A stretch of DNA of 64,000 nt from Eubacterium sp. (GTDB taxonomy: Bacteria > Bacillota > Clostridia > Peptostreptococcales > Anaerovoracaceae): the NCBI GenBank assembly GCA_050946615.1, contig JBMNVD010000003.1, positions 4,177-68,176 on the forward strand, written 5' to 3'. How positions within the stretch are numbered: position 1 is the first letter of the stretch; every line of letters begins with the position of its first letter. Under the pieces are notes generated by a model that was given only the letters and a program-made list of their open reading frames with translations, ran no database searches and had not been told where the DNA came from. Below are positions 1 to 64,000 of this stretch, piece after piece. A program made the position numbers and the translations under genes.

Positions 1-1660
1 CAGCCGATTCAGTCGAATCGTTCACGGTCGTACCCAGATCCATAGTTGTCTTTTCGAGTTCCTGTATTATGTTGTTTATCTCCACTATCTTGCCTTGGTC
101 TATATTGCTGCCGACCGCGAGATTAGCGTTGTACAGTATCTTCTCAAGTGAATCGTGAACTTCAGAGAGCCTGTTCCTGACTTCCTGCACCTCGAACTCA
201 TCCGCAGCCTTAGACTGAGCCTCTTTGTAATTCAGGAGTTCGGCGTGCGACAGATCTACGTCGAATTCTGAAGTACCGAGTACTACTATCGGATCGTATC
301 CGAGTTTTGATTTAATCAGTTTCGCAAAGTCCTTCTTCGACTGCTCTTCGCCGTGAACGAGGAAAAGCTGCTTCGGCGGGCGCTGGAAACCGGAGATCCA
401 CGAGAAAAGTCCGTTTTGGTCGGCGTGGCCCGAAAATCCTTCCAGGTTGTAGATCTCGGCTTTGACCTGAATATCCTCGCCGAAGAGCGTGACCTCTTTA
501 ACTCCTTCTATCAAAGCGCGTCCGAGCGTGCCCTGAGCCTGATATCCGACAAAAACGATGCTGTTCTTAGGGTCCCAGAGGTTGTGCTTGAGGTGGTGCC
601 TGATGCGGCCCGCTTCGCACATGCCGCTGGCGGAGATGATGACTTTAGGGGTTTTATCAAAGTTCAGCTGTCTGGACTCATCGCTGGTGCGCGTGAACGT
701 CAGGTTCTTGAAATCGAGCGGATTATCGCCGCGCAGGATATACGCTTTCGTCTCCTCGTCGAAATCCTGAGCGTTCCTCTTGAATATCTCCGTGGCGGAA
801 GTCGCCATAGGGCTGTCGACGTAGATGTGTATCTTATCCATCTCGCTGTCGATGTCCTTATGATCAAGATAATATCTGTTGAACTGATAAATCAGTTCCT
901 GCGTGCGTCCCACGGCAAAAGACGGGATGACCACATTGCCTCCGCGGTTTATCGTCTTCAGGACGATGTCGATGAGCTGTTTGACGCTCATCGCGTTTGC
1001 AGGATGGAGCCTGTTGCCGTACGTCGATTCCATTATGACGCAGTCGGCCTTTTTAATGTACGTCGGGTCGCGCAGTATCGGGCGGTTCGTCATTCCGAGG
1101 TCGCCTGAGAAAACGATTTTTTCGGTCTTCCCGCCTTCTGTCACCCACAGTTCTATTATCGCCGAGCCCAAGATATGTCCGGCGTCGTTGAATACGAACT
1201 GCATAACGTCGTTCATCTCGATGAGCTGGTCGTAGAGCACAGGAACGACGAGTTTCAAGGCATCCTCGGCATCTTGTTCCGTATAGAGCGGCTCTACCTG
1301 CTTTCGTCCCGACCTCATAGCCTTGCGGTTCTGCCACTCGGCGTCTTTTTCGTGGATGTACGCGCTGTCTCTGAGCATTATCGAAAGCAAATCCGCCGTA
1401 GCAGTGGTGCAGTAAATCTTTCCGGTAAATCCGCGTTTCACGAGCAAAGGCAGCCTGCCGCAGTGGTCGATATGAGCGTGCGAGAGGATGACCGCCTCTA
1501 TCTTTGTCGGGTCGAACGGGAACGGGTCAAAGTTCATGGCGTCCTGTGCTTTGCCGCCCTGGAACTGCCCGCAGTCGAGAAGTATCTGATGTTCACCGCT
1601 CGTAAGGAGATGGCACGATCCCGTGACACCCGAAGCGGCGCCGCAAAACATGATTTTCAT
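1..1660 (-). CDS. MBL-fold / beta-CASP-type metallo-hydrolase (RNA-metabolising family), 3' end outside the window
   Basis: The minus-strand frame is open from the window edge to the ATG at 1658-1660. It is absent from the ORF track because it runs off the edge. My translation starts MKIMFCGAASGVTGSCHLLTSGEHQILLDCGQF and contains the metallo-beta-lactamase motif SHAHIDHCG. The length exceeds 550 aa. Confidence 0.8.
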   Translation of the reverse strand, partial: MKIMFCGAASGVTGSCHLLTSGEHQILLDCGQFQGGKAQDAMNFDPFPFDPTKIEAVILSHAHIDHCGRLPLLVKRGFTGKIYCTTATADLLSIMLRDSAYIHEKDAEWQNRKAMRSGRKQVEPLYTEQDAEDALKLVVPVLYDQLIEMNDVMQFVFNDAGHILGSAIIELWVTEGGKTEKIVFSGDLGMTNRPILRDPTYIKKADCVIMESTYGNRLHPANAMSVKQLIDIVLKTINRGGNVVIPSFAVGRTQELIYQFNRYYLDHKDIDSEMDKIHIYVDSPMATSATEIFKRNAQDFDEETKAYILRGDNPLDFKNLTFTRTSDESRQLNFDKTPKVIISASGMCEAGRIRHHLKHNLWDPKNSIVFVGYQAQGTLGRALIEGVKEVTLFGEDIQVKAEIYNLEGFSGHADQNGLFSWISGFQRPPKQLFLVHGEEQSKKDFAKLIKSKLGYDPIVVLGTSEFDVDLSHAELLNYKEAQSKAADEFEVQEVRNRLSEVHDSLEKILYNANLAVGSNIDQGKIVEINNIIQELEKTTMDLGTTVNDSTESA

Positions 1661-1704
1661 AAAACATACCCTATTCTTTCAGCAAAACGATAACTAATTA
1701 TTCC

Positions 1705-2277
1705 TTAAATCTTAAGGTTCCAGAGGCTGACCTCTCCGGTGGAGACGATATCGGCTCCGGCTTCGAGAGCCGCTCGCACTTCTTCTTCCGTCTCGATGAT
1801 GCCTCCCGCGATTATCGGCATATCCGCGATTTTCGCGAACTCGCGTATCTTCTTAGTGACCACTCCCGGCATCAATTCGATAATATCCGGCTTTGAAATG
1901 CGCATCGATTCGACAGACGTAGACAGCGAATGCGAGTCAACGAGGAAGAATCGCTGCACGCCGATAAGTCCGCATTCTTTTGCCATCCTCACTATCGTTG
2001 TCCTTGTAGTCAAAACCCCGTCGACACCTTGTTTGGCGATGAATTCGATCCCCGAAGGGTCTTTGCCGATGCCCTCGGCAAAATCGACGTGCAGAAAAAC
2101 TTTCTTTCCTGCGCTGTGTATCTCCTGTACGCTCTGATGGAGCATGTTAATGTTTGAATGAAGCAGAAAAACGACGTCGACGTTAGACCTGAGCGCAGTG
2201 CTGAAATCCTTCTCTGTCCTGATTGCCGCCGCGATTTTTTTGTTTAATAGTGCGGAAACCGCCGGATTGAAACTCAC
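1705..2277 (-). CDS. glpP: Glycerol-3-phosphate responsive antiterminator GlpP family protein
   Basis: The 190-aa protein is co-linear by eye with B. subtilis GlpP (LHVDFAEGIGKD, QRFFLVDSHSL, PIIAGGIIETEEEVRAALEAGADIVST). Its start overlaps the stop of the upstream PHP gene by 4 nt. Confidence 0.8.
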   Translation of the reverse strand: MSFNPAVSALLNKKIAAAIRTEKDFSTALRSNVDVVFLLHSNINMLHQSVQEIHSAGKKVFLHVDFAEGIGKDPSGIEFIAKQGVDGVLTTRTTIVRMAKECGLIGVQRFFLVDSHSLSTSVESMRISKPDIIELMPGVVTKKIREFAKIADMPIIAGGIIETEEEVRAALEAGADIVSTGEVSLWNLKI

Positions 2278-3068
2278 CTGTACCTCCTGTTCTCGTCAAA
2301 ATGTTCGTCGTCGTGAAAATCGGACCCCGTTGTCATGTTGAGATGATATTTCTCGGCCAGTTCCACGAGCGCGAGAGACTGTTCGTGCGTCGCGGAAGGA
2401 TGGAAGCATTCTATCCCCGAGAGCCCCTGCTTTTTCAAATCGGCAATGATCGGCTCTATCCTTTCTTCGAATCCCGGCTCCTCAGGCAAAAGCGCCCTCG
2501 TCTTATACGGATGCGCCAAGACGGGAAGCCCGCCTGCGGCGCGTATGACGCGTATAGCCTCGCGAGACTCTATCATCTGTTTCGGGACATCATCAAAAAG
2601 AGCGAACGGGTCTTCTATCTCAGGAGCTTTGACCCTGATGATACGCACAAGATCAGGTTTCCCGACATATCCTCCGGGCTTGACCGGCAGGTCTTCTTCC
2701 GTGATCCGTATCCCGCGCTCTTTCATTTTCGATATGAATCTGTCGTTGCGGTCTTTCCTGTACTGCCGCAAAAGGCGGCACGTCTCCGCCAGTTCTTCGT
2801 TTTGGCTGTCGATATTATATCCGAGGATGTGGAGCTCGGCGGTCCTGCCGTCGATATCATACGAAGAAGAAAGTTCGATGCCCGGTACCACGCTTATGCC
2901 AAGCGCTTTCCCCGCGACTCTCGCCTCCTCTAAGCCGCCCGTTCCGTCGTGATCTGTTATGGCTATGACGCTGTAGCCGAGTTCCTGAAATTTTTTTACG
3001 ACATCGACGGGTTCGTAGACGCCGTCGGAATAAGTGGTATGAATGTGATAATCTACTTTATAGTCCAT
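2274..3068 (-). CDS. PHP-domain metal-dependent phosphoesterase
   Basis: The N-terminal MDYKVDYHIHTTYSDG and later AITDHD and GSDFH are classic PHP histidinol-phosphatase-type motifs. Length is 264 aa. Confidence 0.85.
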   Translation of the reverse strand: MDYKVDYHIHTTYSDGVYEPVDVVKKFQELGYSVIAITDHDGTGGLEEARVAGKALGISVVPGIELSSSYDIDGRTAELHILGYNIDSQNEELAETCRLLRQYRKDRNDRFISKMKERGIRITEEDLPVKPGGYVGKPDLVRIIRVKAPEIEDPFALFDDVPKQMIESREAIRVIRAAGGLPVLAHPYKTRALLPEEPGFEERIEPIIADLKKQGLSGIECFHPSATHEQSLALVELAEKYHLNMTTGSDFHDDEHFDENRRYR

Positions 3069-3084
3069 CTTAAATCAAGCTGAA

Positions 3085-3753
3085 TCAATCGAAAAAGAGT
3101 TTTTCCTCCCGTGTTATCTGCAGGTGTATGAACAAGAACACGGCTATGGCGATAAGAGCGACTATCAGCGCGAAAGTTCCGGCGACGCTCAGGAAAGACA
3201 TGTCCAGCAGTCGGCCGATTAGCGTATTTTCGCTAAGATCCACTCCGACAAATGTATCATAGAGTTTCCGTACGAAAGTACCGGAACGGAAAAGACCGAA
3301 CATGACCGCGCTGAGTGCAATCGAAACGACAGCCGCAATGACGCCGGCTCTTCTCAGCCAGTCGCGGTATTCTCTTTTCACCAAAACAATATAGTCAACA
3401 ATAAAAACCGCAAGGAAAACAAGCCCTAATATCAACTCGTTCCTCAGCGTTGTCTTTACCTTTGCCATGGCCGCGGAATCCGTTTCGTCGAATACAGGGT
3501 CTTTAAAAGATCCGTTTTCTATATACATCTGGAATTCGCTGCCATCACCCGTGGAGTTCAGATACCCCGCGATGCCGTCAGCCATTTCCGAGCCGTACAT
3601 GTCGATGCCCAGATCGTCGATGACTTCGGTGTCGTTAAAATGATATACATACGTTGCAGGTATCCTGAGTACGATATTCGAACACAGAAGTACTATCGCC
3701 AGCGGCATCGAGATGCATAAGATCAGACGGCAAGCACGCATGAAATGATACAT
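3085..3753 (-). CDS. Integral membrane protein, possibly TIGR01906/DUF1461-like
   Basis: The 222-aa protein has an N-terminal TM segment, a soluble middle part and 3-4 C-terminal TM segments. The family assignment is only a recollection of this architecture. Confidence 0.45.
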   Translation of the reverse strand: MYHFMRACRLILCISMPLAIVLLCSNIVLRIPATYVYHFNDTEVIDDLGIDMYGSEMADGIAGYLNSTGDGSEFQMYIENGSFKDPVFDETDSAAMAKVKTTLRNELILGLVFLAVFIVDYIVLVKREYRDWLRRAGVIAAVVSIALSAVMFGLFRSGTFVRKLYDTFVGVDLSENTLIGRLLDMSFLSVAGTFALIVALIAIAVFLFIHLQITREEKLFFD

Positions 3754-3756
3754 GTG

Positions 3757-4320
3757 TTATCCTTCCAGAAAACTGATGTAAGGCAGGTTCCTGTACTTCT
3801 GGTCGTAATCAAGTCCGTATCCGACGATGAAAATATCGTCTACCGTGAAACCGGTATAATCAGGCTTTATGTCGGCTATACGCCTCGAAGGCTTGTCAAG
3901 CATCGTGCATATCCTGACACTCTTCGGGTTCCTCTCCTCGAGATACGATTTGAGAAACTTCAAAGTCGTTCCCGTGTCTACGATGTCTTCGACGATCAGG
4001 ACGTTCTTATTGAAAAGGTCCATGTTTACGTCTTTTGTGACTTTAACGACGCCGCTCGTACTCGTTCCCGAGCCGTAGCTGCTCGCGGAGATGAAATCTA
4101 TCTGAGTGTCGAGATCTATGTTCTTGGTAAGGTCAGCCATCCACAAAAACGCGCCTTTCAGCGTGCAGAGGATGACGAGTTCTTCGCCTTCGTAGTCTTT
4201 TGTTATCTGTTTTCCAAGTTCTTTTGCTCTTTTACGGATGTCTTCCTCCGTATAGAGTATCTTTCCGACAGTGACTGTGCCGGCTCCCTGTTTCCTGCTT
4301 GAAGTCATTGTATGCCTCAC
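3757..4320 (-). CDS. hpt: Hypoxanthine phosphoribosyltransferase
   Basis: The PRPP-binding motif VLIVEDIVDTGTTL and the typical Hpt flanks (ILCTLKGAFLWMADL, DFISASSYG) are present. Length is 187 aa. Confidence 0.9.
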   Translation of the reverse strand: MRHTMTSSRKQGAGTVTVGKILYTEEDIRKRAKELGKQITKDYEGEELVILCTLKGAFLWMADLTKNIDLDTQIDFISASSYGSGTSTSGVVKVTKDVNMDLFNKNVLIVEDIVDTGTTLKFLKSYLEERNPKSVRICTMLDKPSRRIADIKPDYTGFTVDDIFIVGYGLDYDQKYRNLPYISFLEG

Positions 4321-4349
4321 AAGTTTTCTAATATATATAGATATTACAC

Positions 4350-4377
4350 CAAAAGCGGCACTGTGTCACGTGCCGCT
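4350..4377 (-). terminator. Rho-independent terminator after engB
   Basis: An 8-bp stem AGCGGCAC/GTGCCGCT is followed by a U-run on the minus strand. Confidence 0.6.
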
Positions 4378-4390
4378 CTATATGTCTGCA

Positions 4391-4984
4391 TTATTTAACT
4401 TTAAGCCTGTTCTCTATCGCATCGAGCAGATCGGCTTTGCCAGTCTTTTTTAAGGACGATACGGGGATGACCAGATCCTCCGGTGAAAGCGCAAGCGTTT
4501 TTCTGATGACCGCAATGTTCTTCGCCCGCACGTTGCCGGAAACTTTATCCGCTTTTGTCGCCGCGACGATCCCGTGAAGGCCGTATGCCCTGAGATAATC
4601 GTACATCATTATGTCTAGTTTTGTCGGCTCATGCCTGATATCGACGAGCAAAACAGCACCTTTGATGTTTTCGCTGTTCTCAAAGAATTCGTCCATCATC
4701 GAGCCCCACGAATCTGTCACGTCGCGGGCGATTTTCGCGTATCCGTACCCGGGAAGGTCGACGAATCTGAAAGACTCGTTTATCAAATAATAGTTGATGG
4801 TCCTCGTCTTTCCGGGTTCAGCGCTCACGCGGGCGAGGTTCCTGCGGTTGCAGAGAAAGTTTAATAGCGACGATTTCCCGACGTTCGACCTGCCTGTGAA
4901 AACGATCTCGGGCAGGCCGTCTTTGGGGAATCCGCTTTTGTTTACGGCAGCCGTTTCAAAGACGGCGCTTGTAATGTTGAACAT
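4391..4984 (-). CDS. engB: Ribosome biogenesis GTP-binding protein YsxC/EngB
   Basis: The G1 motif [12 protein letters not shown] and G3 DLPGYG are present. Length is 197 aa, and the gene sits in the conserved position after lon. Confidence 0.9.
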
Positions 4985-5038
4985 CTCTGTCTCCGTTTCT
5001 GTCTCTGTTTACGCCTTCTCTGAGCATGAGCCTTCTGC

Positions 5039-7378
5039 TCACCGGTCGAGCGCTTCGGGGAGTGTTTCCTTGGCGAATTCCAAAGGTACGAAAGTAAGTT
5101 CCTTGCGGACGGACTCAGGTATCTCCTCGGTGTCTGCCATGTTTTCCTTCGGAAGCAGTATCTTTTTGATTCCCGCGCGATGTGCCGCGAGGACTTTTTC
5201 TTTGATGCCGCCGACAGGCAGTACTTTGCCGCGCAGCGTTATCTCACCGGTCATGGCGACATCCTTCTTCACCGGAGTGTCCGTCAAAGCCGATACTGCG
5301 GAAGTAAAGATAGTGACTCCTGCCGAAGGGCCGTCTTTAGGCACCGCGCCTTCCGGTACGTGGATGTGGATGTCCTTGTTCTTATAGAAATCGCTGTCGA
5401 TGCCCAATTCGTCCGCTATAGAACGGATATAACTGATGCCCGTCCTTGCCGATTCCTGCATGACATCTCCTAACTGCCCCGTAAGCGACAGTTTTCCCGT
5501 GCCGCGGAGTACTGCCGTCTCTATCGAAAGCGTCTCACCTCCGACTTCGGTCCATGCCATTCCTGTCACGACGCCGACTTCGCTCTTGCCCTCAATAATA
5601 TCGTAGTGGAATTTCTTTTTCCCGAGATATTTTTCGAGGTTGTTCTCGGTAATGCGGAACGATTTTTTGCCGTCCATGACTTCGGCCATGGCGACTTTGC
5701 GGCATATGCCGCCTATCTCGCGTTCGAGGTTGCGGACGCCCGATTCTCTAGTGTAGTAGTTGATTATCGCGCGAAGGACCTTCTCCGAAATGTGCAGCGT
5801 TCCCTCGCCGATGCCGTTTTCTTTTTCCTGCTTCGGAATGAGATATCTCTGGGCAATCTTGACCTTGTCTTCCTCAGTGTAGCCGGTGACTTCGATTACC
5901 TCCATCCTGTCTAAGAGCGGACGCGGTATGGTGTCGAGCGTGTTTGCCGTAGTGATGAACAAAACTTTCGACAGATCAAACGGCACTTCGAGGAAGTGGT
6001 CGGTGAATGTCTTGTTCTGTTCCGGATCGAGCACTTCGAGCAGAGCCGAAGAAGGGTCGCCGCGGTAATCTGCACCGACCTTGTCGATTTCATCGAACAG
6101 GAAGACCGGATTGTTCGTTCCGACTTCTTTGATGCTGTTTATGATGCGCCCCGGGATGGCTCCGATATAAGTTCTCCTGTGGCCTCTTATCTCCGCTTCG
6201 TCGCGCACGCCGCCCAGCGACATGCGGATGAATTCTCTGCCTGTTGCGCGGGCTATCGATTTCGCGATGGATGTCTTTCCCGTCCCCGGAGGTCCCACAA
6301 GACAGAGGATAGGTCCTCTGATGGCCTTTGAGAGATGTATGACGGCCAGATATTCGAGGACACGCTGTTTTACTTTCTTAAGGCCGTAGTGATCTTCTTC
6401 GAGTATCTTTTCGGCCTTTTTCAGGTCTGTGTTGACTTTGCTCGATTTCCTCCAAGGCAGATCGAGAATGGTCTCTACGTAATTCCTGACTACCGCGCTC
6501 TCCGCCGATGAAGGTACCATGCGGGCATATTTGTCTATCTCTTTGCGGATTTTTTCGTCTATCTTCTTGTCGAGTTTGAGTTTATCGAGTTTAGCCGTCC
6601 ACTCGTCCACGTCTTTGGAAACGTCTTCGTCGTCTCCGAGTTCCTCTTGTATCGCATGCATCTTTTCCTTCAGGAAATATTCCTTCTGGTTCATGTCGAC
6701 GTTCTCTTTGACGCGCTGAGCGAGCTCTTTCTCCATAGCGGATATCTCGTTTTCCTCTGTTATGATAGCGATAAGGCATTCCAGCCTCTCGGAAAATGAG
6801 AGTTCTTCGAGTATCTGCTGTTTTTTCGCGGTGTCTACGTCGATGATGGTCGCTATGCTGTCTACGAGGACGAGAGGGTCTCTTTCCGCCAAAGTCTTTT
6901 CCAGCAGTTCGTCGGAGACGTTCTGCGAAAGCGACGCGTATTCCACGAATTTTTCGTCGAGGACCCTGAGCGCAGCTTTATCTCTTGTCGAAAGGTCGTC
7001 AGGTCTTATCTTTTCATTGATGATATCCGCGCTGCATGCTAAAAATGCGCCTCCTTCGGCTGTGACGCCGATTCTGGCTCTCGATTCACCGGTCACGAGG
7101 ACTCTGATGGAATCCCCGCTGATTTTAAGCATCTGTTTTACTTTTACGATAGTGCCTATCTGATATATGTCGTCAAACGTAGGGATGAGCACCGATTCGT
7201 CTTTCTGCGCCGATACGAGCATTACTCTGTCGCCCGCCATGGCGGCCTCGAGCGCTTTTATGGATTTTGTTCTCCCAATATCGAAATGAACAGCCGTATT
7301 CGGGAAAATCGTCATTCCGCGCAGAGGCACACACGGATACATGCGCATCTCTTCTGATTTAGTGATTCCTTCTGCCAT
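5039..7378 (-). CDS. lon: ATP-dependent Lon protease (endopeptidase La)
   Basis: The 779-aa protein has Walker [10 protein letters not shown] and the Lon protease catalytic region [10 protein letters not shown] ... [14 protein letters not shown]. Confidence 0.95.
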
Positions 7379-7448
7379 TTCCTGCTCCTATGTAAATAAT
7401 CAAACTGGCGGCTTTAGATAAGCCGCCGGCTGTCTGGTCAGCCTGATG

Positions 7449-8798
7449 TCAGGCTTCTTTTTTTGCTGTTTGCTTTTTCGCCGCGGCTTTTGCCTGCGTT
7501 TTGTTCAGCTTCTGCTTTGCAGATGCTGCTGGCGCTTTTTCCGTCGTGATAAGTTCGGGACGGCGGCCGCGGTCTATCGTGTCCTTGGTGATGACGCATT
7601 TCTTGACGTTGTCGCGAGACGGTATCTCGAACATGCTGTCGTCCATTGCTTTTTCAAAGATGCTGCGCAGTCCGCGCGCGCCTATTTTGTGTTCGGCGGC
7701 TTTATTCGCTATTGCGCGAAGAGCGCCATCCGTGATGTCAAGTTCCACACCGTCCAGCGCCAAAAGTTTTCTGTACTGTTTCACGAGAGCGTTTTTCGGT
7801 TTCGTCAAGATCTCCATCAGCGCATCCGTATCCAGATCGTCGAGGGTGACGACCACAGGAAGCCTTCCGATGAATTCCGGAATGAGGCCGTATTTCAGGA
7901 GATCGCCCGGTTCCAAAAAGAGAAGCGGGTCTTCGACTTCCTTCTTGATCTCGCCGTTCTCGGTGTTGAAACCGATGACTTTCTCGCCTATTCGGCGTTT
8001 TACGATGGTGTCCAGCCCGTCAAAAGCGCCGCCGCATATAAAGAGTACATTCGTCGTATCGAACTGGATGAACTCCTGCTGAGGGTGCTTGCGGCCGCCC
8101 TGCGGCGGAACGTTGGCGACGGTCCCCTCGATTATCTTCAGGAGGGCCTGCTGGACTCCTTCTCCGCTCACATCTCGCGTGATGGAAACGTTCTCTGATT
8201 TGCGCGCTATCTTGTCGATTTCGTCGACGTAGATGATTCCGCGCTCGGCGCGCTCCAGATCCCAGTCTGCCGCCTGGAGAAGCCGGAGCAGGATGTTCTC
8301 TACATCTTCGCCGACATAACCCGCTTCGGTCAGCGACGTGGCGTCCGCTATCGCAAAAGGTACGTCGAGTATCTTTGCGAGAGACTGCGCGATGAGTGTT
8401 TTGCCGCAGCCCGTAGGTCCGACCATCAGGATATTGCTTTTCTGAAGTTCTACGTCGTCGGCATCTGCTTTATCAAGCGCGTTGATTCTTTTATAATGGT
8501 TGTATACCGCAACCGAGAGTGCTTTTTTTGCGCGGTCCTGTCCGATGACATATTCGGACAGATAGTCGTAGATTTCTTTCGGTTTTGGCGGATTCTTATA
8601 GACAGGCTGGTTTTTCGGTTCCTCTAAAGGAGGCTGATTGACATCAGGGATATCCATGAGGATCTGATGGCACATCTCGACGCACTGGTCGCAGATGTAC
8701 ACACCCGGTCCGGCTATAAGGCGTTTTACTTCGCTCCGTTCTTTACCGCAGAACGAACAGCGCATGTCGTCGCCGATATTGCTGCTTTTTCTGGTCAT
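7449..8798 (-). CDS. clpX: ATP-dependent Clp protease ATP-binding subunit ClpX
   Basis: It has the N-terminal zinc finger CSFCGK...CDQC, Walker A GPTGCGKT and the IGF-like loop region. The 449-aa protein ends in a Lys/Ala-rich tail. Confidence 0.95.
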
Positions 8799-8963
8799 CT
8801 ATATAGTTATACCTCTATTCTTTACCCTTTTTTCTTAACCTTTTTTTCAGCGCGGCATCAAAGTGCTATGGCCGCATCAAGGTGCTATGCCGTGGCAAAA
8901 TGCTTGAACGCATCAAATTACACTTCCGCACCAATGTGCAGCACATGGCTCACACGTTCGCGC

Positions 8964-9542
8964 TCACCTGCGAATGACTGAGTCAACGAGACCGTATTCT
9001 TTGGCCTCGTCTGCAGTCATGAAATAATCTCTTTCGGTGTCCGCTTCTATTGTCTTAATATTCTTACCCGTATTTTCGGATAGAATTCGGTTGAGATTCT
9101 TTTTTGTTCTCAATATCCAGTCGGCATGGATAGCGATGTCGGTCGCCTGACCTGACGCTCCTCCCAGAGGCTGATGTATCATGACCTCTGAGTTAGGCAG
9201 CGCATATCTCTTGCCTTTGCATCCTGAAGAGAGCAGCAGAGCGGCCATGCTCGCCGCACTGCCGATGCAGATGGTAGATACGTCGGACTTAATGTAGTTC
9301 ATGGTATCGTAGATCGCAAGTCCCGCGGTGACCATGCCTCCCGGGCTGTCGATATAAAGGCTGATGTCTTTTTTGTTATCCTCGGCGTCGAGGAAAAGAA
9401 GCTGCGCGACGACAGCGCTCGACACATCCTCGTTTATCTCGCCTGTTAGTATTATGATCCTGTCCTTCAGCAGTCTTGAGTAAATGTCGTACTGACGCTC
9501 ACCGCGGCTTGTCTGTTCTACTACATAAGGGATCAAGTTCAT
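8964..9542 (-). CDS. clpP: ATP-dependent Clp protease proteolytic subunit ClpP
   Basis: The 192-aa protein has [15 protein letters not shown] and the catalytic context [11 protein letters not shown] and MIHQPLGG. Confidence 0.95.
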
Positions 9543-10985
9543 TTATTTATTATCCTCTTCCGCTTTTTCCTCGGCCTTTTCTCCGGCTTTCTCGGCTTCC
9601 GCTTCGGCCTTTTCCGTGGCTTCTTTGTTTTCTTCCTTCACTTTTGCGGATTTTTCGGCCATTTCCTTCTCGGCTCTTGCTTTTGCTTCCTCGGCCGAGA
9701 TGTTCACGACCTCCGCGTTGTCATAGAGGAAGTCCATGACCTTTGTCATCGTGATGTCTTTAGTGAAATATTTGAGACCGTCCTCGCCGAGCATGGTCTT
9801 TACTTCGTCTGAAGTCGTCTTATATGCGTCCGCAAGTTTCTGGACTTCTGCGTCGAGGTCCTCGTCTGTCGCCTTGATGTTTTCCTTTTCGCCGATGGAT
9901 CTGAGGACTATTCTCGTGGCGACTCTCTTTGCGGCTTCCGCTCTCATCTCATCCTTAAAGTCGTCCATCGTCTTGCCGGTGTACTTGAGATAGAGATCGA
10001 AGTTGAGACCCTGTGTGCGCAGATTCTGGTCGATTTCCCTTGCCATGCTGTTCAGTTCGTCTTCGACCATCGAAAGAGGAGCATCTGTTTTGTTCGCTTC
10101 GAAAACCTTTTCGATAAGGGAATCCTTTGCGGCGTTTTCGGATCTGATGTCGGCAGTCTCCTGAAGTCTGTCGAGAGTCGCTTTCCTGAGTTCTTCGAGG
10201 GTGTCGTACTCGCTCGTGTCCTTGGCAAAATCGTCGTTGAGTTCAGGGAGCTGTTCTTCGCGCACTTCATGCACGGTGCAGTGGAAAACGGCGTCCTTGC
10301 CCGCGAGGCTCTTTTCGCCGTAATCTTCAGGGAAAGTCACTTTTACGTCGACATCTTCTCCTGCCTTTGCTCCGATGAGTTGATCTTCAAATCCCGGAAT
10401 AAATGTTCCGGATCCGATCTTGAGCTGCTGGTTCTCTGCGGTGCCGCCTTCGAACTGATCGTCACCGACAAAACCCTTATAGTCGAGCGTAACGGTATCG
10501 CCGTCCTTGACTTCTCTCTCGACTTCGACCATGCGGGAATTTCTCTTCTGCATGTTCTCGAGTTCACGTTTTACGTCGTCGTCTGTTATCTTTTCTTCGA
10601 CGCGCTCTACTTTTATACCCTTATAGTTATCTACATCAACTACAGGATAGATAGGAACTTCGATAGTTATTTCAAGAGGTTTTCCGTGTCCGATGTCGCT
10701 GAAATCAGCGTTTGGCGAATCGATAGGCTCTAAGTCCAGCTCGTCAAGCGCCTTCGCATACCCGCCCTGAAGGAGGTTGTCGATAGCGTCTTCAAAGAAA
10801 ACGCCTTCACCGTAGTGCTTTTCGATGATGCTTCTCGGCGCTTTGCCCGGCCTGAATCCGTTGATATTATATTTGCTTTTATTTTTCTGATAAGCTTCGA
10901 CTACCGCGCCGTCGAATTCATCGGCGTCGAAATAGATCGTGAATTTCGCGTTGTTGTTGTCTCTGGAAATAAGTGTTGCCTTCAT
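9543..10985 (-). CDS. tig: Trigger factor
   Basis: The N-terminal ribosome-binding motif GFRPGKAP and a central FKBP-like domain are present, in the conserved tig-clpP-clpX order. There is an acidic Glu/Lys/Ala C-terminal tail. Confidence 0.95.
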   Translation of the reverse strand: MKATLISRDNNNAKFTIYFDADEFDGAVVEAYQKNKSKYNINGFRPGKAPRSIIEKHYGEGVFFEDAIDNLLQGGYAKALDELDLEPIDSPNADFSDIGHGKPLEITIEVPIYPVVDVDNYKGIKVERVEEKITDDDVKRELENMQKRNSRMVEVEREVKDGDTVTLDYKGFVGDDQFEGGTAENQQLKIGSGTFIPGFEDQLIGAKAGEDVDVKVTFPEDYGEKSLAGKDAVFHCTVHEVREEQLPELNDDFAKDTSEYDTLEELRKATLDRLQETADIRSENAAKDSLIEKVFEANKTDAPLSMVEDELNSMAREIDQNLRTQGLNFDLYLKYTGKTMDDFKDEMRAEAAKRVATRIVLRSIGEKENIKATDEDLDAEVQKLADAYKTTSDEVKTMLGEDGLKYFTKDITMTKVMDFLYDNAEVVNISAEEAKARAEKEMAEKSAKVKEENKEATEKAEAEAEKAGEKAEEKAEEDNK

Positions 10986-11163
10986 TTTCGGGTACTCCTC
11001 TCAAAATGCGTTTTCTTGATTATAATCTTGCATCCGCGTCAATTACGCGGCGATTTTCGTGGTCTCCCGCGCGCTTAAGTTCTGCGCGGTCAGACAGGTA
11101 TTATACCATTTTAATCATGTCTTGTAAAGGAAAACGAACGCTTGACGCTGTCCGGCGAAGCGT

Positions 11164-11190
11164 GAAAAAACCGCGCTGCGGCGCGGTTTA
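11164..11190 (-). terminator. Rho-independent terminator after the CYTH gene
   Basis: The minus strand reads AAACCGCGC-CGCA-GCGCGGTTT followed by TTTT. Confidence 0.7.
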
Positions 11191-11221
11191 ATGTCTCGCT
11201 TCTGTCATATTCTGCGAATTT

Positions 11222-11839
11222 CTACTTTTTGAGGTCGAGACCGCGCCCGAATTTGCTTTTGTTCTCCGGCTTCAAACCGTATTTGCCGGTGATGTATTCG
11301 CCTATCTTCTCCATCTCTTCGCGGCTGCCCGAGTACAGTTCGATCTCCATCTCCTGCAGAGGAGCGGATCTGCCGTCGCAGTGTACTTCTCCTGTGTCAA
11401 AAGATAACTCGCAGATGACGTTTCCGTTATCGAGTCTTACCTGCCTGCGCTCAAACTCGGTTGTCATGAGGACGGAAAGTTCCCTCTCTCCTATCATCTG
11501 CTTGAGTTTTTCGTACATAGGGCTTTGCTTGAAGATCTCAACGGTCGGTTCCGACATCTCTTTCTCCGATACCGGAACGTTGTTCTCCTCGCGCTCGTGC
11601 ATACCGCTCTCGCTGTGTCCGTTCCACTTAAGCGTAGCGATATATCTCCTGCCCTCTTTTCTGACACGAAAAGCGACTCTCTCGTGTGTAAGGCGCATAT
11701 CGGCAGTATCAAAATATCGTGATACTATCGGAAAAGTCTCCAGCGAGCCTTCGTCGGTCATCGATTTGATTTCTTCATCGTTGAGGATACTATCTATCTG
11801 CTCGACGCTGTCAAGGCTGTATTTAAGTTCAATCTCCAC
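11222..11839 (-). CDS. CYTH-domain protein (triphosphate tunnel metalloenzyme family)
   Basis: The N-terminal EIELKY signature of CYTH is followed by RYFDT, RVRKEG and EMEIELY strands. I place the start at the in-frame GTG at 11837-11839, preceded by AAGGAG. The longer track ORF overlaps the upstream gene in a repeat-derived frame. Confidence 0.75.
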   Translation of the reverse strand: MEIELKYSLDSVEQIDSILNDEEIKSMTDEGSLETFPIVSRYFDTADMRLTHERVAFRVRKEGRRYIATLKWNGHSESGMHEREENNVPVSEKEMSEPTVEIFKQSPMYEKLKQMIGERELSVLMTTEFERRQVRLDNGNVICELSFDTGEVHCDGRSAPLQEMEIELYSGSREEMEKIGEYITGKYGLKPENKSKFGRGLDLKK

Positions 11840-11885
11840 ACTTTTCTCCTTAAATGATATATGTCTGCGGATGCCGGGAATGGTT

Positions 11886-13499
11886 TTACGCGCCGGTACC
11901 ATCCGAACTTGTATTTGTTGATCCGGAGGCAGTATCTTCTCCGCCGGAACTGCTGCCCGTGTCTCCCTGATCGGAAGTATCTGTTCCGCCACTTCCCGTG
12001 CCGGAGCCGCTCTCACTTCCTGAGCTGCTTCCCGTGCCGGAGCCGCTCTCACTTCCGGAACCGCTTCCCGTGCCGGAGCCGCTCTCACTTCCGGAACCGC
12101 TTCCCGTGCCGGAGCCGCTCTCACTTCCGGAGCTGCTTCCGCTGTCGGAACCGCTCCCGGTTCCTGAGCCGCTTCCGCTGCTCGAGCCGCTGCCGGTGTC
12201 GGAACCGCTCGGATCTGTCGGCGTCGTCGTACCCGTTCCGTCGCTTCCGCTGCTCGAATCGCTCGAATTCGTGTCAGACGGAGTCGTCGTATCTGTCGTA
12301 TCACCGGTATCCGGTTCATCTATGACAGGCGGATTTTCTTCGGTGTCGATTTCCTCTCCGCTCGGTGACGACGTCGATCCCGATACGATAGAGTTTATGG
12401 TATACGAGATTTCCGACAGTGTATCCGTAGGGACGTAGTTTTCCTCGCCAAAAACTTTACTATGGAACTCGACAACATCGCCATAAAGATCGGTAGGGAA
12501 AACGTAAGAGACCGAGTCGAGATATCCGGTCGAAACGCTGTATGGGAACCCTTCCGTACCCGTGACCTTGTATGATGCAAGCCTTGTCACGTACGCGAGT
12601 ATCTCATTATTCGTAAAATTCGTTTCAAGTTCAGGAAACACTTGGTCGATAATGCCGTTTATCTGAGATACTTTCATCGTCTTGAGTTTATCAAGCAGTT
12701 TGGTGACGACTATCCTCATCCTTTCGGTGCGTTTAAAGTCATCGCCGACACCGTATCTCATCCTCCCGTAAGAAACCGCCTGTATCCCGTCGACGTTGTA
12801 TGTCCCCGGAGATTCGATAAGAGTATAATCGCTCTCGCCGATGGCAGCCGCAGTCCCGCGTATACAGACGTTCAGTTCGTCGACCTCATAATCCTCGATA
12901 TCGAGTTCGACTCCTCCTACCGCGTCTATCATATCGACGACGGCCTTGAAATTAAAGAGGAAATACTTGGTTATGTCTAAGTCGAGCGCCTGATTGACGG
13001 TTTTTATCGTCATCTTTGCGCCGCCGTAAGAAAACGCGCTGTTTATCTTGCTGTAAGTCGATGTATCTCCGAGCTTCATCAGAGTGTCCCTGTAGATCGA
13101 CGTAAGATAAATATCGCGCGTGTCTTCATTGATGCTCACGACTATGATGCAGTCGGTCCTCGACCCTGAATCGTCGGACATGTCTCTGGAGTCGGTACCG
13201 AGAAGCAGAATATTGGTGAAACCGTGTATCTCTACTTCCGCGACTTCTTCCTCTACGATAGTATCGGTTGATTTATTGATTTTATTGAGTTTCGAATTGA
13301 TATATGCATAAGCCGCCGCTGCACTTCCGACCGCGACAATAATAACAATGATCAAAACTTTCTGCCAAGTCTTGAGATTGATTTTCCTTTTGCCGTTTTT
13401 TGCAGCCTTCGCGGCTTTTTTCGCTTCTTTCGCGGCTTTTTTCGCAGCCTTGCGTTCTTCAGCCTCGCGAACGTGTCTATCTACTCTGTTCATCGGCAC
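11886..13499 (-). CDS. LytR-CpsA-Psr (LCP) family cell-envelope transferase with Ser/Gly/Thr-rich C-terminal tail
   Basis: It has a basic N-terminus, a single TM segment and the LCP motif ILLLGTDSRD. The C-terminal ~150 aa are low-complexity GSGS(E/D)SGSGTGS repeats. Confidence 0.85.
   Translation of the reverse strand: MPMNRVDRHVREAEERKAAKKAAKEAKKAAKAAKNGKRKINLKTWQKVLIIVIIVAVGSAAAAYAYINSKLNKINKSTDTIVEEEVAEVEIHGFTNILLLGTDSRDMSDDSGSRTDCIIVVSINEDTRDIYLTSIYRDTLMKLGDTSTYSKINSAFSYGGAKMTIKTVNQALDLDITKYFLFNFKAVVDMIDAVGGVELDIEDYEVDELNVCIRGTAAAIGESDYTLIESPGTYNVDGIQAVSYGRMRYGVGDDFKRTERMRIVVTKLLDKLKTMKVSQINGIIDQVFPELETNFTNNEILAYVTRLASYKVTGTEGFPYSVSTGYLDSVSYVFPTDLYGDVVEFHSKVFGEENYVPTDTLSEISYTINSIVSGSTSSPSGEEIDTEENPPVIDEPDTGDTTDTTTPSDTNSSDSSSGSDGTGTTTPTDPSGSDTGSGSSSGSGSGTGSGSDSGSSSGSESGSGTGSGSGSESGSGTGSGSGSESGSGTGSSSGSESGSGTGSGGTDTSDQGDTGSSSGGEDTASGSTNTSSDGTGA
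11992..12210. repeat. 36-bp tandem repeat inside the LCP gene 3' region
   Basis: Four near-perfect copies of CTTCCCGTGCCGGAGCCGCTCTCACTTCCGGAACCG span 11992-12135. Degenerate copies follow. The repeat encodes the GSGSESGSGTGS units. Confidence 0.9.
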
Positions 13500-13659
13500 C
13501 CCTTGTTATCTGACCCTTCATAACCTATTAATATTATCATCGCGGTAAATATTTGTAAATGAAAAAAGTATATATACCTATGATACTGCGCGATATGGTA
13601 TATTATTTTAAGCAAAATATACCACTGCGGTCACCAGATGACAGTTAGAATCGAAAATC

Positions 13660-14271
13660 ATGTCAAAAACTATTTTGTTGGCGTCTTCTTCTCCGAGGCG
13701 CATCGAATTGACGAAAAGAGCCGGATTCGAACCAATAGTAATACGTCCGGAAGTTTCGGAAAATCTTCCCGATCCCATCTCTCCGCGCGACGCGGTAATG
13801 CTGCTCTCATTGCGAAAGGCGCTCTCGGTAAAAGATAAACTGACTGGAACAGAAAACAGTTTCACAAGTGTCCCCGCTCCTGACATTCCGCTCATAATTG
13901 CAGCGGATACTGTTGTTTACGAAAATAGTATTCTCGGTAAACCGACGGACAAATCAGATGCTGAACGCATGCTTATGTCGCTGGCCGGCACGAGCCATCT
14001 CGTGCTGACCGGTGTGACGATTTCAGATATGACAAAGGACCATACCGAGACGTTCTGCGAAATAACAAAAGTATTTTTCAAGCAATACACAGCAGCGGAC
14101 TTAAAAGACTATCTCGATACCACTGAGGCATACGACAAAGCAGGCGCTTACGCAATACAAGGCTGGTTTTCCCGCTATGTCGACCACATCGAAGGAGATT
14201 ATGACAATGTAGTCGGTCTGCCTGTCGCCAGAGTCATAGACACTATCGGGAAATTCAACATTAATAAATAG
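13660..14271 (+). CDS. maf: Maf-like nucleoside triphosphate pyrophosphatase (septum formation protein Maf)
   Basis: The N-terminal LLASSSPRRIELT and C-terminal GAYAIQG motifs are present. Length is 203 aa. Confidence 0.9.
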   Translation: MSKTILLASSSPRRIELTKRAGFEPIVIRPEVSENLPDPISPRDAVMLLSLRKALSVKDKLTGTENSFTSVPAPDIPLIIAADTVVYENSILGKPTDKSDAERMLMSLAGTSHLVLTGVTISDMTKDHTETFCEITKVFFKQYTAADLKDYLDTTEAYDKAGAYAIQGWFSRYVDHIEGDYDNVVGLPVARVIDTIGKFNINK

Positions 14272-14328
14272 CAAAAAGCGTCGCAGGTTTCAATAATTCC
14301 AACAATATCTCAAAATGCAGCTAACATT

Positions 14329-14369
14329 AAAGCACCCGCCTCCGAAAAGATGGAGACGGGTGCTTTTTA
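14329..14369. terminator. Bidirectional rho-independent terminator between convergent maf and etfA
   Basis: The stem AGCACCCG/CGGGTGCT is flanked by an A-run upstream and a T-run downstream. Confidence 0.7.
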
Positions 14370-14385
14370 ATGCATTTGCATGGAC

Positions 14386-15492
14386 TTATTTTGCTGCGTC
14401 AGCGAGATCTTCAGCCTTATCCCAGACTTCCATGATTTCAGGGATAACTTTATAGAGGTCGCCTACGATGCCGTAGTCAGCAACTTCGAAGATCGGTGCG
14501 TCAGGATCTTTGTTGATAGCGACGATCGTCTTGGAGTTCTGCATACCTGCGAGGTGCTGAATAGCGCCGGAGATTCCGCATGCGAAGTAGATGTCAGGCT
14601 TTACCGTGGTGCCCGTCTGACCTACCTGATGGCTGTGATCGATCCATCCGGAGTCGACTGCTGCACGGGATGCTCCTACAACTCCGCCGACCTTGTCAGC
14701 GAATTTCTGCATAAGCTCGAATCCCTTTGCGTCGCCGAGTCCGCGGCCGCCCGAGCAGATGATCTTTGCATCTGTGAGGGAAACCTGTTCCTTTGTGGAT
14801 TTAACGATGTCGAGGATCTTTACTCTGATATCGGATTCCTGAAGATCGATATCATTCATTCTGATGACCTCACCCGTTGCGCCAGGTTTTCTCTCGAGTT
14901 TCTGCATAACGCCAGGTCTTACTGTAGACATCTGAGGTCTTGAAGTAGGGCTGACGATGGTGGCCATGAGGTTGCCGCCGAATGCAGGACGTGTCATCTT
15001 CAGCTTCGTGTCAGGATCGTTAGGATCGAGCGTGGAAGTGTCGAGCGTCGTGTTCTTGTTTGCGAAGTCGATGTATTTGTCGACTTTGATGTCGAGGTGT
15101 GTGCAGTCTGCGGTGAGACCTACGTTAGCGCGGCCCGCTACACGAGGAGCGAGGTCACGGCCGATGTTCGTAGCGCCGTAGAGAATGATCTCAGGTTTAT
15201 ATTCGCGGATAGCCTGAGTGATGACCTTTGTATAAGCGTCGGTCGTATAGTCCTTAAGAAGCGGATGCTCTACAACGTAGACCATGTCTGCGCCGTACTC
15301 AAAGCATTCCTGTGCGAGCTGTTCGACTTTGTCGCCGACGAGAAGTGCAGCGACTTTCGCATCAGGTCCGAGGTCTCTCGAAAGCCTGTGTCCTTCGCCG
15401 ATGAGCTCCAGAGCAACGTTCATGAGTTTGCCATCGCGCTGCTCCGCGAAAACCCATACATTTTTATATTCGGAAAAATTAACTTCTGCCAT
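14386..15492 (-). CDS. etfA: Electron transfer flavoprotein subunit alpha
   Basis: The C-terminal FAD-binding region [17 protein letters not shown] is typical of EtfA. The gene follows etfB and an acyl-CoA dehydrogenase gene. Confidence 0.9.
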
Positions 15493-15503
15493 TTTGATCC
15501 TCC

Positions 15504-16301
15504 TTAGATGATGTGTTTCTTCTTCAGAGCGATGACGAGTTCTTCGGCAACTTCTTTCTCGGTGTCGCCTTCAAGCATCGTGCCCTTTCCCTTTGGCTTC
15601 GGGGTGAACGAACGGAATACGTTCGTAGGGGAAGCCTTAAGTCCGACTGTTCCGAGGTCTACGCCGATATCTGCGGCATTCCAAACCGTGATGTTCTTCT
15701 CGGTGTTGAAGATGCCCTTCATGTTCATATATCTCGGAGTGTTGAGTTCTTTCGTGCATGTGAGCATGCAAGGGATAGGTGCCTCGATGACTTCGTATCC
15801 GTCTTCGAGCTGTCTCTCAACGGTGACTTTCGTCTTGTCAGCGCTGAGTTCGCACTTCTGAACATATGTTACCTGCGGGAGGTGAAGTTTTTCCGCGATC
15901 TGAGGTCCTACCTGAGCGGTATCTCCATCGATAGCCTGTCTGCCGCCGATGATCAGATCGTACTTGCCGTACTTTTTGATAGTTGCGGTAATGGCGTTGG
16001 AAGTAGCCCATGTATCGGATCCGCCGACTGCTCTGTCGGAGAGGAGGATCGCTTCGTCAGCGCCCATCGCGATGCATTCGAAAAGCATATCCTGCGCCTG
16101 AGGAGGCCCCATCGAAATAACTGCTACGTGTACATTGTCAGGATCGGAATCCTTGATTTTAAGTGCTTCTTCGAGAGCGTTAGCGTCGTCAGGATTGAGG
16201 ATGCTTGGAACGCCGTCTCTGATAAGAGCACCGGTTTCCGGGTTGACTTTGATTTCTGTGGTATCCGGAACCTGTTTAGCGCATACAACAATATTGAACA
16301 T
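15504..16301 (-). CDS. etfB: Electron transfer flavoprotein subunit beta
   Basis: The N-terminus has the EtfB-typical [11 protein letters not shown]. Length is 265 aa, between bcd and etfA. Confidence 0.9.
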
Positions 16302-16319
16302 TACCTAATCCTCCTTATC

Positions 16320-17462
16320 CTATTTACGCAGAAGCGAGTTGGAAATGACGATTCTCTGGACTTCGGAAGTACCTTCGTAGATTTCCGTAATCTTTGCGTC
16401 TCTCATCATTCTCTCTACCGGGTAGTCTTTGGTGTAGCCGTAGCCGCCGTGAAGCTGTACGCACTTATTCGTTACGTAACTTGCCGTCTCGGCTGCGTAG
16501 AGTTTAGCCATTGCTGCAGGAACGGTGTAGGAAATGCCCTGATCTTCGCAGAACGCCGCTTTGTAGACGAGGAGTTTGGAAGCTTCGATCCTCGTAGCGA
16601 GGTCAGCGACTACAAACTGAAGTGCCTGCATCTGAGAAAGTTTCTTTCCGAACTGTTTTCTCTGTTTCATGTAGTCAATGGTTACTTCAAGAGCGCCTTC
16701 GGCAATGCCGAGTGCCTGCGAAGCGATACCGATACGGCCGCCGTCGAGCGTGCTCATTGCAACCTTGAATCCTTTGCCCTGCTGGCCGAGAAGTCTGTCT
16801 TTAGGGATCCTGCAGTTCTGGAAGATAAGTTCTGTCGTCGATGAAGCGCTGATACCCATCTTATCTTCGGTCTTGCCGATCGAGAAACCAGGGTCTGTCT
16901 TTTCGACGATGAACGAGCTGATTCCGTGGTTTCCGAGAGATTTATCCGTCATCGCCATGATTACGAATACGTTAGCGTATCCGCCGTTGGTGATGAAGCA
17001 CTTTGCACCGTTGAGGACCCATTCGTCTCCGTCGAGCACGGCTCTCGTCTGCTGGCCGGATGCATCAGTACCGGCGTTAGGCTCTGTGAGACCGAACGCT
17101 CCGAGTTTTTTGCCTGAGAGCAGATCAGGCAGATATTTCATCTTCTGCTCTTCTGTGCCGTATTTATAGATCGGCCAGCAGCAGAGTGATGTGTGAGCTG
17201 ATACGATAACAGCCGTGGATGCGCAGACCTTAGCGAGTTCTTCGATCGTGATCGCATAAGAAACTTCGTCTCCGCCGGCTCCGCCGTACTTTGTAGGGAA
17301 AGGAATACCCATCATGCCGTACTTTGCCATTTTCTCAACAGTCTCAGTCGGGAAACGGTGCGTCTGGTCGATGTCCGCTGCCAAAGGTTCAACTTCGGTC
17401 TTTGCGAACGCTCTTACCATTTTCTGTACGAATTCCTGTTCCTTCGTCAGTTGAAAGTTCAT
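16320..17462 (-). CDS. bcd: Acyl-CoA dehydrogenase (butyryl-CoA dehydrogenase type)
   Basis: The 380-aa protein carries acyl-CoA dehydrogenase signatures (GLTEPNAGTDA, QLHGGYGYTKDYPVERMMRDAKITEIYEGTSE). The bcd-etfBA arrangement is typical of butyrate-forming Clostridia. Confidence 0.9.
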   Translation of the reverse strand: MNFQLTKEQEFVQKMVRAFAKTEVEPLAADIDQTHRFPTETVEKMAKYGMMGIPFPTKYGGAGGDEVSYAITIEELAKVCASTAVIVSAHTSLCCWPIYKYGTEEQKMKYLPDLLSGKKLGAFGLTEPNAGTDASGQQTRAVLDGDEWVLNGAKCFITNGGYANVFVIMAMTDKSLGNHGISSFIVEKTDPGFSIGKTEDKMGISASSTTELIFQNCRIPKDRLLGQQGKGFKVAMSTLDGGRIGIASQALGIAEGALEVTIDYMKQRKQFGKKLSQMQALQFVVADLATRIEASKLLVYKAAFCEDQGISYTVPAAMAKLYAAETASYVTNKCVQLHGGYGYTKDYPVERMMRDAKITEIYEGTSEVQRIVISNSLLRK

Positions 17463-17539
17463 GTAAATGCCTCCTTAAAATATTGTGACTGCCCTTTCGC
17501 AGAATGACAGCCTATACCGTTTTAGGACTTGCAAAGTCC

Positions 17540-17557
17540 TTGTTATAAAAATAACAG
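17540..17557. promoter_or_regulatory. Candidate Rex operator upstream of bcd
   Basis: TTGTTATAAAAATAACAG is an inverted repeat TGTTAT-N4-ATAACA. It closely resembles the clostridial Rex consensus TTGTTAA-N4-TTAACAA and lies about 80 nt upstream of the bcd start. Confidence 0.45.
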
Positions 17558-17655
17558 CATACGTATATATCTAATCACATTTTGCGGTCCAATGCAACCG
17601 GAAAAAACGCGAATTCACTTATTTTTCACGCTTTGCAAACTGCGCACATTTCGGT

Positions 17656-18300
17656 TCACCGAGCGTCCTCATACGGCTCCAAATCTACAAATATTTCGCG
17701 ATGTTCGATTTTCGCTTTTCCCGCCGTCGCGTCGCGTATGACCGCTGCAAAACGCTCCGAATCTTCGGCACCGCAGATCAGCTCAAACGATACCGATGTG
17801 CCGTATTCCTCGTGCCTGATATCCGCTCCTGCCAAAGCCTTTGTCCGCTTGAGCCTGCCGAAATCGGAATAATCGCATGAAACGAACAGCCTGTCCTTTC
17901 TGACTGCCAAAGCCTTACCCGCGGCATCAAGCGCAAGAGCGGCTGCCTCAGAATAGGCACGTGAAAGACCTCCCGTACCGAGCTTTTTCCCTCCGAAATA
18001 TCTCGTTACTACTATCGCCGTGAACGTCAGGCCCCTGTTCTCTATTATCCTGAGCACCTGCGCTCCGGCCGTTCCCGGAGGTTCACCGTCGTCTGAAGCC
18101 ATTTTTATTTCTGATTTTTCGCCCACGACAAAAGCGGGAACGTTGTGTGTCGCATCGCGGTATTTTTCCCGCACGGATGCGATGAAACGTTCCGCGTCTT
18201 CCCTTCCTTCGACGTGGGCCGCCGCAGCGATGAATTTAGAGCGCTCGACCGTTATTTCAGCTTTTGCTTGTTTTGCCGCTGTAAAATAGAGTGTTTCCAT
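17656..18300 (-). CDS. yigZ: YigZ/IMPACT family protein
   Basis: The N-terminal EITVERSKFIA and the later DATHNVPAFVVG and DDGEPPGTAG motifs are typical of the UPF0029/YigZ family. Length is 214 aa. Confidence 0.8.
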   Translation of the reverse strand: METLYFTAAKQAKAEITVERSKFIAAAAHVEGREDAERFIASVREKYRDATHNVPAFVVGEKSEIKMASDDGEPPGTAGAQVLRIIENRGLTFTAIVVTRYFGGKKLGTGGLSRAYSEAAALALDAAGKALAVRKDRLFVSCDYSDFGRLKRTKALAGADIRHEEYGTSVSFELICGAEDSERFAAVIRDATAGKAKIEHREIFVDLEPYEDAR

Positions 18301-18347
18301 GAGAAAAAACCGTCCGCAGCAATTACCGCGGGCGGTATAGGTTCGAT

Positions 18348-19130
18348 CTAAAGTTCGAAGTTTTTGAGTTCTTCCTTGAGATATTTGTTGATGATCCTGA
18401 TGTGTGTGCCCTTCATCCCGAGTGATCTGGATTCGATTATCCCTGCGCTCTCGAGTTTGCGCAGCGAATTCGGGATCACAGAACGCGTGATACCTGTCTG
18501 ATCGGCTATCTTGCTGGCGACGAGCAGACCTTCATCGCCTTCGATGGAGCCGATGACATGCTTTGTCGCTTCCAGTTCAGAATACGAAAGAGTCCTGAGA
18601 GCCTTTCTGACTGTTAAACGCTGACGCTGCTCCGCCGCCTCTTCCGCTGCGATACCGCGGCGTACTTCGATTCCGACCACCGTGGAGCCGTATTCGCATA
18701 TAGCGATATCTTCCGTAGAGAACTCTCCGCTGCTGCGAGCAAAAACGAGCGTCGCGATTCTCCTGTCTCCGGCGATCACAGGGACGATGGTGTGATATTT
18801 TGATGTCATCTTATAGTTGCTGCCGAGAATTTCTTTGATCTTCTCCCCGCGTAAGTTTTCGATAGTCGCTTCGATAGCGAGAAGTTTATCGTTGTACTCG
18901 TCCGGAAGAACGTATTTTTTCGTCTCTTCATCGAAATACAGCGGAGCCTCTTCTCCCTCGTCGAATCTTGCAGCCAGGACCTTTCCCCGTCTGTTGATGA
19001 CATAGACGTTGCAATCGAGCATGTCATATAGGAAACTGCAAAGTTCCGCAAATGAAACATTCCCGTCCGTCGTCCTCAGCAGCATTTTATCCAAGGCCCT
19101 GATCTCGGAAATCAAATCTCCCTTCTTCAT
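18348..19130 (-). CDS. codY: GTP-sensing pleiotropic transcriptional repressor CodY
   Basis: The C-terminal wHTH ASKIADQTGITRSVIPNSLRKLESAGIIESRSLGMKGT is highly CodY-specific. The start is trimmed to the ATG at 19128-19130 (MKKGDL), preceded by GGAAGAGG, giving a typical 260 aa. Confidence 0.9.
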   Translation of the reverse strand: MKKGDLISEIRALDKMLLRTTDGNVSFAELCSFLYDMLDCNVYVINRRGKVLAARFDEGEEAPLYFDEETKKYVLPDEYNDKLLAIEATIENLRGEKIKEILGSNYKMTSKYHTIVPVIAGDRRIATLVFARSSGEFSTEDIAICEYGSTVVGIEVRRGIAAEEAAEQRQRLTVRKALRTLSYSELEATKHVIGSIEGDEGLLVASKIADQTGITRSVIPNSLRKLESAGIIESRSLGMKGTHIRIINKYLKEELKNFEL

Positions 19131-19177
19131 TGTTGCACCTCTTCCTGTTTCTCTAATCTCAATCAATGTGTTCTGGA

Positions 19178-20626
19178 TTATAAAACATATTTATCAACAT
19201 CCTCTTTCGAAATGGTTTCTCCGAATCTGCTGACAACATAATCCTTGTCGATGACAAGAGGCTCGCCGTTTGTGTCAGGGGTGTCGTATGAAACGTCTTC
19301 GAGGAGTTTTTCCATTATCGTATGGAGTCTTCTTGCTCCGATGTTTTCCGTCTGCTCGTTCATCAAATAAGCCAGTTCGGCTATCTCGTCGACGGCATCG
19401 TCGGTAAATTCGAGTTTGATGCCTTCTGTCGCGAGCAAAGCCTGATTCTGTTTTATCAGAGCATTCTCCGGTTCGGTGAGTATCCTTATGAAGTCATTTT
19501 TTGTGAGGCTCTTAAGTTCAACTCTTACCGGGAAACGTCCCTGAAGTTCAGGGATGAGGTCAGTCGGCTTCGTCATGCTGAAAGCGCCTGCGCCGATGAA
19601 CAGAATATGATCTGTCTTCAGCGGGCCGTATTTGGTGTTTACGACGCTGCCTTCGACTATAGGAAGAATGTCTCTCTGTACGCCTTCGCGGGAAACGTCG
19701 ACACCTGAGCCGTATGCAGAATCGTTTGCTATCTTGTCGATTTCATCGATAAAGATGATACCGTTCTGCTCGGCATTTTCGAGCGCTTCATCGGTGACCT
19801 GCTCCATATCGATGAGTTTCGCCGCCTCCTGATCGCGCAGTATCTTTCTGGCCTCGCTTACTTTTACGCGGCGCGTCTTTGTTCTCTCAGGCATCATCCC
19901 GCCAAAGATGTTTCCGATGGCGATGCTCATGCCTTCGTTGCTCATATCGAGCTGATTGCCCTTAGGCGTATCTGTCACTTCGATTTCAATATATTCATCC
20001 TCGAGCAATCCCTGTTTCAACTGCTGACGGACCTGATCTCTTGCCATAGCGACATTCGAGTCGGTTTTTTCTTCCTGAGTAAGCTGAGGCTGCTGCTGTT
20101 GCTGCTGACCGTTCATCATATTGTTCAGGAAGTTGTTCAAATTGTTTACGTCGTAAGGATTTGTCCTGTTCTGCGAAGAATTCTGCTGTTTGTTTTTTTT
20201 GCTCGGCACAAGAGCCGCAACGATCTTGTTCTCCGCTATCTGGTCTGCGATATCGTATTTTTCTTTCAGTTTGGACTGTTTTGTTATCCTGACGGATGCT
20301 TCGGCCAAATCGCGGACCATCGAATCGACGTCGCGGCCGACATAGCCGACTTCGGTGAATTTCGTGGCTTCGACCTTAACAAAAGGCGCATCCATCAGTT
20401 TCGCGAGCCTCCGGGCGATTTCGGTCTTACCGCATCCTGTAGGCCCCATCATGAGGATGTTCTTCGGTTTGATTTCTTCCTTCATTTCATCAGGAAGCAT
20501 CGATCTTCTGTATCTGTTGCGCAACGCGACGGCTACGGATTTTTTTGCGTCGTCCTGACCGATGATGTATTTATCCAGTTCAGCGACTATCTCTTTAGGT
20601 GTCATCTGTTTTAATTTGTTTGCCAT
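19178..20626 (-). CDS. hslU: ATP-dependent protease ATPase subunit HslU
   Basis: The N-terminus TPKEIVAELDKYIIGQDDAKK, Walker [16 protein letters not shown] and Walker B GIIFIDEIDKI are present. The I-domain contains an Asn/Gln-rich insert with QQQQQQPQ. Confidence 0.95.
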   Translation of the reverse strand: MANKLKQMTPKEIVAELDKYIIGQDDAKKSVAVALRNRYRRSMLPDEMKEEIKPKNILMMGPTGCGKTEIARRLAKLMDAPFVKVEATKFTEVGYVGRDVDSMVRDLAEASVRITKQSKLKEKYDIADQIAENKIVAALVPSKKNKQQNSSQNRTNPYDVNNLNNFLNNMMNGQQQQQQPQLTQEEKTDSNVAMARDQVRQQLKQGLLEDEYIEIEVTDTPKGNQLDMSNEGMSIAIGNIFGGMMPERTKTRRVKVSEARKILRDQEAAKLIDMEQVTDEALENAEQNGIIFIDEIDKIANDSAYGSGVDVSREGVQRDILPIVEGSVVNTKYGPLKTDHILFIGAGAFSMTKPTDLIPELQGRFPVRVELKSLTKNDFIRILTEPENALIKQNQALLATEGIKLEFTDDAVDEIAELAYLMNEQTENIGARRLHTIMEKLLEDVSYDTPDTNGEPLVIDKDYVVSRFGETISKEDVDKYVL

Positions 20627-20635
20627 AGATGCCTC

Positions 20636-21172
20636 CTACAGTTTCTCAACAGTAATGTTGCTGTTCGTATAGACGCATATCGAAGACGCTATTTTCAGCG
20701 ACTCTTTCACTATCGAGGCCGCGTCCATATCGGTATGATTGTAGAGTGCGTTTGCGGCGGAATAAGCAAAATTCCCGCCTGAACCTATCGCTACGAAATT
20801 CTCGTCCGGCTCGATGACTTCACCGTTTCCGGAGAGGACGAGCATGTCGTCTCTGTCCGCCACGATCATAAGCGCCTCGAGGTTCCTCATGCCCCTGTCG
20901 CTCCTCCAGAGCTGCGCGAGATCGACTGCGGCGCGCCTCAGGTTGCCGCCGTGTTCCTCTAATTTCTTTTCAAATTTTTCAGTGAGTGTAAAAGCGTCAG
21001 CGACCGATCCGGCAAAACCGATGAGGACTTTGCCGTCATAGATCTTCTTTACTTTCTTCGCACCGTTTTTCATTATCGTGGTCTCACCCATCGTGACCTG
21101 CCCGTCTCCGCCGATGGCGACGTCGTCAGGTCCGCGTTTGACCGCACAAATCGTTGTCGCGTGTAATTGCAC
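20636..21172 (-). CDS. hslV: ATP-dependent protease subunit HslV
   Basis: The 178-aa protein has the N-terminal TTICAV (catalytic Thr after processing) and GSGGNFA. It uses a GTG start preceded by AGGAGG. Confidence 0.9.
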
Positions 21173-21339
21173 TTTTTTCCTCCTGTTCCGCTGTCAGCGG
21201 AATATTTCTCTTTTTTATACCAAAACTAAAGCGTTACAAAAGTTGTCATTTTTAACGCTTTTTTAAAGTCTCTATTAAAATATACACACAATAAATGACA
21301 ATTAAGTGAAATTATTATGTCTTTTTATAAATACTGTGA

Positions 21340-23520
21340 CTATTCCTTGTAGTCGCAGTCTTTATTAGAACAGGTCAGTTTGTATCCCTTGCCTTTTCTT
21401 TCGACGAGAAGACTTCCGCATTTCGGGCATTTCTTGTCGACAGGTTTATACCAGAATACGGTCTTGCATTCGGGATATCCGCTGCACCCGTAAAAAACTT
21501 TGCCTCTTTTGCTCCTGCGCGCAACGATGTCTTTGCCGCAGTTTGGACACTTGACGCCGATTTTTTTAACTATCGGCTTGGTGTTCTTGCACTCAGGATA
21601 GCCGCTGCAGGCGAGGAATTCGCCGAACCTGCCGGTTTTGATGACCATAGGCCTGCCGCAGAGTTCACATACTTCGTCTGTCTGTATCTCAGGGAGTTTG
21701 ACGCGCTCTATCTTCTTATCGGCGGCTTTCAGCTCTTCCGAGAACGGACCGTAGAAATCAGATACTACGTGATGCCACTCTGTCTCGCCGCGCTCGATGT
21801 TATCGAGTTTATCCTCCATTCCTGCCGTAAATCCCGCGTCGACTATGTCCGTGAAATAGTCTTCCATGAGTTCGTCCACGACAAAACCGAGATCGGTGGG
21901 TTTAAGGGCTTTTTTCACTTTCGTGACATACTTTCGCTCCGAGAGCGTGCTGACTATCGGCGCGTATGTGCTCGGCCTGCCGATGTTCTTATCTTCCAGT
22001 TCCTTTACGAGGCTCGCTTCGGTAAAGCGCTGAGGAGGCTGGGTGAAAGCCTGCTCTCCTGTGATGTCGACAGGCGAAAGCTCTTCTCCCTCTTTGAGTT
22101 CCGGAAGTTTCTTCTCTTCTTCCGCCTCAGAGTAAGGTTTATATACGCGTCTGAAGCCGTCGAAAAGACTCTCTTCTCCGGACGCTTTGAACAGATAGCC
22201 GCTGTTTTCGATTTCAACAGAGGTGACGTTAGAGCGTGAAGGCGCCATCTGGCTTGCCATAAAGCGATTCCAGATAAGCGTGTAGAGTTTAAGCTGGTCA
22301 GGTGTGAGCGAAGAAGCCGCTTTAGCAGGCGTCAAATCGATTATAGACGGCCTGATAGCCTCGTGGGCGTCCTGAATGTCTTTCTTCTTGTTGGAATAAT
22401 AGTTGTTTGATGTATACTGTGCGCCGAAATTGCTTGAAATATACGATTTAGCCGCGCTCCTGGCCTCTTCGGAGACTCTGACGGAGTCGGTGCGCAGATA
22501 GGTGATGAGTCCGGCGCTGCCGTGGCCCTTGATCTCCACGCCTTCGTATAGCTGCTGCGCGACCATCATAGTCTTGCGGGCCGTGAAATTCAATTTGTTA
22601 CCGGCGTCCTGCTGCAGCGTACTGGTGGTAAAAGGCGGGAACGGCCTGATATTGCGTTCCTTTTCTTTGATAGAAGATACGACAAATTTTCCGGCTTTTA
22701 GGACGGATATTATTTCGTTGTTCTCTTTTTCGTTTTTTATGGTTATCTTTTTGCCTTTATGCTCGGCCAGTTTTGCTGTGAAAATGCGCCCTTTGCGGAA
22801 TTTGGCGCTGATGTTCCAGTATTCCTCCGGTACGAATGCCGTAATCTTGCGCTCTCTGTCACAGATTATCTTAAGAGCCGCAGACTGGACACGGCCTGCC
22901 GAAAGGCCCTTGCGGACCTTCCTCCAAAGCAGAGGGCTTATCTCATATCCGACGAGCCTGTCTAAAACTCTCCTCGCCTGCTGCGCGTCTACGAGCCCTA
23001 AGTCGATTGCGCGCGGATTTTTTATCGCATTTAATATCGCGTTTTTAGTGATTTCGTGAAATTCTATCCTGCATTTCGATTCCGGGTCAATACCGAGAAG
23101 ATACGCTAAATGCCACGATATTGCTTCTCCCTCGCGGTCAGGGTCCGTTGCGAGAAGGACTTTCGCCGAATTGCCAGCTTCCTTCTTGAGCGATTTTATC
23201 AGGTCTCCCTTGCCGCGTATGGCGATATATTCCGGTTCGAAGTTATTATCGATATTTATTCCCAGTTTGCTCTTCGGAAGGTCTCTGACGTGTCCGACGG
23301 ACGCTACCACTTTATATTTAGACCCGAGATATTTACCGATAGTCCTGGCCTTAGAAGGTGACTCGACTATTACAAGTATCTTGTCGGATTTAGCTTTTGA
23401 CGCTGTTTTTGCGGTAGATTTTTTTGCCGTTGTTTTGGCTGTTGTCTTTTTAGCCGCGGCCTTGCCCGTCTTTGCTGCAGACGATGCGGAAGCCCGCGTG
23501 CTTTTCTTTTGTTCTGCCAT
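21340..23520 (-). CDS. topA: DNA topoisomerase I
   Basis: It has the Toprim start ILVIVESPSKA, the active-site region GLITYLRTDS and three C-terminal CxxC...CxxC zinc ribbons. It also carries an unusual ~45-aa Lys/Ala/Thr-rich N-terminal tail. Confidence 0.95.
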   Translation of the reverse strand: MAEQKKSTRASASSAAKTGKAAAKKTTAKTTAKKSTAKTASKAKSDKILVIVESPSKARTIGKYLGSKYKVVASVGHVRDLPKSKLGINIDNNFEPEYIAIRGKGDLIKSLKKEAGNSAKVLLATDPDREGEAISWHLAYLLGIDPESKCRIEFHEITKNAILNAIKNPRAIDLGLVDAQQARRVLDRLVGYEISPLLWRKVRKGLSAGRVQSAALKIICDRERKITAFVPEEYWNISAKFRKGRIFTAKLAEHKGKKITIKNEKENNEIISVLKAGKFVVSSIKEKERNIRPFPPFTTSTLQQDAGNKLNFTARKTMMVAQQLYEGVEIKGHGSAGLITYLRTDSVRVSEEARSAAKSYISSNFGAQYTSNNYYSNKKKDIQDAHEAIRPSIIDLTPAKAASSLTPDQLKLYTLIWNRFMASQMAPSRSNVTSVEIENSGYLFKASGEESLFDGFRRVYKPYSEAEEEKKLPELKEGEELSPVDITGEQAFTQPPQRFTEASLVKELEDKNIGRPSTYAPIVSTLSERKYVTKVKKALKPTDLGFVVDELMEDYFTDIVDAGFTAGMEDKLDNIERGETEWHHVVSDFYGPFSEELKAADKKIERVKLPEIQTDEVCELCGRPMVIKTGRFGEFLACSGYPECKNTKPIVKKIGVKCPNCGKDIVARRSKRGKVFYGCSGYPECKTVFWYKPVDKKCPKCGSLLVERKGKGYKLTCSNKDCDYKE

Positions 23521-23574
23521 ATTTCCTCTTTTTGCAAATAATTTGATACTACAGAGAAATATTTTAACAGAAAA

Positions 23575-24549
23575 CTATAGATCGGCAATAAAAATTTTAC
23601 CCATTTCGCATGCAAGCACACCTTTTATCTCCATAATTGTTATAAGAGAGTTGAGATCGCTCACATCCATATCGACCGCGCAGCTGAGCGCGTCGATGCT
23701 CATTTCTCCGCATCCGGCAAGCGCGTCGACTATTTTTTTTTCGTCGCCGCCCAGATTTTGATATTTCTTTTTCTTTGCGGAAATTTCACATCCCAGAGAT
23801 TTGAAAATGTCATCACAAGAGACGACGATATCTGCTTTGTCCTGAATCAATTTATTCGTCCCGAAACTGCGCGGATTCACGATGTTCCCCGGCACTGCAA
23901 ATACCGTCTTTCCCTGCTCTTCCGCGCATTCGGCGGTGATAAGGGCACCGCTTCTGGTACCGGCTTCGACCACTACTACCGCATCGGCAAGCGCGCTGAT
24001 TATCCTGTTCCGCAGAGGAAAGTAATAACCTCTTGCCCGCTCTCCCGGAGGATATTCCGACAAAAGCAGCCCGTCGCGCGATATCTTTTCCTGCAGATCT
24101 CTGTTCTCGGGCGGATAATAAATGTCAAGACCATTCGCTATCACGCCTATAGATATTCCTCCCGCGTCAAGCACAGACCGCTGCGCCGCACTGTCTATCC
24201 CACGCGCCAATCCACTGATCACCACAACGCCGTATTCGGCTGCAAGCCTTCCTATCTCTTTTGCCACGGACATGCCATACGGTGAGCAGTCGCGGCTTCC
24301 CACGACGGCTATGCTCAATTTCCCCGCAAGCGAAAGGTCACCGCGATAATATAACTTTTCAACGCGTCCTTTCCCCGTAAGAAAACGGTCGAGCCTCTCG
24401 GGAAATCCCGCATCGCCGCTGCAGACGAACTCGCATTTTTCGCGATTATTAATACTGTTATCGTTCATTGCGGGATATACCTTCTCCCCGAGCTGAAATG
24501 ATTTTTCATTGCGGACTAGATTCTTTCCCTGTATTGCAGCGCTTTTCAT
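23575..24549 (-). CDS. dprA: DNA-processing protein DprA (Smf)
   Basis: The Rossmann-like DprA core is present (IAVVGSRDCSPYG, VISGLARGIDSAAQ, VVVEAGTRSGALITA), in the conserved dprA-topA order. The start is uncertain: the first 10 codons lie in a 27-bp duplicate of the comM 3' end. An alternative ATG at 24466-24468 has a GGAGAAGG RBS. Confidence 0.85.
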   Translation of the reverse strand: MKSAAIQGKNLVRNEKSFQLGEKVYPAMNDNSINNREKCEFVCSGDAGFPERLDRFLTGKGRVEKLYYRGDLSLAGKLSIAVVGSRDCSPYGMSVAKEIGRLAAEYGVVVISGLARGIDSAAQRSVLDAGGISIGVIANGLDIYYPPENRDLQEKISRDGLLLSEYPPGERARGYYFPLRNRIISALADAVVVVEAGTRSGALITAECAEEQGKTVFAVPGNIVNPRSFGTNKLIQDKADIVVSCDDIFKSLGCEISAKKKKYQNLGGDEKKIVDALAGCGEMSIDALSCAVDMDVSDLNSLITIMEIKGVLACEMGKIFIADL

Positions 24550-24555
24550 CGCGCG

Positions 24556-26133
24556 TCAGATTCTTTCCCTGTATTGCAGCGCTTCGGCGGCGTCATTGGC
24601 AGAGACCTTTTCGTGTCCGTTCAAGTCCGCTATCGTTCTAGCGACCTTTTTTGCCTTACTTAAGGATCTGGGATTTAATGCGAGTCTCTCGTATGCCTCC
24701 CTGAAAACCGATTCGCCCCCGCCGCCCGACGCGTATTCTGAGGCTTCTCTGTCGTTCATATCTGAATTGAGTCTGCCTTTTCTGCCGAATCTCTTTTCCT
24801 GTATCGCCCGCGCCGCTTTGATGTGTTCCCGCATATCATCAGAAGTCATGGAACGACCGCTTTCCAGTTCGTCTATTCCCGGAGCGGCCATCGTCAGATG
24901 TATGTCTATCCTGTCCAGTATCGGTCCCGACATTTTCGACCTATATGCCGCTATCTCCCCGGGAGTGCAAGTGCACTCATGCCTCGGATCACCGTAATAC
25001 CCGCATTTGCACGGGTTTGATGCGGCCACGAGAAAAAAATCCGCCGGGTATCTGAAGGTCTCACCTCTCTTTGTCAAAACGACGTAATGAAGGTCGAGCG
25101 GCACCCTGAGCGACTCGATAGTATTTCGGTCAAACTCACATAATTCGTCGATGAAAAGTATCCCCTTATGCGCAAGTGTTACCTCGCCGGGCATAGGCGG
25201 ATACCCGCTTCCAAGCATTCCCTGTGAAGATATGTTTCTCCCCGGCCTCCTGAAAGGTCTCTCGCTTACTATAGGCATATCCTTTGACAGCAGACCTGCG
25301 GTCGAATAAATGCCTGTCAATTCCACTACCTCTTCGTGTGTCATTTTCGGAAAGAGAGATGGGATGCGTTCGGCTATCATGGTCTTTCCCGTCCCGGGAC
25401 TTCCTATCATCAAAATCGCATGCCCGCCCGAAACGGCGACTTCCACAGCGCGCTTAGCGTACTCCTGGCCTTTGATATCGGCAAAATCTATTGTGTCAGC
25501 ATGATTATCGTGTTCCATGCTCTCCCCGTTAATATTCGGGCAATTCGGGTATTCGGGGCCGGCTGCGAGAGCACTGCCGCCCGCCGCACCTCCGCACTTC
25601 TTTTCTTGTTTTGCCGTATTCTTTCCGTTAAGGATATCAACGGTCTCGCTCAAACTATCAGCAGCGATTATCCCTATCCCGTCTATCAGCGAAGCTTCAT
25701 GTATGTTCTCGCGCGGAAGCACCACATATCTGACTCCTTTTTTCTTCATCTCGGCTACCATAGGCAGAACACTCTTTGAAGCGCAGAGTCTACCGTCGAG
25801 TGAGAGTTCGCCGATAAAGCCCGTATCCTTTAGGCGCCTTGAAAATGCTTCTCCGCAGCACACTAATATTCCGACCGCAATAGCGAGATCGAAGTGACCG
25901 CCTTTTTTCGGGACTGACGCCGGCGCAAGGTTGACCGTGATGCGAGACATCGGATAATCAAAACCGCTCGAACGAATAGCCGACTTTACTCTCCCTGACG
26001 CTTCGCGCACAGTTTTATCGCCCAGCCCTATTATTTCAGTTGTCGGCAGTCCGCGGCCTACATCGACCTCCACATCGACCATTATCGCCTCTATACCGCG
26101 CACAGATGCGCATTTCACTTTCGTCTGCATCAC
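24556..26133 (-). CDS. comM: YifB/ComM family Mg-chelatase-like ATPase
   Basis: It has an N-terminal Lon-protease-like domain, Walker A GSPGTGKTM, Walker B GILFIDEL and the C-terminal ChlI-like region. Length is 525 aa. Confidence 0.9.
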   Translation of the reverse strand: MMQTKVKCASVRGIEAIMVDVEVDVGRGLPTTEIIGLGDKTVREASGRVKSAIRSSGFDYPMSRITVNLAPASVPKKGGHFDLAIAVGILVCCGEAFSRRLKDTGFIGELSLDGRLCASKSVLPMVAEMKKKGVRYVVLPRENIHEASLIDGIGIIAADSLSETVDILNGKNTAKQEKKCGGAAGGSALAAGPEYPNCPNINGESMEHDNHADTIDFADIKGQEYAKRAVEVAVSGGHAILMIGSPGTGKTMIAERIPSLFPKMTHEEVVELTGIYSTAGLLSKDMPIVSERPFRRPGRNISSQGMLGSGYPPMPGEVTLAHKGILFIDELCEFDRNTIESLRVPLDLHYVVLTKRGETFRYPADFFLVAASNPCKCGYYGDPRHECTCTPGEIAAYRSKMSGPILDRIDIHLTMAAPGIDELESGRSMTSDDMREHIKAARAIQEKRFGRKGRLNSDMNDREASEYASGGGGESVFREAYERLALNPRSLSKAKKVARTIADLNGHEKVSANDAAEALQYRERI

Positions 26134-26459
26134 ATCACGTCCTTCAGATGGCTTATCGTCACTTCGACGACATCAAAAGAAAACCTTCCGGCATTCGGCT
26201 CAGCATCTCGGATATATATCTTTGAAGCGGCTTTGATATTGGAGCGTTTTCTGTGTCCCACCGCTTCAGACGGACGACCGAATTCGTCGGATGTTCTCGT
26301 CTTTACCTCGACAAAACGGACCGCACCCGACTTCCTGCAGATAATGTCGATCTCTCCGAATTTAGTCCTGTAGTTGCGTTCAAGGATTTCATATCCGTGT
26401 TTTTCCAAAAATATCTCGGCAAAATCCTCGCCGAGTCTGCCAATCGTCTGATTGTCCAT
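26130..26459 (-). CDS. yraN: YraN family (UPF0102) endonuclease-like protein
   Basis: GEDFAEIFLEKHGYEILERNYRTKFGEIDIICR...VRFVEVKTR is the YraN PD-(D/E)xK-like core. The start is trimmed to the ATG at 26457-26459, preceded by GGAGG. The stop overlaps the comM start (ATGA). Confidence 0.85.
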   Translation of the reverse strand: MDNQTIGRLGEDFAEIFLEKHGYEILERNYRTKFGEIDIICRKSGAVRFVEVKTRTSDEFGRPSEAVGHRKRSNIKAASKIYIRDAEPNAGRFSFDVVEVTISHLKDVM

Positions 26460-26556
26460 TTTCAGCCTCCGGCCGCGATTTCTATCTCTCTTCCCGGCAT
26501 GCATAATTTACCATATTATGTATGCGTTGTCAATTTTTACCATATAAAGGGAATAA

Positions 26557-26580
26557 TAAAAGCCGCCCCGTTCGGCGGCT
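26557..26580 (-). terminator. Rho-independent terminator after the HAD hydrolase gene
   Basis: On the minus strand the stem AGCCGCC/GGCGGCT is followed by a U-rich run. Confidence 0.6.
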
Positions 26581-26643
26581 GAAAATATCTGTTAATAAGC
26601 AATCGACAGTGAATAATAGCTAAAATCAGCAGCTTACAGCGGC

Positions 26644-27519
26644 TTAGTATTTTTCAAGAACAAATTTTTCTATCGCAATCGCGGCTCCGTCCTCGCTGTT
26701 TGATTTAGTTACGTGATCAGCCGATTCTTTGACGATATCATCGGCATTTCCCATAGCCACGCCGACGCCTGCGTACTCTATCATCGCAAGATCGTTCGGG
26801 CTGTCGCCCACAGCCATAAGTTCATCAGCGCTGACGCCGAACTTTGTGAGCAGTTCGCCGATTCCTCCGGCTTTGCTGACACTGTCAGAACAAATTTCCG
26901 TGTTGAGATGCCATGACGTCGTTACATTCAATCCCTTGATTTTTTTGATTTCCGCAACCGTATCGATTTTTTCGGACATATCCAAGAAGTTGATAACCAC
27001 TTCTTCTAGCTCGCCAATATGCCGGCGGGAAAATTCAAAGATGTCTGGAACGGGAGTGCGCGTCTTAGTGACGTATTCAACGCTTCTGGTTGTGTTCTCC
27101 CCGCGCACTATGGAATCGTATTCATCCTGACCAAAATAGGCTGTTCCGTCGATAAAAACTTCTGTGTATGGTTTTGTCGTTTCCAGCAAATCGAACAAGC
27201 GGGCCGCGGTTTCAGGTTCTATTACATTTACGTAAATTGGTTTTCTGTCTACTAAACTTATTACTCGCGCACCGTCTTCCGTAACGGCATAGTCCAGACC
27301 GTATACGCCGAAAACTTCTTCAGGCAGTGCTGACACAGGCCTCCCAGTCGCGATAACGGTAATGACACCCATATCGTCAGCTTCTCTTATCGCTTTGCGC
27401 AGTCTAGGGCTCAGCTTTTTTGAATGGTCGAACGCGGTGCCGTCGAGATCGAGGGCAACCATTTTGATTTTTCTATCTGATTTCGCCATTTGATACGCCG
27501 TACACCTCTCGCGTGCCAT
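26644..27519 (-). CDS. Cof-type HAD-IIB family hydrolase
   Basis: HAD motif I is VALDLDGT, and the C-terminal motif is MAVGDSPNDLAMIEYAGVGVAMGNA. The true start may be the internal MAKSDRK (27487-27489). Confidence 0.85.
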   Translation of the reverse strand: MARERCTAYQMAKSDRKIKMVALDLDGTAFDHSKKLSPRLRKAIREADDMGVITVIATGRPVSALPEEVFGVYGLDYAVTEDGARVISLVDRKPIYVNVIEPETAARLFDLLETTKPYTEVFIDGTAYFGQDEYDSIVRGENTTRSVEYVTKTRTPVPDIFEFSRRHIGELEEVVINFLDMSEKIDTVAEIKKIKGLNVTTSWHLNTEICSDSVSKAGGIGELLTKFGVSADELMAVGDSPNDLAMIEYAGVGVAMGNADDIVKESADHVTKSNSEDGAAIAIEKFVLEKY

Positions 27520-27551
27520 GTGGCACGTTCAACGTTCAAACAAAACAAAAC

Positions 27552-27587
27552 AAAGAAAAGACGCAGGACGGTTTGACCGCCTGCGTC
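27552..27587 (-). terminator. Rho-independent terminator after ispH/S1
   Basis: The stem GACGCAGG/CCTGCGTC is followed on the minus strand by TTTTCTTTGTTTTGTTTTG. Confidence 0.7.
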
Positions 27588-27605
27588 GTGATGCATTTCG
27601 GAATA

Positions 27606-29777
27606 CTATTCTTCCGTCTTGTCTTCGGATTCTTCCTTAGGAGCTTCGGCAGGCTCTTCAGCCTTTGGCGCTTCCTCTGCAGGAGCCTCAGGAGCCGGTG
27701 ATTCCGGAGCCGATGCTTCCGGTGCTGCTGCTTCAGCAGGAGCTTCGACAGGAGCTTCGACAGTTTCCTCAGCTTTAGGCTCTTCCGCCGGTGCTGCTTC
27801 CGCTTCTTTTTCCGCTTCCTTCTGAGCCTTCATCGGTCTTGCTTCGTCTTCTCCGAGCTCGTCGATCGCGGCCTTGATGCTCAGACTGATTCTTCTTCTC
27901 TCCGTATCGATGTCGAGGATCTTAGTCTTTACGATCTCGCCTACTGAAAGTTCATCTGCGATGTTGGCGACTCTCTTATGAGCAACTTCCGAGATGTGTA
28001 CGAGTCCGTCAAGACCCGGTTCGATTTCAACGAAAGCACCATATTCCTTGAGCTGAACTACTTTGCCTGTGACGATCTGTCCGACAGCGTACTTCTCGTT
28101 GATAACGCTCCAAGGTTCCGGAGTCGTCTGCTTCAGTCCGAGAGAAATCTTTCCTTTCTCTTGGTTCATGGAGAGAACTTTTACGTTGATTTTCTGTCCG
28201 ATAGAGAGAACTTCCTGAGGATGTTTGAGTTTGCCCCAAGAAATCTCTGAGATATGGAGCAATCCATCGAGACCGCCGATATCTACGAATGCTCCGTAGT
28301 CGGTGAATCTCATAACGGTTCCTTCCACGATATCTCCGACGTGGAGATTCTCCCAGATCGCTTCGACCTGTTTCTGCTTCTCTTCGCGCAGGACCGCTTT
28401 ATGAGAGAAGACCGCTCTGTTTCTCTTAGGATCGAGTCTCGTGACCTTTACATCAAATGTCTGTCCGATGAATTCATCAGCGTTCTCGACATATCTGTCG
28501 GAAAGCTGAGACATAGGGATGAAACCCGTGAGTTCTTTATACGAAGCGATGACGCCGCCGTTCACAGCTCTCTCTACCTTTACGGTTATTGCAGTCTTGT
28601 TCTCATGAGCTTCGTTGATTTCTGCCCAGTATTTGCTGATCTCGAACTTCTTCTTTGAAAGAAGGATGTTCCCGTCGCTGTCATCTGTTCTGACAACCTT
28701 AGCTTGGACTTCGTCACCCGGTTTGAATGCATCCGTGAGCTTTTCTCCTTCCTCAAGAGTTACTTCCTCAAGCGGAAGAACGCCGTCTTTCTTGCATCCA
28801 AGATTGACGACTACGTGCTTATCGGTCACCTCAAGCACAGTCCCGTCTACAATATCTCCTACTTTAGGGAGTTTGAGAGACGCGTCGATTTCATCCATGA
28901 AATCAGCCATAGTTGTTTTTTCGTTGTTCGTATCGCTCATCCTGGCAATAACCTCCTTAATTACGCTTTCGGGTGTCGAGGCACCCGCCGCAATCCCTAT
29001 TTTATTATACTTTTTCAAGACTTTCAATGGAAAATTGTCAATATTTTCACCAAAAAAGGAGTTGCGGCAATATTTTTGTGCGATTTCGAAAAGTTTTGCC
29101 GAATTTGAGCTGTTTTCTCCACCAATGACGACCATAGCATCGACAGTTTTCGCCAGTTCGGCACATCCTTCCTGTCTCAGTTTAGTGGCTTCACAAATAG
29201 TATTGTGTATATCGGCTTTGATACCTCTTTTTTCGATGACGCCGCATATCTCGTCCAGCAGTTCTTTGCGTATCGTCGTCTGGCAGACAAGCAGATAATC
29301 ACCCGAATCGGGGATTTCTGCCGCTTCTTCCGGACTGTTGATGATCAAAGCCTTGTTTTCGCACCATCCGTTTGTCGCTATCACTTCCGCGTGGCTGCGA
29401 TCGCCGACGATGATTATGTCTTTTCCGGCTTTATACGCATCTCTGACTATCTCGTGTATCTTTGACACGAAGGGACATGTGGCATCTATTACCGTGACAG
29501 AACGCCCTTCCAGAGAATCATAGAAAGATTTGGGTTCTCCATGCGAGCGTATGATAAGCGTATCTCCGTCGTTGAGTTCAGACGGATTCTCTATTATCTC
29601 AACGCCTTTAGCCGCAAGGTCGTCCGTCACCGTCCTGTTGTGAATAAGCGGTCCGCATGTGCAAAGACGGCCCGAAGAACCACCCTTTTCTTTCTTCTCG
29701 ACCTCTGCAAGTGTCTTATCGAGAGCCCTCTTGACCCCGAAACAGAATCCTGAATTCTTTGCTCGTATTACTTCCAT
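27606..29777 (-). CDS. ispH: Bifunctional 4-hydroxy-3-methylbut-2-enyl diphosphate reductase (IspH) / ribosomal protein S1-like protein
   Basis: The N-terminal ~285 aa are IspH-like (GFCFGVKRAL, three conserved Cys regions). Four S1 repeats follow (GDIVDGTV, GQTFDVKV, GDIVEGTVMRFTDYGAFVDI, GQIVTGKVVQLKEYGAFVEI), then an acidic Pro/Ala/Glu tail. This fusion is known in Clostridia. Confidence 0.9.
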   Translation of the reverse strand: MEVIRAKNSGFCFGVKRALDKTLAEVEKKEKGGSSGRLCTCGPLIHNRTVTDDLAAKGVEIIENPSELNDGDTLIIRSHGEPKSFYDSLEGRSVTVIDATCPFVSKIHEIVRDAYKAGKDIIIVGDRSHAEVIATNGWCENKALIINSPEEAAEIPDSGDYLLVCQTTIRKELLDEICGVIEKRGIKADIHNTICEATKLRQEGCAELAKTVDAMVVIGGENSSNSAKLFEIAQKYCRNSFFGENIDNFPLKVLKKYNKIGIAAGASTPESVIKEVIARMSDTNNEKTTMADFMDEIDASLKLPKVGDIVDGTVLEVTDKHVVVNLGCKKDGVLPLEEVTLEEGEKLTDAFKPGDEVQAKVVRTDDSDGNILLSKKKFEISKYWAEINEAHENKTAITVKVERAVNGGVIASYKELTGFIPMSQLSDRYVENADEFIGQTFDVKVTRLDPKRNRAVFSHKAVLREEKQKQVEAIWENLHVGDIVEGTVMRFTDYGAFVDIGGLDGLLHISEISWGKLKHPQEVLSIGQKINVKVLSMNQEKGKISLGLKQTTPEPWSVINEKYAVGQIVTGKVVQLKEYGAFVEIEPGLDGLVHISEVAHKRVANIADELSVGEIVKTKILDIDTERRRISLSIKAAIDELGEDEARPMKAQKEAEKEAEAAPAEEPKAEETVEAPVEAPAEAAAPEASAPESPAPEAPAEEAPKAEEPAEAPKEESEDKTEE

Positions 29778-29879
29778 ATGTTCGTCCTCTGCCGCCGGTT
29801 TATTTCTATTCTCGGCCTGACATTATGGTATACGAACGCGCACATGAATTCAAGAGATTTCAAGCAAAATCAAGGGATT

Positions 29880-30461
29880 TCAAGAATCCGCGGCATAAGA
29901 AGACATTTCATTTCCTCTCGATACTCTTATCCGCATCGACCTGAGAGCCGAGACAGATTGATCGAAACTGAAAGCATGAGCGGAAAGTTCATTTTCGGCC
30001 TCCTCAATAATATCGACGCACGACTCGGACACAAACGGCAGCAGACTTTCGGCAAAATCGCATACTCTTTTAATGATTATCTCAGAAGTGGGAATGATAT
30101 TATCTTTGTCACCGGATCTGGGGATGAAACGACATTTCACAAGAGATGTATCGCTGCTGAAATATATCGTATCCGTCGAAATGTCAAAATTCCATGGGAA
30201 CAGATAATTCATGGCAGCACGAGTCAAGCCTTTGAGAAGTCCTATCAAAATGTCAAGAGTCTCAGAGCCGCTGAGATTTTCATATTCACTGACCTTTCTG
30301 AAACCCGTGATATCAGTAGCCGCGATAAGTGTATCAGAGCTCGCGCAATTTATGAGAAAACTCATCGGAAAGAAAAAATCGCATCTTCCTCCCGACAGCA
30401 CTTTTACCGCATATCCCTTAATTGCCGACCGCTCGAACTCAGTTTCGATAATGTTTTTCAT
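29880..30461 (-). CDS. Hypothetical cytoplasmic protein, last gene of the Tad-like cluster
   Basis: The 193-aa minus-strand ORF lies 14 nt downstream of the preceding cluster gene and has normal amino-acid composition. The overlapping 255-aa plus-strand ORF is Arg/Ser-rich and looks spurious. I recognised no motif. Confidence 0.5.
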   Translation of the reverse strand: MKNIIETEFERSAIKGYAVKVLSGGRCDFFFPMSFLINCASSDTLIAATDITGFRKVSEYENLSGSETLDILIGLLKGLTRAAMNYLFPWNFDISTDTIYFSSDTSLVKCRFIPRSGDKDNIIPTSEIIIKRVCDFAESLLPFVSESCVDIIEEAENELSAHAFSFDQSVSALRSMRIRVSRGNEMSSYAADS

Positions 30462-30475
30462 CTAATTCCCCCGCT

Positions 30476-31294
30476 TCACCCGAAACACGAGGAACAAGGC
30501 ATGTATCCTTTCTCCTCTGCATCCTTCTTCTCGGTTTTAACGTAATATTTATCAACAACGCTGCACGTACCTCGATGATACGCTTTGCCGCTTCCATAGA
30601 AACAAAACACGATATCCCCGTCTTTCATCGACTCGGAATCGCAGATGCCGCACGGAGCAAAGCGCAATCTCGTTCCCGCGGTCAGGTAGGTCATTTCACA
30701 TGCGGGATTCAGGAATCTGCATTCCTTTTTATGATAGTGTGTACCGCGCTGAGGAAAAATATATACAGTCTCAGAATCCTCATCATCATTGAAATCATCC
30801 CCTCTTGGCTCATCATCACGCACGGTCCCCGTGAATGCTCTCGACCTTATGTCCGCCGAAAATACGAGTCTCGCAGTTGACGGCATCATTTGCATCTTTC
30901 CGGACCCTGCCGTCAAGCCTATCTTTATCAGGTCGTCCATACCGTCTTCGCTGTAAAGATAGTCAAAATCATCAGCCGCGCAAATCCCGATCCTCGGATT
31001 TTCGGAGTTTGCCCTGTATACTATCGCCGCATGACAAATATATCTGCTTTTCACGAAATGTGCTCTGATATCCTCGGCCTTTAGTTCATCGCAGGCGGCA
31101 TACACGATGTTTTCGCACGACGCGATAAACGGGATGACGGTTATCAAAGCTATCATAGAAGCGATGAAAATCGGCAAAATGATAGAAGCTTCTAAAATAT
31201 ACGAGCCGCGTCTTGAGCGAAATTTCCGCGGAATCACTGCCCGCCCGAACCATCTGCGTTTTCTTTTATCATCAATATTCATCTTCGAACTCAT
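30476..31294 (-). CDS. TadE-like pseudopilin with C-terminal tandem Cys/His (zinc-binding-like) motifs
   Basis: The N-terminus RRGSYILEASIILPIFIASMIALI matches the TadE/Flp-type leader plus hydrophobic helix shared with the neighbouring genes. The C-terminus has two copies of YH-x3-C ... PC-x2-C. Confidence 0.65.
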   Translation of the reverse strand: MSSKMNIDDKRKRRWFGRAVIPRKFRSRRGSYILEASIILPIFIASMIALITVIPFIASCENIVYAACDELKAEDIRAHFVKSRYICHAAIVYRANSENPRIGICAADDFDYLYSEDGMDDLIKIGLTAGSGKMQMMPSTARLVFSADIRSRAFTGTVRDDEPRGDDFNDDEDSETVYIFPQRGTHYHKKECRFLNPACEMTYLTAGTRLRFAPCGICDSESMKDGDIVFCFYGSGKAYHRGTCSVVDKYYVKTEKKDAEEKGYMPCSSCFG

Positions 31295-32501
31295 ATTCCT
31301 CTCCGTTGACTTCGATAGAATACCTGAGGCCCGTGAAATAGTCTTTCAAGAAAAAATTCCCATAATAGCCATACTGCATGTCTATCTGTACCAGATCCAT
31401 CATCCTCAGATATTTGACGTCAGTATCCATGAGCGTGATAAATAGCGTAAGGTAATCTTCATACGTCTCTCCCGATTCGCATCCGTTGTCAATGTAAAAA
31501 CCGTCCTGCGGCATTTCTTTATTTACCGAATCGAAGTCAGTCGCCCAGTTCTCTTTTGTTTTGACGAAAGGGACTTTGCCGCCGTGGATCAGTATCTCAT
31601 AATCATTGACGCTTTCCGCCAGCGCCCACGACAGTAAGATCGTCTGCTGCACGGCAGGTGCAAGTGCCGGAGTCGCTATCAGTTCGGCTGCAGCAAGAGC
31701 GATGGCCTTCTTCTCCTCGTCCGTTTCCAGATACGCCAGATTCGCGGATTCTCTGACAGCGACTATCCTGACTTTAACGCCCCGCCTGTTTGCCGTATCG
31801 CTCTTCCTTCCGCATATCAAATATTCCTGCTCGTACTTCAGGAACGAGTCGTCGGACGGCTCACTCATCATATTGTGGAAATAGTGTTTGATATATCTGT
31901 CCGCGAAGTACATATCCGTACCGGCCTTAAGAAGGTCCGGCACGCCACTGTTGCCGCTGAACAAATTCTTGACGCGGCTTAAAAGAGCAGCGTCGTCTCT
32001 CCCTTCCGAAGGAAGCATTGCAAGTAGATATTCGTCCGTTATACTCCTGTCCGATTCGATTGCTTCTTCCGAAATACCGCATGCAGGCTCCTCGCAGATG
32101 CTCGCGGCACCGCATATCGATACCTGACGTCTGAATTCTCCTATATCAGTCAGAGAATACTCATAGAGATGCGCGGCGCAGTTTCCGGCTTCTATGTACG
32201 ATTTACCTTTGAAAGAGCAGTCGGCATAAGTATCGAGTTTCTCGGATATTTCCCTTTCTGTTCCGTAAAAGCCCATCAGACCGAACCTGTCATAAAGATT
32301 TCGGTCGTATTCTCCCAGTATCGAAGAAGCCCAGAGCCTGCCGAGACTTTCCACGCTGCCCGCTATCGCCGCGCTTCGCGACTCGTTTATGAAAACAGAC
32401 ACCATGGACACGAAAGATACCATGAATATCATGATAAATATCGTGGCAGAACCTCGTTTTGACTTATTTTTCCTCGGTTTTCCCGTGCAGAAAATACGCA
32501 C
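31272..32501 (-). CDS. TadG-like / large pseudopilin-like membrane-anchored protein
   Basis: The N-terminus KRGSATIFIMIFMVSFVSMVSVF (same leader type) is followed by a ~380-aa extracytoplasmic domain. The gene lies within the Tad cluster. Confidence 0.55.
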   Translation of the reverse strand: MRIFCTGKPRKNKSKRGSATIFIMIFMVSFVSMVSVFINESRSAAIAGSVESLGRLWASSILGEYDRNLYDRFGLMGFYGTEREISEKLDTYADCSFKGKSYIEAGNCAAHLYEYSLTDIGEFRRQVSICGAASICEEPACGISEEAIESDRSITDEYLLAMLPSEGRDDAALLSRVKNLFSGNSGVPDLLKAGTDMYFADRYIKHYFHNMMSEPSDDSFLKYEQEYLICGRKSDTANRRGVKVRIVAVRESANLAYLETDEEKKAIALAAAELIATPALAPAVQQTILLSWALAESVNDYEILIHGGKVPFVKTKENWATDFDSVNKEMPQDGFYIDNGCESGETYEDYLTLFITLMDTDVKYLRMMDLVQIDMQYGYYGNFFLKDYFTGLRYSIEVNGEEYEFEDEY

Positions 32502-32823
32502 TTGCTTTTTCCCCTATCCTGACAATGGCCGCTTCGTCGATGACATAGAACCTTGCAGATACGTCCTCCTCGAAGACATCTTCTAAAACGCCGCCGGGAA
32601 AGGATGAGATCTTATCACTATATTTTTCGATTTTAAAGATGGCGTTCGATCTTTCTATCTCCTTAAAGGCCTGTTCCTGCAAATCGTTCTGTGCACGTAG
32701 ACATTTGTAGAAATGTGCAGTTATACCGACGAAGCTGACCAATATCAGTATGACCAGAGGCAGCACAATGGCGGCCTCGACCATTTCACTTCCTTTTTTG
32801 TTCAAAATTTTGTTAAATAACAT
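32464..32823 (-). CDS. TadE-like pseudopilin
   Basis: The protein starts MLFNKILNKKGSEMVEAAIVLPLVILILVSF. Its leader and helix are nearly identical in pattern to the adjacent pilin. The start is taken at the ATG at 32821-32823 rather than the upstream TTG in the track. Confidence 0.7.
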   Translation of the reverse strand: MLFNKILNKKGSEMVEAAIVLPLVILILVSFVGITAHFYKCLRAQNDLQEQAFKEIERSNAIFKIEKYSDKISSFPGGVLEDVFEEDVSARFYVIDEAAIVRIGEKASAYFLHGKTEEK

Positions 32824-32833
32824 GTTCAATTAC

Positions 32834-32968
32834 TCATCCGTTCAGATCGGCGAACGTGTTACTCACGAACTCCATGATCTCGGAGCGGAAAACGATTCCC
32901 ACCGCGATAGCAAGGGCGATGAGTATCGCCGCCTGTACCATTTCCATACCACGCTTGTTTCTCAGCAT
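32834..32968 (-). CDS. flp: Flp-family type IVb pilin (44 aa, below the ORF-track size cut-off)
   Basis: My hand translation of the minus strand gives MLRNKRGMEMVQAAILIALAIAVGIVFRSEIMEFVSNTFADLNG*. AGGAG lies 7 nt upstream of the ATG. It has a short basic leader ending in Gly plus a hydrophobic helix, and sits directly upstream of the TadE-like gene and downstream of tadC. Confidence 0.65.
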   Translation of the reverse strand: MLRNKRGMEMVQAAILIALAIAVGIVFRSEIMEFVSNTFADLNG

Positions 32969-33022
32969 TTCATGACTCCTTTCAAAGATAAACTGAAATG
33001 AAAATATATTGCTGTCCCCATC

Positions 33023-34036
33023 TCACACCTGAAGCAGAGCAGGTGCGGCGGTTATTAAAATAAGAACGATAAGCAGCATAGACATCGGTATCGCGAGTTT
33101 GACTTCGGCCGTTTTCCCTCGCTCCTCTGCGAGTTTTCTCCTTTCTGACCAGAGCATTGTGCCTTCGGCATCCAATTTTTCGCGCAGATCCGCTCCGGTG
33201 TCTCTGTTTTCGGCGATAAGAGCGCTCATTCTGGATAGTTCGCGTATTTTTCTGCTTTTGGCATACCTGAGCATGATATCCGCTTGACTCTCTCCGGTGA
33301 GCGCGCTTTCGGTCTTGAATCCCGCAAGCAATTCGGCAAAGCAGTCATGTCTGCCGCTAGCTTCGAATCCGTCTATTATCCTGTCCATTGCGTCTTCATA
33401 TATCAACCCGCTCGACAGGAACATCACGAGTTTTCCCGCAAAAGAAGGCAGTTCCCTGATTATCGCATCGGCTCTCTTCTTCTCGCGTTCTTTTTCTTTT
33501 GATATCTCGCCCCTGTACATGTAATACAAAGCAGCTGCCGCGGCAGGTATCGGGAAGAGATATTTCGGCCCCGAACGCTTTGCCGACCAGTCCAGACGCG
33601 TACCGTCCTCTGTCATATCAGGAAGATAGGCTATTTTGCCGCCTGACGTGTTTATAGACCTGACGACCCTCGAAATTTCAAAATCGATTTCTTCATCATC
33701 GCTTATTACATCTTCCTCGCTTTTTTCATTTCCGCCTTTGAGCCTCAGGATCACTTCTTTGGACTTCACGGTATCGCCTTTTGTCCCCTTTACCGTCAGG
33801 CTCACAGGTTCTCCGCCGCTCAGGTCTACTGCGGAAAGTCTCCCGTCGCTCATGATTAATTCTCCGCCCGGTGCCGATGATGACAGATACACCGCTATCG
33901 TTATAAAAATCGAGAACACTGTGAGCGCTATAGTTACAGTCTTGTTTTTAAAGCAAAAGCGAACGAAATCCGACTCGCGCACTATTTGCATCATGTCTTT
34001 TATCTTTTCAGACGCTGATATCAGTGATTTTTTCAC
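33023..34036 (-). CDS. tadC: Type II secretion system F-family protein (TadC-like) with N-terminal extension
   Basis: The C-terminal ~180 aa show the T2SSF/TadC pattern, ending in a TM helix (AIPMSMLLIVLILITAAPALLQV). The N-terminal ~150 aa (a TM segment plus a beta-rich segment) are extra. Confidence 0.7.
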   Translation of the reverse strand: MKKSLISASEKIKDMMQIVRESDFVRFCFKNKTVTIALTVFSIFITIAVYLSSSAPGGELIMSDGRLSAVDLSGGEPVSLTVKGTKGDTVKSKEVILRLKGGNEKSEEDVISDDEEIDFEISRVVRSINTSGGKIAYLPDMTEDGTRLDWSAKRSGPKYLFPIPAAAAALYYMYRGEISKEKEREKKRADAIIRELPSFAGKLVMFLSSGLIYEDAMDRIIDGFEASGRHDCFAELLAGFKTESALTGESQADIMLRYAKSRKIRELSRMSALIAENRDTGADLREKLDAEGTMLWSERRKLAEERGKTAEVKLAIPMSMLLIVLILITAAPALLQV

Positions 34037-34802
34037 TTGCCACCCCCGCCGCTGCCATTATTGCCAGCGAGACAATCATTATTAACCTTCCTTCTGCCGT
34101 GTGATATAGCGGATCCAAGTACCCCGGTGATATAAGCCTGAGCATCAGTATTACAGCGGGCGGCATCAAGGCTATCATCCTGCCCTCGAATTTTTTCTGA
34201 GCGGACATAACCCGTATTTCGTTTTCCGTGTCTATCTTTTCGGTTATGAGCGACGCGGCCCTGTCGACCGCTTCTATCGTGTTCCCTCCGCTTACTCTGC
34301 AGCCGTCGAGAACAGACACAAAGTCATATATGTCTTCGATACCGGTTCGCTGCGCCAATCCCGCAAATGCTTCCGTTTCAGTCGCTCCGGCTGCAGTCAT
34401 GTCCGCAGACATGTTTTTCAATTCAGATACAAGATATGCATCAGATCCGTATATCCCGGAAAGATACGGTATCGCCTCGCGCACGGCCTCTGAGATGTGG
34501 CGGCCGCCGGACAGCGACGAGGAAAAACTGTAGAGCGCGTCTCTGAATTGAAACCTTATTGTCTTCCGCCTTTTCTCATCGGAATATCTGCTATATGCTG
34601 AGATGGCTATAAGATAGACGACCGGTGATGCGGCGGCTGTGTAAGGAAAATCAAAGAACAGATATCCCGCCAGCGCCGTCACAGCCGCCGATAGAACAGC
34701 AAGCGCAATTTTCTTTTTTATGCCGATCTTAGATTCAGTTATCCGCTCTGCTGCCGCAAAGCCTCTCGTTTTCAATGCCGCGAAGCCTGAGTTTGATTTC
34801 AT
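34008..34802 (-). CDS. tadB: Type II secretion system F-family protein (TadB-like)
   Basis: It has N-terminal TM helices, a T2SSF-like soluble domain (GGRHISEAVREAIPYL...GGNTIEAVDRAA) and a C-terminal TM helix. The annotated ATG overlaps cpaF by 68 nt, and no alternative canonical start is seen. Confidence 0.7.
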   Translation of the reverse strand: MKSNSGFAALKTRGFAAAERITESKIGIKKKIALAVLSAAVTALAGYLFFDFPYTAAASPVVYLIAISAYSRYSDEKRRKTIRFQFRDALYSFSSSLSGGRHISEAVREAIPYLSGIYGSDAYLVSELKNMSADMTAAGATETEAFAGLAQRTGIEDIYDFVSVLDGCRVSGGNTIEAVDRAASLITEKIDTENEIRVMSAQKKFEGRMIALMPPAVILMLRLISPGYLDPLYHTAEGRLIMIVSLAIMAAAGVASEKITDISV

Positions 34803-35952
34803 CTTTAAGTTTGTTTCCCGTATACGTGAGTTTCATGTCATGCGACAGCTCATACAGCGTATTCAGTTCGTAAGACCCGTCTTTGTATCCTGTGATTTCC
34901 CTGACTTCGACGACACGTCTTGAACCGTCCTTCAGTCTCTCCATATGGACCATTATGTCTATCGCCTCTACGATCTGCATCCTTATCGCATCTATCGGAA
35001 TATCCGCGCCGGAAAGATACATCGCTTCGAGTCTCCTGAGCATCCCTTTGACCGAATTCCCGTGTCCCGTCGACATCCCGCTGTGCCCCGTATTCAGCGC
35101 CTGAAGCATAGAAGAGACCTCACCGCCGCGGACCTCCCCGACTATCAGCCGGTCCGGTCTCATCCTGAGGCTTGCGCGTATCAGATCATTCATCGTCACC
35201 GCTCCGCGCCCGGCGGAGTTCGCAGTCCTGCATTCCAGCCTGACTATGTTTTCTATTTCATCAAGTTTCAATTCCAGCGAATCCTCTATGACGACAACCC
35301 TCTCACCTTGAGGAATAAACTCGCTCAGTGCATTCAGGAATGTCGTCTTTCCCGATGAAGTGCCGCCGCTGACGAATATGTTATATCCTGCTGTAACGAG
35401 ATCTTTAAGGTCCTCTGCACACTCCTCGCTTATGCTGCCTGAAGAAATCATGTCCTCGAGCAGTATCCTGTTATCACCGAATTTTCGTATAGTCAGCGAT
35501 GGGCCTCCGATCGCCACGTTTTTCATCACCGCGTTGACGCGCGATCCATCCGGAAGTCTCGCATCCAGAATGGGATTCAGTTCGTTTATCTCCCTGTGAA
35601 CGGAAGCCGCTATCCTCCTGATTACATTTTCAAGTTCCTGCACATCCGCGAACGAATCCTCCACGCGCTCCATGTGCCCGAACCGTTCCACAAAGACATG
35701 GCCCGGGCCGTTCACCATGATTTCGTTCACGCCTCTCTCATCCAAGATATATGAGAGTTCCCCGAGGACGCCTCGCATCCTTCCGTAAACGCGCCTGATG
35801 AGCGCTTCTGTCTCGACCAGATCTTCTCTGTCGCGAGCGGCCGAATCCTCAAAGACCACGTCTTCAACAAGTTTGAGTGTCTCTTCCTCGCTCAGTTCTC
35901 CGCTTTCCAGAGCCCTCAGCGCCGCCGTCCTGAATAAATCTTTATCTGACAT
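34735..35952 (-). CDS. tadA: CpaF/TadA family secretion ATPase (VirB11-like)
   Basis: Walker A is GGTSSGKTTFLNAL and Walker B VVVIEDSLEL. The His-box region is GHSGMSTGHGNS. Length is 405 aa. Confidence 0.9.
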   Translation of the reverse strand: MSDKDLFRTAALRALESGELSEEETLKLVEDVVFEDSAARDREDLVETEALIRRVYGRMRGVLGELSYILDERGVNEIMVNGPGHVFVERFGHMERVEDSFADVQELENVIRRIAASVHREINELNPILDARLPDGSRVNAVMKNVAIGGPSLTIRKFGDNRILLEDMISSGSISEECAEDLKDLVTAGYNIFVSGGTSSGKTTFLNALSEFIPQGERVVVIEDSLELKLDEIENIVRLECRTANSAGRGAVTMNDLIRASLRMRPDRLIVGEVRGGEVSSMLQALNTGHSGMSTGHGNSVKGMLRRLEAMYLSGADIPIDAIRMQIVEAIDIMVHMERLKDGSRRVVEVREITGYKDGSYELNTLYELSHDMKLTYTGNKLKDEIKLRLRGIENERLCGSRADN

Positions 35953-36931
35953 CGTGATACCTTAATGCTTCCGTCAATTTAAGGAGTTCACTGCCGAACT
36001 CGTCGTCCAAGCCGGTGCGGCCCGCGTCAGATACTATAGGAATGACGACAGTATCCTCGGGAGGCGGGAGGAAATTACCCTCATCGGATGGGACTCTGTT
36101 ATGTACGAATAAAAACCTTGAATCGAAGTCGCCTGTGTTCGCCGAATTGACCGAAACCACCACATCGCAGGCCTTTTTTACATCATCCGTGGTCGGAGAA
36201 AAAGCGGCTCCCTGATCTATTATCAAATCATCGTACCCGAAGCCGGCAAGCCACGTGCAGACGGCCCGCAGATGCTCCGCGGTGAAGTAATGCACATTTA
36301 CGTTCAACAAAGGTATTCCAAAATACGACATGTCTTCATCGCAGTTCATCAAAAGTTCCGCCTCGGGACTGCGCCCGGCATCCATGCAGTACACCATTCT
36401 CGACCAGTTTTTCTCCTCTCCCTCGCCGCAGCGCAGGAAATCTCTGGCCTCTCCGTTTCTGGGCGAAAGACTCAGGAATGCGGTCTTCCGTCCCTCGAAT
36501 CTGTGAAGCATGATACCGCTTCCGCAAGCAAGCGCAGTACATCCGCTCCCACCCTTATCGGAACAAAACATGATAGTGCGCACTCGCGAAGAAACGTTCG
36601 CCTTCATATCAGTACCGAGTATGAACTTTATCCGCGATACGACCCTGTCGGCTCCGGAAAATATGTCGACAACGTAAGGTTCCTCTGTCAGCCTGTCTTC
36701 GCAAAATTCGCCTGCCTCGACATTAACTATCCCCGCAGGGGCGATAGAACCGGCGCTGCTCAAGAGCACATGATCCGAATCGCGCACATGCCCGACATTC
36801 ACATCGAAGCCTCCGCACAGCATGACTGCTTTCGCTAAAGCCTTTGAGAGTTCTTTGTCTTCAAAGTCTATCGACATCCTTATGTTTCCCATGTCCGCCT
36901 CCCTGTGAGCAAAGAATACCCTCTTCCCCAT
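35942..36931 (-). CDS. tadZ: TadZ/CpaE-like pilus localisation protein with deviant Walker A
   Basis: An N-terminal receiver-like region is followed by a ParA/MinD-like domain carrying SDKGGSGCT instead of KGGxGKT. It is the first gene of the cluster, directly upstream of the ATPase. The true start may be an internal Met (MGNIRMS or MSIDF). Confidence 0.6.
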   Translation of the reverse strand: MGKRVFFAHREADMGNIRMSIDFEDKELSKALAKAVMLCGGFDVNVGHVRDSDHVLLSSAGSIAPAGIVNVEAGEFCEDRLTEEPYVVDIFSGADRVVSRIKFILGTDMKANVSSRVRTIMFCSDKGGSGCTALACGSGIMLHRFEGRKTAFLSLSPRNGEARDFLRCGEGEEKNWSRMVYCMDAGRSPEAELLMNCDEDMSYFGIPLLNVNVHYFTAEHLRAVCTWLAGFGYDDLIIDQGAAFSPTTDDVKKACDVVVSVNSANTGDFDSRFLFVHNRVPSDEGNFLPPPEDTVVIPIVSDAGRTGLDDEFGSELLKLTEALRYHDVR

Positions 36932-37048
36932 AGACCGTCAACCATTATTTTCCAGTAAAATTTTCCCATTTAGGAACTGAGCCATCCGCGCGGAAAATAA
37001 ATTTTCCCCCTTATTCATTCGACACGAGAAAATGATGCGAGCAGTATT

Positions 37049-37151
37049 ACAAGATGCTGCGGTCGGCACGGCGAGATGTTCGGGGATGTATGGCAAAATG
37101 TCCGGAGCAGCATGACAAGATGTCGCGGTCGGCACGGCGAGATGTCCGTGG
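37049..37151. repeat. Two ~37-bp direct repeats (period 66 bp) in the tad/marR intergenic region
   Basis: ACAAGATGCTGCGGTCGGCACGGCGAGATGTTCGGGG lies at 37049-37085. ACAAGATGTCGCGGTCGGCACGGCGAGATGTCCGTGG lies at 37115-37151. Confidence 0.85.
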
Positions 37152-37210
37152 CGGCACGAGAAGACGGCGCGGGGTTTACTTTCATCCGATTTCGGATTAC
37201 AATGATATTT

Positions 37211-37527
37211 AGTTGCATTTTAGGCACAAAGGGTGTTTTGCCTTTTGTCACGCGCAGCTTTATGTCACGCGCAAATCATATTTAGGCTTTGGTTTGACGT
37301 ACTTTATACGCAAATTGAGTTTGGCTTAAATCACGCGCAACACGCACAAATAATATTTTGCTTTAATTTAATCGCAAATTGTGTTTTGGCGTAATAATGA
37401 CGTGCTTATCGCGTTTTAACGTTGATTTCGCATACGTGCATAGACCGCATTTAAGCGTTTAACTTGCGCACGCGCATAGTCCGCTTTTTAGCGATATCCT
37501 TTGCGCACGCGCATAGTCCGCTTTTTA
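37211..37527. repeat. Array of about 9-10 degenerate 30-40-bp tandem units rich in (C)ACGCGCA / TGCGCA cores
   Basis: The best copies are CTTGCGCACGCGCATAGTCCGCTTTTTA (37463-37490) and CTTTGCGCACGCGCATAGTCCGCTTTTTA (37499-37527). A degenerate copy lies at 37428-37462. Upstream units follow the pattern CACGCGCAAAT...TTTGGCTT. Confidence 0.8.
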
Positions 37528-37665
37528 ATGTTAATTATTATTAGCGTTTATTCCATGTATGTACGCGAATGAGTTGATTTTGAGGCATTTACGCCTGCCG
37601 AACGCGCATGTTTGCGGTGAAAGACTAAATAAGTTTTACAGGCTTTACTTCAGTCACAAAGGGGA

Positions 37666-38190
37666 GTGATTAAATTGCGTGCAGATAATAAATCACGGAC
37701 CGCGCCTCAGCGCGGGGAAAAAATCGCAGAAAAACAACTTATCGAGCTGCTTCAGTCATATAAAGAAGTCGATCGGATATTCCACGCTTATGCGAAGGCA
37801 CATAATATACCCGACAGTTCTTTTTTCATACTTTACGTTCTCGCTAAGCACGGTTCGATTTATTCGCAGCACGAACTCTGCGAAGAATGGTCGTTCTCGG
37901 CGCAGACTATCAATTCCGCGCTGAAGAATCTCGAGCGGCAGGGGATCGTCACGCTCGAACTGCTGCCCGGGAACCGCAAGAGCAAAGAAATACATCTGAC
38001 CGAAAAAGGCCGTGCTGTCACAGATGGAGTCATACGTGACCTGCTGGACACCGAAATCGATTCTTTTTTGAAGATTGAGCAAAAAGACCGCGAAGTTCTG
38101 ATTTCTGCGTTTAAGTGTTTTGTTGCAAACTTCAGAAACGGAATGAAAGAAAAAATCAAATGCGCTTATGGAAATCAGCAGGATCGTTAA
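37666..38190 (+). CDS. MarR family transcriptional regulator
   Basis: The winged-HTH region reads HELCEEWSFSAQTINSALKNLERQGIVTLELLPGNRKSKEIHLTEKG. Length is about 170 aa. The start may be the GTG at 37666 or the TTG at 37675. Confidence 0.85.
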   Translation: MIKLRADNKSRTAPQRGEKIAEKQLIELLQSYKEVDRIFHAYAKAHNIPDSSFFILYVLAKHGSIYSQHELCEEWSFSAQTINSALKNLERQGIVTLELLPGNRKSKEIHLTEKGRAVTDGVIRDLLDTEIDSFLKIEQKDREVLISAFKCFVANFRNGMKEKIKCAYGNQQDR

Positions 38191-39506
38191 AACCAGATAA
38201 AGGCATACATAAAAAAATTGCCCGGTACATGATACCGAGCATGCTCAGCAATATTTGTTACTTCTTTTTCACCGTCATCGACGGTATCTTCATCGGGCGC
38301 GGCGTCGGCACAGACGCACTTGGCGCCGTAAACATAGTCATGCCGTACGTCATGCTTTCGGCGGCCGTTTTTCAACTTGTGAGCATAGGAGGAGCTACTA
38401 TCTGTGCGGTAGACATCGGCAGAGGCGAAAAGGAAAAGGCTCAGCACATCTTCCGCAGCAGCGTGGTTTTCCTGTTTATTGTGGCAGCGATATTATGTTT
38501 TGCGGGCGTCGTCTTTACAGAGCCCATCTGCCGCGCATTTGGCGCGGACGACACATATATCTCCATGTCCTCTGACTACCTGTTCTGGTACGCCGCGTTC
38601 ATAATTCCTTCAGGACTTTCGCTCTGCATCCAGGCATTCTGCAGGAACGACGACGACCCGTCGCTGGTCGGAGCTGCGGTGCTTATTTCCACGGGGATGA
38701 ACATTTTCGGAGACTGGTTATTCGTGTTACCTCTCGGCATGGGGACAAAAGGTGCGGCTTTGGCGACGGGGATTTCAGAGACGGCAGGGCTTCTGATTAC
38801 TCTCCTTCATTTTGTCCGCAAAAAAGGCATACTTCGCTTCGGGAAAGTCAAACTCGATCCTAAAACTTTCAAAGACATTGCGGCTCACGGGCTGCCGGAG
38901 GGAGTCAGCCAGCTCGCCACGCCTGTCATGACTCTGTGCATGAACCTCGTTCTCGTACATCGCATAGGCGATATCGGGGTCAATACATTCTCGATAATAT
39001 CATACGTGTCTTCGTTCACTATCGCCGTGTTCTTTGGGACGAGTGAAGGACTGCAGCCTCTGTTCGGTCTGACGTACGGAATGAAAGACGAAAAAAATCT
39101 CAAATATATTTTCCGCGCAGGGATAATAGTCAACTTTGCGGGAAGTTTTATCGTGACAAGTCTGATACTTCTCTTTGACAGGCAGATATGCGGCTTGTTC
39201 GCCGCCGACCCGGAAACGCTCGAATATACGCTGTCGGCATTGCCTAAATTCTCGTGGGGATTCGTCATCATGGCTTTCACCGTCATGATATCGGCTTACC
39301 TCTACTCGACGGAACGTCTGAAATACGCTCTCATACTGAACGTGCTCAGGAGCGTCGTTGTAGATGTACTCATTATTACCATCCTGCCTTATATTTTCGG
39401 TGCGGGAATAATCTGGTACACGTTCGGCATCTACGAAAGCATAGTTTTTGTTATCGCGGTGTTTTTGCTGAAACGTTCGGAGCGGAACGGGATAAAATTC
39501 AAATAG
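38160..39506 (+). CDS. MATE family efflux transporter
   Basis: It has about 12 TM segments and a typical MATE N-terminus (IHKKIARYMIPSMLSN...VIDGIFIGRGVG). The start is taken at the ATG at 38160, giving 448 aa, and it overlaps the marR 3' end. Confidence 0.85.
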   Translation: MRLWKSAGSLKPDKGIHKKIARYMIPSMLSNICYFFFTVIDGIFIGRGVGTDALGAVNIVMPYVMLSAAVFQLVSIGGATICAVDIGRGEKEKAQHIFRSSVVFLFIVAAILCFAGVVFTEPICRAFGADDTYISMSSDYLFWYAAFIIPSGLSLCIQAFCRNDDDPSLVGAAVLISTGMNIFGDWLFVLPLGMGTKGAALATGISETAGLLITLLHFVRKKGILRFGKVKLDPKTFKDIAAHGLPEGVSQLATPVMTLCMNLVLVHRIGDIGVNTFSIISYVSSFTIAVFFGTSEGLQPLFGLTYGMKDEKNLKYIFRAGIIVNFAGSFIVTSLILLFDRQICGLFAADPETLEYTLSALPKFSWGFVIMAFTVMISAYLYSTERLKYALILNVLRSVVVDVLIITILPYIFGAGIIWYTFGIYESIVFVIAVFLLKRSERNGIKFK

Positions 39507-39573
39507 GGCTCATTCGCGGCCGTGCTCCCCTTATACTGAAGCGCATCACCGCTCACGCACATATCAAAACAAA

Positions 39574-39606
39574 ACTCGGAAAAGCCGACGCTCTCCGAGT
39601 TTTTTT
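39574..39606 (+). terminator. Rho-independent terminator after the MATE gene
   Basis: The stem ACTCGGA/TCCGAGT is followed by TTTTTT. Confidence 0.7.
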
Positions 39607-39636
39607 ACAGTACAAGTTTTTTCAAAATATGATGCG

Positions 39637-39780
39637 GTCCGCGCTAATTTGTTCTGAGGCCCGGCACCGCCCGCGCTCATATTAACTTAGGCCAGTTACA
39701 GTCCGCGCTCCAATTTTCTGAGGCCCGGCACCGCCAGCGCTCATATTAACTTAGGCCGGTTACATTCCGCGCTCCTCGAG
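39637..39780. repeat. 64-bp tandem repeat (about 2.2 copies) overlapping the 3' end of the acyl-CoA ligase gene
   Basis: The unit GTCCGCGCT..TTCTGAGGCCCGGCACCGCC(C/A)GCGCTCATATTAACTTAGGCC(A/G)GTTACA starts at 39637 and 39701. A partial third copy starts at 39765 and includes the stop codon at 39760-39762. Confidence 0.85.
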
Positions 39781-41550
39781 TTCCTTTTCTATCTCGACTC
39801 GTTCCTGATTGCGCTTCGTTTTCTGCGTCGTAGTCTTCACGGTCGGCCGATCTGACAGATAAAAGTGCCTTATCGCCTTGAATCTCGGGAGCGTTGCGTT
39901 GATGCGCTCTAAATCGCGCGCGAAAATCTTTTCGAGGTCCTCGACGGTGAGATTGTTCTGCGCGAGATACGCGTCGGAATAGACGACTTTCACCCAGAGC
40001 GAGATATCGCCGCACCAGATGCGCGAGAAAACCATGCTCTCCTGCACGTACGGCAGGAAGTTGACCAAAGTCTCGATTTCCTCAGGGAACACTTTTTTGC
40101 CGCTCTTCAATACGATAACGTTCTTTTTGCGGCCCGTTATCCAGAGATAGTTGTCCTTATCAAAGTATCCGAGGTCGCCCGTGTGGAACCAGCCGTCCTC
40201 TGAAATGACTTCGCGCGTGGCTTCTTCGTCACCGCTGTATCCCATCATCACGTTGTCCCCGCGCACGCAGAGTTCGCCGATGCCGTTTTCATCGGGATCC
40301 TCTATCCGCGTTTCTATATTCGGGAGCGCCATGCCGCACGAGCCCGGCTTTACGTGTCCGACGTACTCGCTTGCGACCGTAGGAGCGCACTCGGACAGAC
40401 CGTAGCCTTGGACAGTCAGAATGCCGAACTCGTTGAAGCCGCGCGAAACTTCGGGGTTGATAGGTGCCGCGCCGTTGACGATGAATCTCAGATGGCCGCC
40501 GAGCTGGTCGATAATGGAGCTGAAGACCCTGCGCCTCACGTTGGTGCCGATGCCGAACCTGTCTGCGGCGTCGCAGAATTTGCGGGCCATCTGGACCTGA
40601 GCCAGTTTGCCCTGTTTTTCCGCGGTCTTCATGATGCGCTTGTATATCGTCTCGACGAGAAGAGGCACCGTCAGCAGGACAGTGACTTTATATTCGCGAA
40701 GATTCTCGGTTATGTGCTTGAGACCGTCCGTGAACGCGATTGACATCCCCTGAGAAATGAACGTCAAAACGCCGCCCATGCCATAGCAGTGATGGAGCGG
40801 TAAAATCATAAGTGAAACGTCCTGCGGCGTGAATTCTTCGACGAGATTCATGCCGTAATTGACTGCCATGATGTTCTTCTGGGACAGCATGACGGCCTTT
40901 GATTTGGATGTGGTCCCGGACGTAAACAGCAGGCATGCGAGAGCTTCTCTGTCGATAGGCCTTTCGGCGTATTCCTTATATCCGTCTAAGCAGAGTTCTT
41001 CCCCTCTGATTATCAGATCGACCATGCTGAGTCCGCCGTCCGGAACAAAATCGAGACCTATCACATATTCAAGGTCCGTTTTCCCGTCGTCAAAAACCTC
41101 TTTGACGATTTCATATCTCCTCTTGTCGCAGAAAATCGCCCTTGCTCCGCTGCGCTGCAGCATGCTCTCGAGTTCTTCTTTCTGGATGAGCCTGTCGAGA
41201 GGAACTATCACGCCGAGTCCGCACGCGACGGCAAAATACGAGAGGCACCATTTATAACTGTTCTCGCCTATCAAAGCGATATTTTCACCGCCGAGTCCCA
41301 TGTCCAAAAGCGCGCTGCCGACGCAGTTCACCTCATAGAAAAGTTTTTTATACGTAGTGTAGATGTACTGCGGCGCACCGCTCTCATCCTTTGTTTTGGT
41401 GATGAAGGCGACTCTGAAACCGTATTTTTCCGACGAAGTCCTGAGCATATCTCTCAGATCTGTAAACTCGCGGAAGCTGCGGGCGAGTTCGCGATTCCTG
41501 AGCGGGTATCCTCTGTAAAAATTCTTGATATTTTTTCTTTTTCTATCCAT
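39760..41550 (-). CDS. AMP-dependent synthetase/ligase (long-chain fatty-acid--CoA ligase type)
   Basis: The AMP-binding motif LFTSGTTSKSKAVMLSQKN is present, with later GYGLSE and TGDLGYFDKDNYLWITGRKKN motifs. The start is trimmed to the ATG at 41548-41550 (MDRKRKN) because the longer ORF runs through the tRNA gene. Confidence 0.85.
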   Translation of the reverse strand: MDRKRKNIKNFYRGYPLRNRELARSFREFTDLRDMLRTSSEKYGFRVAFITKTKDESGAPQYIYTTYKKLFYEVNCVGSALLDMGLGGENIALIGENSYKWCLSYFAVACGLGVIVPLDRLIQKEELESMLQRSGARAIFCDKRRYEIVKEVFDDGKTDLEYVIGLDFVPDGGLSMVDLIIRGEELCLDGYKEYAERPIDREALACLLFTSGTTSKSKAVMLSQKNIMAVNYGMNLVEEFTPQDVSLMILPLHHCYGMGGVLTFISQGMSIAFTDGLKHITENLREYKVTVLLTVPLLVETIYKRIMKTAEKQGKLAQVQMARKFCDAADRFGIGTNVRRRVFSSIIDQLGGHLRFIVNGAAPINPEVSRGFNEFGILTVQGYGLSECAPTVASEYVGHVKPGSCGMALPNIETRIEDPDENGIGELCVRGDNVMMGYSGDEEATREVISEDGWFHTGDLGYFDKDNYLWITGRKKNVIVLKSGKKVFPEEIETLVNFLPYVQESMVFSRIWCGDISLWVKVVYSDAYLAQNNLTVEDLEKIFARDLERINATLPRFKAIRHFYLSDRPTVKTTTQKTKRNQERVEIEKELEERGM

Positions 41551-41591
41551 TATCAGTGCAATCTCTATCCCTTTATTTATCAAAAATATTT

Positions 41592-41667
41592 TGGTGCGCC
41601 AGGGGGGATTCGAACCCCCGGCCTCCACATTCGGAGTGTGTCACTCTATCCCCTGAGCTACTGGCGC
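41592..41667 (-). tRNA. tRNA-Arg (anticodon CCG)
   Basis: My hand-folded 76-nt cloverleaf has acceptor GCGCCAG/CTGGCGC, D-arm GCTC..GAGT, anticodon loop CTCCGAA, T-arm GGGGG-TTCGAAT-CCCCC and an encoded CCA. Confidence 0.9.
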
Positions 41668-41684
41668 GCGTATGGCTTATTTTA

Positions 41685-43028
41685 TCACAACAGCGAGTTT
41701 GAGTCTATTATTCTGAAACATGTGTTGCCAAAAATGTCGACTATTTTTACCGAGATTACGTCGCCTTTATTAACCTGTGAAGACAAAGATAACGCGATTT
41801 TTCCGTTTTCTCGCAGGAAAAGTTCCGTCGGTCTGTGCACGCTGCCGTCGTATGCGAAATCGACGCTCCACATGAGTATCAGTTCCTCCGGACTCTTTTT
41901 TGCCAGATCTCTTATCTCCTTTTCCTTCTCTTCCGAATCGGATATAGGGATGTTCGATATCCTTACCGATTTGATGGAAATATCCACGTTGCAGAGCCCC
42001 TCGGAAGGTCCCTGCTCTGCCGATGCGGAAAGATAAGCCGTCAGGCCGCCCGTATCGCTGCCGTACCCTAAGACTTCAAACGATATTTCGTCCCTCATAA
42101 GGCGCGCCATTGCCGTCTCGACGGCGAGGCCGCCCTTGTCGACCATGATGAACCGTCTTCCCAGTTTGGCAGCCGCCGCTCCGGTCGTGCCGCTTCCGCA
42201 GAAGAAATCAGCGACGAGGTCTCCTTCCTCCGTGCAGCATTCTATCATGCGTTTTATCAGCGCCTCCGGCTTCTGCGTCGCATACCCTGTCCTCTCGGAC
42301 GAAGTGCGTCCGACCATGTCGATGCTCCAGACATCCTTCATATTTACGACGGTGTACCAGCCGACTTCGTCTTCAAACTCTTCGACTCCCTTGAATCTGT
42401 AAGGCTTCAGGCCGCGGTTGTACGATTTTTCCTTGAGCGGGAAGAACTTATATTTTGCCGTCTTCGAATAGACGAGTATGTTGTCGTGCTTGCGCGAAAA
42501 ATGTCTTTTGCTGCTGCCTCCCGATTTATATTCCCAGATTATTTCGTTGACAAAGCGCTCTGCCCCGAATATCTCGTCCATGAGCGATTTCACGGAATCC
42601 ACGGCATGCCAGTCAAGATGGACGAATATCAGGCCGTCGTCTGCGAGCAGGTCCCTCATCTGCATAAGCCGCGGAGCGAGCATTTTAAGGTATTCGGCCA
42701 TGCCGCTGCTCCACCTGTCTTTATACGCCGCGTGTCGCACCGTGCTGCCTCCCGCTTTGGCGACCGCCTCGTAGTCGGACATCGAGAAGAACGGCGGGTC
42801 GATGTAAATCATATTTATCTTCCCGGCTATCGCGGGATTTATCGCAAGTTCCGCCATGATACGGCGGTTGTCGCCGCGTATCAGCATGCCGCTGCTTTCG
42901 GTGTGTATGAGACTTGAACTTGTTATCTCTTCCTGCAGTTTGAGGCCGCTGCGCTTTGACGCAAGCGTGCGCTTATACATCGCTTCCGACGATCTGTAGA
43001 TCCTGTTGAGTTCTCTGAGAAGTCCCAT
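41685..43028 (-). CDS. Site-specific DNA methyltransferase, beta-class N6A/N4C type (Mod-like), no partner endonuclease in the window
   Basis: Motif IV IYIDPPF precedes motif I DFFCGSGTTGAAAAKLGRRFIMVD, which is the beta permutation. About 110 aa at the C-terminus are unassigned. Length is 447 aa. Confidence 0.85.
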   Translation of the reverse strand: MGLLRELNRIYRSSEAMYKRTLASKRSGLKLQEEITSSSLIHTESSGMLIRGDNRRIMAELAINPAIAGKINMIYIDPPFFSMSDYEAVAKAGGSTVRHAAYKDRWSSGMAEYLKMLAPRLMQMRDLLADDGLIFVHLDWHAVDSVKSLMDEIFGAERFVNEIIWEYKSGGSSKRHFSRKHDNILVYSKTAKYKFFPLKEKSYNRGLKPYRFKGVEEFEDEVGWYTVVNMKDVWSIDMVGRTSSERTGYATQKPEALIKRMIECCTEEGDLVADFFCGSGTTGAAAAKLGRRFIMVDKGGLAVETAMARLMRDEISFEVLGYGSDTGGLTAYLSASAEQGPSEGLCNVDISIKSVRISNIPISDSEEKEKEIRDLAKKSPEELILMWSVDFAYDGSVHRPTELFLRENGKIALSLSSQVNKGDVISVKIVDIFGNTCFRIIDSNSLL

Positions 43029-43044
43029 GGTTCAGCCGCCTTTC

Positions 43045-44151
43045 TTAGACTGCCTGCTTTTCCTCCGGCGATGCGATAGTGCCGCCTCCGACAACGACGT
43101 CTCCGTCGTAGAAGACAGCCGCCTGCCCGCAGGTGATAGCCCGCTGCGGCTCGTCAAACTCCACTTCCGCCGTATCCCGCGAAAGCGGCCTGACCGTGCA
43201 TGGCGCGTCGTTCTGGCTGTAGCGGACTTTCGCTCTCGTCTTGAAATCCGAGCGCGGAGGTTCACAAGCGATATAGTTTACGTCTTTGACAAAGAATTTC
43301 TTTGAAAACAGAGCGTCGTTCCTGCCGAGAATCACTTTGTTCGATGCGGCGTCTTTTGCGCATACGTACAGCGGCTCAGGCAGAGCGAGCCCCAGACCTT
43401 TCCTTTGACCTATAGTATACTTTATCAATCCTTTGTGGCGTCCCAGCACTTTTCCGTCCGGGCCGACAAAATCTCCCGCCTTATATTTTTTCCCGGTCGT
43501 GCGCTCTATAAAAGAAGCGTAGTCGCCGTCCGGGATGAAGCAGATGTCCTGACTGTCGTGCTTGTGTGCGTTTGAAAATCCGCATTTCTCGGCTATCTCG
43601 CGCGTATGCTCCTTTGTCATCTCTCCGATAGGAAGATACAGTTTCGCGAGTCTGTCCTGAGTCAGCGAATAGAGCACATAAGTCTGGTCTTTGTGCCTGT
43701 CCTCCGCGCGCATCAAAAGATACCTGCCTGTCGCGTCATCGCGCTTTACTTTCGCATAATGTCCCGTCACTACGCGTCCGACGCCCGCCTCCATGGCGAT
43801 GTCGAACAGCCTGCCGAATTTTATTCTTTTATTGCAGATGACACACGGATTCGGCGTCCTTCCGGCTTCGTACTCCGCGATGAAACGGTCGATGACTTCG
43901 CGCCTGAAATCATCCTCGAGATCCATGAGGCAAAAGTCCATACCGAGTCTTTCGCATACGGCTTCGGCGTCGCCCGCGTCGCGCGCTTCTCCGAAGAGCT
44001 GCATGGTCACTCCCACGGCCTCGCACCCCGCTTCGAGCGTCAGGTATGCCGCGACCGAACTGTCGACTCCTCCGCTCATCGCGACTATAGCGCGTCCGGA
44101 AACTTCATCTGTCTTAAATGCTTTGCTTAATTCGTTCTGTTTTATCATCAA
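43045..44151 (-). CDS. mnmA: tRNA 2-thiouridine(34) synthase MnmA
   Basis: The PP-loop VAMSGGVDSSVAAYL, the CNKRIKFG region and the DQTYVL motif are present. Length is 368 aa. Confidence 0.95.
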   Translation of the reverse strand: MMIKQNELSKAFKTDEVSGRAIVAMSGGVDSSVAAYLTLEAGCEAVGVTMQLFGEARDAGDAEAVCERLGMDFCLMDLEDDFRREVIDRFIAEYEAGRTPNPCVICNKRIKFGRLFDIAMEAGVGRVVTGHYAKVKRDDATGRYLLMRAEDRHKDQTYVLYSLTQDRLAKLYLPIGEMTKEHTREIAEKCGFSNAHKHDSQDICFIPDGDYASFIERTTGKKYKAGDFVGPDGKVLGRHKGLIKYTIGQRKGLGLALPEPLYVCAKDAASNKVILGRNDALFSKKFFVKDVNYIACEPPRSDFKTRAKVRYSQNDAPCTVRPLSRDTAEVEFDEPQRAITCGQAAVFYDGDVVVGGGTIASPEEKQAV

Positions 44152-44183
44152 TATTACTTATTTGCCCGCGTTGTTTATCTTTA

Positions 44184-44834
44184 TTAACGTTCTTTATAAA
44201 CGTTCTTTACAATATCTTCCACAATGCTCGCCGTGATCCCCCAGATAACATTCCCCTCGTACTCGGGATATATCGGGACATTGTGTTTTGCCGTGCGCCA
44301 CGCGTAATCTTCACCGATGCCGACTTTATCGTACGGGAAACCGCGCATGTCCGATGTCACGGGATGGAAATGGTCTTCAGGCCGGTTTTCGACAAAAAAA
44401 TCGAACGGCACCGTGAAAACGGAATCGACCTCATCTTTCTGCAGCACTATCCTGTCAAGAGCCGCGGGATATATCGATGCGATGATGGAATACAGCGTGT
44501 AGTCAGCAAATCCGCAGAGCGCGTTGCCGTCGCCGATAACACTGATGTCGCCGCGTCCCAGTCCGATTTCTTCCATCGTTTCACGCAGCGCGCAGTCCAG
44601 AGCAGTCTCGCCTTTTTCGAAGTGGCCGCCCGGGAAACAGATCTCGCTGGGCTGCGAGAGCATATCCTTTGCACGCTTCTCGAACAACAGGCATAGCTTC
44701 CCGTCTTTTTCGACAAAAGGAACGAGCACCGAATAGAATCTGTGTCTGCCTATCGGCTCGGGGACGTGATCGGAATATATTCTTTTGATGTCGGCAAGCG
44801 CCGTGCCGCCGAAGGATTTATCGCTGCTGGCCAT
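44184..44834 (-). CDS. NUDIX hydrolase (CoA pyrophosphatase-like)
   Basis: The NUDIX box is GGHFEKGETALDCALRETMEEIGL. The start is trimmed to the ATG at 44832-44834, because the longer ORF would run through the terminator at 44883-44908. Confidence 0.8.
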   Translation of the reverse strand: MASSDKSFGGTALADIKRIYSDHVPEPIGRHRFYSVLVPFVEKDGKLCLLFEKRAKDMLSQPSEICFPGGHFEKGETALDCALRETMEEIGLGRGDISVIGDGNALCGFADYTLYSIIASIYPAALDRIVLQKDEVDSVFTVPFDFFVENRPEDHFHPVTSDMRGFPYDKVGIGEDYAWRTAKHNVPIYPEYEGNVIWGITASIVEDIVKNVYKER

Positions 44835-44882
44835 ATATGTATTAATACTCCTGTTTAATGATTTTATCACACCGGGGAATAT

Positions 44883-44908
44883 AAAAAAACCGGCGAACGA
44901 CGCCGGTT
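44883..44908 (-). terminator. Rho-independent terminator after the small P-loop gene
   Basis: The minus strand reads AACCGGCG-TCGTT-CGCCGGTT followed by TTTTTTT. Confidence 0.75.
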
Positions 44909-44995
44909 CTTTCAATGTAAGACAGCATTCTGCTGTGATTTTCGTTTGAATCGTTTATCTAATTGATTGATTTGTTCGTTTTGTCCGCTCCGAAA

Positions 44996-45418
44996 TCAGT
45001 TGAGTATCTCGTACTGCGAAAAGTCTACGCCGATCATCTCTTCCTTATCTGCGGAGAGGCTTACAACGAAGTCCATTCCGTAGTTCTTGGAGATGTCGCG
45101 GAGCCTGTCGAGAAATTCCGGTATATCACTGAGCGAGAAATCGGCGTGCTTGAGGATGCTGTCGATGTAGATCGTCTCGATATCGTGATCCGAACTGATT
45201 ATCCCGTAAAGGAATCCGATGTATTCGTCGCTGTTCGTGATGTGCTCGAAATCCTCCATGCAAACTACTCTTATCTTATACTTCAGGTCATACATCAAAC
45301 GGGCATTTTTATTGATAAATATCACGCTGCCGTTGGACTTTTCGACTTCCTCGTTAGCGAGTTCTATCATCAATTTCGTCTTTCCGGTGCCTTTATGCCC
45401 GATCAAAAGCTTAACCAT
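44996..45418 (-). CDS. Small P-loop NTPase of unknown function
   Basis: Walker A is GHKGTGKT and the Walker-B-like stretch is ETIYIDS. Length is 140 aa from the ATG at 45416-45418, which is preceded by GGAGGA at 7-nt spacing. Confidence 0.6.
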   Translation of the reverse strand: MVKLLIGHKGTGKTKLMIELANEEVEKSNGSVIFINKNARLMYDLKYKIRVVCMEDFEHITNSDEYIGFLYGIISSDHDIETIYIDSILKHADFSLSDIPEFLDRLRDISKNYGMDFVVSLSADKEEMIGVDFSQYEILN

Positions 45419-45457
45419 GTCGGTGTCCTCCACTTCTCAATTTATTGATATTATACA

Positions 45458-46507
45458 CTAACGGATGTTTTCATTCAATGAATAATTTGTATTGAGCCTC
45501 AACTGTCCGCACGCCGCGTCTATGTCGGATCCGAGTTCTCTGCGGACTGTCGCGGGAATGCCTTTCTGCTCTAAAAATGAGGCGATCTCGGCAGCTCTTT
45601 TCCTCGGGACTGTCTTCATGCCGGTCCCTTTCACGGCGTTCAGCGGTATCAGGTTCACATGGCAGAGCATCCCGCGCAGGAGAGCGGCGAGTTCGGATAT
45701 GCAGGCGTCGCTGTCGTTCACTCCCGAGACGAGCGTATACTCAAAAGTTATCCTTCTTCCTGTCTTTTCGGTATATCTCCTGCAGGCAGGTATGAGTTCT
45801 CCGAGCGGATATCTTTTGTTTATCGGCATCATCGATGAACGCATGTCGTCTTCCGGAGCGTGCAGCGATATCGCCAAGTTCACCTGATCGAAATCGTCAC
45901 CGAACCTGTCTATCATCGGCACTATTCCGCAGGTGGAGACTGTGATATTGCGCATTCCGATGGACAGACCTTTTTTCTCGTTGATTATGCGGATGAATTT
46001 TGCCACATTGTCGTAGTTATCAAAAGGTTCACCGGTCCCCATCACGACGACGTGACCTATCCTCTCGCCGGTTTCCGCTTCCGCCGCAAGGATCTCGGAA
46101 ACTATTTCCCCCGCAGTCAGGCCCCGTTCCAGACCTTTTTTTGTCGAAGCGCAGAACTTGCATCCCATGCGGCAGCCGGCCTGTGACGACACGCATACGG
46201 AGTTTCCGAAATTGTATTTCATGAAAACGGTCTCTATGGCATTTCCGTCTGAAAGACCGAATAGGAACTTGCGCGTGCCGTCTGTCTTTGATTCCTGCGC
46301 GCGCAGCGTCCTGAGCGTACCGATATACGCTGCCTCCGAAAGCCTTTCACGGAAAACTTCCGGAAGATTGCTCATCTCCCGGAAGTCCGTTTTTCCCTTA
46401 TAGACCCAGTCAAAGACCTGAGAAGCGCGATATGAAGGCGCTCCGAGTGATTTGACGAGTTCTTCTGTTTCACTGAGAGTAAGATTCCTCAGGTCGACGC
46501 GTTCCAT
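45458..46507 (-). CDS. rlmN: 23S rRNA (adenine2503-C2)-methyltransferase RlmN (radical SAM)
   Basis: The radical-SAM cluster motif is CRMGCKFCAS, and the C-terminal region is ACGQL. Length is 349 aa. Confidence 0.9.
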   Translation of the reverse strand: MERVDLRNLTLSETEELVKSLGAPSYRASQVFDWVYKGKTDFREMSNLPEVFRERLSEAAYIGTLRTLRAQESKTDGTRKFLFGLSDGNAIETVFMKYNFGNSVCVSSQAGCRMGCKFCASTKKGLERGLTAGEIVSEILAAEAETGERIGHVVVMGTGEPFDNYDNVAKFIRIINEKKGLSIGMRNITVSTCGIVPMIDRFGDDFDQVNLAISLHAPEDDMRSSMMPINKRYPLGELIPACRRYTEKTGRRITFEYTLVSGVNDSDACISELAALLRGMLCHVNLIPLNAVKGTGMKTVPRKRAAEIASFLEQKGIPATVRRELGSDIDAACGQLRLNTNYSLNENIR

Positions 46508-46510
46508 TTC

Positions 46511-49500
46511 TCAGACTCTTTCTACGGTGATACCCGTGTCGTGGCCGTTGAGGTCGAATCTCTCTTCGCACTTCCCGTGTTCCACGGCATCGGCGAGGGT
46601 CTCTTTTTTGATATATTCTTCGTGTTCGGCGACCGCTGCCTTTACGGCTTCGTCCTCGTCGATCGTTATGACTATCCTGTCCATCATCTCGTAGTCGGCC
46701 TGTTTTCTCAACTGCTGGACTTTAGAGATGAGTTCGCGCGCGAGTCCTTCGTTGATGAGTTCCGGAGTGAGCGTCGTATCTAAGATAGCAAATACGTTGT
46801 TCTCCATCGCCACGGAGAATCCCTCTTTCGCGTTTATCCTGACGTCGACGAATTCCTTCGGTATATCGGTTTCCTCGCCGCCTAAGTTCATGACGACAGA
46901 ACCGTTCTTTTCGAGTTCGGAGTTCAGTTCGGCAGCATCCGCCTTTGCGAGAGCAGCCGAAAAATCTTTTATCTTCTTTCCGAGGACCGGACCTGCTGCC
47001 TTGAAATCAGGCTTCAGAGAGAAGTTCATGAACTTTCCCAGGTCATTTTCAAAGTCGACGTTCTTGACGTTGAGTTCGTCTTTTATCAGGTCGGAAAGGT
47101 CGCCGATGACGGGTTCGAATTTGCCGTCCACGACTATCTCGGTTAGAGGCTGTCTGACCTTGATGCGCTCTTTTTCGCGGAGCCCGCGGCCCAGCGTGGA
47201 GATGGTGCGCACGAGGTCCATGCGCTCTTCCTCTTTGTCGTCGATGAGATCGGTATTCGCCTCAGGGAAATATGCCGTGTGAACGGTATACTCGCCCGTG
47301 AGTTTGGTATATATCTCGTCTGAGATGAACGGCGCGAAAGGCGCTATCAACTTTGACACTCCGACCAAGATCTCATACGTCGTGGCATAGACGCTCTTTT
47401 TGTCGTCGCTCATGCCGGAAGCGTAGAATCTCCTGCGGGCGCGCCTGATGTACCAGTTTGAAAGGTCCTCGACCACAAAATCGGTTATGGCTTTGACGGT
47501 CTTCATGTGATCGTATGCGTCCATGTCGCTTCTGACCTCGACGATGAGCCTGTTGTATTTGCTCAGGATCCAGCGGTCCAGTTCAGGACGCGTTTCGTAC
47601 GGTACAGTAACATTCGCGGCATCGATGCCGTCCTCGTTCGAATACAGAACGAAGAAGTTATATACGTTCCTTAGCGTTCCGAAGAATTTGCTGACGACGT
47701 CTTTCAGACCGTCCTCGTCGAATTTCTTCGGCGTCCACGCAGGCGAAACGGAGAGCAGATACCATCTCGTGGCGTCGGCTCCGTACTGATCGAACAGATA
47801 GAACGGAGATACCGTATTGCCGCGCGATTTGCTCATCTTCTTGCCTTCTTTGTCGAGGATGAGGTCGTTCACGAGCACGTTCTTATATGGTGCGCGGCCG
47901 GCGATGAACGTTGATATCGCCATAAGCGAATAGAACCATCCCCTCGTCTGGTCGATGCCTTCGCAGATGAAGTCAGCCGGGAAGAGTTCGTCAAAGTCGT
48001 CCTTGTGCTCGAACGGATAGTGCCACTGTGCGAAAGGCATTGCGCCCGAATCGAACCAGCAGTCCATGACATCCGGGACTCTGGTCATGAGTTTGCCGCA
48101 CTTCGGGCATCTCAGATGCACTCTGTCGACGTACGGTCTGTGAAGTTCTATGCTCTCGTCGATAGGTTCGACGGATTTTTCCACAAGTTCCGCGCGGCTG
48201 CCGACGCACTCGAGATGTCCGCATTCACAGCGCCAGATAGGGATAGGCGTGCCCCAGTATCTTGAACGCGAGATAGCCCAGTCTTTGACGTCTGCGAGCC
48301 AGTTCCCGAATCTCTTTTCGCCGACATACGGCGGGTACCAGTTGACCGTGTTGTTGTTCGCGACGAGCTGATCCTTGAAATCGCTCATCTTTATGTACCA
48401 GCTCTGATGAGCGTAATACACCAGCGGAGTGCCGCAGCGCCAGCAGTGAGGATAGTTGTGGACCATTCTCTGCTTGGAAAGGATCTTCGTGTCGAGGTAT
48501 TTGATGATATCGACGTCCAGTCCCTCTTCAAAGATGAATCTGCCTTTCCAAGGAGTCGCCGTATAGCGTCCCTGGCTGTCGACAGGCTGGATCATCGGCA
48601 GGTGATATTTTACGCCGCACTGATAGTCGTCCTCGCCGAAAGCCGGAGCGGTGTGAACGATGCCGGTGCCGTCCTCGACGGAGACATAGTCCATGCAGGT
48701 GACAAAATACGCCTTTTCGCCTTCTTTCGGCGGGCAGAAAGGCATCACAGGCTCATACTCCATGTATTCCATGTCAGAGCCCTTCATCTCTTCAAAGATC
48801 TCGTAATTTCCTTCTCCGAGGACCGCGTCAGCGCGTTCCTTTGCTACATAGAATATGTTTCCCTTCTCATCGCCTTCGGTCATGCGGACTTTTACGTATT
48901 CGATGTCAGGTCCGACCGTCAAAACGGTATTTGCCGCCAGCGTCCACGCAGTCGTCGTCCAAGCGAGGAAATACTCGTTCTCGGTTCCCTTCTTCTTGAA
49001 TTTGACCGTGAGGGAGATGACTTTTATCTCTTTATATCCCTGAGCAACTTCGTGAGAGGCGAGACCGGTCCCGCAGCGAGGGCAGTAAGGAAGTATCTTA
49101 TGCCCTTCATAGATCTTTCCGGCGCCAAAGAACTTCTTCAGGATCCACCATCCCGACTCGATATAGTCGTTGTCGAGCGTGATATACGGGTGGTCGAGAT
49201 CAGCCAGATATCCCATCCTCTCTGACATCTCGCGCCATTTATCTGTATATTTGAAGACGGATTCGCGGCATTTCTTGTTGAATTCCTCGATGCCGTACTT
49301 TTCGATATCCTGTTTCCCGTTCATGTGGAGCTGTTTTTCGACTTCTATCTCCACAGGGAGTCCGTGCGTGTCCCAGCCGGCCTTGCGCTTTACCTGGTAG
49401 CCTTTCATCGTCCAGTATCTGTTGACCGAATCCTTAAGGGTCCTCGCCATCACGTGGTGGATGCCCGGCATTCCGTTGGCCGTAGGAGGACCTTCATAGA

Positions 49501-49624
49501 AAACGAACTGCGGCTTGCCCTCGCGGGCTTTGACGCATTTCTCGAGCAGGTCATCCTCTTTCCATTTCTTCACCTGAGCGTTCTGTACTTCCGCCACAGG
49601 CGCGTCCGATAGTTTTTCGAACAT
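46511..49624 (-). CDS. ileS: Isoleucine--tRNA ligase (long, type-2-like form)
   Basis: It has the class I motifs PPTANGMPGIHH and KMSKSRGN, the editing domain and a length of about 1037 aa. The start is trimmed to the ATG at 49622-49624 (MFEKLSD); the upstream extension enters the T-box leader. Confidence 0.95.
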   Translation of the reverse strand: MFEKLSDAPVAEVQNAQVKKWKEDDLLEKCVKAREGKPQFVFYEGPPTANGMPGIHHVMARTLKDSVNRYWTMKGYQVKRKAGWDTHGLPVEIEVEKQLHMNGKQDIEKYGIEEFNKKCRESVFKYTDKWREMSERMGYLADLDHPYITLDNDYIESGWWILKKFFGAGKIYEGHKILPYCPRCGTGLASHEVAQGYKEIKVISLTVKFKKKGTENEYFLAWTTTAWTLAANTVLTVGPDIEYVKVRMTEGDEKGNIFYVAKERADAVLGEGNYEIFEEMKGSDMEYMEYEPVMPFCPPKEGEKAYFVTCMDYVSVEDGTGIVHTAPAFGEDDYQCGVKYHLPMIQPVDSQGRYTATPWKGRFIFEEGLDVDIIKYLDTKILSKQRMVHNYPHCWRCGTPLVYYAHQSWYIKMSDFKDQLVANNNTVNWYPPYVGEKRFGNWLADVKDWAISRSRYWGTPIPIWRCECGHLECVGSRAELVEKSVEPIDESIELHRPYVDRVHLRCPKCGKLMTRVPDVMDCWFDSGAMPFAQWHYPFEHKDDFDELFPADFICEGIDQTRGWFYSLMAISTFIAGRAPYKNVLVNDLILDKEGKKMSKSRGNTVSPFYLFDQYGADATRWYLLSVSPAWTPKKFDEDGLKDVVSKFFGTLRNVYNFFVLYSNEDGIDAANVTVPYETRPELDRWILSKYNRLIVEVRSDMDAYDHMKTVKAITDFVVEDLSNWYIRRARRRFYASGMSDDKKSVYATTYEILVGVSKLIAPFAPFISDEIYTKLTGEYTVHTAYFPEANTDLIDDKEEERMDLVRTISTLGRGLREKERIKVRQPLTEIVVDGKFEPVIGDLSDLIKDELNVKNVDFENDLGKFMNFSLKPDFKAAGPVLGKKIKDFSAALAKADAAELNSELEKNGSVVMNLGGEETDIPKEFVDVRINAKEGFSVAMENNVFAILDTTLTPELINEGLARELISKVQQLRKQADYEMMDRIVITIDEDEAVKAAVAEHEEYIKKETLADAVEHGKCEERFDLNGHDTGITVERV

Positions 49625-49727
49625 ACCATTGTCCTTTCTGCCAAAACGCAAACTCTGCGCATGCGCTGCTTGATCCGCCGCTTCTGCCCATGCCATGTTA
49701 CGGCAAAGATCGCGGCGCCCGGCTCAG

Positions 49728-49905
49728 GAAAATAAAAATCCCTGACCGGGATATTTCACCGATTAGGGACGATCATTCAAACCGCGGTACCACCCTAATT
49801 GCATACCTCTGACAAGGCGCCTCTCATTAAAGTGCGAGACTCGGAAGTGATATTCGCCAACACGGTTTCACCGCGCGCCTCTCATCATCCGGCGCACTCT
49901 CTGTA
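49728..49905 (-). ncRNA. T-box leader (Ile specifier) upstream of ileS
   Basis: The minus strand carries the conserved T-box sequence AATTAGGGTGGTACCGCGG (49782-49800). A terminator (CCCTAATCGG/CCGGTCAGGG) plus U-run follows at 49730-49768. There is a stem-I AGAGA motif and a candidate specifier GAATATCAC with the AUC codon at 49849-49851. Confidence 0.85.
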
Positions 49906-50036
49906 AGGGTATTAGACCGCTGCTACTTTGTCTTCGTCACAGTCTCAATATGGCCGGCAAGGCTTTGATAAAAAAGCCCTGTCGGAATTTAACATGTGTT
50001 AGTTTAGCACCGCTCAAGCGGTTTTTCAATAGTCAA

Positions 50037-52136
50037 TTACGCTCTCAGCAGGTTGATCCTGTGCTGGCTGTCGATCTCTTTGACCTTGACCTTTACTTTG
50101 TCGCCGATGTTCATGACATCTTCGACCTTTTCGATCCTGTGATCGGCCATCTTCGAGATGTGGAGCAGGCCTTCTTTGCCCGGCAGTATCTCGATGAAAG
50201 CGCCGAACGGCATGATCCTCGTGACCGTGCCCTCGTATACTTCGCCGACCTCGACTTCCTTAGTGAGAAGTTCGATCTCGTGCTTTGCCGCTTCCGCGCT
50301 CGCAAGATCTGCGCTGTAGATGTTTATCAGTCCGGAGTTGTCCTCGGCGATATCGATCTTTACGCCCGTCTCGTCGACTATCCTGTTGATGGTCTTTCCT
50401 CCCGGTCCGATGACTATTCTTATCTTATCAGGGTCGATGTTCATCGTGATGCTGCGAGGAGCGTATTTGCTGAGTTCTTTGCGAGGCTCAGCTATCTCTT
50501 CGAGCATGATGCCCATGATATACATCCTGCCCTCTTTCGCCTGTTTCAAAGCGCTTGCGAGGATGTCGCGAGTCAGGCCGTGGACTTTGATGTCCATCTG
50601 CATTGCGGTGACGCCCGTGTCGGTTCCCGTTACCTTAAAGTCCATGTCTCCGAGGAAGTCTTCCATTCCCTGGATATCGGACAGGATAGCGTATTTGCTC
50701 GTTCCGTCCTCCTGGACGCCTTCGATGAGGCCCATGGCTATTCCGGCTACAGGTTTTCTGATAGGAACTCCCGCGTCCATCAAAGCCAGACACGAAGCGC
50801 AGGTCGAAGCCATCGAAGAAGAACCGTTCGACGAAAGGACTTCAGACACGACTCTGATTGCATAAGGGAATTCTTCTACAGGAGGGATTACAGGGAGCAG
50901 CGCCCTCTCTGCGAGTGCGCCGTGACCGATCTCTCTTCTGCCCGGACTTCTCGGCGCTTTTGCTTCGCCAGTGCAGTAGCCCGGGAAGTTGTAATGATGC
51001 ATATATCTCTTCTCGGTCTGCTCAGTGATCCCGTCGATAGTCTGCGATTCGCTCACCGGAGCGAGCGTGCAGGCCGAAAGCACCTGGGTCTGTCCTCTCT
51101 TGAACAGCCCTGTTCCGTGGACTCTCGGGAGCACACCGGTCTCGCACCATACAGGTCTTATCTCATTCAGTTTTCTGTTGTCAGGTCTGACTCCTTCATT
51201 CAGAATCATAGATCTGACGTTCTCTTTAGTGATATTGTAGAGAACTGCCGCTATGTCGCTCTCGTGTTCCGGATATATCTCCGCGAAGTGTTCCTTCGTC
51301 TCGACTTCGACGGCATCCATGTTATCGAGCCTCTCCTGCTTGTCAGGAGTATGGATGGCTTCATACATTTTAGACGTCGCGTATTCTCTGACAGCCGCGT
51401 CGATGTCGTCAGGCACTTTGTAACTGTCGTCCTCTGCTTTCGGTTTTCCGACTTCAGCGACGACTTCATCTATGAATTCGACTATCTTTTTGATCTCTTC
51501 GTGTCCGAAGAAAATGGCGTCGAGCATGACGTCCTCAGGGACTTCCTTTGCGCCCGCTTCGACCATCATTATCGCTTCTTTTGTGCCGGCGACAGTAAGA
51601 TTAATATCGGAAACCTCTCTCTGAGCAAGCGTAGGATTGATGACAAAGCGTCCGTCGACGCGTCCTACCCTGACCGAGCCCGTAGGGCCGTCCCAAGGAA
51701 TATCGGAAATTGCCAAAGCGACCGAAGAACCTATCATTGCCATGATATCTGTTTCACAGTCTAAATCTACCGACATTACGGTCGCGACTACGACGACATC
51801 GTGATAGTAGCCTTTGTGGAAGAGCGGACGGAGCGGTCTGTCCATGAGTCTGGAACTCAGGATAGCCTTCTCGCTCGGACGTCCCTCTCTTTTGATAAAT
51901 CCTCCCGGAATCTTTCCGAAAGCGTACATTTTCTCTTCGTATTCGCACTGGAGCGGGAGAAAATCCGCATCCGGGCGCGGTTCTTTAGACGCGCAGACCG
52001 TTACGTTGACTACCGAGTCACCGTATCTTACCATGACCTGGCCGTTTGCCTGCTCGCAGACTTTGCCGATCTCGAGCTGCAGCAGTCTTCCGCCGATCGC
52101 CGTCTTGAATGTTCTGTAATCAGTGAATCTTGCCAT
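50037..52136 (-). CDS. pnp: Polyribonucleotide nucleotidyltransferase (PNPase)
   Basis: The 699-aa protein has two RNase PH domains and KH and S1 domains (GEVYEGTVTRIMPFGAFIEILPGKEGLLHIS). It lies downstream of rpsO. Confidence 0.95.
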   Translation of the reverse strand: MARFTDYRTFKTAIGGRLLQLEIGKVCEQANGQVMVRYGDSVVNVTVCASKEPRPDADFLPLQCEYEEKMYAFGKIPGGFIKREGRPSEKAILSSRLMDRPLRPLFHKGYYHDVVVVATVMSVDLDCETDIMAMIGSSVALAISDIPWDGPTGSVRVGRVDGRFVINPTLAQREVSDINLTVAGTKEAIMMVEAGAKEVPEDVMLDAIFFGHEEIKKIVEFIDEVVAEVGKPKAEDDSYKVPDDIDAAVREYATSKMYEAIHTPDKQERLDNMDAVEVETKEHFAEIYPEHESDIAAVLYNITKENVRSMILNEGVRPDNRKLNEIRPVWCETGVLPRVHGTGLFKRGQTQVLSACTLAPVSESQTIDGITEQTEKRYMHHYNFPGYCTGEAKAPRSPGRREIGHGALAERALLPVIPPVEEFPYAIRVVSEVLSSNGSSSMASTCASCLALMDAGVPIRKPVAGIAMGLIEGVQEDGTSKYAILSDIQGMEDFLGDMDFKVTGTDTGVTAMQMDIKVHGLTRDILASALKQAKEGRMYIMGIMLEEIAEPRKELSKYAPRSITMNIDPDKIRIVIGPGGKTINRIVDETGVKIDIAEDNSGLINIYSADLASAEAAKHEIELLTKEVEVGEVYEGTVTRIMPFGAFIEILPGKEGLLHISKMADHRIEKVEDVMNIGDKVKVKVKEIDSQHRINLLRA

Positions 52137-52223
52137 TTACTTGTAAACAACTCCTTCCTGTTTGCAATATATATATTTCCCTTTAATAGATGACACGATC
52201 AGGTGGCGCATTCCTGTTTTTCT

Positions 52224-52252
52224 TAAAAAAAGCGGGACTGTTTTGTCCCGCT
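52224..52252 (-). terminator. Hairpin/terminator between rpsO and pnp
   Basis: The minus strand reads AGCGGGAC-AAAACA-GTCCCGCT followed by TTTTTTT. It sits in the classic rpsO-pnp intergenic position. Confidence 0.7.
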
Positions 52253-52271
52253 GAAAAACCAGTATACGCTT

Positions 52272-52538
52272 TTATTTTCTCAAACCAAGACGACTGACAA
52301 TGCTTCTGTATCTCTCGATATCTACCTTCTTGAGGTAGTTGAGGAGATTCCTTCTCTTGCCGACCATCTTAAGAAGTCCTCTGCGAGAGTGGAAATCTTT
52401 CTGGTGGGTTTCAAGGTGCTTGTTGAGGTCGTTGATTCTCGCTGTGAGCAGCGCGATCTGAACTTCAGGCGAACCTGTGTCGTTCTCGCAGGTCGCGTAC
52501 TCGCTCATGATCTGAGCTTTCTGTTCTTTCGTTACCAT
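52272..52538 (-). CDS. rpsO: 30S ribosomal protein S15
   Basis: The 88-aa protein has [21 protein letters not shown]...[14 protein letters not shown]. Confidence 0.95.
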
Positions 52539-52624
52539 TTGTATTTTCTCCTTTTCTGTCTATGCGCTCCCACCGGGTGTCCGCCGGAGTGTCGGTGCAC
52601 TAAGTGGAAGTAATGAACTATGAC

Positions 52625-52653
52625 AATATATCACAAATAGCCTTTCGGCGCAA
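52625..52653 (-). promoter_or_regulatory. Candidate sigma-A promoter for rpsO
   Basis: The minus strand reads TTGCGC-N17-TATATT with an extended -10 TG (TGATATATT), about 85 nt upstream of the rpsO start. Confidence 0.45.
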
Positions 52654-52740
52654 TCTTTTTTGCAAAAACCGAGAAAAAAATGCGTGAAATTGCGTGAAAT
52701 GTTGAAACCGCGTCCGCAGAGCCGTAATAATGAGGATGCG

Positions 52741-53397
52741 CTACTTGTAATATCTGAAGACTCCCCTGACTTTGCCGAGTATCTTTACATTATTCACGAT
52801 AATCGGGCTCATAGTGTCGTTTTCAGGCTGTAGCCTTATGTGGCCTTTCTCGCGGTAAAATCTCTTTACCGTCGCCTCTCCCTCAAAACCGTCTACCATG
52901 GCGACTACGATGTCGCCGTTCTCCGCGTCTGAGCACTGGCGGACCAATATCATATCGCCGTCCATGATGCCGACGTTTATCATCGATTCACCGCGGACTT
53001 TGAGGATATAATTGTTTCCGTCCACATATCTGGCCGGTACAGGTATCTCGTCTTCTATGTTCTCGATAGCCGTTATAGGCGTTCCGGCGGCGACGCTGCC
53101 GACGAGCGGAACGGAAATTATCTCTTCTCTTTCAAGCGAGACGTTGCTGAATTCTTTTTCGGCCGCAGGTTCATTATCTACTACTACGAGTGCTCTCGGC
53201 TTTGCCGGATCCTTCCTGAGAAGTCCGCGGGCTACAAGCGCTTCGATGTCCTTATGGACAGTAGATGTCGATTTGATGCCCAGCGCCGCTCCGATCTCTC
53301 TGACCGTCGGCGCATAGCCCTGTCTGCGCACTTCGTCTCTCATGAATTCGAGGATCCTGTCCTGGCGAGCCCTCACTTTTTCCTTCGCAGATGCCAT
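52741..53397 (-). CDS. lexA: Transcriptional repressor LexA
   Basis: It has the wHTH APTVREIGAALGIKSTSTVHKDIEAL, the cleavage site VAAG and the S24 peptidase motifs VRGESM and ATVKRF. The start is trimmed to the ATG at 53395-53397 (MASAKEK); the longer ORF overlaps pyrR. Confidence 0.9.
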   Translation of the reverse strand: MASAKEKVRARQDRILEFMRDEVRRQGYAPTVREIGAALGIKSTSTVHKDIEALVARGLLRKDPAKPRALVVVDNEPAAEKEFSNVSLEREEIISVPLVGSVAAGTPITAIENIEDEIPVPARYVDGNNYILKVRGESMINVGIMDGDMILVRQCSDAENGDIVVAMVDGFEGEATVKRFYREKGHIRLQPENDTMSPIIVNNVKILGKVRGVFRYYK

Positions 53398-53462
53398 TTT
53401 GGTCTCCTTTGCCCCGCAAAACGTTATTATCTGATAGGAGTATACTATAAAACGAACAAAAA

Positions 53463-53477
53463 GTAAACAAGAGTTCT
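53463..53477. promoter_or_regulatory. Candidate LexA (SOS/Cheo-type) box upstream of lexA
   Basis: The minus strand reads AGAACTCTTGTTTAC, i.e. GAAC-N4-GTTT (consensus GAAC-N4-GTTC). It overlaps a possible TTTACT-N17-TATACT promoter. Confidence 0.4.
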
Positions 53478-54037
53478 TATTTATTATCGTAGATATTGAC
53501 AGCCACCGGAAGACCGTTTTGTTCCGAATACTCCACTTTGATAGTCTCGCTGTGGGACGTAGGTATGTTTTTGCCGACAAAATCAGCCCTTATCGGCAGT
53601 TCGCGATGTCCCCTGTCTATCAGTACCGCAAGTTGTATGGAAGCGGCGCGGCCGTATTCCGAAAGCTCATCAAAAGCGGCTTTCACGGTCCGTCCGGTGT
53701 AGAGTACGTCGTCTACCAAAACGATGTACTTGCCGTTTATATCGCAAGGGATAAATGTCGGGTTCTCGCTGCGGCGCGACACTTCGTCCGGATCGAGCGT
53801 TTTCAGGTCGATGTCGTCCCTGTAATTGCTGACGTTTAATACTCCCGAAAAGACATCGGTGTTTTCGATCGTTGAAAGGTAGTCGGCGAGCAGCTTGGAT
53901 ATCGCGATACCTCCGTTTGCTATGCCCAGGATGACGACGTTCTCCACCCCGCCGTTCCTTTCTGTTATCTGATGCGCAATTCTCTTGAGCGCGCGGCTTA
54001 TCTCCTCCGCGTTAAGCAGTTCGGATTTGAATTTCAT
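53477..54037 (-). CDS. pyrR: Bifunctional pyrimidine operon regulator / uracil phosphoribosyltransferase PyrR
   Basis: The N-terminus is LLNAEEISRALKRIAHQI and the PRPP motif is IVLVDDVLYTGRT. Length is 186 aa. Confidence 0.9.
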   Translation of the reverse strand: MKFKSELLNAEEISRALKRIAHQITERNGGVENVVILGIANGGIAISKLLADYLSTIENTDVFSGVLNVSNYRDDIDLKTLDPDEVSRRSENPTFIPCDINGKYIVLVDDVLYTGRTVKAAFDELSEYGRAASIQLAVLIDRGHRELPIRADFVGKNIPTSHSETIKVEYSEQNGLPVAVNIYDNK

Positions 54038-54214
54038 CGTTCCCTCTCCAATCGAAAAACCGGTGTGTCAGTATGCCAACATTATGCCACATTTAACATT
54101 TTGTTGCACAAAAATCAGCGCGGCGTATATAATGATGGCAGTATTGTAATTCTAAAGCTCGGGCGGCGCGGAATGCCGCTGCTCGGAGCCCGAAGATCGA
54201 TAAAGGGGGAAAAT

Positions 54215-55603
54215 ATGGACGAGTCCTATGTAAAATCTCTTTCCGTCAGTCTCCCGCCTGAGCTCGAAGAACTCAAATACGCGGGATATTTCGACGAATT
54301 CATCGAGAGAGCGAAGTATCATCTGAATCGCGAAGACCTTCCCGAGATGGTAAAAAACAGGATCATTCTCGAGATACATAACCAGAGCATTATCAAGCGT
54401 GAATACACGATGACCGAAAAACAGGTGTTTGACGGCGTCGCCAAATACCTTCCGGGGTTCACCGAAGATGATTTCGCCAAACTGTCCGGCGATGTCGACT
54501 ACGTTTTCATCAACGGCAGAAAAAGATATGCGAACTTCAGCGTGTCATCTCTGTTCATCACGAGCAGAATGCTGCGCGAGTGGCCGGGCTCCACATATCC
54601 TAAGGACACAAGCCATACCGTCGCCGACGCCCGCAGACTCATGAAAAAGAACGGAAAAGCAACGGTATCTCACGACTTGGAGTTCACGTGCCGCGTATCA
54701 AAGAAAGCCGCCGAGGGCTGCACGCTCTGCGTCCATCTGCCATATCCGAACCCTGAGTGCGACGGTATAAAGAACATCGAATTCGTATCCTCCACCGGCA
54801 AATGCAAGATCGCACCGGTCGGAACGCTCCAGCGCACGGCATTCTTTGAAGTCAGCGGCGACAAACAGCGCGAGTTCTCAGTCAGAGTCAAAGCCGACTG
54901 CGAAGAGACGTACATGAGTTACAGCGATATGCTGAAAGCGCAGGCCGCGACGACCCCCGCAATAGAAAAGAAACTGAGAAAAGCCGTCAGACCTTCAGAT
55001 CTCGCGGAAAAAGCCCCTCACCTCGTCTTTACTCCGTTTATCAGATCACTTTCGGCAAAGATAGTCGGCGGCGAAAAGAACAAAACAAAGATCGCGAAGC
55101 GAATCTACACGTACCTTACGCACGAGTATTCATACGCATACGTCCGCGACTACGCGGCGATAGACAACATCGGTGAGTATTTCGGCATCCGAGGCCGCGG
55201 CGACTGCGGTCTTCAGGCGGCTCTGTTCATCACTCTCTGCAGGTATAACGGCATCCCGGCCAGATGGGAATCCGGCATCTGCACCGACGGAAACAAGGGC
55301 GGCTGCCACGACTGGTGCCTTATCTATCTCGAAGGCGTCGGCTTCAGACCTGTCGACGTGTCATTCGGCGGAGGCGCTGTCCGCAGGAACAGCAAAGCGG
55401 ACAACGATTTCTATTTCGGGAACATCGACCCGTACCGCATGAAATTCAACACGGATTTCCAAGAGCCGTTCAAACCGGCAAAGCACGAGTTCAGAGTCGA
55501 CCCGTACGACAACCAGCTCGGTGAAGCCGAAACACAGAGCGACATGCTCACCCGCAAAGAAGCGCGCTTTGAAGTCATCATCCACGGCAAAACGATAAAA
55601 TAG
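54215..55603 (+). CDS. Transglutaminase-like superfamily protein
   Basis: The Cys-His-Asp core is GRGDCGLQAALFITLCRYNGIPARW ... CHDW ... PVDVS. The start is taken at the ATG at 54215, preceded by AAAGGGGGA; the upstream part of the track ORF overlaps pyrR. Confidence 0.75.
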   Translation: MDESYVKSLSVSLPPELEELKYAGYFDEFIERAKYHLNREDLPEMVKNRIILEIHNQSIIKREYTMTEKQVFDGVAKYLPGFTEDDFAKLSGDVDYVFINGRKRYANFSVSSLFITSRMLREWPGSTYPKDTSHTVADARRLMKKNGKATVSHDLEFTCRVSKKAAEGCTLCVHLPYPNPECDGIKNIEFVSSTGKCKIAPVGTLQRTAFFEVSGDKQREFSVRVKADCEETYMSYSDMLKAQAATTPAIEKKLRKAVRPSDLAEKAPHLVFTPFIRSLSAKIVGGEKNKTKIAKRIYTYLTHEYSYAYVRDYAAIDNIGEYFGIRGRGDCGLQAALFITLCRYNGIPARWESGICTDGNKGGCHDWCLIYLEGVGFRPVDVSFGGGAVRRNSKADNDFYFGNIDPYRMKFNTDFQEPFKPAKHEFRVDPYDNQLGEAETQSDMLTRKEARFEVIIHGKTIK

Positions 55604-55644
55604 CAAAAAAACATCCACGCGTCCAACGCGGGGTTTTCTGATTA

Positions 55645-55681
55645 CAAAAAACTTCCGTGGAGTCTCCCGGAAGTTTTTTTG
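55645..55681. terminator. Bidirectional terminator between the convergent transglutaminase-like and malic enzyme genes
   Basis: The sequence is AAAAAA-CTTCCG...CGGAAG-TTTTTTT. Confidence 0.7.
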
Positions 55682-55718
55682 TTCTCAGTTATTATACGGC
55701 AATACGGTCCGTCGTCGT

Positions 55719-56876
<1,158 letters not shown>

Positions 56877-57115
56877 GGATCCCCTCCGAGTTTTTGCAAT
56901 TATATTAAACAAAAAAGCCGCCTGCCCGATCGCGGAGAGCGGCCGGAGCCTGCGGCATTGAGTGCGACTATCGCAGCGCCCGCATGGAGCGGGCGGCCGC
57001 AATAGTCATTTTATAATGGAGAGGAAACTTTTACAACCTTTTTTACAGGCTTTTATCAGCCTGCCTGACTTGATGGATTCCTATCACCCTCGGAGAGCAT
57101 CTTAAACTGAACGGA

Positions 57116-58138
57116 TCATACCCAGAGCGGATCATCCCATAGGTAGAACTTCTGGCCGATACCCATGGCTTTTGCCTTATGATACAGCGAGTCTGCGATG
57201 GCTATGTCGACGGCGCCCATCCCCATGCTCTTGCAGTAGATGAGCTGATCGTCGCTCGTGCGCCCGGGATCCTCGCCCGTCGCGAGTTTTTTGATTTCGA
57301 CGACGTCGCTCTCGTGCAGTTTATCCTCCTGCACGAATTTTATGACCGAAGGCATCATATGAGAGATCTGTTCCCAACTATCCATGTATAGTTTGTCGGC
57401 CTGAAGCATCAGTTCCGGATCGAAAGAAGCTGACTCCATCTGAATGAGGGTCGCATTCTTTTTGATGTTGGAGGAATCGATGAAAGGCTTGCGCGAAGTC
57501 GTCTCGGTGACGATGAGGTCGGCGCCTTTTACGGCTTCATCGGCGGAAGTATAAGGCACCACGTTATATTTGCCTTCGTTCTCCTTTGCAAGACCGATAG
57601 CTTTTGACTCGTCGAGGTCGACTATGCGGATCTCCTTTAAGTTCGGCATCGTCTCTCCTATTGCCATTATCATCGTCCTGCCGATGACGCCCGCACCTAT
57701 CAAAGCCGCGACCTCGGAATTTTTCCTTGCCGTGTATTTCGCGAATACTCCAGCACAAGCAGAAGTGCGCATCGCCGTTGTTATCGTTCCGTCCATGAAA
57801 GCCTTCGGGAACATCGTCAGCGGATCGCTCAGCACCACGCAGTCGATACCGTACGGAACGCCTTCAAGAGTAGTGTTATACACCGACTCGGCCGCCCATT
57901 TGAATCCCATTACAGGTTCGTCGCCTCCGATATACGCAGGCATCGACATTCCGTACGACTGCCAGTGCTCTTTGTCAGGTATCGCAAGTTGGATCTTCGC
58001 GGGCATTATTACCTTGCCTTCACCCATCATCTTATATGTATGTTCCACTGCCTTCAGGATCTCCTTCATATCGAGCAGCCCTGCCCTGATCTCATCTTCC
58101 TGCTTCAAAAGCAGTATTTCAGGTTTTATCTGTGCCAT
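57116..58138 (-). CDS. Ornithine cyclodeaminase / mu-crystallin family protein
   Basis: The 340-aa protein has the Rossmann motif LIGAGVIGRTM in the position and context typical of the OCD/mu-crystallin family. The specific substrate is unknown. Confidence 0.65.
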   Translation of the reverse strand: MAQIKPEILLLKQEDEIRAGLLDMKEILKAVEHTYKMMGEGKVIMPAKIQLAIPDKEHWQSYGMSMPAYIGGDEPVMGFKWAAESVYNTTLEGVPYGIDCVVLSDPLTMFPKAFMDGTITTAMRTSACAGVFAKYTARKNSEVAALIGAGVIGRTMIMAIGETMPNLKEIRIVDLDESKAIGLAKENEGKYNVVPYTSADEAVKGADLIVTETTSRKPFIDSSNIKKNATLIQMESASFDPELMLQADKLYMDSWEQISHMMPSVIKFVQEDKLHESDVVEIKKLATGEDPGRTSDDQLIYCKSMGMGAVDIAIADSLYHKAKAMGIGQKFYLWDDPLWV

Positions 58139-58492
58139 TTTATTAAGCCTCCGATTAAATTAAGCAGATGTAATTATAGTGCATAAAATCTACATTTCTA
58201 ATTATATTTATTCATACAGGAAAGTCAACAGGAAAATTTTATTTTTTGTTAAAAATAGTATTGACAAGACGTTTGGATGGTATTAGTGTATGTATATTCG
58301 TTAAAGTGCATAAATATTTACGGTTAATTATTCATCGAGGTGTTACGGTGAAACATTCGGCACACCGGCACGGATAGGCAGCATTAACAAAAAGCGATGT
58401 GGATGTTTTAAGAAGAAAAGATATCTCAATCAAAGAAAATGTTTGATGCAGAGTGAATGTGCCGTGAAATGTGAAAGGGGTATTTGAACAAA

Positions 58493-59317
58493 ATGAAAGG
58501 GGCAAGTTTTAAAAAGTCAGCAAAAGCTGCCGCTATTATTATCAGTGCGGCAATGGTCATGACACTGTTCGCGTGCGGTTCAAGTCAAACCGACAGCAGC
58601 ACAAGCACAAGTGATGAGAAAGAAACGTACACAGTTGCCACCGAGGCTACATATCCGCCTTTTGAGTCTACCGAGGAAGACGGTACACTCGTAGGCGTCG
58701 ACATCGATCTGATGGAGGCGATCGCCGAGGATCAGGGATTCGAGATCGAATGGGTCAACATGGCTTTTGATTCGCTATTCCCTGCTCTCAATTCCGGGAA
58801 CGCCGACATAGTCGCCGCTGCAGTCTCATCCAATCCGGAGCGAGCCGAAAATGCCGATTTCTCCGACGGATATTACGAGTCCGGTTCGTGCATCATGGTC
58901 ACCGAAGATTCAGATTATAACTCTATCGACGACTTGGACAGCAATGCTAAGATCGCATGTCAGATCGGTACGACTATACAAGAGAATGTCCAGGCGCTCG
59001 TCGACGAAGGCAAAGGCGGCGAAGTCGTTGCGCTCGACACTTTCAGCACTTCCGTCATGCAGCTTAAAAACGGAGACGTTCAGGCGGTCGCTTCAGAGAG
59101 CATCGTCATAGATGAATACATGGCGGAAAATCCCGGATTCAAAAAAATAGGCCAGATACCTAACGTTTCGGGAAGCGACGACACTCTGCGCTTCGCAGTT
59201 GCAAAGGGAAACACAGAACTGCTCGATAAGATAAACCAAGGTCTCGCGGACATCGTCGAAAGCGGCAAATACCAGGAAATAATGGACAAATACAGCCTTA
59301 CGGGTATGTACGACTGA
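58493..59317 (+). CDS. Amino-acid ABC transporter substrate-binding lipoprotein (family 3 SBP), no cognate permease/ATPase adjacent
   Basis: It has the lipobox LFACGS and polar amino-acid SBP motifs (ATEATYPPFE, GVDIDLMEAIA, ALNSGNADIVAAAVS). The start is taken at the ATG at 58493, 12 nt after GAAAGGGG. Confidence 0.8.
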   Translation: MKGASFKKSAKAAAIIISAAMVMTLFACGSSQTDSSTSTSDEKETYTVATEATYPPFESTEEDGTLVGVDIDLMEAIAEDQGFEIEWVNMAFDSLFPALNSGNADIVAAAVSSNPERAENADFSDGYYESGSCIMVTEDSDYNSIDDLDSNAKIACQIGTTIQENVQALVDEGKGGEVVALDTFSTSVMQLKNGDVQAVASESIVIDEYMAENPGFKKIGQIPNVSGSDDTLRFAVAKGNTELLDKINQGLADIVESGKYQEIMDKYSLTGMYD

Positions 59318-59395
59318 AATCGAATATAAACAAAAATGCCTCACGGCCTTGCACGGCTGATGAGGCTGAAGTCGAACGGGACAAAATGACTACGG

Positions 59396-60238
59396 TCACT
59401 CCTCTGTTTTCCCGCTCGACAGCATCTCGCGGCGGTACCATGTGGTGCCGCCGATTTTCATTATTTCATCGGCATAACGCTTTATCAGGTAATCGTCATC
59501 CATGCCTTTTGCCAGCGTCCAAAGAAAATAGTCAAGCCTGACTTTCGCCAGATTCGTGCGATGGTCGCTGCGGTCCGGGTGCTCTGCGAAAGCCTCAAAT
59601 CCCATCTTGTAATCGCGTTTTGATATGACGCTCAGCATGACCGGAAGGTCTTCCGCCTCGCGGTACATATCCTCAAGCGGGCCGGTCGTGTCTATCTTCT
59701 GGCGTTCGACTTTCGCGGAATAAAGTGCATCGGACAGAACGCCCGCGTCTCCGTCTTCATAGGCATAGAACGCCTTCGCCAAAGCGAGCCGGAACCGGCC
59801 TTTTTCGTTCAGCGAGAATTTCCCGAAAACTTCCAGTACTTTTTTCCCATCGTCAAATCTGCCGGCTGAATGAAGAGCCATCGCGACGTTGAAACAGTGC
59901 TCGTCCCAGTCGGAGCCGGAAATGCCGGACGCGAGGAACGTCATATACTTTTTCATAAATACTTCCGGGTCGCATTTGTCGTTTAAAAGCGCTATCATGC
60001 GCTTTTTGGGGCCGATGGTAGTTTGATAGAGCGCGAGGACCATTACCATCAGCACCGGGACCGAGAGAGTCCCGTGCGGCATCTCCGTAAAATACGCTGC
60101 GGCGCAGAAAACAGCAGAGGCTATTGTCAAGCCGGAAAGCGCTTTTACGGTTTTGGCGGTCCTGTGCGATCTTGCCTCGTCGACGTCGGAAAACTCAAAG
60201 CCAGAGGCGTCCAGAATTGATTTGAATGTGAGGTTCAT
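59396..60238 (-). CDS. Hypothetical membrane protein: 2 TM segments plus a helical-repeat (TPR-like) domain
   Basis: The 280-aa protein has hydrophobic segments LSGLTIASAVFCAAAYF and LSVPVLMVMVLALYQTTI, followed by an all-helical-looking domain. It lies 70 nt downstream of the Hsp70-like gene on the same strand. Confidence 0.55.
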   Translation of the reverse strand: MNLTFKSILDASGFEFSDVDEARSHRTAKTVKALSGLTIASAVFCAAAYFTEMPHGTLSVPVLMVMVLALYQTTIGPKKRMIALLNDKCDPEVFMKKYMTFLASGISGSDWDEHCFNVAMALHSAGRFDDGKKVLEVFGKFSLNEKGRFRLALAKAFYAYEDGDAGVLSDALYSAKVERQKIDTTGPLEDMYREAEDLPVMLSVISKRDYKMGFEAFAEHPDRSDHRTNLAKVRLDYFLWTLAKGMDDDYLIKRYADEIMKIGGTTWYRREMLSSGKTEE

Positions 60239-60308
60239 GTCTGTATTTTTCAGTATTCTCGGATTGCGGTTATTTTTGGACGAATCGCGGTCATGCCGCG
60301 GTCTTACA

Positions 60309-62219
60309 TCAGCCCAGAGGTATCTCGACTACTTCTGCCATCTTTGTCAGGCACATCTCGATCTGGTCGGAGATGCCTGAGACCATTCTTTCGGTTATTT
60401 CCCGGTTCTTTTCGTCGTCGATGGACTCGTTGAATTTATCGATGATCTCGCCGGTCATCAGATCCATGCGGGATTTAAACGACGACTTCGGCACCAGCTT
60501 GCGCACCGGATTCGGTATGTCCGCGTTTAGCAGCGCGCTCTCCATTTTTTCTTTGCCGAGGACCAGAACAAGCATCGAAACGAGCACGCCAGCCATGATA
60601 CCGGTAGGTCCGCTCGATATCAGCGCCGCTCCGCCTCCTCCGCACAGAAGTCCTACGATTATCGTGATTATCGAATCGATAAGCCACGTTATCTCTTCCA
60701 CGGCAAACATGTCTTTTGCATCTATCTTTATCTCGATGTCAGACGCGGAAAGCAGCGACGAAAGCGAGAGCGCCGAATACGGCACGTTATGCTTCACACA
60801 GATCGGGACGGTGAATTCCTCAAGGGCAGTCGAGACATCGCGCAGCCATCCGGTAATAGGGCCTGAAAGGACATCGCGGGCGTCGTCCGTGTGCAGGTAC
60901 TCTTCCACTCTTTTTTCGAGTTCCGTATCGGTGTCTGAAAGCCTCCTGATTTTCCCGCTCTTCCATTCCTCAAAGACAGGAAGCGCGACTTTTTCCAAGA
61001 TCGGGTGCACCAAAGCCGAGATAGCGGCCTTATACAGGTCACGGATGCGCCCCGCGATTATCTCGTCGACTTTGCCGGAATTCAAGAATTCATCTATCTC
61101 CTGATGAAATTCGCGGAGTTCCTCGTCTATCCTGCCGCACCACGATAAGCCTCGTGAGACAGAGTATTCCGGCTCCACGCCGGTGATGACGATAGATTCC
61201 GGGAATACTTCGAGGCACCAGTCGCGGATAGCTTTCAGTCCCGAAACACCGCCCGTGAGGAAGATGAGTTCGGGTATCTGTCCGCTGATGTTATCGCGCA
61301 CGTCCTGCAGGCTCTGAACAAAGACCTGTTTGAACGACTTTCCGCCGAGTTTTGGGGTCTTCTTGTTCATGAGTTTGTCCGCGGTCTGCTCGTCCATTTT
61401 GATGGAGAGCCTCAGCGGCTCGCGATAGCGGATCATGACAGTCTCTTTGCACGGATGTTTGCTGAAATATTCCTCGGCCGAAAAATATTTTTCTTTGAGA
61501 TGGCGGGCCGCGAACTCACAGTAGGTGCGCCAAGGCTCGCTTTGTTTGAAAGCCGATCTGATGCGGCCGGAAAAAAGCGAATTTTCGACGGCCTCGTCCA
61601 GCAGTATCTCGTCCATGATGCCGCCGCCCAGAGATACCTCCCCGGCGGTCTGCATCTCGACTTCGCGTCCGCTCATGATATATGCGAAATCCGTCGTTGA
61701 CGAACCGATATCGACGACTAGCACAGGCTTTGACAAAATGTCGTATCCGACCTGCAGATACCTCGACTGGCACGCGCTGATAAGCGCCGCGCGCGATTCG
61801 GAGACTACTTTGAGCGGAGGATAACCGAGACGTTCGAAAATCGAGCGGTACCTTTCCCTGCTATTTTTGTCCCATCCCGCCGGACAGCCTATATAAAAGC
61901 AGCAGTCGTCGCCCTTTACGAGATAACCTTTCTTGTAAATCTCCGCCAAAACAGTGCCCGCAAAGTTTCTAACGTCGTCGTCGCTGTGCGGATCTGTCAG
62001 GAACCTGCTCTTGAACCTGAGTTTTCGCTCTATGGCGTCCGCTTCGTAGCAGGCCCTCTCACCGATTATTCTCCGGCCGTCTTTGAGCAGAGCGTAAGCG
62101 GTTATGAAACTGCCTGCCCCGCCTATTTCGAGGATCTCCGGAGCGGACTGATCGTTTTTATGAAGGACGGAAACCGCGCTTTCAGCGTCGCCCAGATCGA
62201 ATCCGTAAAACTTTTCCAT
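60309..62219 (-). CDS. Hsp70/actin-fold ATPase-like protein with C-terminal Gly-rich transmembrane hairpin
   Basis: The phosphate-1-like motif is YGFDLGDAESAVS, the phosphate-2-like motif VVDIGSSTTDFAYI...LGGGIMDE and the adenosine-like motif LIFLTGGVSGLKAI. No Hsp70 substrate-binding domain is recognisable. The C-terminus contains IITIIVGLLCGGGGAALISSGPTGIMAGVLVSMLVLVL. Confidence 0.7.
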   Translation of the reverse strand: MEKFYGFDLGDAESAVSVLHKNDQSAPEILEIGGAGSFITAYALLKDGRRIIGERACYEADAIERKLRFKSRFLTDPHSDDDVRNFAGTVLAEIYKKGYLVKGDDCCFYIGCPAGWDKNSRERYRSIFERLGYPPLKVVSESRAALISACQSRYLQVGYDILSKPVLVVDIGSSTTDFAYIMSGREVEMQTAGEVSLGGGIMDEILLDEAVENSLFSGRIRSAFKQSEPWRTYCEFAARHLKEKYFSAEEYFSKHPCKETVMIRYREPLRLSIKMDEQTADKLMNKKTPKLGGKSFKQVFVQSLQDVRDNISGQIPELIFLTGGVSGLKAIRDWCLEVFPESIVITGVEPEYSVSRGLSWCGRIDEELREFHQEIDEFLNSGKVDEIIAGRIRDLYKAAISALVHPILEKVALPVFEEWKSGKIRRLSDTDTELEKRVEEYLHTDDARDVLSGPITGWLRDVSTALEEFTVPICVKHNVPYSALSLSSLLSASDIEIKIDAKDMFAVEEITWLIDSIITIIVGLLCGGGGAALISSGPTGIMAGVLVSMLVLVLGKEKMESALLNADIPNPVRKLVPKSSFKSRMDLMTGEIIDKFNESIDDEKNREITERMVSGISDQIEMCLTKMAEVVEIPLG

Positions 62220-63079
62220 TACATACCACCTAACGCCACGCCTTTTTTAAGGAGTTTGCCCTCCGACAAAATGGCAGGCCTGATAGTGCCGCTGTCATGG
62301 CTCGGCATAACGTCAAAAAATTCTCTGTTCTCTTCGGAATAATCTATCACGTCGATTCCGTTCTTGTGCAGAAAATACGGTATCTGCTCGAGTTTATCCA
62401 GCGCGAACTGTCCGTCTTTGCTGTACGCGGCCTCAAGGAGCCCGGCTATCATGTCGGTCTCTTCCACGGTCAAAAGGTTCCTTCCCTGCTCGGCCGTCTT
62501 TTTCTTCAACTCGGACGCTTCTTTGTCCATCATCATTTCCAAGTCCTGATCCATGGTCATTATCGTCGTATGCAGGGAATTATATACTTTGTTCGGATCG
62601 ACGATAAGTTCTGTCCTGAATTCCTTTTTCGCTCCGACTCGCGACTTTCCTCGCATGCGGCCGGATATGTACATCAAAACGAGCGCGGCCGCCACGAACA
62701 AAACCGACAGAGAAGTTATCTTTATCTCGCCGCCCGATGAGAGAAGTGACGCAAAAGCGCAAACCACGGCGATTATCATGAAAACAATGAATGTCCCGGA
62801 GGTCGACTTGGTGCTGTCTTTTGCTTTGGTCTCCCAAATTTTCGCGTCGGTGACGCAGCCGGTAAGAGACGAAAGCGCTCCGGCCGAGTGTATCATGCAT
62901 GACGCGGCCTCCCGGCCAAGTTCGCTTTGGCAGTTTTCGTTGTACCTGTAGAGTATCTTATCCAGTTCGTCGATCAAAACGTCTTCGGCGTGTTTCTGGT
63001 CGTGTGAAGCGCTGAGATCGTTTATGAACCTGTCCTTATCCTCTTCGAGGAGGTCGAGCATTTTCATTTGGTTCCTCAT
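62219..63079 (-). CDS. Hypothetical 2-TM protein, translationally coupled to both neighbours
   Basis: The 286-aa protein has central hydrophobic segments FIVFMIIAVVCAFASLL and LSVLFVAAALVLMYISG, flanked by helical or charged regions. Its start overlaps the lipid kinase stop (ATGA) and its stop overlaps the Hsp70-like start (TAATG). Confidence 0.6.
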   Translation of the reverse strand: MRNQMKMLDLLEEDKDRFINDLSASHDQKHAEDVLIDELDKILYRYNENCQSELGREAASCMIHSAGALSSLTGCVTDAKIWETKAKDSTKSTSGTFIVFMIIAVVCAFASLLSSGGEIKITSLSVLFVAAALVLMYISGRMRGKSRVGAKKEFRTELIVDPNKVYNSLHTTIMTMDQDLEMMMDKEASELKKKTAEQGRNLLTVEETDMIAGLLEAAYSKDGQFALDKLEQIPYFLHKNGIDVIDYSEENREFFDVMPSHDSGTIRPAILSEGKLLKKGVALGGM

Positions 63080-64000
63080 TTCCTGCCGGAACTGCCGGAG
63101 CGTCTTGCCGGTGTCATTATCGTTATGGCGTGCTTCTGCACCTCGAATTCCATATTTTTGAATGAGCCGCCGTACTCTCCGTCAAGTGTCCATGAAATTT
63201 CATCTTCGGACGATATGGAAACTTTTTTTACTCTGTGGAACGAGATGTACTTATTGTCAAATTTGCCGTTGACCAGAGCGTTCGCCGTTGCGCTCAGTTC
63301 ATAGAAGTTTGCGGGCTTGTTTATCAACAGCATCTCGAATGTGCCGTCGTCTAATGAAATCGTTTTGTTTCCGGGGACGGCAAAGCCTCCGACCGAACTT
63401 GAACTGTATATCGCGCCGAAAACGTAGTCGCCCTCGGTCTCGAATGAATCCGCGGAGAATTTTATCCTCGCGGAGTAGTTGATGTTCTCCTGCAGGGTGC
63501 TCATCGCCTGAAGCAGATAGGCGGCGTGGCCGATGGCGTTCTTAAATGTCTGATTCGTGGAATACGTGACTTTGGTGAAGGCTCCGAACGCCCCGACGTA
63601 GTTGTAATAGCGGTTGTTCAGTCTGCCTATGTCGTATTTGAACGGAACTCCTGTGGCTATGGTCCTGCACGCGCCGGAAACCGTGACGGGAATGCCCATA
63701 TTCTTTGCGAAATCGTTGGTGCTTCCGGCGGGTATGTATCCGAGTATCGGGCGGTCTTCCTCGCGGAACTTCATCAGCCCGTTTATGACGTGGTTGAGTG
63801 TCCCGTCGCCTCCGCCGCAGACGATATAGTCGAATTCTCCGCCGACGCGGGCCATGACATCTTCGGAACCGAGGCCGGCCGTAGGTTCTACCGGGCGGAA
63901 CACCACATCAAAACCGTTAAGCGTAAAGTATTTTACTATGTTGTATACGGAGGATCCCAGTTTGCCTTTGCCTGCCGTACCGTTCAGAAGCAGAAGAAGT
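63076..64000 (-). CDS. Diacylglycerol kinase-family lipid kinase (YegS/BmrU/DagK type), 5' end outside the window
   Basis: The GGDGTLNHVING catalytic-domain motif is present. The reading frame stays open to the window edge, where my translation reads LLLLNGTAGKGKLGSSVYNIVKYFTLNGFDVVF, typical of the DAGK_cat N-terminus. Confidence 0.8.
   Translation of the reverse strand, partial: LLLLLNGTAGKGKLGSSVYNIVKYFTLNGFDVVFRPVEPTAGLGSEDVMARVGGEFDYIVCGGGDGTLNHVINGLMKFREEDRPILGYIPAGSTNDFAKNMGIPVTVSGACRTIATGVPFKYDIGRLNNRYYNYVGAFGAFTKVTYSTNQTFKNAIGHAAYLLQAMSTLQENINYSARIKFSADSFETEGDYVFGAIYSSSSVGGFAVPGNKTISLDDGTFEMLLINKPANFYELSATANALVNGKFDNKYISFHRVKKVSISSEDEISWTLDGEYGGSFKNMEFEVQKHAITIMTPARRSGSSGRK

Follow-up and report, generated by a model that had tools for sequence, protein, structure and literature searches.

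YegD and HscC are Hsp70-fold ATPases that stand outside the DnaK/DnaJ/GrpE triad. YegD is soluble, about 450 amino acids long and not known to have a dedicated partner. HscC retains its substrate-binding domain (SBD) and works with DjlC, a J-protein anchored in the membrane, so that an Hsp70 cofactor tethered in this way has a precedent. The PAM motor brings together mtHsp70, which is soluble and possesses a substrate-binding domain, with Tim44, Pam18/Pam16 and Mge1. Actin-fold systems such as MreB/RodZ, FtsA and FcmB/FcmC share the broader ASKHA fold. In the case of FcmB/FcmC, a co-encoded partner governs membrane behaviour, FcmB itself being ParM-derived and without any TM segment (PMC12645912).

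At one edge of the window, i.e. the whole 64,000-nucleotide stretch of Eubacterium sp. DNA that was analysed, lie two genes encoding p286 and p636, named after their length in residues. To judge from sequence and gene linkage, this pair appears to be a previously undescribed membrane module, conserved in all contexts examined; no publication describing it was found. A preliminary description had placed the two genes in a row of four co-directional minus-strand genes, together with a lipid kinase gene and a gene encoding a 280-residue protein, p280 (Table 1). The ORF list returns all four at the same coordinates, and comparison with the single close relative used for dN/dS (L039, 89% identical) reveals purifying selection on each of them: 0.03 for the kinase, 0.054 for p286, 0.048 for p636 and 0.145 for p280. 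These are thus genes and not chance ORFs. The translational coupling proposed for the first three holds in part. The p286 and p636 genes overlap through a TAATG, and an ATGA is present at 63076-63079 between the kinase and p286 genes, but the likelier start of p286 is the ATG at 63067, downstream of this ATGA. It has a GAGGA Shine-Dalgarno directly upstream, p286 homologues start with MKMLD, a 99%-identical protein is annotated at 282 amino acids, and the L039 layout is the same. With this start, the kinase and p286 genes do not overlap and are separated by 8 nt (44 nt in L039). The spacing from p636 to p280 is 70 nt here and 119 nt in L039. Promoter and terminator scans of the four-gene locus gave results at shuffle level, uninformative on co-transcription.

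Table 1. Positions in the window of the four genes and of the features of p286 and p636.
Feature	Position	Strand	Basis or remark
YegS/BmrU/DagK-family lipid kinase gene	63076..64000, open to window edge	minus	5' end outside window, ~5 residues missing
p286, two-TM partner gene, 286 aa (likelier 282 aa, start 63067)	62219..63079	minus	ORF
p286 residues ~96-140, two-TM hairpin	62660..62794	minus	Kyte-Doolittle, AF2
p286 residues 205-286, most conserved part, candidate ATPase-docking domain	62222..62467	minus	conserved columns, AF2 pLDDT 80-89
TAATG stop/start overlap of the p286 and p636 genes	62217..62221	minus	sequence
p636, membrane-anchored Hsp70-type ATPase gene, 636 aa	60309..62219	minus	ORF
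p636 residues 1-360, Hsp70-type NBD (ASKHA fold)	61140..62219	minus	catalytic motifs intact
p636 residues 361-505, all-helical domain replacing the Hsp70 substrate-binding domain	60705..61139	minus	AF2 pLDDT ~80-89
p636 residues 506-556, glycine-rich hydrophobic hairpin, predicted membrane anchor	60552..60704	minus	Kyte-Doolittle
p636 residues 557-636, basic juxtamembrane stretch and helical tail, predicted cytoplasmic	60312..60551	minus	AF2 helices 556-630
p280, lineage-restricted orphan gene, 280 aa	59396..60238	minus	ORF, two weak hydrophobic segments

The functional unit is almost certainly a two-gene cassette, partner and ATPase, and not a four-gene operon. Linkage was followed in 55 genome loci, 80 metagenome loci and six deep-branch contexts. 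The partner directly precedes the ATPase gene on the same strand in all 61 metagenome loci with room for it, at ATPase identities down to ~25%, and it does so too in all genome loci having upstream sequence. It is a clear homologue in five of the six deep-branch contexts (hhalign 98.6-99%; hmmsearch E 1e-17 to 1e-41), and the match is marginal in the Calothrix plasmid copy (hmmsearch E 5e-4). Among 116 called loci, the partner adjoins the ATPase gene in 96, and no recurrent third gene was found beside the pair, the next commonest neighbour family occurring in only 5. The partner-ATPase junction elsewhere spans -52 to +185 nt, mostly -4 to +40. The same gene order, with a tight or overlapping junction, is observed in rumen Clostridia, in the cultured Clostridia isolate Beduinella massiliensis, in a lineage whose MAG bears a Gammaproteobacteria label and in environmental lineages. 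The pair is single-copy per genome in 55 species. Linkage wherever checkable therefore bears out, for p636 and p286, the earlier idea of a membrane module, so far uncharacterised, in which an Hsp70/actin-fold ATPase is the core and a two-TM protein the adaptor.

The other two genes do not follow, and the four-gene composition put forward at first is not upheld: the kinase and p280 accompany the pair only in L039, being absent from 54 of the 55 genome loci, each of the 80 metagenome loci and every deep-branch context. The protein p280 occurs in only two clusters among 5.8 billion proteins (one relative) and has no family match in Pfam, PADLOC or NCBIfam. It had been described as having two TM helices; two hydrophobic segments are indeed present (residues ~33-76), but they are weaker than those of p286 and p636 (Kyte-Doolittle peak 1.6-1.7). 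The kinase was correctly recognised as YegS/DagK-type, with NCBIfam TIGR00147 at 138.3 bits (cut-off 118.65) and Pfam DAGK_cat at 82.9 bits (cut-off 23.6, E 1.8e-23), YegS_C scoring 26.6, just under its cut-off of 27. Kinase and p280 are local neighbours outside the conserved unit. Given their restriction to L039 and the orphan status of p280, the combination of an ATPase, two adaptors and a lipid enzyme is a local juxtaposition and no system.

Genes encoding UvrA, pyruvate kinase, FBP aldolase, NAPRTase, a UvrD-type helicase, Lon, Topo I, IleRS and PNPase are found as neighbours of the pair, and these neighbours are common to closely related species, fitting vertical descent. Three contexts are of another kind: the sole plasmid copy (Calothrix) sits between integrase genes, one metagenome contig carries dynamin-like and HSP70-WD40 genes just upstream of the pair, and a further locus (L061) has an Xre-like/RES gene pair ~2 kb downstream of the cassette.

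The first 360 residues of p636 clearly correspond, as judged from profile alignments, to an Hsp70-type nucleotide-binding domain (NBD) that appears to keep its catalytic residues. More than 2,243 homologues have been collected, and their length is nearly fixed. The family profile matches the DnaK NBD among PDB sequences over residues 1-359 (E 4e-7), and the best 60 of 87 PDB profile matches are Hsp70 NBDs only. Foldseek returned the NBDs of DnaK, mortalin and BiP as well as MreB (E ~1e-11, TM-score (target) 0.6-0.69; best Hsp70 E 8e-12). With hhalign, the deep p636 alignment matches residues 2-379 of E. coli DnaK (98.65%, E 4.8e-16, 337 columns): the phosphate-1, phosphate-2 and adenosine motifs align, E141 is opposite DnaK E171, and the p636 motifs GGASRM and EPE..IA.G face GGQTRM and NPDEAVAIG. 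These motifs are known as signatures of Hsp70 rather than of MreB. The placement of the catalytic lysine is ambiguous, since hhalign sets p636 K70 3-4 residues away from DnaK K70. Within 50 family members of 23-56% identity, D8, G10, E141, G172, G198, T322 and G323 are invariant, and K70, S173, S174, T175, D177, D203, G324, R327 and M328 are at least 90% conserved; mean column identity is 73% across the rumen clade. Curated cut-offs are not reached: p636 scores 15.5 bits with Pfam HSP70 (cut-off 20.6), 10-16 bits with the NCBIfam DnaK models (cut-offs 648-1002) and 17.2 bits with Pfam MreB_Mbl (gathering cut-off 27, E 0.0024), and the BeeR and PilM-like NCBIfam matches fall far under their cut-offs. 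The best NCBIfam match, a weak one, is YegD (PRK11678, E 3e-4). Neither p636 nor p286 belongs to a family in Pfam, NCBIfam or PADLOC. The initial statement that none of the non-kinase proteins has a nameable family is thus valid for p286 and p280, but not for p636, whose NBD is Hsp70-type.

Every Hsp70 alignment stops at around residue 360, and the substrate-binding domain (β-sandwich and helical lid) is absent from p636. Residues 361-636 are all-helical in the AF2 model. This C-terminal module matched nothing in the PDB (best E 0.72) and no Pfam family recurrently; it is common to 351 clusters at 50% identity, always at residues ~360-640 of proteins 630-690 amino acids long. It begins with a helical domain of ~145 amino acids harboring conserved W419, W458 and a T-x-P-I-C loop (C474). 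The hairpin that follows exhibits a GGxGxAL...GPxGxxxG motif in which G527, G528, G537 and G540 are at least 90% conserved, and it occurs in 50 of 50 deep homologues. Kyte-Doolittle scans of p636 (peaks 2.1 and 2.0 at residues ~508-556), like those of p286, support two hydrophobic segments, in line with the TM hairpin and the two TM helices initially assigned to p636 and p286. As AF2 is of low confidence here (pLDDT <50 for residues 528-546), the hairpin topology is a prediction, with hydropathy as its sole basis. The protein does not end in this hairpin, as had been described: a predicted cytoplasmic tail of ~75-80 amino acids comes after it, and the tail measures 69-86 amino acids in 49 of 50 homologues. 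Its R573 is conserved at 90% or more in the family, and the AEVVEIPLG terminus is invariant only inside the rumen clade.

The partner p286 is formed by soluble N- and C-terminal domains on either side of a central two-TM hairpin (Kyte-Doolittle peaks 2.63 and 2.24; AF2 helices 95-114 and 123-144), which is found in 99 of 99 partner homologues. It diverges much faster than the ATPase (27-38% vs 57-67% identity) and has no Pfam, NCBIfam, PDB or PADLOC match. In the AF2 model, residues 205-286 fold as short helices and a small six-strand β domain. They carry the motif LLEA...YFLH..GI.V.DY....F(D/E)..PS...T(I/V)RPAL...G.LLKKG.A, which is kept in deep-branch partners, and would be a candidate for docking to the ATPase.

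A long helix, short helices and a small C-terminal β domain occur in the same order in GrpE and p286, and an 8-residue motif is similar in both (TIRPALV in p286, T(L/I)R(P/A)AMV in GrpE). A GrpE-like exchange factor nevertheless found no support, the similarity being non-significant in every test. Foldseek with full-length p286 against the PDB gave nothing at E ≤0.1, GrpE being absent from the 50 best listed matches, and no GrpE was retrieved by the PDB profile search or by a Pfam scan of the C-terminal halves of 16 partner members. The hhalign probability is 1.4% against E. coli GrpE and 6.5% against a profile built from three verified GrpE sequences. Pfam detected no DnaJ match in p286 or p280 at E up to 1.

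The likeness to described systems is partial. p636 and DnaK have the NBD in common (fold, phosphate and adenosine motifs, E171 equivalent), but p636 lacks an interdomain linker, a β-sandwich SBD and a recognisable lid, and possesses instead the helical domain, the integral hydrophobic hairpin and the tail. No J-domain or GrpE cofactor was detected. As compared to YegD and HscC, with which it shares its place outside the triad, p636 is itself predicted to be membrane-embedded, and p286 has no J-domain match. The PAM motor may be alike in concept, an Hsp70 ATPase at the inner membrane face with membrane-anchored regulators of its cycle; no homology was found beyond the NBD, and p286 is not demonstrably J-like, GrpE-like or akin to any other known Hsp70 cofactor. 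The ASKHA fold is common to p636 and to MreB/RodZ, FtsA and FcmB/FcmC (Foldseek), from which p636 differs by its Hsp70-type signatures, its own TM hairpin and the upstream position of its partner gene. By analogy, the domain order of p636 (nucleotide-hydrolysing domain, helical bundle, hairpin, helical tail) may be likened to that of atlastin and bacterial dynamin-like proteins. These are GTPases with an unrelated fold, p636 matched them neither in sequence nor in structure, and any fusion or fission activity would be pure speculation.

We tentatively propose, at somewhat less than even chances, that the pair may be a heteromeric ATPase machine acting at the inner membrane face; for the explanation as a whole, cassette and proposed machine together, the chances seem evenly balanced. 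As both proteins would be hairpin-anchored, nearly all their mass would be on the cytoplasmic side. The TAATG overlap, the short junctions elsewhere and the conserved C-terminal motif of the partner suggest that p286 and p636 may associate, and they would do so as a stoichiometric hetero-complex in the membrane. By docking on the ATPase, the C-terminal domain of p286 would control the ATP/ADP cycle, in a cofactor role like that of J-proteins, exchange factors or adaptors of the RodZ/PilN type. The movements of the NBD, driven open and shut by nucleotide, would be relayed via the helical domain to the glycine-rich hairpin, and the resulting work would be done on the membrane or on client proteins embedded in it. 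Because the peptide-binding domain is absent, p636 would not take part in a classical chaperone cycle. The function of the pair would be constitutive or stress-related housekeeping, and a role in membrane remodelling or repair is possible.

p636 might instead polymerise, anchored at the inner membrane face, into actin-like cytomotive filaments comparable to those of MreB, FtsA or FcmB; p286 would then be the membrane adaptor or filament regulator, as RodZ or FcmC is, and the pair would serve cell shape, division or membrane organisation. Foldseek scores Mbl and MreB nearly equal to DnaK (best E 1.1e-11, range to 2e-10; TM-score (target) 0.63-0.69), which makes a polymerising mode conceivable, and some sources name p636 homologues "rod shape-determining protein", "FtsA" or "actin-like ATPase". 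The weak Pfam MreB_Mbl match is slightly ahead of HSP70, although below its gathering cut-off. We consider a filament unlikely, given that the best 60 of 87 PDB profile matches are all Hsp70 NBDs and that the deep p636 profile aligns end to end with DnaK. Furthermore, p636 has its own integral hairpin, and we know of none like it in the known filament formers. FcmB/FcmC does set a precedent for an actin-fold protein and a membrane-localising partner in one operon (PMC12645912), but with a ParM-derived ATPase devoid of TM segment and the opposite gene order.

The preliminary description had also raised a conflict or defence system. In such an abortive-infection module, a stress or phage signal would be sensed by the ATPase, whose glycine-zipper hairpin, together with the hairpin of p286, would then permeabilise the membrane. 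The conserved glycine-rich hairpin would suit such a role, as would the fast evolution of the partner, a pattern also seen in conflict systems, and the three unusual contexts mentioned above (Calothrix, the single metagenome contig and L061). Yet none of the four proteins matches any of the 5,027 models of PADLOC-DB v2 at E up to 1, no phage-encoded homologue was matched, and the plasmid search gave 1 match in 72,556. Together with the core housekeeping neighbours, the apparent vertical descent and the single copy per genome, these results leave the defence reading very improbable. The strong conservation of the ATPase in the rumen clade is likewise unexpected for a fast-turnover immune gene. 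It is hardly credible, finally, that all four genes form one membrane-remodelling operon coupling lipid phosphorylation to the ATPase. They are co-directional and closely spaced both here and in L039 (8 or 44 nt, overlap, 70 or 119 nt), and no terminator was detected between them in the shuffle-level scan, so that local co-transcription is plausible. The kinase and p280 are nonetheless missing from nearly every other locus, p280 is confined to a narrow lineage, and YegS/DagK-type kinases often stand alone in Bacillota.

If the pair is indeed a two-protein ATPase machine, it might represent a new class of Hsp70-derived machine, in which an integral-membrane, SBD-less ATPase and a cofactor of a new family would perform mechanical work on the bilayer or on membrane proteins; this remains a rather doubtful extension of the proposal. 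Were it true, membrane remodelling or repair, or the extraction or insertion of membrane proteins, would be powered by an Hsp70-type nucleotide cycle, and the pair would be a bacterial conceptual counterpart of membrane-tethered Hsp70 motors or atlastin-like remodellers.

The conserved unit at the right edge of the window consists of two minus-strand genes, the partner gene (p286, 286 residues) followed by the ATPase gene (p636, 636 residues). Their products represent an uncharacterised, widespread membrane-embedded Hsp70-type ATPase and a partner family of no detectable relatives. The preliminary description had placed this pair in a four-gene membrane system, together with a lipid kinase and the product of a fourth gene (p280, 280 residues). 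The four co-directional ORFs are indeed present in 59396-64000, and their dN/dS values relative to a single close relative carrying all four, locus L039 of Clostridiales bacterium UBA7285, indicate real genes (kinase 0.030, p286 0.054, p636 0.048, p280 0.145, with dS ~1.2-1.5). The partner and the ATPase thus exhibit similar dN/dS between close relatives. The YegS/DagK-type assignment of the kinase holds (TIGR00147, 138 bits versus a cut-off of 118.65; DAGK_cat, E 1.8e-23).

Coordinates of the features discussed, in window positions
Feature	Position	Strand	Remark
Lipid kinase gene	63076 to beyond 64000	minus	frame open to window edge; profile coordinates suggest ~5 residues missing
p286 ORF, 286 aa	62219-63079	minus	ORF call
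p636 ORF, 636 aa	60309-62219	minus	ORF call
p280 ORF, 280 aa	59396-60238	minus	ORF call
Terminator-like hairpin	59430-59453	plus	strong; 10 pairs, 8 G-C, then T-run
Antisense ORF, 243 aa	60373-61104	plus	mechanical list
Antisense ORF, 147 aa	62297-62740	plus	mechanical list
Antisense ORF, 286 aa	55657-56517	plus	mechanical list
IspH/LytB-S1 fusion, 723 aa	27606-29777	minus	isoprenoid synthesis enzyme fused to four S1 RNA-binding repeats
AMP-binding-enzyme ORF, 622 aa	39760-41628	minus	
tRNA-Arg(CCG)	41592-41667	minus	overlaps 5' end of AMP-binding-enzyme ORF
Isoleucyl-tRNA synthetase	46511-49696	minus	DUF5915 at C-terminus

The junctions between these genes were only partly as proposed. The TAATG overlap of p286 and p636 is present at 62217-62221. 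The ATGA at 63076-63079 also exists, but the overlap of kinase and partner genes that it seemed to imply probably does not: the more probable start of p286 is the ATG at 63067, because a GAGGA Shine-Dalgarno sequence lies just before it, homologues open with MKMLD..., and a 99%-identical protein is called at 282 amino acids. The gap is then 8 nt, as compared to 44 nt in L039. A promoter and terminator scan of 58300-64000 gave counts at shuffle expectation. The terminator-like hairpin on the plus strand, located within the 3' end of the p280 gene and 113 nt past the convergent SBP_bac_3 gene, may be the terminator of the latter, embedded in coding sequence. The long plus-strand ORFs opposite minus-strand genes, of which the table gives three, are mirror ORFs and not for annotation.

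The comparison of homologous loci reduces the system to the pair. Of 55 species-level genome loci, all those with sequence upstream of the ATPase gene have a p286 homologue directly before it, in the same orientation. A further 80 metagenome loci, with ATPase identities of 32-66%, yield the same picture: the partner is found in all 61 that have at least 700 nt upstream (E 1e-33 to 1e-118), at a distance of -52 to +185 nt. The kinase and p280 genes, for their part, lie beside the pair only in L039 among the 55 genome loci, and no homologue of either was found within 6 kb in any of the 80 metagenome loci. Clustering of all neighbours in 116 loci revealed no third conserved component: the partner family is adjacent in 96, the next commonest family in only 5. 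In 5.8 billion proteins, p280 retrieves itself and one 69%-identical relative. Partner and ATPase are therefore almost certainly an obligate two-gene cassette. Of the system first described, the core ATPase and one adaptor stand as real and uncharacterised components, whereas the kinase and the fourth gene fall outside it.

The ATPase belongs, by its NBD (nucleotide-binding domain), to the Hsp70 branch of the ASKHA superfamily. The family profile matches the NBDs of DnaK and Hsc70 over residues 1-359 (E 4e-7), and an alignment built from 50 deep homologues (23-56% identity) can be matched throughout with residues 2-379 of E. coli DnaK (98.65% probability, E 4.8e-16). The AlphaFold model (pLDDT 79, pTM 0.70) retrieves by Foldseek the NBDs of DnaK, mortalin and BiP and the MreB/Mbl structures almost equally (E ~1e-11). 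The family motifs GFDLG, ESRAA, DIGSSTTD, LGGG.D, GGASRM and EPE..IA.G correspond, respectively, to DnaK GIDLG, NEPTAA (family E141 to DnaK E171), DLGGGTFD, LGGEDFD, GGQTRM and NPDEAVAIG. In the 50-sequence alignment, these positions are either invariant or conserved to at least 90%, indicating that selection maintains ATP binding and hydrolysis in the family. The equivalence of the catalytic lysine is ambiguous, as family K70 lies 3-4 residues off DnaK K70.

Past residue 360, the AlphaFold model displays neither a linker nor a β-sandwich SBD (substrate-binding domain). Long helices (353-500) stand in their place, followed by a hydrophobic hairpin rich in glycine (507-554, of low pLDDT) and further helices (556-630). 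Residues W419, W458 and R573 are deeply conserved landmarks of this part, as are a T-x-P-I-C loop and the hairpin turn GGxGxAL...GPxGxxxG. Searched with a deep profile, the module finds no match in PDB (best E 0.72) and no consistent one in Pfam. Hydropathy agrees with the two-TM topology first proposed for p636 (two hydrophobic segments, ~508-556) and p286 (~96-140), and is weaker for p280. The hydrophobic hairpin is found in 50/50 ATPases and 99/99 partners, and the ATPase tail that follows it measures 69-86 residues in 49/50 homologues.

The partner model (pLDDT 79) has a helical bundle at its N-terminus (7-76), followed by a pair of TM helices (95-114, 123-144), a helix of 40 residues (162-202), some short helices and a β domain of six strands (242-285). 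Conservation resides mostly in the last ~80 residues, with the pattern LLEA...YFLH..GI.V.DY....FD.MPS...TIRPAL...G.LLKKGLA. Only 26 word-sharing homologues were retrieved, 27-38% identical past the near relatives and none with a Pfam domain, and no significant match to p286 was found in PDB sequences, by Foldseek, or in Pfam, NCBIfam and PADLOC. By eye, the C-terminus suggested a GrpE-like exchange factor beside an Hsp70, which could not be demonstrated. GrpE was found neither by full-length Foldseek and PDB profile searches nor in a Pfam scan of 16 partner C-terminal halves, and hhalign of the partner against E. coli GrpE (sequence verified against 1DKG) gave no support. An extended partner alignment of 31 sequences, set by hhalign against a profile built from three verified GrpE proteins and controlled with reversed sequence, reached 6.5% probability. 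As the sole likeness at this level is an 8-residue match, TIRPALV versus T(L/I)R(P/A)AMV, the partner is not assigned to the GrpE family.

The cassette is old and widespread. More than 2,243 p636 homologues of almost invariant length were retrieved. Among the matches listed, the nearest two are 99% and 89% identical and the others 59-67%, the few named ones coming from Lachnospiraceae, Eubacterium or Bacillota. The family amounts to ~350 clusters at 50% identity (>2,000 close homologues), from gut and rumen Clostridia to lineages labelled Gammaproteobacteria and Cyanobacteria; its members include one Gammaproteobacteria MAG and many environmental sequences. A cultured carrier is Beduinella massiliensis (Clostridia, Beduinellaceae), whose protein WP_102412241.1 is labelled ‘rod shape-determining protein’; automated labels of other homologues conflict (DnaK, actin-like, FtsA). 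When the non-ATPase part alone (residues 361-636) served as query against 1.84 billion cluster representatives, 351 matches were obtained at E <=1e-3 and 179 at E <=1e-10. Among the best 150 of the 351, down to 22% identity, this module occupies positions ~360-640 of 630-690-residue proteins or occurs in shorter sequences, probably fragments, and none is fused to the partner. Its constant position indicates that the p636 architecture is fixed. Over loci L001-L142, the two genes diverge at clearly unequal rates, partner identity being 27-38% where the ATPase holds 57-67%.

The gene directly before the ATPase gene in each of six deep-branch contexts encodes a protein of 268-368 residues without a Pfam domain. 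Five of the six products are clear partner homologues (hhalign 98.6% and 99.0%; hmmsearch E 1e-17 to 1e-41), each keeping the central hydrophobic hairpin and the C-terminal motif. The sixth, of 268 residues, is marginal (E 5e-4) and without this motif. It is encoded at locus L059 on plasmid2 of Calothrix brevissima NIES-22 (AP018209.1), where the ATPase (10821-12743), the only plasmid-borne homologue in PLSDB, is 29% identical over residues 6-480 and phage-integrase-family genes lie on either side; this locus looks like a divergent and perhaps mobilised variant of the cassette. On another deep-branch contig (P0297, JGI metagenome 3300041966), a Dynamin_N gene and a gene for an 853-residue HSP70-WD40 fusion precede the cassette on the same strand, a context that may point to a membrane remodelling link or to conflict. 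The 726-residue ATPase is labelled there ‘DnaK / membrane protein implicated in regulation of membrane protease activity’, which hints at an NfeD-like fusion.

The context of the cassette is chromosomal, single-copy and of housekeeping type. The wider window carries core chromosomal genes (Lon, topoisomerase I, the IspH-S1 fusion, IleRS, PNPase, tRNA-Arg), and the genes that recur beside the pair elsewhere are of housekeeping type and unrelated to it: UvrA, TraX, acetyl-CoA transferase, pyruvate kinase, NAPRTase, FBP aldolase, GH25 lysozyme and a UvrD-type helicase. To note, the IspH-S1 gene is bifunctional, and this fusion is already recognised in Clostridia. The overlap with tRNA-Arg(CCG) implies that the AMP-binding-enzyme ORF truly starts further downstream than called. 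Besides this one tRNA, the window yielded no Rfam element, T-boxes included.

A mechanism can be proposed in which p286 and p636 associate within the membrane as a hetero-complex, almost its entire mass lying on the cytoplasmic side. The partner C-terminal domain would dock on the NBD and tune the nucleotide cycle, and NBD lobe motion would travel via the helical domain to the hairpin with its many glycines, the result being work done on the membrane or on proteins embedded in it. This proposal is based on the obligate cassette with its tight or overlapping junction, the hairpins of both proteins and the conserved partner C-terminal domain, together with a catalytically intact Hsp70-type NBD that lacks a peptide-binding domain. 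As a whole it is put forward tentatively, its chance of being right falling somewhat short of even. The MreB structural matches and the precedent of FcmB/FcmC (PMC12645912) would also suit a membrane-anchored actin-like filament with the partner as adaptor, which is nevertheless unlikely given the Hsp70-type motifs, the best 60 of 87 PDB profile matches being to Hsp70 only, and the ATPase's own TM anchor.

Still less probable is a conflict module acting through a glycine-zipper effector: a few contexts are suggestive (the integrases of the Calothrix plasmid, the dynamin and HSP70-WD40 genes of P0297, an Xre-like/RES gene pair ~2 kb downstream of the cassette at locus L061), but the PADLOC result is empty, no phage and 1 plasmid in 72,556 match, the neighbours are of housekeeping type and conservation is strong. 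As for a four-gene operon including the kinase, it was the linkage of the latter that had made the genes look like a novel multi-enzyme system; this linkage is a chance product of local gene order, and such an operon is very improbable.

The cassette has near concepts among known systems. p636 shares the NBD of canonical Hsp70 systems, but is without SBD, below family cut-offs, and without J-protein or GrpE. SBD-less or atypical Hsp70 paralogues come near, YegD being the best, weak, NCBIfam match. HscC works with the membrane-anchored J-protein DjlC, and the mitochondrial Hsp70 import motor is membrane-tethered; both may be regarded as near concepts for the cassette, while atlastin-like remodellers would resemble p636 in domain order only. 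Other candidates are unrelated. The Hsp70-like components of CoCoNuT/McrBC systems keep the NBD/SBD unit (PMC11090510), and neither McrB nor McrC lies beside the cassette. EACC1-protease-DnaK-like fusions are 50% identical to DnaK and protease-fused (PMC12642450), and FcmB/FcmC belong to a different, ParM-derived family (PMC12645912). The p636 architecture, an Hsp70 NBD with a helical module, a membrane hairpin and one partner gene, is outside Pfam, NCBIfam and PADLOC. No description of the p636/p286 family was found in the full-text literature searched, the coverage of which is incomplete, and absence is not proof.

The cassette is thus a two-protein system and not the multi-enzyme membrane operon first proposed. 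Hsp70-fold ATPases belong to the molecular machines that have been studied most thoroughly; the architecture of p636 is uncharacterised. The perfect linkage of partner and ATPase offers a clean, testable system, and a cultured isolate, B. massiliensis, has it. Should the partner prove to regulate the nucleotide cycle, it would represent a novel kind of Hsp70 cofactor; should the complex prove to act on membranes, it would represent a novel bacterial machine for membrane homeostasis.
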